A DNA stretch of 64,000 bases from Alphaproteobacteria bacterium (GTDB lineage Bacteria; Pseudomonadota; Alphaproteobacteria; JAAXGF01). This document shows, piece by piece, positions 1-64,000 of this stretch. The notes below the pieces were generated by a model. It was not told the origin of the DNA and made no database searches. It saw nothing but the letters and a program-made list of their open reading frames with translations. The stretch is taken from assembly GCA_963555825.3 (NCBI GenBank), contig CAUVXB020000002.1, positions 192,001 to 256,000 on the forward strand. The letters run 5' to 3'. The translations under genes were made by a program, and so were the position numbers. The first letter of the stretch is position 1. Each line of letters opens with the position of its first letter.

Positions 1-108
1 GCGTCAGCATCTTCGGCCTCGAATTGGAAGACTGGGCCTGAGCAAAGTTCTTGCGGCGGTCGGTGGGCGTGCATACGTCCCTATGAGCATCACCATCGGA
101 GGCCCCGG

Positions 109-465
109 ATGCTTGAAGAGCTCAACGGCCGCGACGGCAATACCGTCGGATTCAAGGTCACCGGAAGATTCACCGGCGGCCAGATGAAGGCGTTGGCCGA
201 CCGCGTCGACGCGGTCGTCGCCGAGGCCGGGCCGGTGCGCTTGTTGGTCGAACTCAAGGATTTCCGAGGCATCGAAGTGGACGTGCTGTGGGAGAAGGCC
301 AAGTTCGCCTTCGCCCACCCGCGCGACATCGAACGCATGGCCGTGGTCGGCGACCGCGCCTGGGAGGAATGGTGGGTCAAGATTGGCGGCACGCTCGCGC
401 CCGCCGAGACGCGCTACTTCGACCACGACGACATCGACGCCGCCTGGGACTGGCTGATGCGCTAG
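109..465 (+). CDS. STAS/SEC14 (SpoIIAA-like) domain protein
   Basis: 118 aa ORF with GGAGG RBS; motifs 'VRLLVELKDFRG', 'IERMAVVGD', 'RYFD...AWDWL' typical of the family. Confidence 0.85.
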   Translation: MLEELNGRDGNTVGFKVTGRFTGGQMKALADRVDAVVAEAGPVRLLVELKDFRGIEVDVLWEKAKFAFAHPRDIERMAVVGDRAWEEWWVKIGGTLAPAETRYFDHDDIDAAWDWLMR

Positions 466-545
466 CGCCCTATTCAATATTTGCGACGAAATCCGAGCTA
501 CGGACGTCCAACAATTGCGCGCGACGAGTCATTACAGTGTTTCGA

Positions 546-929
546 CTAACCTCTATAAACGATGGCTTCATTTAGCGCATCAACGACCTGAGAAATGAAC
601 TGACTATCGTGGCTTGTGAGGGCTTCCGATTCGCCTGACGCAGTGTTGAGTAAAACGGAGAATTTTTTCTTTTGCGCGATCCACCACACGATCGCACACG
701 CGACCATAATTAACCCAATTACAGTTGCCCCAGCACCTGCAGCCAAAAAAAGCAGTCCAAAAATAAATAAAATTATTGGACCTGCACGAGATGGATCGTG
801 CTGGTACGATTTAACAGACGTTATACCATTCATTGTAAAAGTTTGACCCTGTGCAATGAAACGCGTGTTCGTTACATTCACATTTCTGGAGTTGAAGAAG
901 ACTATTTCTTCCATATTGTTTGTCCCCAT
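546..929 (-). CDS. Small membrane protein, DUF6232-like (low GC)
   Basis: 'VNVTNTRFIAQGQTFTMNGITSV', two TM helices and 'LNTASGESEAL...VVDALNEAI'; visibly AT-rich; start may be the ATG of MEEIVFF. Confidence 0.65.
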   Translation of the reverse strand: MGTNNMEEIVFFNSRNVNVTNTRFIAQGQTFTMNGITSVKSYQHDPSRAGPIILFIFGLLFLAAGAGATVIGLIMVACAIVWWIAQKKKFSVLLNTASGESEALTSHDSQFISQVVDALNEAIVYRG

Positions 930-1159
930 TAAAGTATTTTTCGATCAGTGAGAGGCGCCACACCTACGGCATGGGGATAATTCTGCGACGCATGATGCGC
1001 CTGGTACTCAGCATTCGGATCCACGATATTTTTTCACTCGCGGCCCAGCACAACGAACACCCTAAGGTACGAAAAGCGATTTGCCTCGTCAATCTGAAGT
1101 AGTGAGCAAAGTTTTGAATTCGCTGAGCAAATTGGTGGGGCTGAATTGGATCCACCGCG

Positions 1160-1810
1160 CTATTCCCATTTCGCCCGCGCATCGGGGTTGTGGACCGCGA
1201 GCATGCGTTGGACCGCGGGGCGCGCATGCACCAGGGCGAGCGCCCGCGCGACGTTCGGGAATTCGCGCAAATGCCGGTGGTGCGGCTGGTTCCACAGCGC
1301 CATGGTGTGCATGTAGAGGTCGCACACCGAGAACGCCTCGCCGAGCAGATAGGGCCCCGGATCGAGCGCGTCGTCGAGCATCGTCCAGGCGTTGCCGATC
1401 AACGCCGTCGCATTGGTCTCGACGCCGGCCGCCTGATTGGCCTCCGCGGTGAACCGCTCGGGATAGAAGTGCAGCATGTAGGCCGGCTGCAGCACCTCGG
1501 CCATGAAGAACAGCCACTGATAGCAGAGCCCGCGCGCCGCGCCGCCCGGCGCCGGCGCGAGGGCGGCCTCGGCGTGCTCGTCGGCGAGATGCAGCAGGAT
1601 CGCCGCTGACTGGTAAATGACCTGCGGCCCGGCCGGGTCGTTCTCATCGATCAGCACCGGGACCTTGCCCTGCGGGTTGAGCTTCAAAAAGTCAGGCGAA
1701 CGTGGCACTTCGATATCGACGTAATCGAGCGCGTAGGGCGCGCCGATTTCCTCGAGCGCGGCGTGCGCGCCCATCGCCGACGACGAAATCGTGTAGGACA
1801 GGCGGTACAT
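1160..1810 (-). CDS. Glutathione S-transferase family protein
   Basis: MYRLSY start; 'FLKLNPQGKVPVL', 'QSAAILLHLAD', 'YLLGEAFSVCDLY'. Confidence 0.9.
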   Translation of the reverse strand: MYRLSYTISSSAMGAHAALEEIGAPYALDYVDIEVPRSPDFLKLNPQGKVPVLIDENDPAGPQVIYQSAAILLHLADEHAEAALAPAPGGAARGLCYQWLFFMAEVLQPAYMLHFYPERFTAEANQAAGVETNATALIGNAWTMLDDALDPGPYLLGEAFSVCDLYMHTMALWNQPHHRHLREFPNVARALALVHARPAVQRMLAVHNPDARAKWE

Positions 1811-1812
1811 GA

Positions 1813-2868
1813 TCAGTGTTCCCCTCGGATCGCAATGCCGGCCCGCACGACGCCGTGGCACGGGTTGGCGCCGATGCGGTAGGCGAGCTCGGCCGGCCGC
1901 TCGATGTCCCAGATCGCGAAGTCGGCGGCCTTGCCCACTTCCAGCGTGCCGTGGCTCGCGGCCATGCCGAGCGCCTGGGCGGCGTTGCGCGTGACCCCGG
2001 CGAGCGCCTCCTCGGGCGTCATGCGGAACAGGGTGCACGCCATGTTGAGCATCAACAGAAGCGAGGTGACCGGCGACGAACCGGGGTTCGAATCGGTCGC
2101 GATGGCGATCGGCACGCCGGCGGCGCGGAACGCGTCGATCGGCGGCAGCTTGGTCTCGCGCAGGAAGTAGAACGCGCCGGGCAGCAGCACCGCCACCGTG
2201 CACGCCGCCGCCATCGCCGCGACGCCGTCGTCGGACAGGAACTCGAGGTGGTCGGCGCTCAAGGCGCCGTAGCGCGCCGCGAGCTTGGCGCCGCCCTGGT
2301 CCGACAGTTGCTCGGCGTGGAGCTTGACCGGCAAGTCGAGCGCGCGCGCCGCGACGAACAACTGCTCGGTCTGCTTGGTCGTGAAGCCGATCGTCTCGCA
2401 GAAGCCGTCGACCGCGTCGACCAGGCTCTCGGCATGTGCGGCGGGCAGCGAATCGAGGCAAACGAAGTCGATGTAGTCGCCCGCGCGGCCCTCGTACTCG
2501 GGCGGCACCGCATGGGCGCCCAGGAAGCTCGTCTTGACGGTCAGCGGCAGCGCCTCGCCCAGGCGGCGCGCGACACGCAGCATCTTGACTTCGGTCTCGA
2601 CGTCGAGGCCATAGCCCGACTTGATCTCGATCGTCGTGACGCCTTCGGCGATGAGATCGGCGAGCCGCCGCGCGGCGCTTGTGAACAGGTCCTCCTCGCT
2701 CGCCGCGCGGGTCGCGGCGACGGTCGAGCGGATGCCGCCGCCGGCGCGCGAGATCTCCTCATAGGTCGCGCCCTCGAGGCGCAGCTCGAACTCGGCGGCG
2801 CGGCCGCCGCCGTAGACGATGTGGCTGTGGCAATCGATCAGCCCCGGCGTGATCCAGCGGCCGCCGAC
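1813..2868 (-). pseudogene. hutI: Imidazolonepropionase, 3' part (interrupted by IS3)
   Basis: '[11 protein letters not shown]', 'EIKSGYGL', 'KLHAEQLS', 'SADHLE', '[10 protein letters not shown]'. Confidence 0.92.
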
Positions 2869-2930
2869 TGAGGTGGTCCCACTTTGTTGGACAGTTTGGC
2901 AGCGCGGTTAAGGTGTATTCCGTTGTTTGA

Positions 2931-3860
2931 TCATGCTGCCAAAATCCTTTTTATCACATCCTGTTGCTGTTGTTGAGCCTGTGGGGATGTGGGCAAGGCG
3001 CGAGCCTTGTCCATCATATCCACAGGTTGACCGGCCCCGTAGGCCTCGGCCGGCGTTTGACCGTCGAGGGACGAATGGGGCCGCTCGGTGTTGTAGAAGC
3101 CGATCCACTCGCCGATGACCCGTTCGGCGTGGAAGCCGTCGGTGAGCTCGTGTAGGTAGACCGCCTCATACTTGAGAGACCGCCACAGGCGCTCGATGAA
3201 GATGTTGTCCATGCAGCGGCCCCGACCGTCCATGGAGATGCGGATGCTCGCGTTCTTGAGCACGCCGGTGAAGTCGAGGCTGGTGAACTGGCTGCCCTGA
3301 TCCGTATTGAATATCTCCGGCTGGCCGTAGCGGGCCAGCGCGTCGCCCAAGGCCTCGGCGCAGAATCCAGCGTCCATGGTGTTCGACAGCCGCCAGGATA
3401 AAACGTGGCGCGTCGCCCAGTCCATGATCGCTACCAGGTACAGAAAGCCACGCTGGACGGGGATATAGGTGATGTCGGCGCACCAGACCCGATTGGGCTG
3501 GTCGATAGCCATCCCTTTGAGAAGATAAGGATAAATCCGGTGCATGGGATGCGGCACGCTGGTTCTCGGCGCCTGATAGATCGCCTCCAGGCCTATCAAT
3601 CGCATCAACCTGCGAACCCGGTGACGGCCGACGCAAACGCCGTCCCGCCGCAACTGGCGGACCATCTGGCGGCTGCCGTAGAACGGGTACTTCATGAACA
3701 ACTCGTCGATCCGACGCATCAGCGCCAGACTCGAAGGGCTCTCCCCCCTGGGCGCATAATAGAACGAGGACCGGCCGATCGAAAGCAGGCGGCATTGACG
3801 GCTCAAGCTCAGCTCGGGGGCGTCGCGTGTGATCATCGCCTTGCGCTCCCCCCGGCTCAT
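2931..3860 (-). CDS. IS3 transposase OrfB (DDE)
   Basis: 'WCADITY', 'NTDQGSQF', 'DNIFIERLWRSLKYE'. Confidence 0.95.
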   Translation of the reverse strand: MSRGERKAMITRDAPELSLSRQCRLLSIGRSSFYYAPRGESPSSLALMRRIDELFMKYPFYGSRQMVRQLRRDGVCVGRHRVRRLMRLIGLEAIYQAPRTSVPHPMHRIYPYLLKGMAIDQPNRVWCADITYIPVQRGFLYLVAIMDWATRHVLSWRLSNTMDAGFCAEALGDALARYGQPEIFNTDQGSQFTSLDFTGVLKNASIRISMDGRGRCMDNIFIERLWRSLKYEAVYLHELTDGFHAERVIGEWIGFYNTERPHSSLDGQTPAEAYGAGQPVDMMDKARALPTSPQAQQQQQDVIKRILAA

Positions 3861-4138
3861 CGCTTGAGCCCTCTGGCTAAAAAATCCCGTTCCACCGTCA
3901 GCTCGCCGATCTTGGCGTGAAGGTCGCGGACCTCGGATTCATGATCCCGGCAAGCGCGGTTGGCGCCGTTCGAAAACACTTCGCCCAGACCGTCCACCGC
4001 CTGGCGCTTCCAGGCGCTCACCTGGTTCGGATGCACCTTGTGCTTGGCCGCGATCTGCTGGATCGTCTTGTCGCCCCGCAGCGCTTCCAGCGCCACCCGG
4101 GCCTTGAATTCCGCCGTAAACCGGCGTCGATTCGTCAT
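3857..4138 (-). CDS. IS3 transposase OrfA (HTH)
   Basis: 'RRRFTAEFKARVALEAL', 'LHAKIGELTVERDFL'. Confidence 0.93.
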   Translation of the reverse strand: MTNRRRFTAEFKARVALEALRGDKTIQQIAAKHKVHPNQVSAWKRQAVDGLGEVFSNGANRACRDHESEVRDLHAKIGELTVERDFLARGLKR

Positions 4139-4205
4139 CTCGTATTCCTCCGTTATCCGGTGGAATACACCTTAGCTCCCTGTCCGATTTTCTGGGACCA
4201 CCTCA

Positions 4206-4391
4206 GACGTCGTGCGCCGCGGCGGCGCAGTCCGCAGGCTCGGCCGGAAGTTTGGCGACGGGGCCGAGCCAGGCGATCCGGCCGTCGGCGACCGCGATCA
4301 CGGCGTCCTCGATGGCGCCGTAGGCCGCGCCGCCTACCGCCATGGTGGCGAGCCGCGCGTCGTACCACAGCGCATCCCAACCGGTGTCCAT
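4206..4391 (-). pseudogene. hutI: Imidazolonepropionase, 5' part
   Basis: '[13 protein letters not shown]...[21 protein letters not shown]'; rejoins in frame ([12 protein letters not shown]) when the IS and one GAC are removed. Confidence 0.9.
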
Positions 4392-4543
4392 CGCCTGCCC
4401 CGTCGTTGCCGTCGTCCAGGCTTAGCGCCGAGCGGAGCAGCGCGCAACGCCCGCGTTCGGCCGATTGGATGTTACCGTGTGGCCTGTGCAGCGTTACGAC
4501 GCTTCAAGCTACGATCTGCCTCCATAGTGATGAGTGGTCGGTT

Positions 4544-5341
4544 TCAGGGCTTGTGGGCCGTGACGATATGGGCGTCCATCGGCAACCCGACCTCGCCATC
4601 GTGGTTGCAGAAGCGCTTCAGGTCCTTGTGCGCTTCCTTGAGCAGCGCCTCAAAGACATCGTCGTCCATATCTGCAAGCACCCATCCCTTGACCCAGACG
4701 CGAACGAATTCGTCAATCGAAGAGAAGAAAAACGAACCTTCGCGGGTTTCGACCTGCGCATCCGTAATCCCTGCCGAATGGAAGAGCCCCAGGAGCTCGT
4801 CTTCGTCGCCGAGCACGTAGGGCGCCTTGAACGCTTCCGCCGCATCGTCGCCGATAAGACGCCGGGCGATTTCGGCCAAGGCGACATCACCGACCGAGCG
4901 CTCGAAGGCCATCCACACGGCTACCGCGAGCCGCCCGCCTGGTGCCAAGACCCGCCACATTTCCCTGATTGCGGCCACGCGGTCGGCAATGAACATGAGC
5001 ATGAATTGGCTCACCACGGCGTCGAAGCTTTCATCCCCGAACGGCAACTGGAGAACGTCTCCCTGGCGCCATTCGATCCCGGGTCCCATGCGCTTCGCCA
5101 CCGCAAGCATGCTCTCATTGAGGTCGAGGCCAACTACACGACCGCTCGGTCCAACGCGGAGCGCGGCTTCGCGCGCCACAACGCCCGTCCCACAACCGAC
5201 ATCCAGGAACCGGTCGCCCGGACCAACATCAGCGGCATCGGCCAGGCGGGGAGCCCACTGGCCGAAGAGGGCCGGCACGAAGTCCGGCTCGTAGACGACG
5301 GCGGCATCGGTCGAAAGTTGCACGGTCTTCGGTTCTGACAT
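4544..5341 (-). CDS. Class I SAM-dependent methyltransferase
   Basis: 'FLDVGCGTG', 'GLDLNESML', 'LPFGDESFDAVV', 'RVLAPGG'. Confidence 0.9.
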   Translation of the reverse strand: MSEPKTVQLSTDAAVVYEPDFVPALFGQWAPRLADAADVGPGDRFLDVGCGTGVVAREAALRVGPSGRVVGLDLNESMLAVAKRMGPGIEWRQGDVLQLPFGDESFDAVVSQFMLMFIADRVAAIREMWRVLAPGGRLAVAVWMAFERSVGDVALAEIARRLIGDDAAEAFKAPYVLGDEDELLGLFHSAGITDAQVETREGSFFFSSIDEFVRVWVKGWVLADMDDDVFEALLKEAHKDLKRFCNHDGEVGLPMDAHIVTAHKP

Positions 5342-5466
5342 CTCGATGTTCTCCTTTCCAGATGATCGTCTGACCCTACCCTGCAGTACGGCGTGGCTGG
5401 CACCGTGACATGAATGTGACAGAGCAAACGCCGTGGAGGTCCGTTCATGGTTGGGTAGAGACGAGA

Positions 5467-5545
5467 ATGATGCCTACGTTGAGCCTGAACTTGCTTGGTG
5501 GCTTCGAATTTCGCGCTACGTCGGGCACGAGTATCGCCGTGCCAA
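5467..5545 (+). pseudogene. Probable N-terminal remnant of a SARP/BTAD-type regulator
   Basis: 'MPTLSLNLLGGFEFRATSG' resembles SARP/BTAD N-termini; the frame then runs into the antisense of the DMT gene. Confidence 0.45.
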
Positions 5546-5573
5546 TCGTTATCGGCGAAGGTCCGCTGGTCGG

Positions 5574-6539
5574 TCATCGCCGTACCGCGAGGATGCCCGC
5601 TATGGCGATCAGAACAATTCCCGCAACAGATACGGTATCCGGTACTTCCGCGAAAAACAGAAGCCCCCAGAGCGCGGCGAATGCCAGATATGAAAAATCG
5701 AATGTCGATACAATCGATGACGGACCGGCTTGGTAGGCAATAGCGGCTCCAACGCTGCCAATGAGGATGGCCGTCGCAAGCAGGCCCATCGCGAGCCACT
5801 CATGCGTTCCCATCGAGATCCACCGACCGAGAAGGAACCGATAGCCTTCAATGTAACTGCTCGATGGTCCCCAGAGCGCAACGAAAAGCGTTGCGACGAC
5901 CCCGACACCGATCATCGAAACGTTCAATCCAAAGGACAGCACCAGCGGGTTTTCATTCTTGCATTTGGTGCGCGTGAGGATCATCGCGAAGGCATAGAGA
6001 ACGGCCGAGGTAAGCGGCAGCAACGCATATCCGTTGAAATCGTCGGCTCGAGGCCTGAGGATCAGAAGCACGCCGCAGAAACCCAGGAATACCGCGATCC
6101 AACCCCGAACACCGACCCTTTCACCGATGAAAACGGCGGCAAACAACGTGATGAAGAGCGGCAAGGTGTAGTAGACGGCGGCTGCGACCGATAGGTCGAC
6201 GTGCGGCAAGGCCGTGTAGTAGGCCACCCACATGAATGTGAGCATCAGGCTTCTCAAGGCCGTCCAGCCCAAGCTGATTGGCCTAAGCGACACGGCTCGC
6301 GTCCGGGTTTTGACTACCGCGATCAAGACGGGGATCGCGATCACGGAGCGGAACACAAAGATCTGCCAAAGCGGAAAATCCGCGCTGATCTGCTTGATCA
6401 GGGCATCGCCAAGAGACAGGGCGAACACGGTGAAAACGATGGCAATGACGGCAAGTTTTATGTTGTCGCCATCGGCGTATATGAAGCGCTTCACCGACCC
6501 GTTCCCTCGCCGGTCACGACCAACCATGACCGTTTTCAT
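5574..6539 (-). CDS. DMT/EamA family transporter
   Basis: ~10 hydrophobic segments; 'LGDALIK', 'YYTLPLFITL', 'GERVG...W'; start placed downstream of the IS end, exact start uncertain. Confidence 0.88.
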   Translation of the reverse strand: MKTVMVGRDRRGNGSVKRFIYADGDNIKLAVIAIVFTVFALSLGDALIKQISADFPLWQIFVFRSVIAIPVLIAVVKTRTRAVSLRPISLGWTALRSLMLTFMWVAYYTALPHVDLSVAAAVYYTLPLFITLFAAVFIGERVGVRGWIAVFLGFCGVLLILRPRADDFNGYALLPLTSAVLYAFAMILTRTKCKNENPLVLSFGLNVSMIGVGVVATLFVALWGPSSSYIEGYRFLLGRWISMGTHEWLAMGLLATAILIGSVGAAIAYQAGPSSIVSTFDFSYLAFAALWGLLFFAEVPDTVSVAGIVLIAIAGILAVRR

Positions 6540-6566
6540 CGTCCAGCATTGATATGGATAGCGCGT

Positions 6567-8220
6567 GGGTGCGAGTCTCGCATGGCAGTGATGTCTGCGG
6601 CTTGGTTCGTTGAGTTCAGGCAGCGATTGCCATGGCTGCTGCACGTGGACTGATGTTGTCGTTGGCCGGTGTGTCGGTTGCGCTGATCAGGGCCTTCCAT
6701 GCCCGCTCGAAGCGGCCGGATTTGATCAGGGCGCGGAAGGTCAGAACAGCCTGTCCGCCGACGATCCGCCAGCGCATGCCGGAGCGCTTCATGCGCTGTG
6801 TCACCAGGGTCTTGTTGGCAGCTTCGACCACGCCTGAGCCGATGGCGATGCCCTCTTCCTTCAGGGCGTGGTAGCGCATGCGATGGCGATGCTTGCGGAA
6901 GAAGGCGAGTTCCCGCTCGGTCTCGGCCCGGTCCGGCGCAGCGGCGGCATCGCGAAGGTGGCGCAGCGCCCGGATCACCTTGGCGACGCCACGGGGATCG
7001 TGACGGAGGATCTCGCGGTACTTCTCGAACCAGCCGGGCGCCACGGCATGGTCGGACGCGGTTTGCAGATGTTCGCAAGCATGCCAGAAGTCGATCACCT
7101 CGGTTTCGGGCGACAGGGTCTCCAGGAAGGTCCAGTTGTCGGCGGCGCCATCGGCGATAGCGACGATCCCGATCTCGGGGCGTGCTCGCCTGATGTGTGC
7201 GACTTCGCTTGCAAGCTGCGCCTTCAGCGTGAGCTTGCCGCTCTCCGGCATGCGGCCGAGATAGAGGGTCTTCAGGCGCTTGCCCTCGGCGTCGTGGAAG
7301 GAGACCGTGCCGCAGGCAGCCTCGCGCCAGGAGGCCTTGGCGCGACCGTCCTCGCCGGGTCTCAGCGGCACCATGACGCCGTCGAGGGAGACCGAGGCGG
7401 TGGTCGCGTCCTGCGGTATGCCCTCGGCCTCACGGATGCTGCCCAGCGTCTCCGGGCCGAGGCTCTCCCAGCATTCGTGCATGCTCAGGGTCAGGCGCTG
7501 CAGGGTGCTCACCGACGGCGTCATGGCGCCGGTCTTCGCAAAGAACGCCGCCGCTTCCCGGGCCGTGCAGTGACCCATCATCAGCAGACCGAGCTCGGCC
7601 GCCGGCCGCGTCAGGTAATCGTCGACGAGGCCCAGGCTCTCGTCGACCGGCACCGGCGATGCCCCGCTCGCGCCGCTGCGGTAACGCGCTCGCCGGTAGG
7701 TCACCGGACCGAGCGAGGTCATGATCGTCTTCGGCGTCACCGCGACCCGGAACCAGCTCTGCCCGTCCCGCTCGATCCGGGAAGCGCCATCGTCCCGGTT
7801 CTCGATGACGGCGCCCATGACATCGCGAGCGAACTCGTTCGTGGCCTCACGCACCCGCAACTCGACCTCCTCGGGCGCCTCGGGGCGCGGCTCGGAACGA
7901 AGCTCCTCGCGACACAGTGCGAGCACCCGGGCGGCCGCCTCGACGACCCGAGGAGGCAGGCCGGAAAGATCGATGGACGAAGGCGCCGGAGGCGGGGATA
8001 CTGCCATGGGAATGCTCCCGATGTTGGGTTTCGAGACACGGCATCGTACCGCTTCTGGCGGTGCGGAGCGTTCCCACCTTCCCCTGCTCGACCCTGCCGT
8101 CGTGACAAAATCCTGCCTTGGAGCGGCCCATTGTCACGAATAGCCGATTTCGGCCGTTCGTCTCGACACAAAAAACGCACTAAATCAATGACTTAGATTT
8201 TCCATACCAGACCCACACCC
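6567..8220 (-). mobile_element. ISKra4-like insertion sequence (1654 bp)
   Basis: Imperfect IRs GGGTGCGAGTCTCGCATGG / GGGTGTGGGTCTGGTATGG; 8-bp target duplication TAGCGCGT (6559-6566 / 8221-8228). Confidence 0.88.
6616..8007 (-). CDS. ISKra4-family DDE transposase
   Basis: 'VSLDGVMVP', 'IADGAADNW', 'IDFWHACEHL', 'IGSGVVEAANK...RMKRSGMRW'. Confidence 0.88.
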   Translation of the reverse strand: MAVSPPPAPSSIDLSGLPPRVVEAAARVLALCREELRSEPRPEAPEEVELRVREATNEFARDVMGAVIENRDDGASRIERDGQSWFRVAVTPKTIMTSLGPVTYRRARYRSGASGASPVPVDESLGLVDDYLTRPAAELGLLMMGHCTAREAAAFFAKTGAMTPSVSTLQRLTLSMHECWESLGPETLGSIREAEGIPQDATTASVSLDGVMVPLRPGEDGRAKASWREAACGTVSFHDAEGKRLKTLYLGRMPESGKLTLKAQLASEVAHIRRARPEIGIVAIADGAADNWTFLETLSPETEVIDFWHACEHLQTASDHAVAPGWFEKYREILRHDPRGVAKVIRALRHLRDAAAAPDRAETERELAFFRKHRHRMRYHALKEEGIAIGSGVVEAANKTLVTQRMKRSGMRWRIVGGQAVLTFRALIKSGRFERAWKALISATDTPANDNISPRAAAMAIAA

Positions 8221-8285
8221 TAGCGCGTTGGTATAGTTTTTGGTAGACGGCATAATCCAATCACAGAAGTAATTAAATTCGAATA

Positions 8286-9188
8286 ATGAGCAGGCACTTA
8301 TTCAGCGGCCTCGAAGTGTTTCTCGCTGTCGCCGAACATGGCTCCCTGCGACGCGCGGCCAATGCCCTCGGTGTTCAGCCGCCCGCGATCAGCTACCAGC
8401 TCAAGACCTTGGAACAGCGAATTGGCGCCGTGCTGTTCGTCAGAACGACACGTTCGATAAAACTAACGGATGCCGGCCGCTCTCTTCTGAATCGCGCAAA
8501 GCCAGCGATCACCGAACTCGCCGAGGCGATTGAAGACGCACGAGCGTCGGGCACGGTAAGGAAGGGAACGGTCAGATTGACGCTGCCCTATGTCGCGTAT
8601 GAGATGACGGTGGCACGAAAACTCGCTGCCTTTCAGCGCAAATTCCCGGAGATCGAGCTCGAGCTGTCATTCGATGAAGCGTTCGTCGACATCGTCTCGG
8701 AGGGGTTTCATGCTGGTGTGAGGTTGGGGGAACAGATCCGCGAAGATATGATCGCGGTCCGCCTAAGCCCCGCCTTCAAGGAGGTCGTCTTTGCCGCGCC
8801 TTGTTATTTCGACGAGCATGGCCGGCCAGACCGGCCGGAAGATTTGTTGCAGCATAATTGCATCCGGTACCGCTACATCTCTTCGAGGCGATTCGCAGAG
8901 TGGCAGTTCGATGGCTCGGACGGAATCAAGACGATCGATGTGAAGGGGAATTTGATCGTCGACAGCACCAACGCCCTGATCGACGCGGCGCGCGCCGGTT
9001 CCGGCATCGGCTGGCTGTTCCAACCGAGTGTCGAAGACGATCTCCGGACCGGAACGCTTGAGAGCGTCTTGGACGGCCACACTATCGAAAGGCCCGGATA
9101 TTTTTTGTACTACCCCAAGGCAAACGCCCGGATCGAGGTGTTGCGGGCATTCGTCGGCTTCATGAGGCATCATCGCGGCGAACTGTAA
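8286..9188 (+). CDS. LysR family transcriptional regulator
   Basis: N-terminal HTH 'FLAVAEHGSLRRAA...LFVRTTRSIKLTDAG' plus substrate-binding domain. Confidence 0.95.
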   Translation: MSRHLFSGLEVFLAVAEHGSLRRAANALGVQPPAISYQLKTLEQRIGAVLFVRTTRSIKLTDAGRSLLNRAKPAITELAEAIEDARASGTVRKGTVRLTLPYVAYEMTVARKLAAFQRKFPEIELELSFDEAFVDIVSEGFHAGVRLGEQIREDMIAVRLSPAFKEVVFAAPCYFDEHGRPDRPEDLLQHNCIRYRYISSRRFAEWQFDGSDGIKTIDVKGNLIVDSTNALIDAARAGSGIGWLFQPSVEDDLRTGTLESVLDGHTIERPGYFLYYPKANARIEVLRAFVGFMRHHRGEL

Positions 9189-9264
9189 CGTGCGACACCA
9201 CGGTTCGCCAAAGGCCTGAGAAGTCGCTTGCTGGTCCGCGCCGCGGCCTGTACATCCCAAGGCC

Positions 9265-10635
9265 ATGACCGCCTATTTCGCCGCGACCGCCCTGTTGCCC
9301 GACGGCTGGGCATCCGACGTCCGCTTCGACGTCGATGACGGCGGCGCGCTCGCCGCGGTGACGCCGGGCGGCGGTTCGGGCGGCGCCGAGCGCCTCGCCG
9401 GCCCCGTCGTACCCGGCATGCCCAACCTGCACTCCCACGCCTTCCAGCGCGCCATGGCGGGCCTGGCCGAGCGCGCCGGCGACGCGCAAGACAGCTTCTG
9501 GACGTGGCGCCAGGTGATGTACGACTTCCTCGACCGTCTGGCGCCGCCCCAGGTCGAGGCGATCGCCGGCCAGCTCTACATCGAGATGCTCAAGGCCGGC
9601 TACACGGCGGTCGGCGAGTTCCACTACCTGCACCACGCGCCCGGCGGCGGCGCTTACGACGACCCGGCGGAGAAGTCCGCGCGCGTCATCGCGGCCGCCG
9701 CGCGCACCGGCATCGGCATCACCCACCTGCCCGTCCTCTACGCCTACGGCGGCTTCGGCGGCGCGCCCGCGTCGGATGGCCAGCGCCGTTTCCTGCACGA
9801 TGGCGAACGCTTCCTGGCGCTGATCGAGACTCTGCGAGATCGCCATGCCGAGGACGCGCAGGTCCGCATCGGCATGGCGTTGCACAGTCTCCGCGCGGTA
9901 ACGCCCGAGTTGATGGCCGAGGTGCTGCCGGCCTTCGCCGCCGGTGACGCGACGGCGCCGATCCACATCCACGTCGCCGAGCAGCAGAGCGAAGTCGACG
10001 ACTGCCTCGCCTGGTCGGGCGCGCGGCCTGTCGAATGGCTGCTCGCCAACGTCGCGCTCGACGCGCGCTGGTGCGCGGTCCACGCGACACACATGACGGC
10101 CGACGAGACGGTGGGTCTCGCGCGGACCGGCGCGGTCGCCGGGCTGTGCCCGACCACCGAGGCCAACCTGGGCGACGGCCTGTTCCCGCTGACCGAGTTC
10201 CTGGCGGCGGGCGGTATCGTCGGCATCGGCTCGGACAGCCATATCTCGGTCAGCCCGGTCGAGGAGCTGCGCTGGCTCGAATACGGCCAGCGGCTGGTCA
10301 AGCAGCGGCGCAACGTGGCGGTGCTGCCGGGCACGCGCTCGATCGGCGCCGGGCTCTACCGCGCGGCGCTGGCCGGTGGCGCGCGAGCGCTCGGCCGCCC
10401 GATCGGCGCCTTGGCCCAGGGCTGCCGCGCCGACATGGTGGTGCTCGACGCAGACCATCCCCTGCTCGTCGGCCGTGCCGGCGACGTGCTGCTCGATTCC
10501 TGGATCTTCTCGGGCAACGCCAACCCTGTTTGCGACGTCATCGTCGGCGGCCGGCCGGTCGTCACGCAAGGCCGCCACGTCGATGAGAACGCGATCCTCG
10601 CCGACTACAGGGCGACCGTCGCCGCCCTCGCCTGA
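9265..10635 (+). CDS. hutF: Formimidoylglutamate deiminase
   Basis: 'PGMPNLHSHAFQRAMAG', 'EFHYLHH', 'HSLRAV', 'CPTTEANLGDG', 'GSDS'. Confidence 0.95.
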   Translation: MTAYFAATALLPDGWASDVRFDVDDGGALAAVTPGGGSGGAERLAGPVVPGMPNLHSHAFQRAMAGLAERAGDAQDSFWTWRQVMYDFLDRLAPPQVEAIAGQLYIEMLKAGYTAVGEFHYLHHAPGGGAYDDPAEKSARVIAAAARTGIGITHLPVLYAYGGFGGAPASDGQRRFLHDGERFLALIETLRDRHAEDAQVRIGMALHSLRAVTPELMAEVLPAFAAGDATAPIHIHVAEQQSEVDDCLAWSGARPVEWLLANVALDARWCAVHATHMTADETVGLARTGAVAGLCPTTEANLGDGLFPLTEFLAAGGIVGIGSDSHISVSPVEELRWLEYGQRLVKQRRNVAVLPGTRSIGAGLYRAALAGGARALGRPIGALAQGCRADMVVLDADHPLLVGRAGDVLLDSWIFSGNANPVCDVIVGGRPVVTQGRHVDENAILADYRATVAALA

Positions 10636-10638
10636 GCC

Positions 10639-12219
10639 CTACGCCAGGCTGGGCAACAGCCCTTCGGGCACCATGCCGTTGAAGCGCCCAGCCTGGATCA
10701 GCGCCTTGGCGGCGGCGATGTCGGGCGCGAAATAGCGGTCTTCGTCCCAGGCGGCCGCCGCCTCGCGCACCACGGCATGCGCCGCCTCGAGGGCGTCCGA
10801 TGAGCGCAGCGGCCGGTGGAACTCGATGCCTTGCGCGGCGGCCAACAGCTCGATCGCGACGATGCCGGCGGTGTTGTCGGCCATCTCGGCCAGGCGCCGC
10901 GCCGCGTGGGTCGCCATCGAGACGTGGTCCTCCTGGTTGGCCGAGGTCGGCAGGCTGTCGACGCTCGAGGGATGCGCCAGCGCCTTGTTCTCGCTGGCCA
11001 GCGCGGCGGCGACCACCTGGGCCAGCATGAACCCCGAATTGAGGCCGCCCTCGGCGACCAGGAACGCCGGCAGGCCGCTCATATTGACGTCGCACAAGAG
11101 CGCCGTGCGGCGTTCCGACATGGCGCCGATCTCGGCGATCGGCAGCGCCATGGTGTCCGCCGCCATGGCGACCGGCTCGGCGTGGAAGTTGCCGCCCGAC
11201 ATCACCTCGCCGGTCTCGGCGAAGACCAGCGGGTTGTCGGTGACGCCGTTGGCCTCGCGTTCGAAGACGCCCGCCGCGAAGCGCATGTGATCGAGGCAGG
11301 CGCCCATGACCTGCGGCTGGCAGCGCAGGCTGTAGGGGTCCTGCACGCGCTCGTCGCCCTCGATATGCGAGGCGCGGATCGCGCTGCCCGCGAGCAGGCC
11401 GCGATAGACCGCCGCCAGCTCGATCTGGCCGGGCTGGCCGCGCGCCTCGCTGATGCGCGCATCGAACGGCACGTCGCTGCCCTTCGCGGCGTCGACGCTG
11501 AGCGCGCCGGCGACCACCGCGGCGGCGAAGACGTCCTCGGCGGCGAACAATCCGTCGAGCGCCAGCGCGGTCGACACCTGGGTGCCGTTGAGCAGCGCCA
11601 AGCCCTCCTTGGCGCCCAGCTCGACCGGCTCGAGTCCGGCGCGCGCCAGGCCGTCTTCCGCCGGCATCGTCTCGCCGGCGACGCGCACCTCGCCGACGCC
11701 GATCAGCACCGCGGCCATATGGGCGAGCGGCGCGAGATCGCCCGAGGCGCCGACCGAGCCCTTCGACGGGATGCACGGCAGAACGCCCGCGTTGTAGAGC
11801 AGGAGCAGCGCGTCGATGACCTCCTGGCGGATGCCCGAGCGGCCGCGCGCGAGCGCGTTGGCCTTCAACAGCAGGACGCGGCGGACGGTCGCGTCGTCGA
11901 GCAGTGGCCCGGTGCCGGCGCTGTGCGACAGGACGATGCGGCGCTGCAATTCGGTGACCTGATCGGCCGAGATCGTCGTCTTCGCCAGGCTGCCGAAGCC
12001 GGTGTTGATGCCATAGACGCGCGCCTCGCCGGCGGCGAGTGTCGCCACCGTCTCGGCCGAGCCGGCGATGCCCGGTTGGCAGGCCGCGTCGAGCTCGACG
12101 GTGATCGCCGCGTCGTCAAGCCGGCGCAACGCGGCCAGGTCGAGGTGTCCAGGGCTCAGCACAAACGTCACGGGGCGATCCTGCCGATCGGGGGTGATTT
12201 TGCGCGACACTATGCCCAA
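10639..12219 (-). CDS. hutH: Histidine ammonia-lyase
   Basis: MIO motif '[12 protein letters not shown]', 'YGINTGFG', 'QDPYSLRC', '[10 protein letters not shown]'; true start may be the GTG ~16 codons downstream. Confidence 0.95.
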
Positions 12220-12354
12220 TGCCAGACCCTCGCAAGCGCCATTGATCGGCCCTAACGCGACCGTCGAGCGCCTTATTTACAATGCCGATAACCAAGCGTA
12301 CGGTGCGGCGAAATCGGCCGTGTTGAAGGCCGCCCACCGGGGTAAGGACAAGCC

Positions 12355-13884
12355 ATGTCACGCGAACATCGTCGGGGCCGGCGCCCGTCGCGCGAGGGCG
12401 CGGCGATCAAGCAGCCACCCCTGCGAAACCTCGTCAATCCCTACAAGCCGATCGAGGTCATCAGCGCCGATCAGGTCGAGCAGATCCACCTGGCCTCGCT
12501 CACCGTGCTCGAATATCTCGGCCTCGAGTTCCTCGACGACGAGGCGCTCGACATTCTGGCCGGCGCCGGCGCCGACGTCGACAAGGGCGCGCGACTCGTG
12601 AAGTTCGATCGCGGCCTGATCGAGGAGAACATCGCCAAGGCGCCGGCCGAGTTCACGCTCTATGCCCGCAACCCGGCGCACAACGTCACCTTCGGCGGCA
12701 ACCACATCAACTTCTCGACGGTCGGCAGCCCGCCGCACGCCTCGGACCTCGACCGCGGCCGGCGCACCGGCAGCTACGCCGATTACTGCGATCTGCTGCG
12801 CCTCGGCCAGAGCCTCAACGTCATCCACCTGATCTCGGGCTATCCGGTCGAGCCGGTCGATCTGCCCGCCGCGACGCGCCACCTCGACGCCCATTACGCG
12901 TACATCACGCTGACCGACCGCGTCTGGCACCCCTATTCGCTCGGCCGCCAGCGCATCGCCGACGGCATCGACATGCTGTGCCTCGCGCGCGGCCTCGACC
13001 GCGAAGCGCTCAAGCGCGAGCCGGGACTGCTCAGCGTCGTCAACACCAACTCGCCGCTGCGCGTCGACGGCCCGATGCTGCAGGGCCTGATGGAGATGGC
13101 ACGGGCCGGCCAGTGCGTGGTGGTGACGCCGTTCACCCTGGCCGGCGCGATGAGCCCGGTGACCATCGCCGGCGCGCTGACCCAGCAGAACGCCGAGGCG
13201 CTCGCCGTCATCGCCTTCATCCAAATCGTCAGCCCCGGCGCGCCGGCGATGTACGGCGGCTTCACCTCGAACGTCGACATGAAGTCGGGCGCGCCCGCCT
13301 TCGGCACGCCCGAATACGCCCGCGCCGCGTTGGCCGGCGGCCAGCTCGCGCGGCGCTACAAGCTGCCCTACCGCTCGTCCAACGCCAACGCCGCCAACGT
13401 CGTCGACGCGCAGGCGGCCTATGAGTCCGAGATGTCGATCTGGTCGGCGGTGATGGGCCATTCGAACCTGGTGATGCACGGCGCCGGCTGGCTCGAGGGC
13501 GGCCTGACGGCGTCGTTCGAGAAGGTCATCATCGACGCCGAGATGCTGCAGATGATGGCCGAGTTCCTGCAGCCCTTGGAGGTCAGCGACGCGACATTGG
13601 GCCTAGAAGCGATGGCCGATGTCGGCCCCGGCGGCCACTTCTTCGGCACCCAGCACACACTCGACCGGTACGAGACCGCGTTCTACCAGCCGATGGTGTC
13701 GGACTGGCGCAATTTCGAGACCTGGGAGGAAGCCGGTTCGCTGACCGCGACGCAGCGCGCCAACGCGATCTGGAAGCAGCTGCTCGCCGACTACGAGCAA
13801 CCGCCGATCGACCCCGGCGCCGACGAGGCGCTCAAGGACTTCGTCGCCCGCCGCAAGCGCGAGGAAGGCGTCGAGGCGGCGTAG
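12355..13884 (+). CDS. Trimethylamine methyltransferase (MttB) family protein, non-pyrrolysine
   Basis: 'NTNSPL', 'TPFTLAGAMSPVT', 'GGFTSNVDMKSGAPAFGTPE', 'GWLEGGL'; no in-frame amber codon. Confidence 0.92.
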   Translation: MSREHRRGRRPSREGAAIKQPPLRNLVNPYKPIEVISADQVEQIHLASLTVLEYLGLEFLDDEALDILAGAGADVDKGARLVKFDRGLIEENIAKAPAEFTLYARNPAHNVTFGGNHINFSTVGSPPHASDLDRGRRTGSYADYCDLLRLGQSLNVIHLISGYPVEPVDLPAATRHLDAHYAYITLTDRVWHPYSLGRQRIADGIDMLCLARGLDREALKREPGLLSVVNTNSPLRVDGPMLQGLMEMARAGQCVVVTPFTLAGAMSPVTIAGALTQQNAEALAVIAFIQIVSPGAPAMYGGFTSNVDMKSGAPAFGTPEYARAALAGGQLARRYKLPYRSSNANAANVVDAQAAYESEMSIWSAVMGHSNLVMHGAGWLEGGLTASFEKVIIDAEMLQMMAEFLQPLEVSDATLGLEAMADVGPGGHFFGTQHTLDRYETAFYQPMVSDWRNFETWEEAGSLTATQRANAIWKQLLADYEQPPIDPGADEALKDFVARRKREEGVEAA

Positions 13885-14160
13885 GCGGTCGCCCGTGGGT
13901 CGTGTCTCGGTTTGAAATTCTGCCGAAACAACGCGCGGAACATCGGCTTTTCAGCGGATCATGCCTGCTTTGCCCCCAACGGCAGACCTCGGCGCACAGT
14001 CATTGGAATAGCCGGTTCTGACCCAGCGAGGGCATGGACGATGCAATCAAACGCGCATGTCCCTCCCTAGCGACAATCGAAAATCTGCGTTACTGATAAT
14101 TGTGCAGCGGTGTTTGTGCCGCAGTGCCATAATTCCCATCAGTCAGATAGGCTTCAGACG

Positions 14161-14520
14161 ATGACGCCCATCAAACGTATCGGCCCGTCCACGCTATCAC
14201 GAACGCGAAGTCGTTCTGTAATCCATGAGGGTGTCGTCACCACGGTTGCGACGTCTACGACAAAAGTACCTTCACTCTATGAGCAGGCACAGGACGCTTT
14301 GGCAACACTCGAAAGCAACCTAAAGGAAGCCGGTACAGATAAGTCCCGGATCCTCATGGTGATGATATATATCCGGGACATCACGATGAAGCCCGAGTTC
14401 AACCGAGCGTGGGATGAGTGGGTAGATCACCAGAATCTCCCTCTGCGGGCGTGCGTTGGTGCGTCTCTGGAGCACGACGATTTGGTCGAATTGGTGGTCA
14501 CGGCTGCGATTGAAACTTAG
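14161..14520 (+). CDS. RidA/YjgF family protein
   Basis: 'RSRSVIH', 'LKEAGTDKSRIL', 'FNRAWDEWV...PLRACV', 'LVELVVTAA'; lower GC than its flanks. Confidence 0.85.
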   Translation: MTPIKRIGPSTLSRTRSRSVIHEGVVTTVATSTTKVPSLYEQAQDALATLESNLKEAGTDKSRILMVMIYIRDITMKPEFNRAWDEWVDHQNLPLRACVGASLEHDDLVELVVTAAIET

Positions 14521-14747
14521 GATTTCTTCGACTGCTTTTGGCTGATTTCGGACTCAACTGCCGAACCGGAACGATGACCGCATTGGGACGATAAGCCGAC
14601 ACACGAGGCCGCTCCGTGCTTTCACCACGTCAAATTTCAAACGCAGACACCACTCGCCCGTGGCCGACATTTACAAATCGACAGGTGAAGCCTAGGCTTC
14701 CGCGGTATGGCGCGGGTTCCACGCGCCGTCGAGTATAACGAGGTTTC

Positions 14748-16265
14748 ATGGCACGTGAACGAAGCCGCGGCCGCCGCAAGGCCCCGACCGGGCTCAAGCA
14801 GCTGCCGTGGCGCAACATCACCAACCCCTACGCACCCGTCGAGGTGCTGTCGGAAGAGCAGATCGAGCGCATCCACGACGCCTCGCTCACGGTGCTCGAA
14901 GACATCGGCATGCTGATCCACGGCGCCGAGGCGCGCGACATCCTGGCCAAGGCGGGCGCCGACGTCGACGAGGCGTCGGGCCGCGTGCGCTTCGACCGCG
15001 GGCTGATCATGGAGGCGGTCGCGCAGACGCCGGCCGAGTTCACGCTCTATGCCCGCAACCCGGCGCGCAACGTCCATTTCGGCGCCAACCACATCAACTT
15101 CTCGCCGGTCTCCAGCCCGCCGAATTACTCGGACCTCGAGGGCGGCCGCCGCCCCGGCACCTACGCGGCGTTCTGCGACTTCCTGCGCCTCTCGCATATG
15201 TTCAACATCATGCACTTCATCGGCGGCTATCCGGTCGAGCCGCAGGACCTGCCGGTGCCGACGCGGCATCTCGATGCCTATTACGGTTTCATCACCTTGA
15301 CCGACCGCGCCTGGCGCACCTATGCGCTGAGCCGCGACCGCTCGGTCGACGGTATCGAGATGATGTGCATCGCGCGCGGCGTCGACCGCGCGCAGCTGGC
15401 CCGCGAGCCGGGCGTGCTGACCATGATCAACACCAACTCGCCGCTCGTGCTCGACGGGCCGATGAGCGACGGGCTGATCGAGATGTCGCGCGCCGGCCAG
15501 GCGGTCTCGATCACGCCGTTCACGCTGGCCGGCGCGATGAGCCCGGTGACCATCGCCGGCGCGCTGACCCAGCAGAACGCCGAGGCGCTCGCCGGCCTGG
15601 CGCTCATCCAACTGGTCAACCCCGGCGCCCCGGCGATTTACGGCGGCTTCACATCGAACGTCGATATGAAGTCCGGCGCGCCGGCCTTCGGCACGCCGGA
15701 GTACGCCATCGCGACCTTCGCCGGCGGCCAGCTCGCGCGGCGCTACGCGATTCCCTACCGCTCGTCGAACGTCAACGCGTCGAACGCGGTCGATGCGCAA
15801 GCCGCCTACGAGTCCGGGATGTCGATCTGGTCGGCGGTGATGAGCCACGCGAGCTTCGTCCACCACGGCGCCGGCTGGCTCGAAGGCGGGCTGTGCGCCT
15901 CGTTCGAGAAGATGATCATCGATGTCGAGATGCTGCAGATGATGGCCGAGTTCATGGTGCCGCTCGAGGTCACCGAGGCGACGCTGGGCGTCGAGGCGAT
16001 GGCCGACGTCGGGCCCGGCGGCCACTTCTTCGGCACCCAGCACACGCTCGATCGTTACGAGACCGCGTTCTACGACCCGATCGTCTCGGACTGGCGCAAC
16101 TTCGAGACCTGGGAGGAGACCGGTTCGCTGACCGCCACCGACCGCGCCAACACGATCTACAAGCAGATGCTCGCCGACTACCAGCCGCCGCCGCTCGATG
16201 CCGCGATCGAGGAAGAGCTCACGGCCTACATGACCAAGCGCAAGGCAGCCAACGCCGCGGCGTAG
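14748..16265 (+). CDS. Second MttB family methyltransferase (paralog)
   Basis: Same motifs as 12355-13884, with long near-identical stretches. Confidence 0.92.
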   Translation: MARERSRGRRKAPTGLKQLPWRNITNPYAPVEVLSEEQIERIHDASLTVLEDIGMLIHGAEARDILAKAGADVDEASGRVRFDRGLIMEAVAQTPAEFTLYARNPARNVHFGANHINFSPVSSPPNYSDLEGGRRPGTYAAFCDFLRLSHMFNIMHFIGGYPVEPQDLPVPTRHLDAYYGFITLTDRAWRTYALSRDRSVDGIEMMCIARGVDRAQLAREPGVLTMINTNSPLVLDGPMSDGLIEMSRAGQAVSITPFTLAGAMSPVTIAGALTQQNAEALAGLALIQLVNPGAPAIYGGFTSNVDMKSGAPAFGTPEYAIATFAGGQLARRYAIPYRSSNVNASNAVDAQAAYESGMSIWSAVMSHASFVHHGAGWLEGGLCASFEKMIIDVEMLQMMAEFMVPLEVTEATLGVEAMADVGPGGHFFGTQHTLDRYETAFYDPIVSDWRNFETWEETGSLTATDRANTIYKQMLADYQPPPLDAAIEEELTAYMTKRKAANAAA

Positions 16266-16332
16266 GCCGGTCGCGCGGATCGCATTGAAGGCGATTCGGG
16301 GAGCTCTTAAACCGGAGTTTGAAGGCTGAGCA

Positions 16333-16548
16333 ATGCCTCAGTTTGACGTCTTGGCGAAGCATCGCTGGAACGTCGTCTTATCAGCGGGTCATGTCTGCGT
16401 TGTGCTCAACGGCGGAGCTTGGCGCCCGGTTATCGGTGGAGTCGCTAGTGACCCTGAGCGGCCATTTATCGGCCTCACGTTTGCTGGATCGTGCTACGAT
16501 ATATGGACTGCAAGTTGGTTTTCTGCGCCTTATGCGGGTGTCAACTAA
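16333..16548 (+). CDS. Small hypothetical protein
   Basis: 71 aa ORF with a plausible RBS at the island edge; no recognised motif. Confidence 0.35.
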   Translation: MPQFDVLAKHRWNVVLSAGHVCVVLNGGAWRPVIGGVASDPERPFIGLTFAGSCYDIWTASWFSAPYAGVN

Positions 16549-16584
16549 TTATTGTTGGGCCAAATTAGAAGTCAGGAGGAGGCG

Positions 16585-17474
16585 ATGCAGACAAGAGAAG
16601 TCATTAAGGAGATTCGATGGATTCGCAGCCTAGTCTCCACCGAACTAGAGAATTGGATGTTTCATAAGGGTATGAAAGAAGAGCCCGACGTCATCCGCTG
16701 CATCGTAGCTTGCCTATCCGGTTTACACCCACACCCACTAGGGCTAGAATGGGCGCAAACCGGATATAGGGGAGCGCGCCATGGATGTTCTCGACCGCGC
16801 CGATCTCCCATTCCCGCATTCGCCACCTCAACATGGTTCTTGGGCTGTCCACCGATCCTGTCTTGGTTGGGCCGCACCATGCCCGAGCGGAGCTTGTGGA
16901 GAATTTGAAAGGCCGTCTCGTAGCGCGAAAGACCAAGTTGCCGCTGAAACTGCACGGCGGACATGCCGGGCGTCTGACTGGCGACCAGATAAGCGGCCCA
17001 GAACCAGACGTTCAGCGGAGTGTGGCTACGCTCCATCACTGTTCCCACCGTCAGCCCGGTGTTCTGGCGGCACTTGCGGCAGCGCAGGACGCCAGGGCGG
17101 TTTTCAAAGTGGAACGGCTCTCCCGCCGTGCCGCAGTGCGGGCAGGCAAAGCCGTCTCCCCAGCGGGCTTTCTCCAGGTAGGCGGCGCAGGCCGCATCAT
17201 CGGGGAAAAGTCGCTGGAACTCGGGTAGCGAATGCGGGAATGGGAGATCGGCGCGGTCGAGAACATCCATGGCGCGCTCCCCTATATCCGGTTTGCGCCC
17301 ATTCTAGCCCTAGTGGGTGTGGGTGTAAACCGGATAGGCAAGCATCGTAGATGCATCACAATTTGCCGATCGGTTGTCAAGAAATGCCGCCGCTGTACAG
17401 ATCATGCAGGCCTTTGGCCTGGATCAACTTGCAGACCGTGAAACGTTTTATGCGTGGGTCCAAGGGAATACTGG
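16585..17474 (+). pseudogene. Hypothetical gene interrupted by the IS1595-derived element and truncated by IS21
   Basis: AGGAGG RBS; MQTREVIKE...IRCIV continues in frame (DASQFADRL...WVQGNT) after removing 16709-17350. Confidence 0.65.
16709..17342. mobile_element. IS1595-derived non-autonomous element made of two inverted left ends
   Basis: Perfect 115-bp IR (16709-16823 / 17228-17342); 8-bp duplication CATCGTAG; truncated transposase with Zn ribbon 'CPHC...CRKC'. Confidence 0.85.
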
Positions 17475-17665
17475 TGTCAATGGCGGAGCAAAAAGGGACC
17501 ACCTCGGCGGTGTAAGAAGGGACCGCTTGGCGGCTGCGGGCTTGTCCCCGTAGTCCACGGGAGGGCCCCGCGCGCGACGCGGCGTGCCCTCAACAGGCTG
17601 ACGCGGCGGCGCGCGCGGGAGGGACCTGTGGGCCCACGGGGTCAAGCGTGGGCTGGGTGGTCGGT

Positions 17666-18430
17666 TCAGTTAGCAGTCGGGGTTTGACGCCTGCGGCTCT
17701 GGTTGAGCCTGTAGCTGTCACCGTTCATCTCGAGGATGTTGACGTGGTGGGTGAGGCGATCGAGGAGCGCGCCGGTGAGGCGCTCGGAGCCGAACACCTC
17801 GGTCCATTCGTCGAAGGGCAGATTGGTGGTGACCAGGGTCGAGCCCCGCTCGTAGCGTTGGCTGAACACCTCGAACAACAGCTCGGCGCCGGTCTTCGAC
17901 AGCGGCACGAAGCCGAGTTCGTCGACGATCAGAAGCTTGTAGGTGGCGAGCTTCTTCTGGAACCTCAGCAGCTGCTTGTCATCGCGGGCCTCGATGAGTT
18001 CGTGGACCAGCGCGGCGGCGGTGATGAAGCCGACCGAGAGGCCCTTCTGGCAGGCCGCCAGGCCGAGACCGAGGGCGATGTGGGTCTTGCCGGTCCCACT
18101 GTTGCCGAGCGCGATGAGGTTCTCGCGGCGCTCGATGTACTCGCAGCGGGCCAGCTCCAGGACCAGCGCCTTGTTGAGCGAGGGGATGACCTTGAAGTCG
18201 AAGCTGTCGAGGCTCTTGACCACGGGGAAGCGCGCCGCCTTGATGCGCCGCTCGACCATGCGGCGCTCGCGGTCGATCAGCTCGAGCTCGGCGAGTCTCA
18301 ACAGGTAGCGGACGTGATCGACGCCTTCCGAGGCGCACTGCCGGGCGATCTTGTCGTACTCGCGCAGGAAGGTCGGCAGCTTCAGCGTCTTGAGGTGGTG
18401 GGCGAGCAGCACTTGCGGTGTGTCGGTCAT
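17666..18430 (-). CDS. istB: IS21 helper ATPase
   Basis: Walker A 'GNSGTGKT', Walker B 'LLIVDELG', 'LLDRLTHH'. Confidence 0.95.
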   Translation of the reverse strand: MTDTPQVLLAHHLKTLKLPTFLREYDKIARQCASEGVDHVRYLLRLAELELIDRERRMVERRIKAARFPVVKSLDSFDFKVIPSLNKALVLELARCEYIERRENLIALGNSGTGKTHIALGLGLAACQKGLSVGFITAAALVHELIEARDDKQLLRFQKKLATYKLLIVDELGFVPLSKTGAELLFEVFSQRYERGSTLVTTNLPFDEWTEVFGSERLTGALLDRLTHHVNILEMNGDSYRLNQSRRRQTPTAN

Positions 18431-19926
18431 GCGCCGAGCCCCGACAGCAGGCTCATGTACGACTTGGCGGACGTCATCGCGACCCGGGCGCGCGGCAGAT
18501 ACGGATAGACGTCGAGGTTGAGCCTGGGCGGCCGCCGCTCGATGCGGCACAGTACCAGGTGCTTCACCGCATCAAAGCCGATTGCGCCGAGCCGCAGGGC
18601 GTCGCCGACCGCACCCTCGACCTCCTCGAGCCGGAAGGTCTCCAGTAGACGGAGCACCTGGACGTACTCGCGCTTGCCTGCCTTGCCCATACGAGCTTCG
18701 AGGAGCCGCCGCAGAGTGATGAAGGCCTCGGGCAGGTCCCAGCCCGCCAATGGCGCGGCCTGGTCGAGGGCGCCGATCTTCTGCTCGATCAAGGGCAGGT
18801 AATGCAGCGGGTCGAAGATCAGGTCCTCGCTGTCGTAGGACCGGCGGTGCCGGGCGATCACCTCGGCCCCGCAGCTGATCACCACCTCATCGACGTAGCC
18901 CCGGATGAGCACCTCACGGTGGCCGTAGGCCACGGGCACGGAATAGTCGTTGCTGCGGTAACGCACCAGCGACAGCGAACTCGCCCGTCCAGGGCGCTTA
19001 TCGCAGGCATCATAGGGAGCAGGCGGCAATGGCAAGAGAACTTGACGATCCCGCTCGAGACGCTCGCCGATGGTCTCCTTGTGGCCCCGCAGCCGCGCCG
19101 CCTGGCGCCGGCGGCACTGTTCGGCGAGAGCATCGTTGAGGGCCGCGAAGCTCTCGGCACGCGGGACGGGGACCAGGAAGTTCCGCCGGATGAAGCCGAC
19201 CAGTCCCTCGACCTTGCCCTTGTCGTTGCCCTTGCCCGGCCGGCCGAACCTGTCCTCGAACAGATAGTGGGACTGAAGCTCCGTGAAGACGCGCGTTCGC
19301 TGCCGCTTCCCATCGCCCAGGATCCGGGCAACCGCCAGCTTGGTGTTGTCGTACAGGATGGATCGGGGGACGCCGCCGAAGAAGGCAAACGCCGCGTTGT
19401 GGCCATCGCAGAATGCTTCGGTCGTCTCCGCCGGATAGGCCGCAACAAAGCAACCATCACTGTGGGGAAGGTCGAAGGCAAGGAAGTGGATCTTCCGTAA
19501 CGCGCCGCCGATCACCGCCATCGCTTCGCCGAAGTCCGCCTGGGCGTGACCGGGGGAATGGGAGAGTGGCACGAACACCTCACGCGACCGAAGCCCCTGC
19601 TCACGAACGTAGTCCTTCACGATGGTGTAGCCGCCCGTGAAACCGTACTCGTCCCGGAGGCGGTCGAAGATGCGCTTCGCAGTGTGCCGTTGCTTGCGGT
19701 GGCTGGTCCGATCGTCTTCCAAGATCCGATCGATGATTCCCGTGAACGGACCCAGCTTTGGCCGCCTCGGCGGCGCGCTTCGGCGATACCCTGGCGGCAC
19801 CGAGAACGACAGCATCTTACGGACCGTCTTGCGGTCTACACCAAACACCCGCGAGGCCTCGCGGGTGCTCATCCCCTCGACATGACACGCCCGCCGAACC
19901 CGTGCGTACAACTCCACCCGATACAT
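18427..19926 (-). CDS. istA: IS21 transposase
   Basis: 'AQADFGEA', 'LYDNTK', 'GNDKGKVE', 'NDYSVP'. Confidence 0.95.
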   Translation of the reverse strand: MYRVELYARVRRACHVEGMSTREASRVFGVDRKTVRKMLSFSVPPGYRRSAPPRRPKLGPFTGIIDRILEDDRTSHRKQRHTAKRIFDRLRDEYGFTGGYTIVKDYVREQGLRSREVFVPLSHSPGHAQADFGEAMAVIGGALRKIHFLAFDLPHSDGCFVAAYPAETTEAFCDGHNAAFAFFGGVPRSILYDNTKLAVARILGDGKRQRTRVFTELQSHYLFEDRFGRPGKGNDKGKVEGLVGFIRRNFLVPVPRAESFAALNDALAEQCRRRQAARLRGHKETIGERLERDRQVLLPLPPAPYDACDKRPGRASSLSLVRYRSNDYSVPVAYGHREVLIRGYVDEVVISCGAEVIARHRRSYDSEDLIFDPLHYLPLIEQKIGALDQAAPLAGWDLPEAFITLRRLLEARMGKAGKREYVQVLRLLETFRLEEVEGAVGDALRLGAIGFDAVKHLVLCRIERRPPRLNLDVYPYLPRARVAMTSAKSYMSLLSGLGA

Positions 19927-21389
19927 CCCCCCCGCCTTCCAGTCAGAGCAACCCTGACAGAAGGCTATACGCGGTCCCATTTTGGTCCGCCGCAGCCGGA
20001 TCGACCGGCCGCTTCAGTGGGGGATTATTGCTCTGCCGTTCTCATATATAAATCCCATTGTTTGCAAGCCTGATGATACATAGCGCTAAACCCCATGGCT
20101 GCCCGGGCACTGATCCCTGGTCGTATTCGGCGGTTGCAAGGGGGATGGCGGTCGAGCCATCAAACCATCACCAGCGCGATCAATGACGGAACGTTGATTT
20201 CGTCATCGACCTGGGCGACCCGGATTTTGTCCTTGTCGAAGAAAAACAGCGGAAACAGGAACTTGTCCGGCAACACCAGGCCCTGATCGCTTGCCTCGAG
20301 TTCCAGCGTCCGTACTTCCAGGCGATGGTTTCGCAACCGGTCGTTCAGGGCGTCGACGGAAATTTTCATGTCGAAGGCGGGCAGCCCGCCGAAATTCATC
20401 AACACCTCGTCGGTGACGTCGGACAGGAATGTATTGACCACCTGATATGCGGTGTCCATGCCGAGCAACTTGCGCCCGAGCCGGCACACCAGCGTATTGG
20501 TTTCATCGTGTTCGGTGAGCGCCAACATGGTCCCCATCCGCTCCAAGCCGAGCGACAGCAGGAATTCCTCGTCGAGAAAATTTCCGGTCACGGCATCCAG
20601 TCCTGCTTCGCGCGCGGCTGCCAGGTTGTCGTCCTTGTTGTCGACCAGCTTGACCGGCACCCCCCGGGCGGCCAGCAGCTCGGCGATTGTTATGGAGAAC
20701 TCGTGAATCCCAACCAGCAGGAAGCCGTTGCGCGGGGGTGCGTTGACTTTAAGCAGGCCGGCGATCGGCGCGATCGTCAGTCCCTGCAATACGACTGTAA
20801 CCATGATCACCAGGAACACGACGGTTTCGACGGCGTCCGCCTGCGGATAGCCCTTGTCGATCAAGACCTGGGAAAACAACGAAGCCGTGGCCGCGGCGAT
20901 AATGCCCCGCGGGGCGAGCCAGACCAGAAACAGCTTTTCCCGCAGGTTCAACGCCGTACCGATCGTCGTCAGAAACACCGTAAGTGGGCGCGCAATGAAC
21001 AGGATCGAGAGCACGGCGGGCACCATGAGCCAGCCGAAATCACCGAGCTTGGAAAGGTCGATGCGCGACGACAGCAGTATGAACAGGAAGGAGATGACCA
21101 GCGTGGAAAGCTGTTCCTTGAAGTCCCTGATCCGCTCCAGCGACGGGTGCTTGAGCTGTCCCAGCACGAGACCGGCCACCGTCACCGTCACCAAGCCCGA
21201 CTCCGAGGCCAAATGGTTGGCGCCCCAATAGGCCAGCAGGATGATGCCCAAAATCACCAGGTTCAGAAGGTCGTGGGGTACGAGCTTGCGCGTAATGGCG
21301 AAAATCAACACGCGGCCCGTGCCATAACCGATGGCGCCTCCCAGTATCAAGCGACCGAAGAAATAAAGTGCGCCCCGTTGTCCAGACCA

Positions 21390-22277
21390 TTATGCGGCCT
21401 GTTTAAGATAATTTTTGTCTCCTGATTGCTGTTGTTGCGCCTGTGGGGATGTGGGTAAGCCGTCAGGCTTATCCATCATATCCACGGGCCGGTGGCCGCC
21501 TTCGAAATAAACCTCGTCGGGCGTATTGTAATCCAGCGACTGGTGCGGTCTCTGGCTGTTGTAGAAGTCGATGTAGGCGCCGATGCAGCGCCGCGCCTCG
21601 GGCAGGCTCTCATAGACCCGGAGATAGACTTCCTCGTATTTGATCGAGCGCCAGAAGCGCTCAATGAAGATGTTGTCCAGGCAACGCCCTTTGCCGTCCA
21701 TGGAAACCCGAATGCCGCAGTCCTCCAGCGCCGATACCCAGTCCTTGGCCGTGAACTGCGCCCCCTGGTCCGAGTTGACGATGTCCGCAACCCCTTGGGC
21801 AAGCGCATCCTCCAGCGCCTCGAGACAGAACGTCCGGCTCATCGAGTTGGACAGGCGCCAGCCCATGATCCGGCGGCTGTAAACATCGATCAGCGCCACC
21901 AAATAAGCGAAGCCCACCGGCAACTTGATGTAAGTGATGTCCACCTGCCAGACCTGACCGGGGCGGACAATGTCCAGATCCTGCAGAAGATAAGGATGGA
22001 CAACGTGGTCCCGCCCCGGGCGGCTGGTCTTGGGCGTGGCGTACAACGCCGCGATCCCCATCGCCTTCATCAGGCGGCGCACCCGCTTGTGGTTGACGAC
22101 ATGGCCGGCGCGGCGCAAGACCTCGGCGATCTTGCGGTAGCCGTAGAACGGACGGGCCTCCCAGATGTCCCGGATGCGGTTCATCATGTCGACCTCGTCA
22201 TCCGTCCCGGAACGCCGCCGGTAGTACACCGTGCTGCGGTTGATATCCAAAAGGGCGCATTGGCGGCGCAGGCTCAA
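21390..22277 (-). CDS. IS3 transposase OrfB
   Basis: 'WQVDITY', 'NSDQGAQF', 'DNIFIERFWRSIKYE'. Confidence 0.93.
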   Translation of the reverse strand: MSLRRQCALLDINRSTVYYRRRSGTDDEVDMMNRIRDIWEARPFYGYRKIAEVLRRAGHVVNHKRVRRLMKAMGIAALYATPKTSRPGRDHVVHPYLLQDLDIVRPGQVWQVDITYIKLPVGFAYLVALIDVYSRRIMGWRLSNSMSRTFCLEALEDALAQGVADIVNSDQGAQFTAKDWVSALEDCGIRVSMDGKGRCLDNIFIERFWRSIKYEEVYLRVYESLPEARRCIGAYIDFYNSQRPHQSLDYNTPDEVYFEGGHRPVDMMDKPDGLPTSPQAQQQQSGDKNYLKQAA

Positions 22278-22321
22278 GTCGCCACCTTCGCGCCGGAGAA
22301 GTGCTTTTCTTTTGTCACGGC

Positions 22322-22606
22322 TCAGCTCTCCAATGCTTTTTTTAAGAAGTCGCGCTCCATCGTCAACTCGCCGATCTTCTCATGCAACTTGGCGATGGTC
22401 CGCTCATCCGCCGTCCCCGACCGGCGGCGCTTGTCGGCGAAAAGGCTCTTGCCCCCACATTCCAACTGGTCACGCCACTTCTGGATCGCGCCAACCGAAA
22501 CCGCATACTCCCGGCTCAGCTCCCCAAGCGTCCGGTCTCCCTTCAACGCCGCCAGCGCCACCTTGAATTTGAAACCTTCGCCATGCGTCTTGCGAACCCT
22601 CGTCAT
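22322..22606 (-). CDS. IS3 transposase OrfA
   Basis: 'RKTHGEGFKFKVALAAL', 'LHEKIGELTMERDFL'. Confidence 0.92.
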   Translation of the reverse strand: MTRVRKTHGEGFKFKVALAALKGDRTLGELSREYAVSVGAIQKWRDQLECGGKSLFADKRRRSGTADERTIAKLHEKIGELTMERDFLKKALES

Positions 22607-23474
22607 CCTTCAATCCTTCCCCGAAAGAAGGAGACAGACTTATCTTAAACCGTGGTCCGAAAAACGGGGCGCAGCATAAAATGTCCCGCCGTCGTCAGAT
22701 TTAGATCGCTGCCGGAAACGACGAACTGCAGCGTCACCACCATGAGGATCGCGCCAATGGCATCGACGATGATCGCTTCCCACGTCAGCACGTCATGGAG
22801 CTTCTTCTGGCGCGCGCGCGCGCCAGAAGGGGCCCGACAACCGTCGGACCCGACACGATCAGGATCGCTCCGATCAACATTGCCACGCCGAGATTGAGAT
22901 CCAGGATGACATGCAGGCAGACGCTAACCACGGCCATGGTGATGAAGGGGCCACCGATGATGATGCCCAAAATTGCCTTGGGCGCGGCCTTGAGATCGGG
23001 AATGTGGAGGGTCATTCCGCCCTCGAACAGAATGATCGCAACGCCGAGCGAGATGGCCGCCGATGTGATTTCGGGAATCTCGTGCGTGCGCAGGACATGC
23101 AGTACCTGAGGTCCCGCCACGATGCCGAAAAGCATGAGAAATATGATGCTGGGGAGCCGCAGTTTCTGGGATAGGACCTGCGCGGCCACGCCAAGAAATA
23201 TGGCGAGAGCTATGGTCTGTAGGATGTGTTCGCTTTCCATTTGACTCTCGCCACAGCTTGACCACGGCGGCCGATTGAAGTCCCCCGCGTCGTTTGAAAG
23301 AAGACCCGGGGTATGCAAAAACCTGGGGTCAATGGTACCGTCAACTTAAGCCATCACAACCCGGCACAACCAGATAATATCGAAGGACGAGGATCGATCG
23401 GCGTAGAGTGGCGATGGCCGCCGCGAAACTGTGGGGACTTTTCGGGCGCGCGCTTTCCGATTGATGGGGGACAG

Positions 23475-26078
23475 ATGTTCACGATCGTGATCGGCGACGG
23501 ACTGACCAACGAATATCTAAGTCCGGAGGTTCAGTTCCAGACCTGCCCGCTCAACGTCGGCCGCCAAGAGATCGATCGTCTCCTGGGTGCCGGGCCGGAC
23601 TTTGGCAACGGGGTGCTGCCCGAGTTTCTCCGCGAAGCCGCGAGAGTCAGCAAGCACGGCACGAACTCGGCGCTGGTCCTGTTGCGGAGCGCCGAAAGCG
23701 GCATCGGTTCCGATCGGGGAGGCAAGCCTCAGCATGACGGTGGTGGCGACTTCGTAGAGCCGCTGAAGGAGATTGCCGGCGATGCCGAAGTCATCGACAC
23801 GGCGCACCGGGCACTGCCATTGCCGGCGTTCCGCCAAGCCGTCGAGCGCCTCACCGGTTTCGACCCGATGGCGGAGGAAACGGACAGAAACGAATTCCGG
23901 TTTTTGCTTCTCGGCTGCGATACCGAGAATCGCATACTCGCTCTGGCGACCTTCCTGCGAAGCATCCTCGGTTACGCGAAAGTGGCGGTTTCCTCGCATC
24001 TCGTCGGAAGCGCCACGAAGGACGCCCATTTCGCCGCCCTGCGCCATAACTTCCCCAGCGCGGGCATCGAGGTCTTTCTTGACTTGGAAGATGCCGCGCG
24101 CTTCGTCGACATCGATCCGGCCCGTTTCGGCAATTTCACATGCCGGCCGTGCGTCATCGAACCACTCGAAGCTCGGCAAGCTCTTGGCGAGGAGCAGAGA
24201 GCCATCATCGAGTTGCTTTGCATGCACTGGACCCGGACCGATCTGAAGCCGTTACAGGGCGGCTTCAGCGGCAGCCTGCTATTCCTCGCGGACGGTTGGA
24301 AGGACGACGCTCGCACCGAGCCGATGGTGATCAAGATAGACGACTTCGCGCAAATGCGCCGCGAGCTCGAGGGTTACCAGCAGGTATTCGACTTTTTCGG
24401 CAAGCACGTCCCCACCTTCGGCAATCCGGTCGCGGTCGGAGATTACATCGGCATCGCCATGGAACTGGCTGCCATGGAGGGGCGCCCCGAGACCATTCAG
24501 GACAGTTTCGAGCGCGCCGACGGCGAGGCGGACGTCCGCCGTTTCATGGGTCGGCTGGATAAGGCGTTGGAACTGATTACGGACAAGCTCTACCGCAATA
24601 CCCGGACGCTCACGCGGATCGCTCCCTATCGCAGGTTCCATCTTCACACGGATGAACAATTGCAGTGGCTGCGCGAGAATGTCGGCTACATCATGGATTA
24701 CCGTGACGCCGTTGCCGGCAACAGCCCACAGGTGGACTGCGAGACGATCGAGAAGATCCTGAAGTTGATCACCTCGAACGAGGACGCCATCGAAAGCGAA
24801 GCCTGTATCGCCCACGGCGACCTCAACATGAAAAACATCATTTGCGACGAGGTCGACAACATCTGGTTCATCGACTGGACCCACTGCGGTCAGCATCCCG
24901 TGGAAATGGACTTCGCGAAGCTGGAGAACGACATCAAGTTCGTCGCCAGCAAGCAGTTCGACCTGGACGACCTCGTCCGGCTCGAGAAGTTCGAGGAATA
25001 CCTCCTTTCGCACCGCCTGCCGGCCGACGCCAGCAGCCTTCCCGACAACCTGAAATTCGCGAAGTGGGATCTGCGGTTCCGAAAGATTCTGGATACCGTT
25101 CGGAAGATCCGGGAGACTTGTTTTTCCCTGAAGGACGACGAAGACTGGCTTGTCTACCGCACCGCACTGCTCAGGTACGCGCTGCACACGCTCAGCTTCG
25201 ACAAGCGGCGAGACCTGGGCGAATGCGATCTTCCCCAACTCTTGCACGCCCTGTTCTCGATCGACTGCCTGGTCTTCATACTCGTTACCGACGACTTCCA
25301 TCTCAAGATCCGGGGCGAGCGGCCCGACTCTTACCCGCCGAGGCTGCGCGTGCCCATCGACGAGGCCCCCTGGGGCGCCGAATGCCCGGACTACACGCCG
25401 CCGTATCACGTCGACCCGTCGGTTCCGAGCAACGACGGGGCCCAAAATGCGGGCGGCTGGGCCGATCCGGAGGATTTCGAAAAAGCTCAAGAACCCGGCG
25501 AACGGGAAACGGCTGATATTCACGATGCGGCAGGGCGCGCACTCAATCCTCGCGGACGCACCGGGATCGCCGGCCGGGGCCTGCTGGGAAGGTGGGGGGC
25601 CAATTTCATGGTCGGCGCCGTCGTCGTGCGAACCGGCGGCACCGCGGGCGAACTCGACATACTCCTGGGCCGGACCGGGGAAGGCGGTGACCTTTCGCTC
25701 CCGGAAGGCTTCGCTGGGCCTGGGGAAAGCCGCGAAACCGCAATGGCACGCGTCCTTGAAGCCACGACTGGCTGGCGGCCCGAGCCCGGGACCGGAGACG
25801 TCATCTTCGAGGGCTACAGCTATGACGCCCGGCAGACCGATCATGCCTGGATCGATATCCAGGCCCGCCTGTTCCATCTTGGCGACGAATTCGGGCCTTC
25901 CCGTTTTCGCCCGGGCAGTGACTTCGAGGAGGTCGAATGGCGGCGCCTGGACGCCGGGGCCGTAAACCGCCTGCCGTCCAATCAAGCACGTCTGGTCCGC
26001 GAGGCGGTCAAAAGGTTGCGCGATACCGACAGCATCGATCAACAGCTGGCGGTGTCGCTCCTCGCCAAAACGGGGTGA
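23475..26078 (+). CDS. Multidomain protein: degenerate isochorismatase-like + APH/kinase-fold phosphotransferase + NUDT9-like Nudix domain
   Basis: 'GGFSGS', 'VIKID', 'HGDLNMKN', 'FIDW'; 'NPRGRTGIAGRGLLGRWGAN', 'DARQTDHAW'; ATG at 23475 chosen for its RBS. Confidence 0.8.
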   Translation: MFTIVIGDGLTNEYLSPEVQFQTCPLNVGRQEIDRLLGAGPDFGNGVLPEFLREAARVSKHGTNSALVLLRSAESGIGSDRGGKPQHDGGGDFVEPLKEIAGDAEVIDTAHRALPLPAFRQAVERLTGFDPMAEETDRNEFRFLLLGCDTENRILALATFLRSILGYAKVAVSSHLVGSATKDAHFAALRHNFPSAGIEVFLDLEDAARFVDIDPARFGNFTCRPCVIEPLEARQALGEEQRAIIELLCMHWTRTDLKPLQGGFSGSLLFLADGWKDDARTEPMVIKIDDFAQMRRELEGYQQVFDFFGKHVPTFGNPVAVGDYIGIAMELAAMEGRPETIQDSFERADGEADVRRFMGRLDKALELITDKLYRNTRTLTRIAPYRRFHLHTDEQLQWLRENVGYIMDYRDAVAGNSPQVDCETIEKILKLITSNEDAIESEACIAHGDLNMKNIICDEVDNIWFIDWTHCGQHPVEMDFAKLENDIKFVASKQFDLDDLVRLEKFEEYLLSHRLPADASSLPDNLKFAKWDLRFRKILDTVRKIRETCFSLKDDEDWLVYRTALLRYALHTLSFDKRRDLGECDLPQLLHALFSIDCLVFILVTDDFHLKIRGERPDSYPPRLRVPIDEAPWGAECPDYTPPYHVDPSVPSNDGAQNAGGWADPEDFEKAQEPGERETADIHDAAGRALNPRGRTGIAGRGLLGRWGANFMVGAVVVRTGGTAGELDILLGRTGEGGDLSLPEGFAGPGESRETAMARVLEATTGWRPEPGTGDVIFEGYSYDARQTDHAWIDIQARLFHLGDEFGPSRFRPGSDFEEVEWRRLDAGAVNRLPSNQARLVREAVKRLRDTDSIDQQLAVSLLAKTG

Positions 26079-26084
26079 GCGCCT

Positions 26085-26999
26085 GTGACACTGACGAAAC
26101 TGGAACGGGCCTGCATCGACGCCCACAGGAAGGGCAACCGAACGGATGCCGCCATCGGCACCCCCGTCGACACGACGGCGTGGCTGCGCTTCGGCTTGAG
26201 CGTGCTGCTCGAGACCGGGCGCATGGTGCGGGGCATGCGCCTTCTGCCCATGGACGCGGCGGTTCAGTTCAAGTCGGACGGCTCGCCGGTCACGGCCCTG
26301 GAGCACCGGATCGAGACCTTCGTTCGTGAGCGCCTGACGGAAATCTGCCCCGAAGCGGGCTTCGTTGGCGAGGAATCCGGCGGCGCCCTGCCGCCCCGGG
26401 GGTATGCCGTCGCGATCGACCCGGTGGACGGCACCTGGTCCCTGGTCAACCGCACGGAAAGCTGCACGACGGGGCTTGCCTTCTTCCACGACGGCGAAGC
26501 ATTTCTGGGCATGGTCCTGAACCCGGCAACCGGAGAGCTTGGCTATGCCGCCAGCGATACCGGGACACGGCTCCTGCAGGTCTCCCTGTTTGGCGAGGAT
26601 GATGCGGCTGTCACGCTTCCCGGCGAGCGGCTTCGGCCACAAACCCTTCTGGTCAATCTCCAGCCCAGCCGGGACGCCCAGGACATGATTGGCGGCTTCT
26701 TCGAGGCATGGCGCGACGGTGGCGTGAACATGGTGAAGCTACCCGGCGGTTCCCCGTTGTGGGCGATGTTGGAAGCCGCGAAGGGAAGCTTCGTCTACGT
26801 CAATCTCTGGTCCAGGCGGGCGGCGCAGGCGTACGACTTGGCAGCCGGGATCATGCTGGTCCGAGGGGCCGGCGGCGACGTAACCGACCTCGCCGGCAAG
26901 CCGATCAAAACGACGGACCACAGGGGCACCTTCGTCGCTGGCATCGACCGGGAAGCGCGCCGCAAGGTCGCGGCCATAGTTCGAAGTTCGGCGGATTAG
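26085..26999 (+). CDS. Inositol monophosphatase (FIG) family phosphatase
   Basis: 'KSDGSPVT', 'GEE', 'IDPVDGT', 'YDLAAG...GAGGDVTD'; starts 6 bp after the upstream stop. Confidence 0.85.
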   Translation: MTLTKLERACIDAHRKGNRTDAAIGTPVDTTAWLRFGLSVLLETGRMVRGMRLLPMDAAVQFKSDGSPVTALEHRIETFVRERLTEICPEAGFVGEESGGALPPRGYAVAIDPVDGTWSLVNRTESCTTGLAFFHDGEAFLGMVLNPATGELGYAASDTGTRLLQVSLFGEDDAAVTLPGERLRPQTLLVNLQPSRDAQDMIGGFFEAWRDGGVNMVKLPGGSPLWAMLEAAKGSFVYVNLWSRRAAQAYDLAAGIMLVRGAGGDVTDLAGKPIKTTDHRGTFVAGIDREARRKVAAIVRSSAD

Positions 27000-27000
27000 T

Positions 27001-27363
27001 TTGGATTGCCTGGTTCGGAAGGTAACCTATGGCGATGCAACCGGCAAAAGCATCGACGTCGTCAAGCCAGACAAACTCAAACCCGGTGCACGGCTGATCC
27101 GAGAATGGAATGGTCGGACCCATCGCTGGTTCGATGAGTTGGCGAGAGGAGAAGCTGGATCGGCGCGGGAGATTGCACGCCGCGACGGTATCGACGCGAG
27201 CGAAGTCAGCCGTACCACCCAGCTTGCCTTCCTGGCGCCCGATATCGTCGAGGCGACCTTGGCTGGGCATCAACCGGTCGAGTTGACGGCGTGGCACCTC
27301 ACGCGCGGCGTGCTCCTCATCGATTGGCAGCGACAGCGCGGCATCCTCGGCTTCGACGGCTGA
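27001..27363 (+). pseudogene. Deletion-fusion remnant: DUF2924-like fragment + large serine recombinase C-terminus
   Basis: 'KPGARLIREWNGRTH' joined directly to 'SAREIARRDG...LAFLAPDIVEA...DWQRQR'; adjacent to the tRNA 3' end. Confidence 0.7.
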
Positions 27364-27546
27364 TCGAGCTGCAAATTGCGCGCCATCATTGACCCAAAGA
27401 ATTGTCCGCGAAACACGCCGATGGAGACTTTCGGGCAAAATTGCCGTCTCTGCACAGCCACCACTACCGGAGAATCGCCCAAAATCGGCGGAAATCGGCC
27501 GGTTCGTGCACCTCGGGGGATGGACACCCGAAGTGCCGAGGGTGGG

Positions 27547-27623
27547 TGGTGGGCCGGGCAGGACTTGAACCTGCGACAACGCCGTTATGAGCGGCGCGTT
27601 CTAACCAACTGAACTACCGGCCC
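27547..27623 (-). tRNA. tRNA with CAT anticodon, probably tRNA-Ile2 (lysidine)
   Basis: Cloverleaf GGGCCGG...CTCATAA...GGTTCAAGTCC...ACCA; G1-C72 pair excludes initiator; C4-G69/C5-G68 fit TilS determinants. Confidence 0.93.
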
Positions 27624-27761
27624 GTGTTCAGGCGCCAGAGGGCAGAGAACAAAGATCAGGCCGCGGTACCCCGCACCGTCATCTGATCTCTCGTCGCTAA
27701 TCTCTGAACTTTGATTCTCTCGCCGATCGGCGACGGGATCAAGCGGCGATCGCGACATTCG

Positions 27762-28370
27762 TCACGCCACCTCGCCATAGGGTGGCGCGGGGTCGTATTC
27801 GATGACGCGCTGGATTTCGCGCGCGAAGGCCGGATCGAAGATCTGGCCCAACAGCCAGAGCGCCATGTCGATGCCGGCCGAGACACCCGCCGCGCTGACC
27901 AGGTTGCCGTCCTGCACCCAGCGTTCGCCGTCGACCACCTCGGCCGCCTCGCCCGTGGCGCGCAGCTCGGAAATGGCCGAATGGTACGTCGTGACGCGCT
28001 TGCCCCTGGCCGGCCCGGCGGCGAGCAGCACCCGCGCGCCGGTGCACACCGAGGTGACCCATCGGCAGGACGCCGCGGTCTCGCGGATCCAGTCGAGCAG
28101 TGCCGGATTGGCGATCACCCCGTGGGTCCCCTCGCCGCCCGGCACGACGATGACGTCGATCGCCGGCGCGCTCGCGAGGTCGTGGTCGGCGAGGATGCGC
28201 ATGCCGTTGGCGCAGGTCACGGCGGCGGCCGTCTCGGCCACCGTGAAACAATGCAACGCGTCGGGCCGCGCCGCCTCGGCGACGCGGAAGACCTCCCACG
28301 GACCGACCGCGTCGAGCTCTTCGACACCATCGAACAACAGAATGCCAATAGCGGTGCGCGCGGCGGTCAC
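27762..28370 (-). CDS. DJ-1/PfpI family protein
   Basis: 'GVEELDAVGPWEVF', 'VVPGG', 'SVCTGA', 'AAGVSAGIDMAL'. Confidence 0.92.
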   Translation of the reverse strand: MTAARTAIGILLFDGVEELDAVGPWEVFRVAEAARPDALHCFTVAETAAAVTCANGMRILADHDLASAPAIDVIVVPGGEGTHGVIANPALLDWIRETAASCRWVTSVCTGARVLLAAGPARGKRVTTYHSAISELRATGEAAEVVDGERWVQDGNLVSAAGVSAGIDMALWLLGQIFDPAFAREIQRVIEYDPAPPYGEVA

Positions 28371-28400
28371 CGCCTGATCTCCGATACTGCCCGCAACGCC

Positions 28401-28429
28401 GTAGGGGCGGGTTTGAAACCCGCCCCTAC
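28401..28429 (+). repeat. GTAG-type REP palindrome
   Basis: GTAGGGGCGGGTTTGAAACCCGCCCCTAC; related copy on the minus strand at 59667-59695. Confidence 0.8.
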
Positions 28430-28464
28430 ACGATCACGGTTGGCGTGCTGCCCGCGCATTGCCA

Positions 28465-30756
<2,292 letters not shown>

Positions 30757-30816
30757 TCGTTCCCAACCCCCTATGTCTCGAACGCCCCGCCGGCCCTCAC
30801 CCCCTGGCCAGCGTCG

Positions 30817-32700
30817 TCATTCCTCGGATACCAACTCCAGTTCGTCCAGATCGGCCTCGTCGCCGGCGCTCGATTCAATTTGCCGGCCTAGGGCCTTGAT
30901 CCGCTCGAAGGCCTCGTCGGTCATGTTCTCCGCAAATTCCTCTTGGGCGGCGCGCAATTCGGTCCGCAGCGTCACGGCCCGCCTGTGGCGTGCCGAAACA
31001 TGGCGCCATCCCTTTTCGATCTCGGCCAACGGCACCCCCGGTTGCGCGAGTCGGTCGGCAAGGCGTCGTTCCGGCCAATCGGCCAGCGACGACAGGCCTT
31101 CGGCCAATGTCGCGCAACCCTGGCCAGAGAGGTGGCGTTTCAAGACCGCCGTGTCAAGCCCGGCGTCGTCATGCGCGATATTCAAAATGGCGCCGCGCAG
31201 CGCGTCGAGATCGCGGTCCCGGATTTCGAGCGCGGCGAATTCCTCCTCGACGGTGGCGAGCAGTTCAGGGTGGCCGACAACCATCGCCACCAGGAGTCGC
31301 TCGCGCCGCTCGCTCGAACCGTCGGTGCCACTGCCCAGCCAGTCGCTCATCGGCGGTTCGGGCAGAACCGGCGCGAAGCCCCGCCGTCGTGGCTCGCCGG
31401 GGCGGCGCTGGCCGTCCGAGCGTTCTGTGCGCCGGGCTCGGAAGATGTCCCACAGGCGGTCCTTGAAGTGTCGTTCGTAGTGGCTTCGCACCGTGCCGTC
31501 GCTAATTTCGCGCGCGAAGCCAAGCAAACGCGCCTCGCAATCGGCGCGCCGTTCCGGCGTGTCGATCGGTCGACCCGCCAGCACCATGTCAGTCAACAGA
31601 TCGGCCAGCGGCTGCGCCGCGGTGACCAGATCGCGGAACGCCTTGGCGCCGCGTTTGGCGATAATGCTGTCCGGATCGTCGCCTGGCGGCAGCGCGACGA
31701 AGCGCAGCGAACGCCCGGGACCGAGCAGTGGCAACGCGCGTTCGGCGGCGCGCCAAGCCGCTTTCCTGCCCGCCTCGTCACCGTCGAAACAGATGATCGG
31801 CTCGGGCGCGAGTCCCCAGAGCTCCCGGATTTGCGTCTCGGTCAGCGCCGTGCCCAGCGGCGCCACCGTGTTTTCGAAGCCCGCGCGGTGCAGTGCGATG
31901 ACGTCGGTATAGCCTTCGCAGACGACCACCTCGCGCGCTTCGCGCGCCGCCTTGCGCGCCATAGCGTGGCCATAGACCAGCGCGCCCTTGTGGAACAGCG
32001 TCGTCTCGGGCGAATTGAGGTACTTGGGCTTGCCGTCGCCGAGCGCGCGGCCACCGAAGGCGACGATGCGACCGCCGCGGTCGGTGATCGGGAAGATGAC
32101 GCGGCCACGGAAGCGGTCGTAGGACGTGCCGCCGTCATCGGGCACGATCAGCATGCCGGCGGCGACCATCATGGTCTCGCTGATTCCCTCTGCGGCCAGC
32201 GCGCGTTTCAGCGCAATGCGCGAATCGGGCGCCCAGCCGAGGCGGAATTTGGCGATCGTCGCGGCGTCGAGACCACGGCCGTTGAGGTAATCGCGCGCCT
32301 TGGCGCCGACCGTCTCGCCGAGCTGGCTCTCGAACCACGCGCAGGCCGCCTCGAGCACGGTATAGAGCGAGGTGCGCTCCTTCTCGCGGGCCTTGTCCTC
32401 GGGCGTCTGGCGGGGCAACGGCAGACCGGCCGCATCCGCCAGGCGTTCGACGGCCTCGGGGAAGGTCAGGTTGTCGATGCGCATGGCGAAGCCGATGACG
32501 TCGCCATGCTCGCCGCAGCCGAAGCAATGGAAGAAGCCCTTGTCCTCGCTCACCGTGAAGGACGGCGTCTTCTCGTTGTGGAAGGGGCATAACCCGACGT
32601 GTTCGCGGCCGCGCCGGGTCAGCCGCACGCGCCGGCCGATCGTGTCGGCGAGCGACACCCGTGCTCTGATCTCGTCGAGGAATTGGGGCGGAAACATCAT
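30817..32700 (-). CDS. dnaG: DNA primase
   Basis: CHC2 zinc finger 'CPFHNEKTPSF...CFGC', 'KYLNSPET', Toprim 'EGYTD...FDGD'. Confidence 0.97.
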   Translation of the reverse strand: MMFPPQFLDEIRARVSLADTIGRRVRLTRRGREHVGLCPFHNEKTPSFTVSEDKGFFHCFGCGEHGDVIGFAMRIDNLTFPEAVERLADAAGLPLPRQTPEDKAREKERTSLYTVLEAACAWFESQLGETVGAKARDYLNGRGLDAATIAKFRLGWAPDSRIALKRALAAEGISETMMVAAGMLIVPDDGGTSYDRFRGRVIFPITDRGGRIVAFGGRALGDGKPKYLNSPETTLFHKGALVYGHAMARKAAREAREVVVCEGYTDVIALHRAGFENTVAPLGTALTETQIRELWGLAPEPIICFDGDEAGRKAAWRAAERALPLLGPGRSLRFVALPPGDDPDSIIAKRGAKAFRDLVTAAQPLADLLTDMVLAGRPIDTPERRADCEARLLGFAREISDGTVRSHYERHFKDRLWDIFRARRTERSDGQRRPGEPRRRGFAPVLPEPPMSDWLGSGTDGSSERRERLLVAMVVGHPELLATVEEEFAALEIRDRDLDALRGAILNIAHDDAGLDTAVLKRHLSGQGCATLAEGLSSLADWPERRLADRLAQPGVPLAEIEKGWRHVSARHRRAVTLRTELRAAQEEFAENMTDEAFERIKALGRQIESSAGDEADLDELELVSEE

Positions 32701-32721
32701 CGCGCAGCCGCTCCCCGAATC

Positions 32722-33177
32722 TCAGCCAAGCATGACCTTGACCATCGCGCTGGTCTTGCCGAAGTCCATGCAGCCGGCATAGCGCGCCTTGAGCGCGGCC
32801 ATGGTGCGCCCCATGTCCTTGAGCCCGGTCGCGCCGAGTTCGGCGACGACCTCGCGCACCGCCGCCTCGATCTCGGCTTGGTCGAGCTGGCGCGGCAGGA
32901 AGACCTCGATCACCGTGATCTCTTCCGATTCGCGTTCGGCCAGGTCGACCCGGCCGCCCTCCTCGTAGAGTTTGATGCTGTCGCGCCGCTGGCGGACCAT
33001 CTTGGTCAGGAGCTGCAGGATTTCGGCGTCCGGGATGCCGTCGGTGTTGCCCTCGCCGCGCACCGCGATGTCGCGGTCCTTGACGGCGGCAAGGATGAGA
33101 CGCAGCGTCGAGACCCGGCGCGGGTCCTTGGCCTTCATCGCAACCTTGAGCGCGTCGGTCAATTCGTCGCGCAGCAT
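32722..33177 (-). CDS. GatB/YqeY domain protein
   Basis: 'ALKVAMKAKD...TLRLI', 'QRRDSIKLY', 'KDMGRTM'. Confidence 0.93.
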   Translation of the reverse strand: MLRDELTDALKVAMKAKDPRRVSTLRLILAAVKDRDIAVRGEGNTDGIPDAEILQLLTKMVRQRRDSIKLYEEGGRVDLAERESEEITVIEVFLPRQLDQAEIEAAVREVVAELGATGLKDMGRTMAALKARYAGCMDFGKTSAMVKVMLG

Positions 33178-33403
33178 TCTATGGGCGTCCGGGGAGCATG
33201 ATGATCGGCAAGCATAGACGGAAAGGCCCTTGGTGGCAAACGCAAATTCTTTTGTAAGTTATTGATTTATAATCTATTTTTCTTTTTAACAAGGGTTGAC
33301 GGCGCGACCGTATTTGCGTATCTTCCGCGCCGATTGCGAGGTCCACGCGCGCATTGGGGCGCCGCAGTGTACGGCCTCGCCGACCCGCCAGCGGCCAAAA
33401 CGC

Positions 33404-34573
33404 ATGCCCGACAGCAGTTCGCCGCCCGATCCCTCGGCCACGGCGGCACTCGTTCTCGCCGACGGCACAGTGTTTTGGGGGCGCGGCGCCGGCGCCGAAG
33501 GCCGCCGCGTCGGCGAGGTCTGCTTCAACACATCGATCACCGGCTACCAGGAAATCCTGACCGATCCGTCCTACGCCGGGCAGATCATCACCTTCACCTT
33601 CCCGCATATCGGCAACGTCGGCGCCAACGCCGAGGATATCGAGTCGACGACGCCGGCGGCGCGCGGCCTGGTGCTTTCCGCCGACATCACCGAGCCGTCG
33701 AACTTCCGATCCTTGCGTCACCTCGACGACTGGCTCAAGGCCAACGACCTGGCCGGCATCGCCGGCGTCGACACGCGGCGCCTGACCCGCCACCTGCGCG
33801 ACGGCGGTGCCCAGACCGGCGCGCTGGCGCACGGCGCGGCCGGTACGCTGGACATCGCCGCGCTGCGCGCCGAAGCGCAAGCCTGGCCGGGCCTCGAGGG
33901 CATGGATCTGGCCAAGGACGTCACCTGCCGCCAGACCTACGCCTGGGACGAGACGCGCTGGCGCCTGGGCGAGGGTTACGGCGTGCAGGACACGCCGCGC
34001 CGCCACGTCGTCGCGGTCGATTACGGCGCCAAGCGCAACATCCTGCGCTGCCTGGCGTCGGCCGGCTGTCGCGTCACCGTGGTGCCGGCGACGGCTTCCG
34101 CCGAGGACGTGCTGCGCCATGAGCCCGACGGCGTGTTCCTGTCGAACGGCCCAGGCGACCCGGCGGCGACCGGAACTTACGCCGTGCCGACGATCCAGGG
34201 CGTGCTGGCGGCCGGCGTGCCGATTTTCGGCATTTGCCTGGGCCACCAGATGCTCGCGCTGGCGCTCGGCGCGCGCACCGAGAAGATGCATTTCGGCCAC
34301 CGTGGCGCCAACCACCCGGTCAAGGACCTCGAGACCGGCAAGGTCGAGATCACCAGCCAGAACCACGGCTTCGTCGTCGATGCCGACAGCCTGCCCGCCG
34401 GCCTGCGCGCGACCCACGTCTCGTTGTTCGACGGCACGCTGGAAGGCTTCGCGCTCGACGGCAAGCCGGTCTTCGCCGTCCAGTACCACCCCGAAGCATC
34501 GCCCGGCCCGCAAGACAGCCACTACCTGTTCGAGCGCTTCGTCGCGATGATCGAAGCCCATGCCCAGGCGTAA
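33404..34573 (+). CDS. carA: Carbamoyl-phosphate synthase small subunit
   Basis: 'GEVCFNT...GYQEILTDPSY', 'SNGPGDP', 'GICLGHQ', 'QYHPEASPGP'. Confidence 0.97.
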   Translation: MPDSSSPPDPSATAALVLADGTVFWGRGAGAEGRRVGEVCFNTSITGYQEILTDPSYAGQIITFTFPHIGNVGANAEDIESTTPAARGLVLSADITEPSNFRSLRHLDDWLKANDLAGIAGVDTRRLTRHLRDGGAQTGALAHGAAGTLDIAALRAEAQAWPGLEGMDLAKDVTCRQTYAWDETRWRLGEGYGVQDTPRRHVVAVDYGAKRNILRCLASAGCRVTVVPATASAEDVLRHEPDGVFLSNGPGDPAATGTYAVPTIQGVLAAGVPIFGICLGHQMLALALGARTEKMHFGHRGANHPVKDLETGKVEITSQNHGFVVDADSLPAGLRATHVSLFDGTLEGFALDGKPVFAVQYHPEASPGPQDSHYLFERFVAMIEAHAQA

Positions 34574-34578
34574 CGAAA

Positions 34579-34789
34579 TGAACCACAGAGGCACAGAGAC
34601 ACAGAGAAAAAATAGAATAAGTTGTTTTGGCGCTTCGCGCCGAAGGCGGTCGGGCGCCATGACCCCTCTGTGTCTCTGTGTCTCTGTGTCTCTGTGTCTC
34701 TGTGTCTCTGTGTCTCTGTGTCTCTGTGTCTCTGTGTCTCTGTGTCTCTGTGTCTCTGTGTCTCTGTGTCTCTGTGTCTCTGTGGTTCA
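34579..34789. repeat. Inverted-repeat element with an 8-bp microsatellite (CTCTGTGT x ~15)
   Basis: TGAACCACAGAG...CTCTGTGGTTCA ends; tandem tract 34666-34784; related element at 59614-59731. Confidence 0.9.
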
Positions 34790-34815
34790 CTTAAAATCGT
34801 GGGAAACGCTCGCCC

Positions 34816-37800
34816 ATGCCTAAACGCACCGACATCTCGTCGATCCTGATCATCGGCGCCGGGCCGATCGTCATCGGGCAGGCGTGCGAGTTCGACTACG
34901 CCGGGACGCAGGCGTGCAAGGCGCTCAAGGACGAGGGCTACCGCGTCGTGCTGGTCAATTCGAACCCGGCGACGATCATGACCGACGCCGACCTCGCCGA
35001 CGCGACCTATATCGAACCGGTGACGACCGAGATGGTCGCCAAGGTCATCGAACGCGAACGGCCCGACGCATTGCTCCCCACCATGGGCGGACAAACCGGC
35101 CTCAATACCGCGCTCAGCCTCGCGCGCGACGGCGTGCTCGAGCGTTTCGGCGTCGAGATGATCGGCGCCACGCGCGACGCCATCGACAAGGCCGAGGACC
35201 GCGACCGCTTCCGCGAGGCGATGGCCAACATCGGCCTGGAGTGCCCGCGCAGCCGTCTCGCCCACGACCTGGCCGAGGCGCGCGAAGCGCTCGAATTCGT
35301 CGGCCTGCCGGCGATCATCCGGCCCAACTTCACGCTCGGCGGCTTGGGCGCCGGGGTCGTCTACCAGCGCGGCGAGTTCGACGCCGCCGTCGCCACCGGG
35401 CTCGATGCCTCGCCGACCCACGAGGTGCTGATCGAGGAGTCGGTGCTCGGCTGGAAGGAATTCGAGATGGAGGTCGTGCGCGACCGCGCCGACAACTGCA
35501 TCATCGTCTGCTCGATCGAGAATATCGACCCGATGGGCATCCACACCGGCGATTCGATGACCGTGGCGCCGGCGCTGACGCTGACCGACAAGGAATACCA
35601 GCTGATGCGCAACGCCTCGATCGCGGTGTTGCGCGAGATCGGCGTCGACACCGGCGGCTCGAACGTCCAGTTCGCGATCGATCCGGCCGACGGCCGCATG
35701 CTCGTCATCGAGATGAACCCGCGCGTTTCACGCTCGTCGGCGCTGGCCTCCAAGGCGACCGGCTTCCCGATCGCCAAGGTCGCCGCCAAGCTCGCGGTCG
35801 GCTATACGCTGGATGAAATCGACAATGACATCACCGGCGTCACGCCGGCCTCGTTCGAGCCGACCATCGACTATGTCGTTACCAAGGTGCCGCGCTTCAC
35901 CTTCGAGAAGTTCCCGGGCACCGAGGCGCTCCTGACGACCTCGATGAAATCGGTCGGCGAGGCCATGTCGATCGGCCGTAACTTCGCCGAATCACTGCAA
36001 AAGGCGCTGTGCTCGCTCGAGATCGGGCTCACCGGTCTCAACGAGGTCGCGGTGCCGGGCTACACGCCGGGCGGCGGCACCGGGCCGCTGCGCGCCGCAC
36101 TGGCGCGTCCGACGCCCGACCGGCTGTTGGTCATCGCCCAGGCGTTCCGCGAGGGCCTGACGATCGACGAGGTGCGCGCCGCCTGCCACTTCGACCCCTG
36201 GTTCCTGGCGCAGATCGCCGATCTCGTGGCCGTCGAGGCGGACGTCCGCACGAGCGGCCTGCCGGGCGATCACACCGGTCTGCTCAGGCTCAAGAAGATG
36301 GGTTTCTCGGACGCCCGCCTGGCCGAGCTCGCGGGCACCGACGAAGCCGCCGTTTGGGCGGCGCGCGGGACGCACGGCGTGCACCCCGTGTACAAGCGCA
36401 TCGACACCTGTGCCGCCGAGTTCGAGGCGCGCACGCCCTATATGTACTCGTGCTACGAGGGCGACGGGACGGCGCCGGCCGAATGCGAGGCCCAGGCCAG
36501 CGACCGGCGCAAGGTGATCATCCTGGGCGGCGGCCCGAACCGCATCGGCCAGGGCATAGAGTTCGACTATTGCTGCGTCCACGCCGCCTTCGGCCTCGCC
36601 GACGCCGGCATCGAGACGATCATGGTCAACTGCAACCCCGAGACCGTCTCGACCGACTACGACACCTCGGATCGGCTCTACTTCGAGCCGCTGACCACCG
36701 AGCACGTCATCGAGCTGGCGCGCGTCGAGCAGGCGCGCGGCACGCTGATCGGCGTCATCGTCCAGCTCGGCGGGCAGACGCCGCTGCGCCTCGCCGATGC
36801 GCTCGAGACCGCCGGCGTGCCGATCATCGGCACGACGCCCGACGCCATCGATCTGGCCGAGGACCGCGAGCGCTTTCAAGCGCTGCTCGAGCACCTCGGC
36901 CTGCGTCAGCCGGCCAACGGCACCTGCCGGTCGGTCGACGAGGCGCTCGCGATCGCCACGCGGATCGGCTACCCGGTCGTCATGCGGCCATCGTACGTGC
37001 TCGGCGGCCGCGCCATGGAGATCGTCCATGACGCCGCGTCGCTGACCCATTATCTCGGCCACGCGGTCAAGGCCTCGGGCGACAATCCGGTGCTGATCGA
37101 CGCCTATCTCCGCGATGCCGTCGAGGTCGACGTCGATGCGCTGGCCGACGGCGAGAGGGTCTTCGTCGCCGGCATATTGGAGCATATCGAGGAGGCCGGC
37201 GTGCATTCGGGCGACTCGGCCTGTTCGCTGCCGCCCTATTCGCTGGCGCCCGCCGTGCTCGACGACATTCGCCGCCAGACCGAGGCGCTGGCGCGCGCGC
37301 TCGGCGTCGTCGGGCTGATGAACGTCCAGTTCGCGGTCAAGGACGACGAGGTCTACGTCCTCGAGGTCAACCCGAGGGCGAGCCGCACGGTGCCCTTCGT
37401 CGCCAAGACCATCGGCGTGCCGATCGCCAAGATCGCGGCGCGGGTCATGGCCGGCGAACCGCTCGCGTCGTTCGGTCTGAAAACCGTCGAGGTGCCGCAT
37501 ATCGCGGTCAAGGAAGCGGTCTTCCCGTTTTCGCGCTTTCCCGGTGTCGACATCATTTTGGGGCCGGAAATGAAGTCGACCGGCGAGGTCATGGGGCTCG
37601 ACCGCGATTTTGGCCGCGCCTTCGCCAAGTCGCAGCTGGCGATCGGCGCCTCGGTGCCCGAGGGCGGCACGGTGTTCGTCTCGGTCAAGGATTCCGACAA
37701 ATCCGCGATGGTGCCGCTGCTCACCGAGTTGATCGGCCTCGGCTTCTCGCTCGCGGCGACGCGTGGCACGGCGAGCTTCCTCGAAGGCCGGGGCCTCGCC

Positions 37801-38073
37801 GTCCGCATCGTCAACAAGGTCGCCGAGGGCCGGCCACACTGTGTCGACGCGATCGAGAACGGCGACTTCGCGCTCGTCTTCAATACAACCGAGGGCGCCC
37901 AGGCGATCGCCGACTCATTTTCGCTCAGGCGTGCCACCCTGCTCAACAGGGTGCCCTACCACACCACGGTGCCCGGCTGCCGCGCCATGGTCCAGGCGAT
38001 CAACGCGATTACCGCGGGCGACCTTGAAGTCGACCCCTTACAGTCTTATCGTATTCAGTCTGCCGGCGATTGA
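34816..38073 (+). CDS. carB: Carbamoyl-phosphate synthase large subunit
   Basis: 'MPKRTDI...IGQACEFDY', duplicated ATP-grasp domains, C-terminal MGS domain. Confidence 0.98.
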
Positions 38074-38117
38074 TCGTCGGCGGCGACTGAGTCGAACTTG
38101 TGTGCGATAGGCCTGCC

Positions 38118-38591
38118 ATGAACAAGGTTCCGATGACCAGCCGGAGCTTCGAGCACCTCGAAGAGGAGCTGCGTCGCATCAAGTCCGTCGACCGGCCGGC
38201 GGTCATTCGCGCGATCGGCGAGGCGCGCGAGCACGGCGACATTTCCGAGAACGCCGAGTATCACGCCGCCAAGGAGCGCCAAGGCTATATCGAGGCGCGC
38301 GTGCGTGTGCTCGAGGACAAGATCAGCCGTGCCGACGTCATCGACATCAGCAAACTGTCGGGCGACGCCGTCAAGTTCGGCGCGACGGTCGCCGTGGCCG
38401 ACGAGGAGACCGACGAGGAGATGACGTATCAGATCGTCGGCACCGACGAGGCCGACATCAAGGAAGGGCTGCTCTCGGTCACCTCGCCGCTGGGCCGCGC
38501 GCTAATCGGCAAGACGTCCGGAGATTTGGTCGACGTTCACACGCCGCGCGGTCTCAAGAGCTACGAGATCCTCAGCGTCAGTTTCGACTGA
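38118..38591 (+). CDS. greA: Transcription elongation factor GreA
   Basis: 'AREHGDISENAEYHAAKE', 'SPLGRALIGK'. Confidence 0.96.
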   Translation: MNKVPMTSRSFEHLEEELRRIKSVDRPAVIRAIGEAREHGDISENAEYHAAKERQGYIEARVRVLEDKISRADVIDISKLSGDAVKFGATVAVADEETDEEMTYQIVGTDEADIKEGLLSVTSPLGRALIGKTSGDLVDVHTPRGLKSYEILSVSFD

Positions 38592-38619
38592 CGCGGCCGG
38601 CGCCGCTCGCGCGCGACCG

Positions 38620-39591
38620 ATGGCCGCCGAGACCTGCTGGGCCTTAAGCGACGGCAAGGCCGGCAACGAGAACTCCTGTCTGGGTCTCGCCGAGGCGGTC
38701 GGGCTTTCGACCATCGTCAAACGTGTCCGGCCACGCGCGCCCTGGTCGTATCTGCCGCCACAGCTATGGTTCGCACCGTTCAGCGCGCCGGGACCGGGCA
38801 GCGACCCGCTGGCGCCGCCGTGGCCCGACCTGCTGATCGCCGCCGGGCGGCAGAGCGTGGCGCTCTCGATCGCCATCAAGCGGGCCAGCGACGGCCGCTG
38901 CTTTACCGTCCAACTGCTCGACCCGCGCGTCGACCCGGCCAACTTCGATCTGGTCGTCGCGCCCAAGCACGATCGCCTCGAAGGCGCCAACGTGATTGTG
39001 ACGCGCGGCGCGCTTAACCGGATCACGCCGGAGCGCCTCGCCGACGCCGCTCGCGAATTCGAGGTCACTGTCGGGGCGCTGCCCAGCCCGCGCGTCGCCG
39101 TCCTGATCGGCGGCGCCAGCAAACACCACCGCATGTCAGCGGCGGAGGCCACGGCGATCGGCGAGCGGCTGGCCAGCTTTGCCCGAGCGTCGGGCGCCGG
39201 GCTCATGGTCACGACGTCGCGCCGCACCGGCGCCGACAACACCGCTGTCCTGCAGGCGAAACTCGGTGACGTCGGCGCGCTGATTTGGGACGGCGCGGGC
39301 GCCAACCCCTATTTCGGCTATCTCGCGCACGCCGAGGCGATCATCGTGACCAGCGATTCGGTGGCCATGACATCCGAGGCTTGCGCCACCGGCAAGCCGG
39401 TCTTCGTCATCGAACTGCCCGGTGGATCGGCCAAGTTGGAGCGTTTTCACCACGCGCTCGCCGAGGCCGGCTGCACGCGCCCGTTCGCCGATGCCGTCGC
39501 CGCCGGTGGCTTGGAGAGCTGGCGATACACGGCGCTCGGCGAGACCGCGAGCGTCGCGGGCGAGGTGCGCCGGCGACTCGGCATCGGTTGA
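38620..39591 (+). CDS. Mitochondrial fission ELM1 family protein
   Basis: 'SDGKAGNEN', 'WPDLLIAAGR', 'TTSRRT', 'NPYFGYL...VTSDSVAMTSEA'. Confidence 0.9.
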   Translation: MAAETCWALSDGKAGNENSCLGLAEAVGLSTIVKRVRPRAPWSYLPPQLWFAPFSAPGPGSDPLAPPWPDLLIAAGRQSVALSIAIKRASDGRCFTVQLLDPRVDPANFDLVVAPKHDRLEGANVIVTRGALNRITPERLADAAREFEVTVGALPSPRVAVLIGGASKHHRMSAAEATAIGERLASFARASGAGLMVTTSRRTGADNTAVLQAKLGDVGALIWDGAGANPYFGYLAHAEAIIVTSDSVAMTSEACATGKPVFVIELPGGSAKLERFHHALAEAGCTRPFADAVAAGGLESWRYTALGETASVAGEVRRRLGIG

Positions 39592-39706
39592 GCCATGCGC
39601 GTCGCATGGCGCACGCCAAAGCGCTGGCGGCAGACGACGAGGCACGATAGGTTACGAGCACTTGCGCGGCGACGCGGCCGGCCCTATCTGCCTTGAGACG
39701 AACGAC

Positions 39707-40675
39707 ATGGCAAACGAACATCATTCCCGGGTTTTGATCATCGGTTCCGGCGCCGCCGGCTACACCGCCGCGGTCTATGCCGCGCGCGCCAATCTCAAGC
39801 CGATGCTGGTGCAGGGTCTGCAGCCCGGCGGCCAGATGACGATCACCACCGACGTCGAAAACTATCCCGGTTTCGCCGAGGTCATCCAGGGCCCCTGGCT
39901 GATGGAGCAAATGGAAGCGCAGGCGCGCAACGTCGGCACGCAGATGATCGCCGACATCATCACCGAGGTCGATTTCGCGCGCCGTCCGTTCCGTTGTGTC
40001 GGCGATTCGGGCGACGTCTACTACGGCGACGCGCTGATCATCGCGACCGGCGCCCAGGCGCGCTGGCTCGGGCTCGAAAGCGAGCAGCGCTTCCAGGGTT
40101 TCGGCGTGTCGGCCTGCGCGACTTGTGACGGCTTCTTCTTCCGCGAGCGCGAGGTGATCGTGGTCGGCGGCGGCAATACTGCGGTCGAGGAGGCGATCTT
40201 TCTGACCAACTTCGCCTCGAAGGTCATCCTGGTGCACCGCCGCGATACGCTGCGCGCCGAAAAAATCATGCAGGACCGGTTGTTCGCCAACCCGAAGATT
40301 TCAGTGATTTGGGACACCGTCATCGACGAGATCCTCGGCACCGAAGACCCTCTCGGCGTGACCGCCGCACGAATGCACAACATCAAGACCGGCGCGACGC
40401 GCGAGATCGCCGCCGACGGCGTGTTCATCGCCATCGGCCACGACCCCGCGACGCAGCTCTTCAAGGGCTTGGTCGAGATGGATGACGAGGGCTACATCGT
40501 GACCGCGCCCGACAACACGGTGACCGGCGTGCCCGGTGTCTTCGCGGCCGGCGACGTGCGCGACAAGGTCTACCGCCAGGCGGTGACGGCGGCGGGCATG
40601 GGCTGCATGGCGGCGCTCGACGCCGAGCGGTTCCTCGCCGAGCACGCCCTCGAAGAATCGGCGGCCGCCGAGTAG
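39707..40675 (+). CDS. trxB: Thioredoxin reductase
   Basis: 'IIGSGAAG', 'CATCDG', 'GGGNTAVEE', 'YRQAVTAAG'. Confidence 0.96.
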   Translation: MANEHHSRVLIIGSGAAGYTAAVYAARANLKPMLVQGLQPGGQMTITTDVENYPGFAEVIQGPWLMEQMEAQARNVGTQMIADIITEVDFARRPFRCVGDSGDVYYGDALIIATGAQARWLGLESEQRFQGFGVSACATCDGFFFREREVIVVGGGNTAVEEAIFLTNFASKVILVHRRDTLRAEKIMQDRLFANPKISVIWDTVIDEILGTEDPLGVTAARMHNIKTGATREIAADGVFIAIGHDPATQLFKGLVEMDDEGYIVTAPDNTVTGVPGVFAAGDVRDKVYRQAVTAAGMGCMAALDAERFLAEHALEESAAAE

Positions 40676-40702
40676 CGCGCCATCACCCATCGGCAATGAA
40701 TC

Positions 40703-41593
40703 ATGGACTGGGATAAACTTCGCGTCTTTCACGCCGTCGCCGATGCCGGCAGCTTCACCCGCGCGGGCGACCTCTTGAACCTGAGCCAGTCGGCGGTCAG
40801 CCGTCAGATCGGCGCGCTCGAAGAGGACCTGCGCGTGCCGCTGTTCCACCGCCATGCGCGCGGCCTGATCCTTACCGAGCAGGGCGAGACGCTTTACCGG
40901 ACGGCACACGAGGTTTTTTCCAAGGTGCAGATGGCCGAGGCCATGCTCGCCGAGGACAAGGTGCATCCCTCGGGCCCGTTGACGATAACGGCGACCATCG
41001 GCTTCAGCATCGTCTGGCTGACGCCGCGCATGGTCGAGTTCCAGAAGCTCTATCCCGAGATCGAGATGACGCTGATCGCCGAGGATCGCGAGCTCGACCT
41101 TTCGATGCGCGAGGCCGACCTCGCCATCCGCATGCGCGCGCCGACCCAGCTCGACCTGGTGCAGCGCCGCCTGATGACGGTGCACAACCACGCCTATGCA
41201 TCACCGGCCTACCTCGAGGAGCACGGCACGCCGATCGATGTCGCCGACCTCGACGACCACCGTTTGATCGTCTACAGCGATGGTCCGCTGTCGCGCGTGA
41301 CCATGCCCAACTGGCTATTGCGCGCCGGTGAAAACGCTGACAAGCCGCGCCGGCCGGTGCTGAAGGTGAACAACATCCTCGCCATGCTGCGCGCGGTCGA
41401 GAGCGGCCTTGGCATCGCCGCGCTGCCCGATTACATCGTGCGCGACCATTCGGGCGCGGTGTGGGTCATGCCCGAACTCGAAGGCCCGTCGATCGAGACT
41501 TATTTCGTCTACCCCGAGGAACTGCGCCACTCGAAGCGGATCGCGGTATTTCGCGATTTCCTCCTCAAAAAGGTCAAGCAGTCCGGCTTTTAG
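40703..41593 (+). CDS. LysR regulator, probable LsrB/VtlR ortholog
   Basis: 'MDWDKLRVFHAVA...LFHRHARGLILTEQGE'; trxB-lysR order is conserved in Alphaproteobacteria. Confidence 0.88.
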   Translation: MDWDKLRVFHAVADAGSFTRAGDLLNLSQSAVSRQIGALEEDLRVPLFHRHARGLILTEQGETLYRTAHEVFSKVQMAEAMLAEDKVHPSGPLTITATIGFSIVWLTPRMVEFQKLYPEIEMTLIAEDRELDLSMREADLAIRMRAPTQLDLVQRRLMTVHNHAYASPAYLEEHGTPIDVADLDDHRLIVYSDGPLSRVTMPNWLLRAGENADKPRRPVLKVNNILAMLRAVESGLGIAALPDYIVRDHSGAVWVMPELEGPSIETYFVYPEELRHSKRIAVFRDFLLKKVKQSGF

Positions 41594-41858
41594 TGGATAG
41601 GATCCAACATAGGACACTCATACGATCCCATACCCCGGTTTCTCGGCAGGCGAGCGCCCGCCGGCGATGCCTTTGCATCGGCAAGGGTGTTCGACGCCCC
41701 GAGAAGCCGGGATATGGCACCCGCAGGGCGGCGTCCCAAGGCCGCCGGACGCGTTGCCCGATGCTCGTGATGCTCCAGCATCACCGCACATCGGTCGCCT
41801 TTCCGGGCGACCTTGGGACGCCGTCGTATGGGTGCCATATGTTGCATTCTATCCACTA
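41591..41858. repeat. ~268-bp two-armed palindromic element, copy A
   Basis: Terminal stem TAGTGGATAG...CTATCCACTA; near-identical to 42912-43179; overlaps the lysR stop. Confidence 0.9.
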
Positions 41859-41864
41859 GGTCGA

Positions 41865-41885
41865 GCCATGCGTCGGACGCATGGC
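41865..41885. promoter_or_regulatory. Palindrome with T-N11-A LysR-type box
   Basis: GCCATGCGTC-G-GACGCATGGC upstream of the candidate sRNA. Confidence 0.45.
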
Positions 41886-41980
41886 GGCATTGCTCCCAGA
41901 GACCTAGAACCCGCGCCGCATAACGCTTATCTCCAGGATTAGACGAACGGCACCGGTATCTCATCGATCCATCGCCGTTC

Positions 41981-42116
41981 ACCGTTGGAAAGCCCCCTGA
42001 CCAACGGGTTAAATTTCGGGCCACATGCCCGAAATCGGGTCTTCGGATCCTACGTCTCCCAGACGTGAAGCCTCCCTGTATTATTAGGCCGGACCTTTTG
42101 GTCCGGCCGTTTTTTT
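41981..42116 (+). ncRNA. Candidate multi-hairpin sRNA (AbcR-like position and anti-SD motifs)
   Basis: Four consecutive hairpins including a UUCG loop, CUCCCA/CCUCCC motifs and a terminator; 5' end uncertain. Confidence 0.55.
42087..42116 (+). terminator. Rho-independent terminator
   Basis: GGCCGGACC-TTTT-GGTCCGGCC followed by G and T7. Confidence 0.85.
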
Positions 42117-42121
42117 GTGCC

Positions 42122-42898
42122 TCAGGCGAGCGTCTCGGTGTGGCCGTCGACGGCGAGCGCCTGGCCCGAGATCTTGGCGCCGGCGTCCGAGCAGACGAAC
42201 ACGATCATCGCCGCGATGTCTTGCGCCTCGACGAAGGTGCCGAGCGAGATCGTGCTCAGGTGGCGCTGGCGCGCGTCATCGAGCGTCTCGCCGCGCAGCT
42301 CGGCCTCGGCCGCGATGACGCGTTCGATGCGCTCGCCGGCCACCGGGCCCGGACAGATGGCGTTGACCCGGATGCCGAATTCGCCGAGTTCCATGGCGAG
42401 CGACTTGGTCATGCCGACGACCGCCCACTTCGACGCGGCATAGGGTCCGCGGTAGGGAAAGCCCATGATGCCGGCGGTCGACGACAGGCCGACGATCGAG
42501 CCGCCGCCAGCCGCCTTGAGCAACGGCACGGCGCGCTTCAGGCAGTAGAAATGGCCGTTGATGTTGACGTCGATGGTGCGCCGCCAGTCGTCGTCGGCCA
42601 TGGTCTCGATGCCGCCGGTCGGCCCGGCGATGCCGGCGTTATTGACCAGCACGTCCAGGCCGCCCAGCGACGCCTCGGCCGCGTCGAACAGGCGGTCGAC
42701 CTGGGCCGGGTCGGCGACGTCGGCGAGCGTCGCGCCGAGCCCCGGCACTTGCGCCTGGATCGCCGCGAGCTTGTCGGCGTCGACGTCGCAGATATGGACG
42801 CGCGCGCCGGCGTCGATGAACGCAATAGCCGTCGCCTTGCCGATGCCATCGGCTGCGGCGGTGATGATGACGCGCTTGCCTTCTAACCCGCTGGTCAT
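42122..42898 (-). CDS. SDR family oxidoreductase
   Basis: 'TAAADGIG', 'VNNAG', 'YAASK', 'VNAICPG'. Confidence 0.92.
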   Translation of the reverse strand: MTSGLEGKRVIITAAADGIGKATAIAFIDAGARVHICDVDADKLAAIQAQVPGLGATLADVADPAQVDRLFDAAEASLGGLDVLVNNAGIAGPTGGIETMADDDWRRTIDVNINGHFYCLKRAVPLLKAAGGGSIVGLSSTAGIMGFPYRGPYAASKWAVVGMTKSLAMELGEFGIRVNAICPGPVAGERIERVIAAEAELRGETLDDARQRHLSTISLGTFVEAQDIAAMIVFVCSDAGAKISGQALAVDGHTETLA

Positions 42899-42911
42899 GC
42901 CGCTCGCTCCC

Positions 42912-43179
42912 TAGTGGATAGAATCCAACATATGGTGCCCATACGATCCCATATCCCGGTTTCTCGGCAGGAGAGCGCCCGCCGGCGATGCATTTGCATC
43001 GGCAAGGGTGTTCGACGCCCCGAGAAGCCGGGATATGGCACCCGCAGGCCGGCGTCCCAAGGTCGCCGGACGCGTTGCCCGATGCTTGTGATGCTCCAGC
43101 ATCACCGCACATCGGGCGCCTTTCCGGGCGACCTTGGGACGCCGTCGTATGGGTACCATATGGTGGATTCTATCCACTA
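42912..43179. repeat. ~268-bp two-armed palindromic element, copy B
   Basis: TAGTGGATAGAATCC...GGATTCTATCCACTA; overlaps the thioesterase stop codon. Confidence 0.9.
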
Positions 43180-43656
43180 TTGCTTGGCCCGCAGGCCGAT
43201 CGAGCCGCCCGCCTGCTTGGGCGTGGGCAAGTCGGCGTGTGCCGTCTCGATGGCGCGCAAGCGCGCCAGGATCGCCGCGGCGAACGGCGCCGCGCGCGGC
43301 TCCGCCATATCGACGTGAAGCCCCATCAACTCGTAGCTCGCGACCAGGCGGCCGTCGTCGCCCCGGCGCATGGTGTGAAACAAATGAAGCCGCTTGTCGT
43401 CGACACCGAGCACCTGGGTGGCCACCGCGAGCGCCGTCCCCTCGCCGACCTCGTCGAGAAAATTGATGTGCGCTTCGAGGGTGTAGACCGACGTCTCGGT
43501 GCGCTCGCGGTAGGCCTGGTCCATGCCGATATGGTCGTAGAAGACGTCCGTCGCGTTGCCGAAGACGAGCACGTAATAGGCCTCGTGCATGTGGCCGTTG
43601 TAGTCGACCCACTCGGGCCGGACCGGCTCGCCGTGCAGCGCGAGCGGCTCGGTCAT
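43177..43656 (-). CDS. Thioesterase (betainyl-CoA thioesterase-like, hotdog fold)
   Basis: 'EWVDYNGHM...YVLVF', 'YTLEAHINFL'; paralogous to the C-terminus of 45900-47393. Confidence 0.88.
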   Translation of the reverse strand: MTEPLALHGEPVRPEWVDYNGHMHEAYYVLVFGNATDVFYDHIGMDQAYRERTETSVYTLEAHINFLDEVGEGTALAVATQVLGVDDKRLHLFHTMRRGDDGRLVASYELMGLHVDMAEPRAAPFAAAILARLRAIETAHADLPTPKQAGGSIGLRAKQ

Positions 43657-44453
43657 CGGCCCTGCCACACGGGCTTGCGCTTCTCGGCGAAGGCGCGCGG
43701 ACCCTCCTTGGCGTCCTCGGAGTCGTAGACCCGGTGAAACGACGGCAGCCGGCCGTCGTGGCGCATCGCCAAGGTCTCGGCGACCGTCAGGTACTCGGTC
43801 GCCAACGCGATCTCCTTGACCGCCGCGACCGCGAGCGGCGCCGCATCGGCGATCGCCTGGGCGATTTCGCGGGCCGTGTCCATGACCCGCGCGCCGGGCA
43901 CGACGCGGTTGGCGAGGCCGCGCTCCAATGCCTCGGCGGCGTCCATGCGCCGCCCCGTGTAGAGGAGCTCGAGCGCCACCGCGCGGGGCAGCCTGGCCAT
44001 CAGCCGCTTGATGCCGATCGGCGCCGGGATCAGCCCGACGTTGACCTCGCTCAGGAAGAACACCGAATGATCGGCCGCGACCATCAGATCGCAGGCGAGC
44101 GCGACCTCGAAACCGCCGGCGACGCAGTAGCCGTTGACCGCGGCGATCACCGGCTTGTCGAGATCGAGGAACTCGGTGACCCCGCCGAAGCCGCCCGAAC
44201 CATAGTCGCTTTCGGTCTCGGAGCGGCCCTGGGCCTCGGCCTGGGCCGCCGCCTTGAGGTCCCAGCCGGCCGAGAAGAACTTGTCGCCGGCGCCGGTCAG
44301 GATGGCGACGCGCAAACTCGGATCGGCGGCGAATTCGGCGAACGCCTGGCCGATGCGCCGGCTCGCCGCGGCGTCGATCGCGTTGGCCGGCGGCCGGTCG
44401 AGCGTGATTTCGAGCACCGCGCCGCGTCGTTCGGTTCGCACCATGTCGGTCAT
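43653..44453 (-). CDS. Enoyl-CoA hydratase / carnitinyl-CoA dehydratase-like
   Basis: 'ITLDRPPANAID', 'FFSAGWDLK', 'KPVIAAVNG', 'EGPRAFAEKR'. Confidence 0.9.
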   Translation of the reverse strand: MTDMVRTERRGAVLEITLDRPPANAIDAAASRRIGQAFAEFAADPSLRVAILTGAGDKFFSAGWDLKAAAQAEAQGRSETESDYGSGGFGGVTEFLDLDKPVIAAVNGYCVAGGFEVALACDLMVAADHSVFFLSEVNVGLIPAPIGIKRLMARLPRAVALELLYTGRRMDAAEALERGLANRVVPGARVMDTAREIAQAIADAAPLAVAAVKEIALATEYLTVAETLAMRHDGRLPSFHRVYDSEDAKEGPRAFAEKRKPVWQGR

Positions 44454-44465
44454 GCTTTTCTCCTT

Positions 44466-44729
44466 ATACCAAGGACCAGTGATAAAGACCCATAGAGACG
44501 GCTTGCCGTGGTTCTCGGCTAGGCGCGCCCGTCGCGGCGATGCAGCGCATCGCAAGATGGGCGGAACGACGACCGGGAGCCTCGGCAAGCCGCCCTTCGG
44601 GTCGCGTCCGCTTATCGCCGGAGGGCGTCAGGCAGCCTAGCCGATGCGCTGCATCGCCCGCGGCTCCCTTGCCTCACCGGCGAAAAGCGGACGCGATCTC
44701 TAGGGGCCTCTATCACTGGTCCTTGGTAT
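44466..44729. repeat. ~264-bp two-armed palindromic element, copy C
   Basis: Perfect 19-bp terminal IR ATACCAAGGACCAGTGATA; internal GGCGATGC-N4-GCATCG hairpin; abuts the acyl-CoA dehydrogenase stop. Confidence 0.82.
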
Positions 44730-45889
44730 TAGCCTTCACGCGGGCGCAACAGCGCGCGCGAGATGATGTGACGCTGAATCTCCGAGGTGCCGTCCCAGAT
44801 GCGCTCGACCCGCGCGTCGCGCCAGAAGCGCTCGATCGGCAGATCCTCCATCAGGCCCATGCCGCCAAAGATCTGCACCGCGTTGTCGGTGACCCGGCCG
44901 AGCATTTCGGTGGCGTAGAGCTTGGCCATCGCGAAATCGGCGTCGGTCGCCGCGTCCTGATCGAGCTTCCAGGCACAGTTGAGCACCAGGAGCTCGGCCG
45001 CCGCGATCTCGGTCGCCATGTCGGCGAGTTTGAACGAGACGCCCTGGAAGCGGCCGATGGTCTGGCCGAACTGCTTGCGCGTCGCCGCCCAGTCGAGCGC
45101 CATCTCATGGACCCGCTGGGCGCGGCCGATGCAATGCGCCGCGACCGTCAGCCGGGTCGCGCCGAGCCACTCGTTGGCGACGTCGAAGCCGTGGTGCTCC
45201 GCGCCAAGCACCTGCTCAGGACCGACCCGGCAATCGGTGAATTCCAGTTCACAGTGATGGAAGCCCCGGTGCGACACCGAAGCCGAACCGCGCCGCACCT
45301 CGAAACCCGGCGTGCCCTTATCGATCAGGAAACTTGTGATCAGTTTCTTGCGCCCGCGCGGCGTTTCCTCCTCGCCCGAGGCGGCGAACAGGATCGCGAA
45401 ATCGGCGCGGTCGGCATAGGAGATGAAGTGCTTGCGGCCGTTGATGACGTAACCATCGCCATCGCGCTCGGCCTTGGTCGTCATGGCGCGCAGGTCCGAG
45501 CCGGCGCCCGGCTCGGTCATCGCCAGGCACTCGACGCGCTCGCCGCGCACCGTCGGCAGCAGATAACGTTCGACCTGGGCGCCGGTGCAGGCGCGCAGGA
45601 TGTTCGACGGCCGGTGCACGATGTACTGCAGGGCGAAGGCGGTGCGCCCCAGCTCGCGTTCCAGCAGCGTGACCGAGACCGCATCGAGGCCGCCACCGCC
45701 GATCTCCTCGGGCATGTTGGCGGCGTAGAAGCCGGCGGCGATGGCCTTGGCGCGGATCTCGGCGTCGAGTTCGGCCGGCACCTCGCCGGTGCGCTCGACC
45801 GCGTCCTCGTGGGGCATCAACTCCCGCGCGACGAAAGCGCGGACGCTGTCGACGATCAGCCGTTGCTCGGTCGAGAGTTCGAAGTCCAT
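44729..45889 (-). CDS. Acyl-CoA dehydrogenase
   Basis: 'AMTEPGAGSD', 'NGRKHFIS', 'RKQFGQTI', 'QIFGGMG', 'IWDGTSEIQR'. Confidence 0.94.
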   Translation of the reverse strand: MDFELSTEQRLIVDSVRAFVARELMPHEDAVERTGEVPAELDAEIRAKAIAAGFYAANMPEEIGGGGLDAVSVTLLERELGRTAFALQYIVHRPSNILRACTGAQVERYLLPTVRGERVECLAMTEPGAGSDLRAMTTKAERDGDGYVINGRKHFISYADRADFAILFAASGEEETPRGRKKLITSFLIDKGTPGFEVRRGSASVSHRGFHHCELEFTDCRVGPEQVLGAEHHGFDVANEWLGATRLTVAAHCIGRAQRVHEMALDWAATRKQFGQTIGRFQGVSFKLADMATEIAAAELLVLNCAWKLDQDAATDADFAMAKLYATEMLGRVTDNAVQIFGGMGLMEDLPIERFWRDARVERIWDGTSEIQRHIISRALLRPREG

Positions 45890-45899
45890 CGCGCACGCC

Positions 45900-47393
45900 C
45901 TACGCGGCGCCGGGGATCGCCATGCGCCCGCCGACCTGCTCGGGCACGGCCAAGTCGGCGTGCGCCGCCATGATCGCGTCGAGCGCCGCGCGCACCTCGG
46001 GCAGGATCGGCGATGTCTTGGGGCCCGCCGTATCGACGTGCAGCAGCATCTGCTCGGTCGTCGCCAGAAGCCCATCGTCGCCGCCGTGGTACATGGCATG
46101 GAAGATGTGCGCCCGCTTGTCGTCGAGGCCGAGGAGCTGGGTGGTGAAGCGCAGGGGTTCGCCCTCGGCCGCCTCGCGGTAGAAATTCAGATGCGATTCG
46201 GCCGTGTAGAACGAGTGCCCCGCGGCGCGGTAGCCCTCGTCGACGCCGATGTAGCGGAACAGCGCGTCCGAGGCCTCGCCGAAGGCATAGAGGTAGAAGC
46301 CCTCGCTCATGTGGCGGTTGTAGTCGACCCAGGCGGGCTCGACGACGCTCGCGAACAGCGCGAGCGGCGCGGCCACCGCATCGCCCGCCCGCCAAGGCGC
46401 GACGTCGCGCCGCGCGTAGCGGTCGCCGGCGTGGGCGCCGAGCCCGGCGCGATATTCGTCGCGCAGCCGCATCGTGTCGATCAACAGGTTGTCGCGCTCG
46501 CGCTCGAGGTCGCGGATCGAGCGCCCGGCCGCCTGCGCGTCGGTGCCCGCGATCATGCCCTCGATCAGCTCCTCGGTCAGCTCGGGCGGCTGGTGCTGGG
46601 TCCAGCTCTGCTCCTTCATGGCCGGGCCGAATTGCTCGAAGTAATGCTCGAGGCCGCCCGTGCCGCCGGCCAGATAGAAGGTCAGGCAGGGCCCGAAGTT
46701 GGCCAGCCTGAGGCCCGGGCCGTCGGCGATCGCGGCGTCGATCTCTTCGGTCGTCGCGCCGCCCTCGGCGACGATGTGCAGCACCTCGCGCCACATCGCC
46801 TCCTGCATGCGGTCCGAGACATAACCCGGCATCTCCTTGCGCACGCGCAGCGGCCGCATGCCGATATGGGCATAGAAGTCGAAGGCCGCGTCGACGGCAT
46901 CGGCGGCGGTTCGCTCGCCGCCCAGCACCTCGCACAACGGCAGCAGATAGACCGGATTGAAGGGGTGGCCGATGACGACGCGCTCAGGCGTCGCGCAGTC
47001 GGCCTGGATAGCGGTCGGCATGAGGCCCGACGAGCTCGACGCCAGGACGACCTCGGGTCGCGCAACATCGTCCATGCGGGCGAACAGCGCGCGCTTGACC
47101 GCCTCGTTCTCGGGTGCGCATTCCTGCACGTAGTCGGCGCCGCCGACCGCGGCCTCGAGGTCGTCGGTGAACTCGATGTGCGTCGGATCCGCGCCCGGCG
47201 CGACGCCGACGCGCTGCAACGCAGGCCAGGCGTTGGCGACGTTGTCGCGCAGGCGTTCTTCGGCGCCCGGCGCCGGATCGGTGACCACGACGTCGATGCC
47301 GCGCGCTGCGAAGCGCGCCGCCCAGCCGCTGCCGATGACGCCACCGCCGACGACCGCGATGCGACGAATTTCGGCGGGTTTCGCTCTGACCAT
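45900..47393 (-). CDS. lcdH: L-carnitine dehydrogenase / betainyl-CoA thioesterase fusion
   Basis: 'GGGVIGSGWAARF', 'QECAPE', 'SSSSGLMP', 'GHPFNPVYLLPLCE'; C-terminal 'WVDYNRHM'. Confidence 0.85.
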   Translation of the reverse strand: MVRAKPAEIRRIAVVGGGVIGSGWAARFAARGIDVVVTDPAPGAEERLRDNVANAWPALQRVGVAPGADPTHIEFTDDLEAAVGGADYVQECAPENEAVKRALFARMDDVARPEVVLASSSSGLMPTAIQADCATPERVVIGHPFNPVYLLPLCEVLGGERTAADAVDAAFDFYAHIGMRPLRVRKEMPGYVSDRMQEAMWREVLHIVAEGGATTEEIDAAIADGPGLRLANFGPCLTFYLAGGTGGLEHYFEQFGPAMKEQSWTQHQPPELTEELIEGMIAGTDAQAAGRSIRDLERERDNLLIDTMRLRDEYRAGLGAHAGDRYARRDVAPWRAGDAVAAPLALFASVVEPAWVDYNRHMSEGFYLYAFGEASDALFRYIGVDEGYRAAGHSFYTAESHLNFYREAAEGEPLRFTTQLLGLDDKRAHIFHAMYHGGDDGLLATTEQMLLHVDTAGPKTSPILPEVRAALDAIMAAHADLAVPEQVGGRMAIPGAA

Positions 47394-47512
47394 GACGGCT
47401 CACTCCGTGTTGCGCCACGCCAGCGCTTGGTACCCGATTCGCGACGCTGGCGAAAGTCCGATCTGTGCTATGACTCTCGGCCGTTGAACCGTGCTGCCAG
47501 GGAGGGCAACCG

Positions 47513-50500
47513 GTGAATGTTGCGGGCTGGTTGCGCGACCTCGGCCTCGATCAATACGCCGAGGCGTTCGCCGAGAACGAGATCGACGGCGAGACGTTGC
47601 CGGCGCTGACCGGCGACGACCTGAAGGAGATCGGCGTCGGCCCGCTCGGCCACCGCAAGAAGCTGCTCGCCGCGATCGCTGAATTGACGACCGAGGAACC
47701 GGCGGTGGCGGAAGAGGAAGCGGCCGCGCCGGCCGGCGAGCGGCGCCAGGTGACCGTGCTGTTCGCCGACATCGCGGGTTACACCAAACTTTCGAGCGCG
47801 CTCGGCGCCGAGGCGACCCACGCGCTGCTCAACCGCTATTTCGAGGCGGTCGACAGCATCGTCGAGCGCTATGGCGGCGCGGTCGACAAGCATATGGGCG
47901 ACAATGTCATGGCGCTGTTCGGTGCACCGATCGCCCACGACGACGACCCGTTGCGCGCGGTGCGCGCCGCGCTCGACATTCACGAGCGGATGACGGCCCT
48001 GGCCGACGAGGCGGGCCACCCCTTGCGCGCCCACATCGGCATCGCCTCGGGCCAGGTCGTCGCCAGCGGCACGGGCAGCGAGACGCACCGCGAATACACC
48101 GTCACCGGCGATTCGGTGAACCTGGCATCGCGTTTGCAGGACACGGCGAAGCCCGGCGAGACGTTGATCTCGGACGCGCTTTATCGGGCTGTTGCCGAGG
48201 CGGTCGACTGCGAGTCGCTCGGCGACATCGCGGTCAAGGGCATAGACGCGCCGGTGCGCGCCTGGCGGGTCGGCGCGCTGCGCGCCGCCGACGACGGCGC
48301 GGATCGCGTCGCCTTCGTCGGCCGGCGCGCCGAGCTGACGCAGTTTTCCGGCGCCGCCGAGGCGTGCCGCGCGAACGGCGCAGGCCAGGCGATCGTCGTG
48401 CGCGCCGAGGCGGGCATGGGCAAGACCCGGTTGGTCGAGGAGTTCACCGCACTCGCCGCCGACCAGGGCTACGCCAGCCACCGCGGGCTGGTGCTCGATT
48501 TCGGCGTAGGCAAGGGCCAGGACGCGATCCGGACGGTGGTGCGCAGCCTGTTGGGCATCGCGCCCGGCGGCGGCAAGACGCTGCGCCAAGCGGCGGCCGA
48601 CACGGCGATCGGCGACGGCATCATCGTGGCCGACCGGCGCGTCTTCCTCAACGACCTCTTGGACCTCGCGCAGCCGGTCGCCGATCGCGCGATGTACGAT
48701 GCCATGGACAACGCGACACGCAACGACGGCAAGCGCGCCGTCGTCGCCGATCTGATCCGCGCCACGAGCGCGACCGCACCGATCGTCATCATCGTCGAAG
48801 ACGTCCATTGGGCGGATCCGTTGTTGCTGAGCCATGTCGCGGCCATGGCGGCGGTGATTGCAGACTGCCCGGCGCTCTTGGTCATGACCTCGCGCATCGA
48901 GGGCGACCCGCTCGATGCGGCGTGGCGCGCGGCGACCGGCGGCTGCCCGCTGATGACCATCGACCTCGGCCCCTTGCGGCGCGACGAGGCGCTGACGCTC
49001 GCCGGCGCCTTCATCGACGCGACCGAAAAGTTCGCCCAGGACTGCATCGAGCGCGCCGGCGGCAACCCGCTGTTCCTCGAGCAACTGCTGCGCAACGCCG
49101 AAGAACGCGCCGACGAGGACATTCCCGCCTCGATCCAGAGCCTGGTGCTGGCGCGCATGGACCGCCTCGAACCCGCCGACAAGCGCGCGCTGCAGGCCGC
49201 CTCGGTGATCGGCCAGCGCTTCGCGCTCGACGTGCTCGGGCACCTGCTCGATGACGCCGACTATGACTGCGCCGGCCTGATCGAGCACCATCTGGCGCGG
49301 CCCGAGGGTGACGACTACCTGTTCGCCCACGCGCTGATCCGCGACGGCGTCTATGCCTCGCTCCTGAAGGCGACGCGGCACGAGCTACACGAGCGCGCGG
49401 CGGCGTGGTTCGCCGATCACGATCTGGTGCTGCGCGCCCAGCATCTCGAGCGCGCCGAACACCCATCCGCGGCATCCGCCTATCTGGAGGCTGCCCAGGC
49501 GCAGGCGGCACTCTATCACTATGACGTCGCGCTCCGTCTCGTCCGGCGCGGTTGCGAGTTGGCCGAAGGCACGACGGACGCCTTTGCACTCACCGCCTAT
49601 CTTGGCGAGCTGCTGCACGATACCGGCGCTGTCGCCGACAGCATGGCGGCGAACCGGCGGGCGCTGGAGATCGCCGGTAACGACGTCGAGCGATGTCGGG
49701 CCTGGATCGGCCTCGCCGCCGTCATGCGGCTTACGAATGACTACGAGGACGCGCTCTCCCTGCTGGAGAAGGCCGAGCCGATCGCGGTGGCGCACGACCT
49801 CACGCTCGACCTCGCGCGCCTCTACCACTTGCGCGGCAACCTCTACTTCCCGCTCGGCCGGGTCAAGGCCTGCGGCGAGGCGCATGAAAAGGGTCTGGCC
49901 CATGCGCGCCAATCCGGCGATGCCGAGGCCGAGGCCCGCGCGCTCGGCGGCATGGGCGACGCCGCCTATATGCGCGGCCATATGCTCACGGCGCACCGAA
50001 ACTTCAGCGACTGCGTCGCGCTGTCGCGCCGGCAGGGCTTCGGCAGGATCGAGATCGCCCACCAGCCGATGGCGGGGCTGACGCTGATGTATGCCAACCA
50101 ATTTCGTGCCTCACGGGAGACCACGCTGGCCGCCGCCGACGCAGCCGCGCGGGTCGGCCGTCTGCGCGCCGAGCTCAACGCCGTCGCCTGCGCCTTCCAC
50201 GCGATGGTCGATCTCGGCGAGATCGACGATGCCGATGCGCTGATGGCGCAATACAACGCCTTGATTGACAGGCTTGGCGCGCAAGCCTGGGAGCAGGCCG
50301 CATTGGCCGTCGAGGCGGTCGTGCAGCATATCCGGGGCCAGCATGACCAGGCGATCGACACGCTGCGACGCGCGCTGGTCCGCTCGCGCGAGACGACGAC
50401 AGAATTCTACGGACCGATAATTCTGGCCCGCATCGCGGAGTTCACCGACGACCCCACCGAACGCGAACAAGCGCTCAGCGAAGGCGAGGCGATGCTCGAG

Positions 50501-50803
50501 GCGGGAACCATCGGGCACAACTATCTGAGCTTCTTCCGCCACGCCGTCGATGCCTGCCTCAAGGCCGGCGATTGGGACCGGGCGGAGCGCTACGCCGACG
50601 CGCTCGAGGACTACACCTGCGCTGAGCCGCTGCCCTGGTCCGACTTCTTCATCGCGCGCGGCCGGGCGCTTGTGGCTCATGGCCGCGGCGGACGTGACGA
50701 AACCACGATGCAGGAGCTGAAGCGCTTGCGCGATGAAGCCGAGCGGGTCGGTTTGAAGCCAGCCCTGCCGGCGCTCGACGCGGCGCTCGCCGAATCAGAT
50801 TGA
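47513..50803 (+). CDS. SAM + class III adenylate/guanylate cyclase + AAA ATPase + TPR protein
   Basis: 'WLRDLGLDQY', 'VLFADIAGYT', 'DKHMGD', 'GDSVNLASRL', 'AEAGMGKT', 'EDVHWAD', 'GGNPLFLE'. Confidence 0.92.
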   Translation: MNVAGWLRDLGLDQYAEAFAENEIDGETLPALTGDDLKEIGVGPLGHRKKLLAAIAELTTEEPAVAEEEAAAPAGERRQVTVLFADIAGYTKLSSALGAEATHALLNRYFEAVDSIVERYGGAVDKHMGDNVMALFGAPIAHDDDPLRAVRAALDIHERMTALADEAGHPLRAHIGIASGQVVASGTGSETHREYTVTGDSVNLASRLQDTAKPGETLISDALYRAVAEAVDCESLGDIAVKGIDAPVRAWRVGALRAADDGADRVAFVGRRAELTQFSGAAEACRANGAGQAIVVRAEAGMGKTRLVEEFTALAADQGYASHRGLVLDFGVGKGQDAIRTVVRSLLGIAPGGGKTLRQAAADTAIGDGIIVADRRVFLNDLLDLAQPVADRAMYDAMDNATRNDGKRAVVADLIRATSATAPIVIIVEDVHWADPLLLSHVAAMAAVIADCPALLVMTSRIEGDPLDAAWRAATGGCPLMTIDLGPLRRDEALTLAGAFIDATEKFAQDCIERAGGNPLFLEQLLRNAEERADEDIPASIQSLVLARMDRLEPADKRALQAASVIGQRFALDVLGHLLDDADYDCAGLIEHHLARPEGDDYLFAHALIRDGVYASLLKATRHELHERAAAWFADHDLVLRAQHLERAEHPSAASAYLEAAQAQAALYHYDVALRLVRRGCELAEGTTDAFALTAYLGELLHDTGAVADSMAANRRALEIAGNDVERCRAWIGLAAVMRLTNDYEDALSLLEKAEPIAVAHDLTLDLARLYHLRGNLYFPLGRVKACGEAHEKGLAHARQSGDAEAEARALGGMGDAAYMRGHMLTAHRNFSDCVALSRRQGFGRIEIAHQPMAGLTLMYANQFRASRETTLAAADAAARVGRLRAELNAVACAFHAMVDLGEIDDADALMAQYNALIDRLGAQAWEQAALAVEAVVQHIRGQHDQAIDTLRRALVRSRETTTEFYGPIILARIAEFTDDPTEREQALSEGEAMLEAGTIGHNYLSFFRHAVDACLKAGDWDRAERYADALEDYTCAEPLPWSDFFIARGRALVAHGRGGRDETTMQELKRLRDEAERVGLKPALPALDAALAESD

Positions 50804-50827
50804 TTTAAGCAGAAGGGAGGCAACGCC

Positions 50828-51580
50828 ATGGATTTCACAGATAAACGCGTGCTGGTCACCGGCGCGAGCCGGGGCATCGGCAACGCGACCGCCGCGGCGT
50901 TCCTCGACCGCGGCGCCAGGATCGCGGTCAACGGCAGCTCGGCAGAGACGACCGCCCGGGCGGTCGAGGCGTTGGGCGGTGGCGCGATCGTCGCGGCGCC
51001 CGGCGATGTTGCCACCAAGGCGGGCTGCGACGCGGTGGTCGGCGCCGCACTCGACGGCCTCGGCGGGCTCGACATCCTGGTCAACAACGCCGGGGTCTAC
51101 GAAACCGGCGCGGTCGGGGAATTCGACGAGGCCGCCTGGGACCGCATGATCGACATCAACGTCAAGGGCGTCTTCTTCTGCACCCGGGCGGCGATCGAGG
51201 CATTGCGCGCGAGCGGCGGCAACATCGTCAACACCGCTTCGGTCTCGGGCCTCATCGGGCACCCCGATTCGGCGGTCTACTGCGCCTCGAAGGGCGCGGT
51301 GGTCAACATGACCCGCGCGATGGCGCTCGAATTCGCGCCGACCGTCCGGGTCAACTGCATCTGCCCGGGCGGCGTCGACACCGACATGATGCGCCAGGGT
51401 CTCGCGCCCGGCGCCGAGGTCGAGGCGTCGCTCGCCGCGTCGGCCGCCGGGCACCCGCTCGAACGCATCGCGACCGCCGAGGAGATCGCCACCGGCATCC
51501 TCTACCTGGCTTCCTACGACGCGCGCTTCATCACCGGCGCGGCGCTCGCCATCGACGGCGGTCTCGCGGCCGGCCAGTGA
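50828..51580 (+). CDS. SDR family oxidoreductase
   Basis: 'TGASRGIG', 'VNNAG', 'YCASK'. Confidence 0.93.
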   Translation: MDFTDKRVLVTGASRGIGNATAAAFLDRGARIAVNGSSAETTARAVEALGGGAIVAAPGDVATKAGCDAVVGAALDGLGGLDILVNNAGVYETGAVGEFDEAAWDRMIDINVKGVFFCTRAAIEALRASGGNIVNTASVSGLIGHPDSAVYCASKGAVVNMTRAMALEFAPTVRVNCICPGGVDTDMMRQGLAPGAEVEASLAASAAGHPLERIATAEEIATGILYLASYDARFITGAALAIDGGLAAGQ

Positions 51581-51593
51581 ACGGACGGACGGC

Positions 51594-52520
51594 ATGAAAT
51601 TCCGCTACGATCGCGTCGCGGTGACCGGCGGCAGCGGACGCCTCGGGCGTTATGTGGTCGCCGAGCTGGCCGCATACTGCGACGTTACCGTTGTCGACCT
51701 CGCGCCGCCCGGTGGCGACGACGCCTATGCCGCCGCCGACGTGCTCGACCTCGACGCGGGGCGCGGTGCGCTCGCGGGGCACCAGGCGGTGGTCCATCTG
51801 GCGGCGATCGACGCCGCCATCGAGGCGCCCGAGGAGGCGTTCTTCCGGACCAACGTCCAGGGCACCTGGAACGTGCTGCAGGCGGCCGAGGAGGCCGGCG
51901 CGCGCAAGGTCATCGTCTGTTCGTCGAGCTCGGCGGTCGGCCTCGGCCGCGACCATCCACCACAGTACCTGCCGATCGACGAAGATCATCCGATGGCGCC
52001 GACCGACGCCTACGGCATGAGCAAGCAGGTCTGCGAGACGATTGCCGCCGGCTTCGCGCGGCGCGGCGCGCTCGACGTGCTCTGCATCCGGCCCTGCCTG
52101 GTCGCCTTCCCCGGTTTCATCCACGACATGGCGACGCGGCTGGCGGCGGCCGACGGCGGCGCGGCGCCGCCCGTGCCGGCGCCCGAATGGTCGCGCGAGA
52201 CGCTGCCCGACCCGCTGCCGATGACGCGTTCATTCGTCAGCCCGATCGATGTCGCGCGTTGCTTCCGCCATGCGCTGGCCGCCGATGACGCACCGTTCGG
52301 CGTCTTCTACGCGGTCGCCGCGGACAGTTGCAGCACGCTGCCGACGGTCGAGGTGGTGAGCCGCGAATTCGGCAACGCCCCCGAGGTCCGGGGCGCCTAT
52401 GTCGCCGAGCCGCAAGCCGGCGCCTACAGCATCGGTCGCGCCCGCGAGGCACTCGGCTGGCAACCGCGCGACCACTGGACGGACTACGTTCGACGTGTCC
52501 TCGCCGGCGACGCCCCTTAA
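51594..52520 (+). CDS. NAD-dependent epimerase/dehydratase
   Basis: 'TGGSGRLG', 'VHLAA', 'YGMSK'. Confidence 0.9.
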   Translation: MKFRYDRVAVTGGSGRLGRYVVAELAAYCDVTVVDLAPPGGDDAYAAADVLDLDAGRGALAGHQAVVHLAAIDAAIEAPEEAFFRTNVQGTWNVLQAAEEAGARKVIVCSSSSAVGLGRDHPPQYLPIDEDHPMAPTDAYGMSKQVCETIAAGFARRGALDVLCIRPCLVAFPGFIHDMATRLAAADGGAAPPVPAPEWSRETLPDPLPMTRSFVSPIDVARCFRHALAADDAPFGVFYAVAADSCSTLPTVEVVSREFGNAPEVRGAYVAEPQAGAYSIGRAREALGWQPRDHWTDYVRRVLAGDAP

Positions 52521-52612
52521 ACGTAAGCCGTCCCTTAAAAGTAAGCAGTATACATTTACGGCACGGACATGGTGCCGACATTGTCTAATTAATGTATACT
52601 GCTTACGTTTAA
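52517..52612. repeat. AT-rich palindromic mini-element with TTAA ends
   Basis: TTAAAAGTAAGCAGTATACATT...AATGTATACTGCTTACGTTTAA plus an extra TTAAACGTAAGC end. Confidence 0.75.
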
Positions 52613-53541
52613 ATTTGGCCGTCGGCGTGGAGAGTCAGGGCGGCGGTGACGAAGGCGTTGGCGGGTGTCGGGACGCCCAGATCGGATCCTAAGCGGACGA
52701 CGGCGCCCGACAGCCAGTCGAGCTCGAGCCGGTTGCCGCGCTTGAGGTCGCCGGCCATCGACGAGGTCATCTCGGCCGGCAGCGTGTCGGAAAAGGTGAG
52801 CCTCTTGGCGACCAGGTCGTCGTCGAGCGCGACGCCCTTGGCGCGCCCGACCGCCCAGGTCTCGGCCATGACCTCGGCGAGCAGACCGCGCGTTTCGGGG
52901 TCGTCACGCACCGGCCCGATCGGCTGGCGCGTGAGGCTGGTCAGCGCGCTCAGGCCGACCAGGAAAATGAATTTCTCCCAAATGCGCCGCTCGATGTCGC
53001 CTGACAGCCTGGCGTCGACGCCAGCCGCGGCAAGCGCCGCGATCAGCGCCTCGGCGCGCGGACTCTCGCGGCCGTCCAGCGCGCCGGCGATGACCGTCGC
53101 CATGGTGCCGGTGTGGCGGATGACGCCCGGCCGCTCGATCACCGCGGCGATCTGGCCGATGCCGCCGAGAACGTGTCCGCCACCCACAATTGCGGCGAGC
53201 CGGTGTGCGGCGTCGATGCCGTTCTGCAGCGAGACGACGGCCGTCTCGGGCCCGACCAGCGGCGCTGCGGCGCGCGCCGCCGCCTCGGTGTCCCACAGCT
53301 TGACGGTGACCAACACGACATCGACCGGGCCGATCGTCGCCGGGTCGTCGGTCGCCGTCGCCGGCTGGATATGGGCGTCGCCCAGCGCGCTCTCGATGTG
53401 CAGCCCGGTCTCGCGGATCGCCGCCAGATGCGCGCCGCGCGCGATGAAGGCGACGTCGTAGCCGGCGGCGGCGAGGCGGCCGCCGAAATAGCCGCCCACG
53501 CTACCGGCGCCCACGACACCGAATGTTGGTTTGCCGGTCAT
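52609..53541 (-). CDS. panE: 2-dehydropantoate 2-reductase family
   Basis: 'GAGSVGGYFG', 'VKLWD', 'LQNGI', 'WEKF', 'SSMAGD...LELD'. Confidence 0.88.
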   Translation of the reverse strand: MTGKPTFGVVGAGSVGGYFGGRLAAAGYDVAFIARGAHLAAIRETGLHIESALGDAHIQPATATDDPATIGPVDVVLVTVKLWDTEAAARAAAPLVGPETAVVSLQNGIDAAHRLAAIVGGGHVLGGIGQIAAVIERPGVIRHTGTMATVIAGALDGRESPRAEALIAALAAAGVDARLSGDIERRIWEKFIFLVGLSALTSLTRQPIGPVRDDPETRGLLAEVMAETWAVGRAKGVALDDDLVAKRLTFSDTLPAEMTSSMAGDLKRGNRLELDWLSGAVVRLGSDLGVPTPANAFVTAALTLHADGQI

Positions 53542-54308
53542 TTCAGATATCCGATGACGGTTTCGGCGATGGCGTCGGGCCGTTCGGGCAACAGCGCGTG
53601 CGAGGCGCCGGCCAGCTCGACCAGCGTGACGCGCTCGCCGAGCTCGCCCTTGAGCATGCGGCCGTTGGCGGGCAGCGCCATGCGGTCCTCGAGACCCTGG
53701 ATGACCAGCAGCGGCGCCGAGCCGGCGTGCCACCACGCCTCGACCGGCGTCGCGCCGTCGGCGACGGCCTGCAGCGCCGCCGCCTTGGGCGACCAGCCAT
53801 CGAGCCAAACGCCGGCGTCGTTACCGGCGGCGAAGAAGACCATGGCGATGGCGGCGCGCCGGTCGGCCTCGGGCGCGTCGAGCCGGAAGCAGACGTCGAA
53901 GGCGGCCGCCACGTCGTCGGGCACCGGCGCCATGCCGCCGGCGGCGAGCAGCACGACGCGGCGCACCAGATCGGGGCGCATCGTCGCCAGCATGCGCGCG
54001 ACGCGGTTGCCATAGGCGTGGCCGATGACGTCGGCCGGGCCGCCGCCGAGCCGATCGATAACCGCCGCCGCGTCGCCGGCGAGCACGGCCAAGGTGATGT
54101 TCTCGTTGGAGCCGCGGCTCGCGCCGATGCCGCGCGGCTCGGGCATGACCACGCGGCGGCCGGCCTCCACCAGCCGTTCGGCGAGATCGGCGAAGTCGGC
54201 GACACTCCGGCCCTGCGACGGAATGACCAGCACCGTCGGCCCTTCGCCGCGCACGGTGACGCCGATGCGCGCATCGCTGGTGACCACTTCGTGGCGCTCG
54301 GCGTTCAC
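53538..54308 (-). CDS. Alpha/beta hydrolase fold protein
   Basis: 'GEGPTVLVIP', 'PRGIGAS', 'IGHAYGNRV', 'QGLEDRM', 'ASHALL'. Confidence 0.85.
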   Translation of the reverse strand: MNAERHEVVTSDARIGVTVRGEGPTVLVIPSQGRSVADFADLAERLVEAGRRVVMPEPRGIGASRGSNENITLAVLAGDAAAVIDRLGGGPADVIGHAYGNRVARMLATMRPDLVRRVVLLAAGGMAPVPDDVAAAFDVCFRLDAPEADRRAAIAMVFFAAGNDAGVWLDGWSPKAAALQAVADGATPVEAWWHAGSAPLLVIQGLEDRMALPANGRMLKGELGERVTLVELAGASHALLPERPDAIAETVIGYLK

Positions 54309-56608
54309 TGTCCGGCTGCGCGCATAACTCGCCATAGGTATTCGGGCGTCAACGGCATGTCGACCTGGGTCACGCCCAAGGATGCGAGCGCATCGATCAC
54401 GGCGTTGACAATTGCCGGCGGGCCGCCGATACAGCCGGCCTCGCCACAGCCCTTGGTGCCGAGCGGGTTGGCCGTGCACGGCGTGACGTTGCGCGCCGCG
54501 TCGAAGGCCGGCAGGTCGTCGGCGCGCGGCAGGCAGTAGTCCATCAACGAGCCCGACAGCAACTGCCCAGAACCGGCGTCGTAGACGCTGCGCTCGAAGA
54601 CCGCCTGGCCGAGGCCCTGGGCGAGCGCGCCGTGCAGCTGGCCGTCGACGATCAGCGGGTTGACGACCAAGCCGAAATCGTCGACCGCGGTATAGGCGAC
54701 GATGTCGAGCACACCGGTCTCGCGGTCGATCTCGACCTCGGCGATGTAGCAGCCGTTGGGAAACGTCTGCGCCTCGGCGTAGAAACGGAAGCGGCCCTCG
54801 ATGCCGGCCGCGGCGCCGGCGGCGACCTCGGCGAGCCCAATCGCGCGGTCGGTGCCGGCGACCGTGAACCGGCCGTCGGCAAAGGTCAGATCGCGCGCCG
54901 ACACCTCGAGCCGATCGGCGGCGAGCCCGGCCACCTTGTCGATCACGATGTCGGCCGCACCGCCGATCGCGCTGCCGGCGTGCGCCAGCGAGCGCGAAGC
55001 GACCGTGCCTTCGCCGTAGGCGATGGCGTCGGTATCGCCCTGCACCAGCCAAATATCGTCGAACGGCAGGCCGAGGCGCTCGGCGACGAGCTGCACGAAG
55101 GCGGTCTCGTGGCCCTGGCCGGTCGATTGCGAGCCGACCGCGACGCTGACCGCGCCACCGGGATCGAGACGGATCGTCGCCTCCTCGGCCGCGCCGCCGC
55201 CGCAGCGCTCGATATAGGTCGCCATGCCGAGGCCACGCAGTTTGCCGCGCACGGCGGCGCTGGCGCGGCGTTTCTCGAATGCCGGCCAATCGACGCGCGC
55301 CATGGCGTCATCCATGTTGCGCGCGAAATCGCCGTTGTCGTAGACCAGTCCCAGCGCCGTCGCATAGGGCATCGCCGCCGGCGCTATGAAGTTGCGCCGC
55401 CGGATGTCGTCCGGCGCGATGCCGATCTCGCGCGCGGCGGTCTCGATCAGGCGCTCGATGACATAGGCCGCCTCGGGCCGCCCCGCGCCGCGATAGGCGT
55501 CGGTCGGCACGGTGTTGGTGAAGACCGTCGTATACGCGGCCGACGCCGCCGGAATGTCATAGACGCCGCTCAACATCGACGCGCTCAGGATGGTCGAGAT
55601 GAAGGCGCCGTGCGGCGACAGATAGGCGCCGAGGTTGACCGTCGTCGCGACTCGCAGGCCGAGGATGCGGTGCTCGGCGTCGAGCGCGAGCTCGGCGTGG
55701 GTCGCGTGGTCGCGCGCCTGGCTATCGCTGACGAAGCTTTCGCTGCGTTCGCCGATCCAGCGCACCGGCCGGCCGACCCGCCTGGCCGCCCACAGGACCA
55801 ACGCCTGTTCGGCGTAGAGGAACGCCTTCATGCCGAAACCGCCACCGACGTCGGGCGTGACCACGCGCAACATTTTGGGGGGCATCTTGAGAACGTGGCC
55901 AGCGATGGCGTCGCGCAGCCCGTGGACGCCCTGGGTCCCGCTGGTCAGCGTATAGCGCCCCGTCGCCGCGTCGAAGTCGCCGATCGCGTTGCGCGGCTCC
56001 ATCGAGGCGACGACGACGCGATTGTTGACCAGTTCGAGCGAAACCACCCGCGTGGCGCGCGCGAAAGCGGCGTCCGTGGCCGCCGCGTCGCCCAGCCGGT
56101 AAACGGTGCAGACGTTGCCCGGCGCCTCGTCCCGGATCTGCGGCTGGCCGGCTTTCGCCGCTGTCCGGGTGCCGGTAACGACCGCGAGCGGCGCGTACTC
56201 GACGGCGATGAGCTCGGCGGCGTCCTTGGCCTGGGCGAGGCTCTCGGCGACCACCAAGGCGACCGGCTCGCCGACGTGGCGCACCCGGCCCGCCGCCAGC
56301 AGCGGCCGGGGCGGCGTCGCCATCGGTGCGCCGTCCCAGTTGGGCACATCGTCCAGGCTGGGTAGTGTGCCAAGCCCGTCGGCGGCGACATCGGCGGCGG
56401 TCAAGACGGCGAGCACGCCGGGCGCCGCCGCCGCAGCCGCAGCCGCGGTGTCGATCGAGGCGATCTCGGCATGGGCGTGCGGCGATCGCAGCACGAAGCC
56501 ATATGCCTGGTTCGCCATGGCGATGTCGTCGGTATAGCGACCCTGGCCGGTCAGAAACCGGTCGTCCTCGCGCCGGCGCAGCGCCTGACCGATGCCGAAT
56601 TTCTCCAT
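54305..56608 (-). CDS. Xanthine dehydrogenase family molybdopterin-binding subunit (CoxL-like)
   Basis: 'RREDDRFLTGQGRY', 'DVGGGFGMK', 'AYRGAGRPEA', 'GQGHET', 'KGCGEAG'. Confidence 0.92.
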   Translation of the reverse strand: MEKFGIGQALRRREDDRFLTGQGRYTDDIAMANQAYGFVLRSPHAHAEIASIDTAAAAAAAAPGVLAVLTAADVAADGLGTLPSLDDVPNWDGAPMATPPRPLLAAGRVRHVGEPVALVVAESLAQAKDAAELIAVEYAPLAVVTGTRTAAKAGQPQIRDEAPGNVCTVYRLGDAAATDAAFARATRVVSLELVNNRVVVASMEPRNAIGDFDAATGRYTLTSGTQGVHGLRDAIAGHVLKMPPKMLRVVTPDVGGGFGMKAFLYAEQALVLWAARRVGRPVRWIGERSESFVSDSQARDHATHAELALDAEHRILGLRVATTVNLGAYLSPHGAFISTILSASMLSGVYDIPAASAAYTTVFTNTVPTDAYRGAGRPEAAYVIERLIETAAREIGIAPDDIRRRNFIAPAAMPYATALGLVYDNGDFARNMDDAMARVDWPAFEKRRASAAVRGKLRGLGMATYIERCGGGAAEEATIRLDPGGAVSVAVGSQSTGQGHETAFVQLVAERLGLPFDDIWLVQGDTDAIAYGEGTVASRSLAHAGSAIGGAADIVIDKVAGLAADRLEVSARDLTFADGRFTVAGTDRAIGLAEVAAGAAAGIEGRFRFYAEAQTFPNGCYIAEVEIDRETGVLDIVAYTAVDDFGLVVNPLIVDGQLHGALAQGLGQAVFERSVYDAGSGQLLSGSLMDYCLPRADDLPAFDAARNVTPCTANPLGTKGCGEAGCIGGPPAIVNAVIDALASLGVTQVDMPLTPEYLWRVMRAAGQ

Positions 56609-56801
56609 GACCGTGCATCTCCCCCGCCCTCGCCGGTCCGGCGTGACTTCGACAATCCGGGGCGGCGTCATGAAACTTGCGCGGTGGCGACGCGATTCGC
56701 AAGGTCGGCGTCGCCGGCGAGGCGCGATTTGTTCGTGTCATTCGGCCGCGATGTATGGTTCCCTTGTGGCAACGCACAGAGCCGGGATTACCGACGGCAA
56801 C

Positions 56802-59588
56802 ATGAGCGACGACGCTAAACGTCCTGAACGCATTTCGCTGGGCCGCTACTACAACGCCGCCCAGCTACGCGCCGACAGCTGGAACCGGCTCAAGGTGCTC
56901 GCCCAGCGCCGTGCGGAGAAGCGCTCTGCGGGTGTCGACACCGCCGGTCTGCATCACGAGTTCGCACAGGCGCTCGACACCCTCGAGCCGATCGAGAGCT
57001 ATTGGGCGTTCCCCTCGAAGCAGGCCTTCGAGCATATCCGCATGTTGTTCGAACAGGGCGATGACAGCCGACTGGCGCGGCTGGTCGCGCGCATCGTGCG
57101 GGCCCTGGTCAGCCAGTCCTACCGGCGCGGCATGATCTCGATGGATTTCTATCACGACGCCGAGGACGAGGAGAACGACGATGCGATCCTCGAATCCTTC
57201 GCCGAGGCCGATGCCGCGCCGGACCGTCCCTATTTCGAGGTGCTCGTCGTCGACAACATCTCGGCGCACGACGAACGCACCCTGCGGTCGGGGCTGCGCG
57301 CCATGCGCCGGCCCGAGGACAGTTTCGTTTACGACGTGGTCGTCGTGCCGAGCTTCGAGGACGCCCTGATCGCGGTGCTGTTCAACCACAACCTACAGGC
57401 CGCCGTCATCCGCTACGGCTTTCCCTTCGCCTCGCGCCACAATCTCGATGTTCTGCACCGCTATCTCGAGGCCGTCGACGAGCGCGCGCTCGAGGGCCGG
57501 CCGGATGCCGACCACGGTCCCCTGCTCGGCCGCGTGATCGGCGAACTCAGACCCGAACTCGACTGCTATCTGGTGACCGATTCGGCGGTCGAGGACGTCG
57601 CCGGCGAGATCGCCCAGCACTTCCAGCGCATCTTCTACCGCCAGGAGGACTATCTCGAGCTGCATCTCAGCATTCTGCGCGGCATCGAACACCGCTACGA
57701 AACGCCGTTCTTCACCGCGCTGCGCGAGTACGCCAAGCAGCCGACCGGCGTGTTCCACGCCATGCCGATCTCGCGCGGCAAGTCGGTCACCAAGTCCCAT
57801 TGGATCCAGGACATGGCGCGTTTTTACGGCATGAACATGTTCCTGGCCGAGACCTCGGCGACCTCGGGCGGCCTCGATTCACTGCTGCAACCGCTCGGGC
57901 CGATCAAGAAGGCCCAACAGCTCGCGGCCCGCGCTTTCGGCGCGCGCCATACCTTCTTCGTCACCAACGGCACCTCGACCGCCAACAAGGTGGTCATGCA
58001 GGCGCTCGTCACGCCGGGCGATATCGTCTTGGTCGACCGCGACTGCCACAAGTCGCTGCACTACGGCATGGTGCTGGGCGGCGGCTATGTCGATTATCTC
58101 GACGCCTATCCGCTACACGACTACTCGATGTACGGCGCCGTGCCGCTGCGCCAGATCAAGGCTCGCCTGCTGGCCTACAAACGCGCCGGCAAGCTCGACC
58201 GGGTCAAGCTTCTGGTGCTGACCAACTGCACCTTCGACGGGCTGATCTACAACGTCGAGCGGGTCATGGAGGAGTGCCTGGCAATCAAGCCCAACCTGGT
58301 GTTCCACTGGGACGAGGCGTGGTTCGCCTTCGCCAGTTTCGTGCCCGCCTACCGCCAGCGCACCGCCATGTACGTCGCCAACAGGCTGCGCCGGCGCTTT
58401 GCCGGCGAACGCTACCGCGCAGAATACGCGGCCTGGCGCGAAGACTTCGACAAGCTCGATGGCGACGCCGACGAGACCTGGCTCGACACGCGGCTGATGC
58501 CCGACCCCGATGTGGCGCGGGTGCGTGTCTATGCCACCCATTCGACGCACAAGACGCTGACCTCGCTGCGCCAGGGCTCGATGATTCACGTCAACGACCA
58601 GGACTACCGCGCCAAGGTCGAGGAGGCCTTCCACGAGGCCTATATGACACACACCTCGACCTCGCCGAACTACCAGATCCTCGCCTCGCTCGACATCGGC
58701 CGGCGTCAGGTCGAGCTCGAGGGCTTCGAGCTGGTGCAGAAGCAGATCGAGCTGGCCATGGTGCTGCGCGAACGCATCAAGACACACCCGCTGCTGTCGA
58801 AATATTTCCATTTCCTGACCATGGACCACCTGATCCCGGCCGAATACCGGCCGTCGGGCATCCAGGTCTACTACGACCCCGAGCGCGGCTGGTCGCGCAT
58901 GGAGGAGGCCTGGGGCTCCGACGAGTTCGCACTCGACCCGTCACGGCTGACGCTGTTCGTCGGCAAGACGGGGACCGACGGCGATACCTTCAAGAACCGC
59001 GTGCTGATGGACCGCTACGGCATCCAGATCAACAAGACGTCGCGCAACACGGTGCTGTTCATGACCAACATCGGCACGACGCGCAGCTCGGTCGCCTACC
59101 TCATCGAGGTGCTCGTCAAGATCGCCGAGGAACTCGACGAGGAGTACGCCGAATCGAGCCCGATCGAACGGCGGCTGCACGACAAGCGCGTTGTGTCGTT
59201 GTGCGTGGACCTGCCGCCGCTGCCCGACTTCAGCCATTTTCACGATGCTTTCCGGCCCGACCCCGACGGCGACACGCCCGAGGGCGACATGCGCACCGCC
59301 TATTTCAAGGCCTACGACGACGCGCAGTGCCGCTATCTCGACATCGACGAGATCGGCCGCGCGATCGAGGGCGGCGAGGCGGTCGTCTCGGCGATGTTCG
59401 TCATCCCCTATCCGCCGGGATTCCCGATCCTGGTGCCGGGACAGGTGGTCAGCCGCGCGATCCTCGACTATATGGGCGCACTCGACGTCAAGGAGATCCA
59501 CGGCTACCGCCCCGAGCTCGGCATGCGCGTCTTCACCGAAGAGGCGCTGGAGACGGCGAGCGGCGAAACCAAACGGGCAGCGGAGTAG
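56802..59588 (+). CDS. Large Orn/Lys/Arg-type PLP-dependent decarboxylase
   Basis: 'VTNGTSTANK', 'DRDCHKS', 'NCTFDG', 'WDEAW', PLP Lys 'HSTHKTL', 'PYPPGFP'. Confidence 0.9.
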   Translation: MSDDAKRPERISLGRYYNAAQLRADSWNRLKVLAQRRAEKRSAGVDTAGLHHEFAQALDTLEPIESYWAFPSKQAFEHIRMLFEQGDDSRLARLVARIVRALVSQSYRRGMISMDFYHDAEDEENDDAILESFAEADAAPDRPYFEVLVVDNISAHDERTLRSGLRAMRRPEDSFVYDVVVVPSFEDALIAVLFNHNLQAAVIRYGFPFASRHNLDVLHRYLEAVDERALEGRPDADHGPLLGRVIGELRPELDCYLVTDSAVEDVAGEIAQHFQRIFYRQEDYLELHLSILRGIEHRYETPFFTALREYAKQPTGVFHAMPISRGKSVTKSHWIQDMARFYGMNMFLAETSATSGGLDSLLQPLGPIKKAQQLAARAFGARHTFFVTNGTSTANKVVMQALVTPGDIVLVDRDCHKSLHYGMVLGGGYVDYLDAYPLHDYSMYGAVPLRQIKARLLAYKRAGKLDRVKLLVLTNCTFDGLIYNVERVMEECLAIKPNLVFHWDEAWFAFASFVPAYRQRTAMYVANRLRRRFAGERYRAEYAAWREDFDKLDGDADETWLDTRLMPDPDVARVRVYATHSTHKTLTSLRQGSMIHVNDQDYRAKVEEAFHEAYMTHTSTSPNYQILASLDIGRRQVELEGFELVQKQIELAMVLRERIKTHPLLSKYFHFLTMDHLIPAEYRPSGIQVYYDPERGWSRMEEAWGSDEFALDPSRLTLFVGKTGTDGDTFKNRVLMDRYGIQINKTSRNTVLFMTNIGTTRSSVAYLIEVLVKIAEELDEEYAESSPIERRLHDKRVVSLCVDLPPLPDFSHFHDAFRPDPDGDTPEGDMRTAYFKAYDDAQCRYLDIDEIGRAIEGGEAVVSAMFVIPYPPGFPILVPGQVVSRAILDYMGALDVKEIHGYRPELGMRVFTEEALETASGETKRAAE

Positions 59589-59613
59589 TCCGTCGCGGCA
59601 AAGCTAAAATGAG

Positions 59614-59731
59614 GAACCACAGACACATAGAGGCACAGAGGTGAGGCCGCGTAGAGACGGGTTATTGTAAGGGCGGGTTTCAAACCCGTCCCTACGATAG
59701 TTTTCTCTGTGTCTCCGTGTCTCTGTGGTTC
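59614..59731. repeat. GAACCACAGA...TCTGTGGTTC inverted element enclosing a GTAG-type REP
   Basis: Ends match the carA-carB element; REP at 59667-59695. Confidence 0.8.
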
Positions 59732-59784
59732 TATAAACCCGAGGCGTCGCGAAGGTACAAGCGACCGGGGATAGGGAGGCAGCC

Positions 59785-61254
59785 ATGGCGCGCAGCGCGC
59801 AGAAGAAGAAACTCAACGGCATCTCGGAGATCCGGCGGTTCTTTCACCGCAACGAGTCGCCGATCTACTTCATCAGCGCGACCAATTTCAACCTGCTCGG
59901 GATCGATGAGTGGGTTAAAAATTTCAAATATATCAATTATTTAGACTGCTTCGACGGGCGCCATCCCAACGTCCTCGTGCCGAGCACCGACGACCACCCC
60001 GAGTTCGAGAGTATCGAGGACATCAACAACTACATGCTGCAGCACAAGGAGGTGCACGACTTCGTCAAGGGCCGCGGCAAGCGCCCCAAGGCGGTTTTCC
60101 TGATGTTCGACCGCGACACCGAACGGCTGGCGCGCGAGCTTGGCATGCAAGTCTGGTTCCCCAAGGCGCGGCTGCGCACCAAGGTCGACAACAAGATCGA
60201 GACCGTGCGTATCGGCGAGAAGGCCGGCGTGCCGAGCGTGCCCAACGTGCTGACCAAGGTCTCGAGTTATGACGCGTTGCGCAGGGCAAGCAAGGGGCTG
60301 GGCGAGGCGCTGGTGGTGCAGACCGCGTTCGGCGATTCGGGCCACACCACCTTCTTCATCTCGAACGAGGCCGACTGGCGGCGCCACGCCGACGAAATCG
60401 TCGGCCACGGCGAGGTCAAGATCATGAAGCGCATCAACTGCCTCGGCTCGACCATCGAGGCCTGCACCACCAAGGCGGGCACGATCGTCGGCCCGCTGCT
60501 TACCGAGCTGGTCGGCTTTCCCGCGCTGACGCCCTACAAGGGCGGCTGGTGCGGCAACGAGATCTTCCCCGAGGCGTTCACCCCCGAGATCCGCGCCGAC
60601 GCGCGCGACTTGACCTTCCGCTTCGGCGAGCAGCTTCGTCAGGAGGGCTATCGCGGTTATTTCGACCTCGATTTCCTGATCGACACCGAGACCGGCGAGC
60701 TGTGGCTGGGCGAGCTCAACCCGCGCATCACGGGCGCCAGCTCGATGACCAACCACGCCGCCTTCGCGCACGCCGACGCGCCCTTGTTCCTGTTTCACCT
60801 GCTGGAATTCTCGGGCGTCGACTTCGACTTCGACGTCGATGCGCTCAACGACCGCTGGGCCGACCCGGCCAATATCGACAGCTGGAGCCAGATGGTCATC
60901 AAGCATACCGAGGACACGGTCGACATCCTGACGGCGGCGCCCGAAAGCGGCATCTGGCGGCTCGGCGACGATGGCGGCATCGAATACGCGCGCTTCGACT
61001 ACCACCGCCGCGCCGTCGAGAACGAGCAGGAGGCCTTCTTCCTGCGTATCTCGGGCGCCGGCGACTACCGCTACGAGGGCGCCGATCTCGGCATCCTGAT
61101 CACGCGCGGCCGGCTGATGACCAAGACCCACCGCCTGAACGCCCGCGCCAAGCGCTGGATCGCGGGCATCAAGGGCCGCTTCACCGGCCAGCCGCTGGGC
61201 CGCACGCCGATGCCCGCCGCGGCCACCGAGCAGCCGGTCTTCAAGATCCTGTGA
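59785..61254 (+). CDS. ATP-grasp fold ligase (biotin carboxylase-like)
   Basis: 'VDNKIET', 'QTAFGDSGHTT', 'YRGYFDLDFL', 'GELNPRITG'. Confidence 0.82.
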   Translation: MARSAQKKKLNGISEIRRFFHRNESPIYFISATNFNLLGIDEWVKNFKYINYLDCFDGRHPNVLVPSTDDHPEFESIEDINNYMLQHKEVHDFVKGRGKRPKAVFLMFDRDTERLARELGMQVWFPKARLRTKVDNKIETVRIGEKAGVPSVPNVLTKVSSYDALRRASKGLGEALVVQTAFGDSGHTTFFISNEADWRRHADEIVGHGEVKIMKRINCLGSTIEACTTKAGTIVGPLLTELVGFPALTPYKGGWCGNEIFPEAFTPEIRADARDLTFRFGEQLRQEGYRGYFDLDFLIDTETGELWLGELNPRITGASSMTNHAAFAHADAPLFLFHLLEFSGVDFDFDVDALNDRWADPANIDSWSQMVIKHTEDTVDILTAAPESGIWRLGDDGGIEYARFDYHRRAVENEQEAFFLRISGAGDYRYEGADLGILITRGRLMTKTHRLNARAKRWIAGIKGRFTGQPLGRTPMPAAATEQPVFKIL

Positions 61255-61791
61255 AGCCCGGAATTCTCACCATGGACAGGTGCGGCACGGCGGATATCGG
61301 ACGACAGGCTAGGAAAAGCGCGCCGCGCGATGCCAGTACTCCCTTGCACGATTCCACGGCACGTAGGATCGCGTTTCCCGTTTCCTCGGCAGGCGGGGGC
61401 GCGAAGGCGATGCCTTGGCATCGCAGAGCGTTCCCGACGCCCCGAGGGGGCGGGAAACGCGACCCGCAGGGCGGCCTTGCGCGGCCGCCGGCGGCGTTGC
61501 CCGGCGTTTGTGATGCGCCCAGCATCACGGCGCGCCGGGCGCCTTGCCGGACGACCACGCAAGGCCGTCCTACGTACCGTGGAATCGTGCAAGTGAGTAC
61601 TCGCGCACCGGGCAAGCGCTTTGACGCGGCCTGTCGTCCGAGATCCGCCGCCCTTAAGGGTCGCGCCGGGCGGGGCGGGCGCGGCGTCGAGGGCCTTGCG
61701 CGTAGCCCAGGCTATGCGCCGCGGCCTTCTCCTGGCGGATCGACGCCGCCCGACGCGATGACGCGCCTGTCCATAGTGAGAACTCCGGGCT
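61255..61791. repeat. Nested pair of two-armed palindromic elements (inner 61337-61599)
   Basis: Outer IR AGCCCGGA.TTCTCAC.ATGGACAGG; inner IR TACTC.CTTGCACGATTCCACGG; inner core aligns with copies A/B. Confidence 0.85.
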
Positions 61792-61802
61792 AGGGCCCCG
61801 GC

Positions 61803-62795
61803 ATGGAGCTGACCTTCAAGGCCATCGACGAGGGCCTGGCTGGGCCTGAGTGGGCCGCGCTGTTCGCCGCCAAATGGCCGGCCTACCGCCGCTGGTACCT
61901 GGGCGACGGCATCGACGCGCGGCCGGGTTACACCGAATGCATCAAGGCGCTGCGCGCCCACATGCCCGAGATCGTGCCGATGTACGAGAGGCTCTGTGAG
62001 CTGGCCGGCGGCGGCGACCTCGAGGCGCGCTTCCTCAGCCTCTACCGGCCGCCCGCCTTCGTGCAGGGCTGCAGCCAGGCGGCGTGGACGCAAGGCGAAC
62101 CGGTGCTGATGCGCAACTACGATTTCAGCCCGGCGCTCGCCGAGGGCACCATCCTCAAGAGCGGCTGGAACGGCGGCCGCGTCATCGCCTCGGTCGACTG
62201 CACCTGGGGCGTGCTCGACGGCATCAACGAGGCAGGCCTCGCGCTCAGCCTGACCTTCGGCGGGCGCAACGTGGTCGGCGACGGCTTCGCGATCTCGATC
62301 GTGCTGCGCTACATCCCCGAATTCTGCGCCACCGCGGCCGAGGCCGCCGAGGTGCTCGCCCGCGTGCCGGTCCACATGGCCTACAACGTGACCGCGCTCG
62401 ACAAGTCGGGCGATTATCTGACGACCTACATCTCGCCCGACCGCGAGGCGATCGTGCGCCGCCTGGCGATCGCCACCAACCACCAGAAGCAGATCGAGTG
62501 GCACCGCCACGCGCGCGCCACCGCGACGCTCGAGCGCGAGCGCTTCCTGTTCTTCCGCCTGACCGACCCGCGCATGACCGAACGCAAGCTGGCCAATGCG
62601 TTCCTAAAATCGCCGCTCTATTCGACGTCGTACGAGACCGGTTTCGGCACGCTGTATACGGCGCTCTACTGGCCGGCCGCCGGCCGCGCCGAATACCGCT
62701 GGCCCGGCGCGACCTGGAAACAGTCGTTCGACCGCTTCGAGCCCGGCGAACGCCGCCAGGACTACGGCACGGCCACGCAGCGCTCGGCGGGTTGA
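61803..62795 (+). CDS. C45 family autoproteolytic acyltransferase/hydrolase (Ntn)
   Basis: 'G-CSQAAW' (candidate Cys nucleophile), 'RNYDF', 'DGINEAGL', 'TNHQ'. Confidence 0.85.
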   Translation: MELTFKAIDEGLAGPEWAALFAAKWPAYRRWYLGDGIDARPGYTECIKALRAHMPEIVPMYERLCELAGGGDLEARFLSLYRPPAFVQGCSQAAWTQGEPVLMRNYDFSPALAEGTILKSGWNGGRVIASVDCTWGVLDGINEAGLALSLTFGGRNVVGDGFAISIVLRYIPEFCATAAEAAEVLARVPVHMAYNVTALDKSGDYLTTYISPDREAIVRRLAIATNHQKQIEWHRHARATATLERERFLFFRLTDPRMTERKLANAFLKSPLYSTSYETGFGTLYTALYWPAAGRAEYRWPGATWKQSFDRFEPGERRQDYGTATQRSAG

Positions 62796-62799
62796 CGCG

Positions 62800-64000
62800 T
62801 CAGGCGCGGCGCAGCAGGTACATGCGCAGGTCGCCGTAGCCCTTGGCCGCAGGTACGGTGCCGACGTAGTCGCAGTCGAACTCGTGGCGCGGGTCGAGCG
62901 CCAGGCCGGCGGCGAAATGCTCGGTGACGTAGACGCAGCCCTCGGGCGTGATCGGCTCGATGCGCGCCGCCCGGCTGACGTGGGCGCCGAAGAAGTTGGT
63001 CGCGCCGACGATCGGGTCGATGGCCTCGTAGACCGGCCCGAAATGGCCGCCGAGGCGCAACGCGATAAACGCCGGCAGGCCCAAGTCGGCCAGCGACAGT
63101 ACGGCCATCGCCGCCTGCAGGTCGAGCGCGCAGCGCGCGGCGGCGGCGATGTCGTCGAACACCAGGTAGACGCCGTCGCCCCAGGTGTTGCGGAAGAGGA
63201 GCGGGCCGGCGAACCGTTCGAGCACCCGAGCCATGGCGCCCAGCACCGCGCGCACGAAGACCGGCAGCTGGCGGTCGTCGAGCTTGCTGAAACCCTTGAC
63301 GTCGCCGAACAGCATGGCCCGGTTGACCCGTCTGGTGACCGGCTCGGCCGGCTCGGCCGGCGCGGCCGGCTCGGGCGCCGCCGGCGCTGCCGCGCCGGCC
63401 GGGCACGGGATCACGGTCTGCGGATGGCCGATGTCGCGCCACAGCGCGGCGTCGACTGCGGTGCCGACCGTCCCCTTGGCCGGGCCGCCATCCCACAGCG
63501 CGACCTGGGCGACCGGGGCGTCGAGGTAGTGGCCGCGCAGCAGCGCGAGGCCCATGGCGAGGCGGCTGGCGTAGGCGAACAGCTCGTCGTCGCCGAGGTA
63601 ATGGTCCTCGGTCGCATAGGTGACCGTCGCGGCCTTAGCCAGGCAGTCGCGCGCGCGGCCCTCCCAACCGGGCCCGCCGCGCCGCACCGAGGTGTCGAGG
63701 AACTCGTCCAAGGTAAACGGCAGCACCAGGTTGAGCTCGGCGCCGCGCGCCAAGAGCGCCTCGGCGAACAGGATGTCGGCGCCGCAGGCGATCGAGCCGT
63801 AGCCGAAGCGGGCGTCGACCTCATTCAGCTGCGCCGCGATCGCGGCCGCCGCCTCGTCCTCGCCCTCGGCCGGGAAGCGCCCGGGTTCGCCCGGCGCGGC
63901 GATCATATGGCCGGTGAAATGGACTACCCGCCCGGCGGCGAGCTCGTCGAGCAGCGCGTCGTCGAGGTTGAGCGCGCGGCAGATGTGGCGCAGCTGCTTG
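62800..64000 (-). CDS. SLOG-like + class III nucleotide cyclase protein (5' end outside the window)
   Basis: 'FTGHMI...GSIACGADILFAE...LWDG...GT' then 'LFGDVKGFS', 'NTWGDG', 'HVSRAARIE'; frame open to the window edge. Confidence 0.82.
   Translation of the reverse strand, partial: KQLRHICRALNLDDALLDELAAGRVVHFTGHMIAAPGEPGRFPAEGEDEAAAAIAAQLNEVDARFGYGSIACGADILFAEALLARGAELNLVLPFTLDEFLDTSVRRGGPGWEGRARDCLAKAATVTYATEDHYLGDDELFAYASRLAMGLALLRGHYLDAPVAQVALWDGGPAKGTVGTAVDAALWRDIGHPQTVIPCPAGAAAPAAPEPAAPAEPAEPVTRRVNRAMLFGDVKGFSKLDDRQLPVFVRAVLGAMARVLERFAGPLLFRNTWGDGVYLVFDDIAAAARCALDLQAAMAVLSLADLGLPAFIALRLGGHFGPVYEAIDPIVGATNFFGAHVSRAARIEPITPEGCVYVTEHFAAGLALDPRHEFDCDYVGTVPAAKGYGDLRMYLLRRA

Follow-up and report, generated by a model that had tools for sequence, protein, structure and literature searches.

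The window analysed here, a stretch of 64,000 nucleotides from an alphaproteobacterial contig (CAUVXB020000002.1), contains a gene for a kinase enclosed between two domains of enzymatic ancestry, immediately followed by a phosphatase gene. What does such a pair sense, what does the kinase phosphorylate, and which process is controlled? The gene pair is widespread in bacteria yet unstudied, and no published description of it was found in the literature. The features of the locus are as follows.

23475..26078, plus strand, including the stop codon: 867-aa protein composed of pseudo-nicotinamidase, kinase and pseudo-NUDT9 domains (ORF, Pfam, homologue starts)
23475..24149, plus strand: domain of the isochorismatase/nicotinamidase fold, residues 1-225, with R153 at the site of the nucleophile Cys (AF2, Foldseek, VIA)
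24171..25304, plus strand: APH/ELK-fold kinase domain (Pfam TCAD9), residues ~233-610, catalytic core intact (Pfam, conservation, structure matches)
25308..26075, plus strand: NUDT9-homology (NUDT9-H) domain, cap and Nudix core, residues 612-867, with the degenerate box RVLEAT (profile search)
26085..26999, plus strand: IMPase-family phosphatase, 304 aa, beginning 6 nt past the stop of the kinase gene (Inositol_P)
22669..23318, minus strand: 5' pieces of a gene for a Kef-type antiporter (Na_H_Exchanger/TrkA_N), oriented divergently to the kinase gene (Pfam Na_H_Exchanger, tblastn)
21390..22277, minus strand: IS3-family transposase (rve, HTH_21), between both Kef pieces (Pfam; position relative to the Kef pieces)
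20160..21371, minus strand: 3' piece of the Kef-type gene, residues 211-613, with the TrkA_N domain (Pfam, tblastn)

The reading frame of the kinase gene is open from 23313 to 26078 on the plus strand, and the Met at 23475 (MFTIVIG) is internal to it. The starts of all homologues coincide with this Met, yielding a protein of 867 aa whose full-length homologues share 52-90% identity, and a Shine-Dalgarno-like GGGGGA run lies immediately 5' of it. The preliminary description of this DNA had reported an 867-aa ORF together with a set of motifs (among them GLTNEY and GCDTENRI at the N-terminus, RVLEAT near the C-terminus, and DPVDGT in the second protein), all of which are present in the translations. 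Its division of the protein into three domains is borne out by Pfam matches to TCAD9, APH and NUDIX and by the sequence and structure comparisons given below, all of which go well beyond what chance would give.

The central domain scores 96.2 bits against Pfam TCAD9 (cut-off 40) and matches APH with E 4.9e-10. Its kinase motifs, GGFSGS (residues 262-267), VIK (285-287), HGDLNMKN (447-454) and IDW (466-468), are those of an intact core, as had been claimed: among the 168 distinct family members on which all conservation counts are based, K287 and D467 are found in every one, and H447, G448, D449 and N454 in 167. The closest structures are sugar kinases, namely glucosamine kinase (Z 15.9) and maltokinase (Z 15.1-15.2), and MTR kinase is among the Foldseek matches. 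Its target is probably a small molecule, for which ADP-ribose itself is a possibility. A STAS protein, a transporter or some other protein is a conceivable substrate as well, because the APH/ELK fold includes protein kinases and weak matches to RIO1, Bud32 and Kdo kinase were obtained over the catalytic loop.

The N-terminal domain has no Pfam PF00857 match, unlike isochorismatase-like hydrolases. Its AF2 model (pLDDT 92) retrieved isochorismatase-like hydrolases and PncA as the best Foldseek matches, and in the VIA comparison the top 28 of 48,161 chains all belonged to the isochorismatase/nicotinamidase family (Z 13.4-17.9), the next fold reaching 7.6. The best of them, 3hb7 (Z 17.9), superimposes with an rmsd of 2.9 over 176 residues, and the PncA structure 5zn8 has the same fold (Z 16.8). 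Moreover, a paralogue with a Pfam Isochorismatase match aligns to this domain (hhalign probability 97.4). The column of the nucleophile Cys in the GxxTxxC(V/I) turn was assigned by motif register, by the paralogue alignment and by a weak hhalign match (E 0.087) to true isochorismatases encoded in this genome; so assigned, it holds Arg in 153 of the 168 members and Cys in none. The position of the triad Asp corresponds, in the register based on the paralogue, to Gly9, with D8 (134/168 members) adjacent. The metal-binding Asp and His of PncA have no conserved counterpart, as there is no invariant residue between G46 and P96. Another group of residues, a Cys/His/Ser cluster, is conserved instead (C148, H149, H175, S179, H185, H191), and the domain could be catalytic in a new way. 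The earlier view of it as dead is consequently right as to the nucleophile but may be overstated as to the domain.

At the C-terminus, the NUDIX Pfam score is 26 bits (cut-off 21.1). A profile built from 32 such domains (the C-terminal 256 residues) found human NUDT9 (1q33) as its best sequence match, with E 2.5e-31 over profile positions 7-238, and the NUDT9-H domains of TRPM2 at E 6.5e-27 to 5e-24, the human protein at 5e-24. A YPPR block, the NPRGRTGIAGRGLLGRWGAN block and DARQTDHAW all occur in the translated ORF; the latter two align with the signature blocks of the NUDT9 family (GRTG...GRGLLGRWGPN and DPRNTDNAW), so that GRTGxxGRGxLGxWGxN and DxRxTDxAW are common to both. PF25969 (NUDT9_N) is listed in the Atlas on 96% of the members of the cluster; the cap region (606-709) was modelled poorly, with pLDDT <50. 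The Nudix box (GX5EX7REUXEEXGU) is degenerate throughout the family: the Glu of the RE position, catalytic in NUDT9 ADP-ribose pyrophosphatases, occurs in 0/168 members, the next Glu in 14/168 and the last in 108/168, while G745, E751 and R759 are kept. The window protein (RVLEAT, residues 759-764) lacks all three glutamates of the box. A stand-alone relative among the bacterial NUDT9-like enzymes (locus L071) has an intact RELREE box. Taken with the Cys site of the N-terminal domain, this shows that the canonical catalytic residues were lost family-wide and not by local decay.

The second gene encodes an IMPase-family protein (Inositol_P, 91.7 bits, cut-off 27) in which the metal-binding motifs GEESG, DPVDGT and YDLAAG can be read and whose PDB sequence matches are IMPase, HisN and FBPase/IMPase. 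None of the named equivalogs could be assigned, as HisN (77.7 against 275 bits), CysQ (66.3 against 229) and, with lower scores, SuhB, FBPase/IMPase and NADP phosphatase all fall below the NCBIfam cut-offs. The linkage is conserved: among 50 genome loci, an IMPase gene lies directly 3' of the kinase gene in 41 and at another place in the locus in 4, the corresponding numbers for 25 metagenome loci being 17 and 6. Of the loci lacking IMPase, L057 carries a DSP-PTPase as a gene of its own, and in L012 a DSP-PTPase is fused to a paralogue; a phosphatase is always close to the kinase gene.

Wider neighbourhoods were counted from tblastn searches with single representatives over MAG contigs, and the loci are not independent, because many are Gemmatimonadota from related samples. 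With this reservation, STAS genes were found in 36/67 loci, RsbW-like genes also in 36/67, and any partner-switch gene (STAS, RsbW or PP2C) in 42/67. Immediately upstream of the pair is a gene for a cNMP-gated K+ channel in 18/51 loci and a STAS gene in 12/51; 9 of the 51 loci with enough upstream sequence lack both the channel and any partner-switch gene. In 17 loci there is a gene for a TrkA_N membrane protein. The transporters near the pair have cytoplasmic nucleotide-binding domains: cNMP-gated K+ channels, TrkA_N/RCK proteins, Kef-type antiporters, cNMP-MscS and SulP-STAS-cNMP proteins. One representative (P0156) is a full-length member that carries an RsbW-like domain as a fusion. These signalling and transport operons are conserved across at least six phyla.

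In the window, the kinase and phosphatase genes are intact, while the partner Kef gene is split by the IS3 element: by tblastn with an intact orthologue (locus L077), residues 1-173 map to 23318-22800 and residues 156-217 to 22869-22669. In all five closest relatives (L077-L081) the antiporter gene is intact (587-614 aa), upstream and divergent, as in the window. No partner-switch genes and no signalling partners were found within the window. The genome has one copy of the pair, 0/12 same-family genomes searched contain it, and its GC content is 58-62%, against 65-72% across most of the remaining window; hence the cassette, which lies in a low-GC island rich in IS elements, is a remnant acquired by horizontal transfer.

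From these data we tentatively propose that the pair constitutes a signalling cassette in which a kinase and a phosphatase respond to ADP-ribose or another NAD metabolite and which is linked to the control of ion transport; we regard this as quite plausible, short of probable. An active APH/ELK-fold kinase would sit between two ligand-binding domains that derive from enzymes. The NUDT9-H domain would bind, but not hydrolyse, ADP-ribose or a closely related nucleotide derived from NAD, and this ligand would either control the kinase or be presented to it; the kinase would phosphorylate a small molecule, likely at a sugar hydroxyl, the ribose of ADP-ribose being the leading candidate, and the co-transcribed IMPase-family phosphatase would take the phosphate off. 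Since in other bacteria the pair occurs in operons with STAS/RsbW/PP2C genes and nucleotide-binding transporters, the output would most likely be the control of ion flux in response to the NAD/energy or stress state, rather than phage defence. A bolder version, which we consider improbable, is that the cassette writes its own signal: NUDT9-H would capture ADP-ribose, the kinase would phosphorylate the free ribose and the IMPase would erase the mark. The K+ channels, Kef antiporters and partner-switch proteins encoded alongside would recognise the phosphate of ADP-ribose through their cNMP-binding, RCK/TrkA_N and STAS domains. In that case, this phosphorylated nucleotide would act as a second messenger not recognised before, through which NAD turnover would be coupled to ion flux.

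The same observations can be read in other ways. The enzyme could be a protein kinase of the partner-switching system, with pseudoenzyme domains as sensors, a STAS protein, an RsbW/PP2C component or the cytoplasmic domain of a transporter as its target, and the IMPase only making or removing a small-molecule ligand. Partner-switch genes are indeed the commonest neighbours after IMPase, the STAS genes directly upstream and the single RsbW-kinase fusion point in the same direction, and the catalytic loop resembles those of RIO and Bud32. However, the STAS proteins of these operons are already served by RsbW-like kinases, and the best structure matches are sugar kinases and not protein kinases; in addition, IMPase-family enzymes are not known to act on proteins, and yet the kinase is invariably found with either a phosphatase gene or a fused DSP-PTPase. 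We consider this possibility unlikely. Somewhat less likely still is that the flanking domains have remained catalytic with non-canonical sites, the protein being a multi-enzyme of NAD/ADP-ribose metabolism, which would, for example, phosphorylate ADP-ribose and then condense it with nicotinamide (a single-protein counterpart of the NAD+ reconstitution of phages), or take part in an ADP-sugar or osmolyte pathway completed by the IMPase. Some Nudix enzymes are active despite atypical boxes, and maltokinase and MTR kinase, which are relatives with the APH fold, transfer phosphate to the anomeric hydroxyl of sugars; the conserved Cys/His/Ser cluster and the Nudix residues that are kept, including the last Glu, would suit such a role. 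Phage pathways rebuilding NAD+ from ADP-ribose and nicotinamide do exist, as passages on NARP1 state (10.1101/2024.02.11.579819; PMC13586617). Against this stand the absence of the first Nudix Glu and of the Cys nucleophile from all 168 members and an operon context of signalling and transport, not of NAD biosynthesis, with no Namat-, PRPS- or Nampt-like gene among the recurrent neighbours.

The preliminary description had placed the pair in anti-phage defence or counter-defence, as a sensor of NAD damage triggered by the nicotinamide and ADP-ribose that TIR or SIR2 NADases release. The flanking domains do derive from enzymes handling both NADase products, the window pair lies in the low-GC island with its many IS elements, and the Pfam family of the kinase is named after conflict systems, as a figure legend of PMC10910872 has it. 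Nevertheless, no PADLOC-DB 2.0 family was matched at E <= 0.001 by the kinase, by the IMPase, by the paralogue or by any window neighbour, and no TIR or SIR2 NADase and no vWA, MoxR or VMAP gene was found in 18 loci with Pfam-scanned ORFs, other loci being checked by clustering. Neighbours that are partner-switch genes and ion transporters, conserved over so many phyla, are typical of housekeeping signalling, not of variable defence islands. The defence framing is therefore not supported, and we regard it as very improbable.

The cassette of kinase and phosphatase can be compared with further known systems. TCAD9 (PF19974) APH-like kinases, among which the window protein is placed by its score above the gathering threshold, belong to the vWA-MoxR-VMAP ternary conflict systems (Kaur et al., 2020; PMC7159879); the term TCAD9 itself has 0 occurrences in the main text of that paper, and its definition may be in the supplements. 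In contrast to those systems, neither the recurrent neighbour clusters nor the Pfam-scanned ORFs of the 18 loci contain vWA, MoxR AAA+ or VMAP, and the present sub-family differs from other TCAD9 kinases by its own isochorismatase-like N-terminal domain, counted in 216 representatives, and by variable C-terminal modules (NUDT9-H or DSP-PTPase). The archaeal bifunctional NADP phosphatase/NAD kinase likewise combines an IMPase-family phosphatase with a kinase around an adenine-nucleotide theme, and its model PRK14076 gave a weak NCBIfam match (E 1.1e-4, 21 bits against a cut-off of 493); however, that enzyme is fused and its kinase has the NADK fold, whereas the window pair is encoded by separate genes and its kinase has the APH fold.

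Another parallel, already drawn from the window sequence, is vertebrate TRPM2. Its NUDT9-H domain and the bacterial one are members of a single NUDT9 family and share its cap subdomain, and at the same alignment columns the Nudix box reads REFGEE in NUDT9, RILRQE in human TRPM2 and RVLExE in the kinase family. In both, box glutamates are lost and an Asn, which in the kinase family is that of LNPxGRTG, is retained: N691 is invariant in an alignment of 33 sequences and aligned with N1326 of human TRPM2, called critical in a passage of PMC5671594. In TRPM2 the domain is covalently fused to a TRP channel, while in the bacterial protein it is joined to a kinase and to a domain of the nicotinamidase fold and is coupled genetically to a channel or transporter as a separate gene (cNMP-gated K+ channel, Kef-type antiporter or TrkA_N protein). 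The bacterial system is, furthermore, accompanied by a phosphatase, and its sensing of ADP-ribose is predicted from sequence. Judging by the retained signatures of the ADP-ribose site, the bacterial cassette and TRPM2 would have come to the same solution, a non-catalytic NUDT9-H domain serving as a sensor.

In the 867-aa product of the first gene, an apparently active kinase stands between two domains of enzyme origin without their canonical catalytic residues; an IMPase-family phosphatase gene follows at once:

23313-26078 (+), open frame of the kinase gene, start Met at 23475 (MFTIVIG), 867 aa
26085-26999 (+), IMPase gene, 304 aa, beginning 6 nt past the kinase stop

In the homologue alignment MFTIVIG is the start of every member, and a GGGGGA run lies directly 5' of its Met; the upstream ATG 23313 (921 aa) was rejected, as no homologue reaches beyond MFTIVIG. 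All motifs named in the preliminary description were found in the 867-aa translation, and GEESG, DPVDGT and YDLAAG were read in the IMPase. The kinase protein matches Pfam TCAD9 (96.2 bits, cut-off 40), APH (E 4.9e-10) and NUDIX (26 bits, cut-off 21.1). The IMPase matches Inositol_P (91.7 bits, cut-off 27) and falls below all named NCBIfam equivalogs, the best being HisN (77.7 vs 275 bits) and CysQ (66.3 vs 229). A promoter and terminator scan gave no useful signal.

A search for the full-length family returned 345 matches, the best 120 of which are 52-90% identical along their full length. The 68 loci from the genome collection belong to Gemmatimonadota, Gammaproteobacteria, Acidobacteriota, Planctomycetota, Myxococcota, Bacteroidota and others. 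Conservation was counted over 168 distinct aligned members. The kinase core is kept almost throughout (Lys 168/168, HGD..N 167/168, Asp467 168/168). In the whole-protein model (pLDDT 77) the kinase part best matches glucosamine kinase 6hwl (Z 15.9, 313 residues), followed by maltokinase (5jy7, Z 15.2; 4o7o, Z 15.1), and its Foldseek list includes APH(3') and MTR kinase as well; among structures, sugar kinases are thus the best match to the predicted fold.

The N-terminal domain has no Pfam match, and its profile gave no meaningful match to PDB sequences (a single one, at E 0.3). Its assignment comes from fold comparison only, with the domain modelled alone from 33 sequences (pLDDT 92). The top 28 chains among 48,161 PDB representatives were all isochorismatase-like hydrolases or nicotinamidases (Z 13.4-17.9), as expected from the cysteine-hydrolase fold first suggested for it, and the next-ranked fold reached Z 7.6. 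The best match was 3hb7 (Z 17.9, rmsd 2.9, 176 residues), PncA 5zn8 scored Z 16.8, and Foldseek concurs. The sequence gap to this predicted fold is bridged by a DSP-type paralogue, which matches Pfam Isochorismatase (e.g., locus L012, 10558-12924 (+), E 2.4e-8) and aligns with the window domain at an hhalign probability of 97.4. Alignment with five genuine isochorismatases of the source genome was not significant (hhalign E 0.087) and served for register only. The nucleophile column holds Arg in 153 of the 168 members and Cys in none. The catalytic Asp has an ambiguous register, since D8 adjoins the aligned Gly9. A polar cluster is conserved (C148 142/168, H149 138/168, H175 167/168, S179 167/168, H185 163/168, H191 154/168) and looks like a candidate ligand or metal site; in the window copy position 149 is Asp, not His.

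The C-terminal domain was compared through a profile (A3) built from 32 such domains, which matched human NUDT9 (E 2.5e-31), Nematostella and choanoflagellate TRPM2 (E ~7e-27) and human TRPM2 (E 5e-24) in an alignment spanning cap and Nudix core. All homologues have a further Pfam family, PF25969, whose name in the ESM Atlas is 'NUDT9_N'. The cap (residues 606-709) was modelled poorly within the whole protein (pLDDT <50), so the evidence for it comes from sequence comparison. None of the 168 members has the Nudix 'RE' Glu (its column holds V 119, I 20, T 11, A 8, others), the next canonical Glu is kept in 14 and the last in 108, while the box retains G745, E751 and R759. The same columns in HMMER read REFGEE in NUDT9, RILRQE in human TRPM2 and RVLExE in the family; in the clade of the window copy the last Glu is gone too, giving RVLEAT (T in 10/168). 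The Asn of LNPxGRTG (N691) is invariant and occupies the column of hTRPM2 N1326, which is critical to the ADP-ribose site according to the review PMC5671594. That review also describes the hTRPM2 box as departing strongly from the consensus GX5EX7REUXEEXGU, with catalysis lost. Separately, a genome of the same class (G019) encodes two free-standing NUDT9-like paralogues, both hydrophobic at the N-terminus; the box is intact in one (RELREE; L071, 1147-2130) and degenerate in the other (RKLREK; L070, 27-959), so box loss may have occurred more than once in bacteria.

Since the RE Glu and the nucleophile Cys are missing family-wide and the kinase core is kept, the substitutions are a conserved design and not decay of the window copy; none of the 168 members keeps REUxEE. 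The earlier view of both flanking domains as dead holds for the canonical residues, but the N-domain retains its Cys/His/Ser cluster.

The N-domain profile collected 216 representatives (E <= 0.001) among 1.84 billion proteins. Pfam was run on 43 of the 150 matches listed, picked as longer or more distant; 32 of them have the domain fused to the TCAD9 kinase, and the other 11 comprise two with a Hanks-type kinase, one with only a weak Inositol_P match (P0153), four with Isochorismatase alone and four without a Pfam family. P0153 (1228 aa) was not counted as a kinase-IMPase fusion: the patchy IMPase match includes arginine-rich filler, and the protein may be a frameshift artefact. The C-terminal module takes four forms: NUDT9-H (protein ~860 aa), none (~600 aa), DSP-PTPase (~775 aa, matching the 'PTP-SAK' and 'PTP-NADK' models, in one case with an extra rubrerythrin domain) and PD40 repeats. 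Isochorismatase-like, TCAD9 and DSP-PTPase domains are combined in a paralogous family (L012, P0239, P0243, P0253, P0254, P0257, P0262); the paralogue also lacks the nucleophile Cys and has Lys in its place.

Linkage of the IMPase gene to the kinase gene, asserted from the window, proved to be conserved. Of the genome loci, 50 have a complete C-terminus followed by 950 nt or more; in 41 of these the IMPase gene is immediately downstream on the same strand (within 300 nt), in four it lies elsewhere in the locus and in five it is missing; the corresponding numbers for 25 such metagenome loci are 17, six and two. Two IMPase-less loci have substitutes, a stand-alone DSP-PTPase (L057) and a DSP-fused paralogue in the IMPase slot (L012). 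Also linked to the pair are partner-switch proteins and transporters that bear cytoplasmic nucleotide-binding domains. These neighbours were counted by tblastn with one representative each (at least 40-50% coverage) in 67 loci, many of them Gemmatimonadota MAGs from related samples, so that the counts are not independent events: single-domain STAS proteins 36, RsbW-like anti-sigma kinases 36, PP2C-HATPase proteins 29, at least one partner-switch gene of any kind 42, a six-TM channel bearing both a cNMP-binding domain and the filter TVGFGD 25 (the gene immediately upstream in 18 of the 51 with enough flank), a TrkA_N-domain membrane protein past the IMPase 17, Amt 15, Band7 13, PII 12 and GlnA 10. 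Single loci contribute a cNMP-MscS channel (L002), a SulP-STAS-cNMP protein (L033) and a cNMP-PP2C protein (L051). Protein P0156 (1014 aa) has an RsbW-like HATPase_c_2 domain joined to the front of an entire family member (866 aligned residues, 44% identity), a natural fusion that offers Rosetta-stone support for the putative link to partner switching.

The TrkA_N protein (e.g., L031, 11521-12783 (+), and 16 other loci) is ~420 aa long with two TrkA_N/RCK-like Rossmann motifs, and stands directly past the IMPase in Gemmatimonadota-type operons; no pore motif was recognisable in it, and its N-terminal part has no Pfam family. In a Chromatiaceae MAG a protein containing shoulder and repeat domains of Major Vault Protein (L057, 5450-7984 (+)) is encoded directly upstream of the family member.

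A broken Kef-type K+/H+ antiporter gene (Na_H_Exchanger plus TrkA_N) and insertion sequences precede the kinase gene:

20160-23318 (-), broken Kef-type gene, recovered by tblastn as the next three pieces
23318-22800 (-), Kef residues 1-173
22869-22669 (-), Kef residues 156-217
21371-20163 (-), Kef residues 211-613
21390-22277, transposase gene of the IS3-family element that splits the Kef gene, between its pieces
18427-19980 (-), IS21 istA
17666-18550 (-), IS21 istB
16662-17270, IS1595-type zinc-ribbon transposase fragment adjoining IS21

An additional frameshift may lie near Kef residues 156-217. Coincidence had been considered for this adjacency, as tblastn found no Kef-like gene at the 68 genome loci; it was overturned by the five closest metagenome relatives (L077-L081, 71-90% identity), all of which have an intact gene (587-614 aa) divergently upstream. 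Beyond it lie SulP-STAS-cNMP (L077, L080) or a Na/Pi cotransporter, STAS and PAS-PP2C-RsbW (L079, L081), and L081 has RsbW and STAS past the IMPase as well. IS21 and the IS1595-type fragment occupy the place of the relatives' SulP or Na/Pi-transporter and partner-switch genes; remnants of SulP, Na/Pi transporter, PP2C, RsbW, STAS or the downstream TrkA_N gene were not detected in the window. The kinase gene is single-copy in the source genome, the genomes of 40 relatives, 12 of the same family (completeness 57-98%) among them, yielded no full-length homologue, and GC is 58-62% at 20-26 kb vs 65-72% over most other window DNA. Together with the broken Kef gene, these data indicate that the island described as ruined is real; it is the stump of a signalling/transport module and not of a defence island.

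Contig L001 (4113 nt, from a Bryobacterales MAG bin) matches window positions 23575-27687 over its whole length (99.9% identity, four mismatches); either mis-binning of DNA from the window's organism or transfer in the very recent past could explain it. Elsewhere in the window, two full-length genes of the MttB family (trimethylamine methyltransferase-like) stand close to each other (12355-13884 and 14748-16265 (+)), each scoring ~670 bits to PF06253.

We tentatively favour an NAD-metabolite-sensing kinase with a reversing IMPase and an ion-flux and partner-switch output. The NUDT9-H domain would bind ADP-ribose or a close NAD-derived nucleotide uncleaved, as in vertebrate TRPM2. The kinase substrate may be a small molecule, because the kinase resembles sugar kinases and is paired with a small-molecule-type phosphatase; the ribose of bound ADP-ribose is the leading candidate. 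The IMPase would undo the kinase step, and ion flux and partner switching would form the output. The same resemblance and pairing speak against a protein kinase belonging to the partner switch, a reading that the STAS, RsbW-like and PP2C neighbours and the P0156 fusion would suit, and which we regard as unlikely.

A still catalytic enzyme of NAD/ADP-ribose metabolism would fit the polar cluster of the N-domain and the last Nudix Glu where it is kept, but not the family-wide absence of the canonical residues, and seems rather improbable. As to the defence sensor of NAD damage envisaged in the preliminary description, no NADase, vWA, MoxR or VMAP occurred among the recurrent neighbour clusters or the 18 Pfam-scanned loci, neither the kinase and IMPase nor the paralogue is matched by a PADLOC model, and we consider a defence role very unlikely.

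The component families are already known, and the architecture is present in databases under automatic names; of these names ('ADP-ribose pyrophosphatase', 'NUDIX domain-containing protein', 'phosphotransferase') the first and last are probably wrong or incomplete. No published account of it was found in the portions of the literature covered, which included parts of PMC9503650 and PMC13143021. In PMC7159879, active kinases of the APH superfamily figure in ternary systems only as 'a few examples', and the word TCAD9 is absent from the main text; its supplements may define the family. What we rate as new is a kinase putatively gated by pseudoenzyme domains, one of them a candidate NUDT9-H sensor in bacteria. 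If the sensing-kinase reading is correct, it would point to a signalling role for ADP-ribose or a phosphorylated derivative in bacteria, apart from phage defence, and this small family would offer biochemistry a compact system of one active kinase, two pseudoenzymes and a dedicated phosphatase. The silenced NUDT9 domain as an ADP-ribose sensor would then not have been invented solely in animal TRPM2 channels, and the substitution pattern and the channel or antiporter adjacency would extend over at least six bacterial phyla. Like the NUDT9-H domain of TRPM2, the bacterial family combines such substitutions with a place next to ion channels or antiporters, and could provide a tractable prokaryotic comparison for TRPM2 biology.
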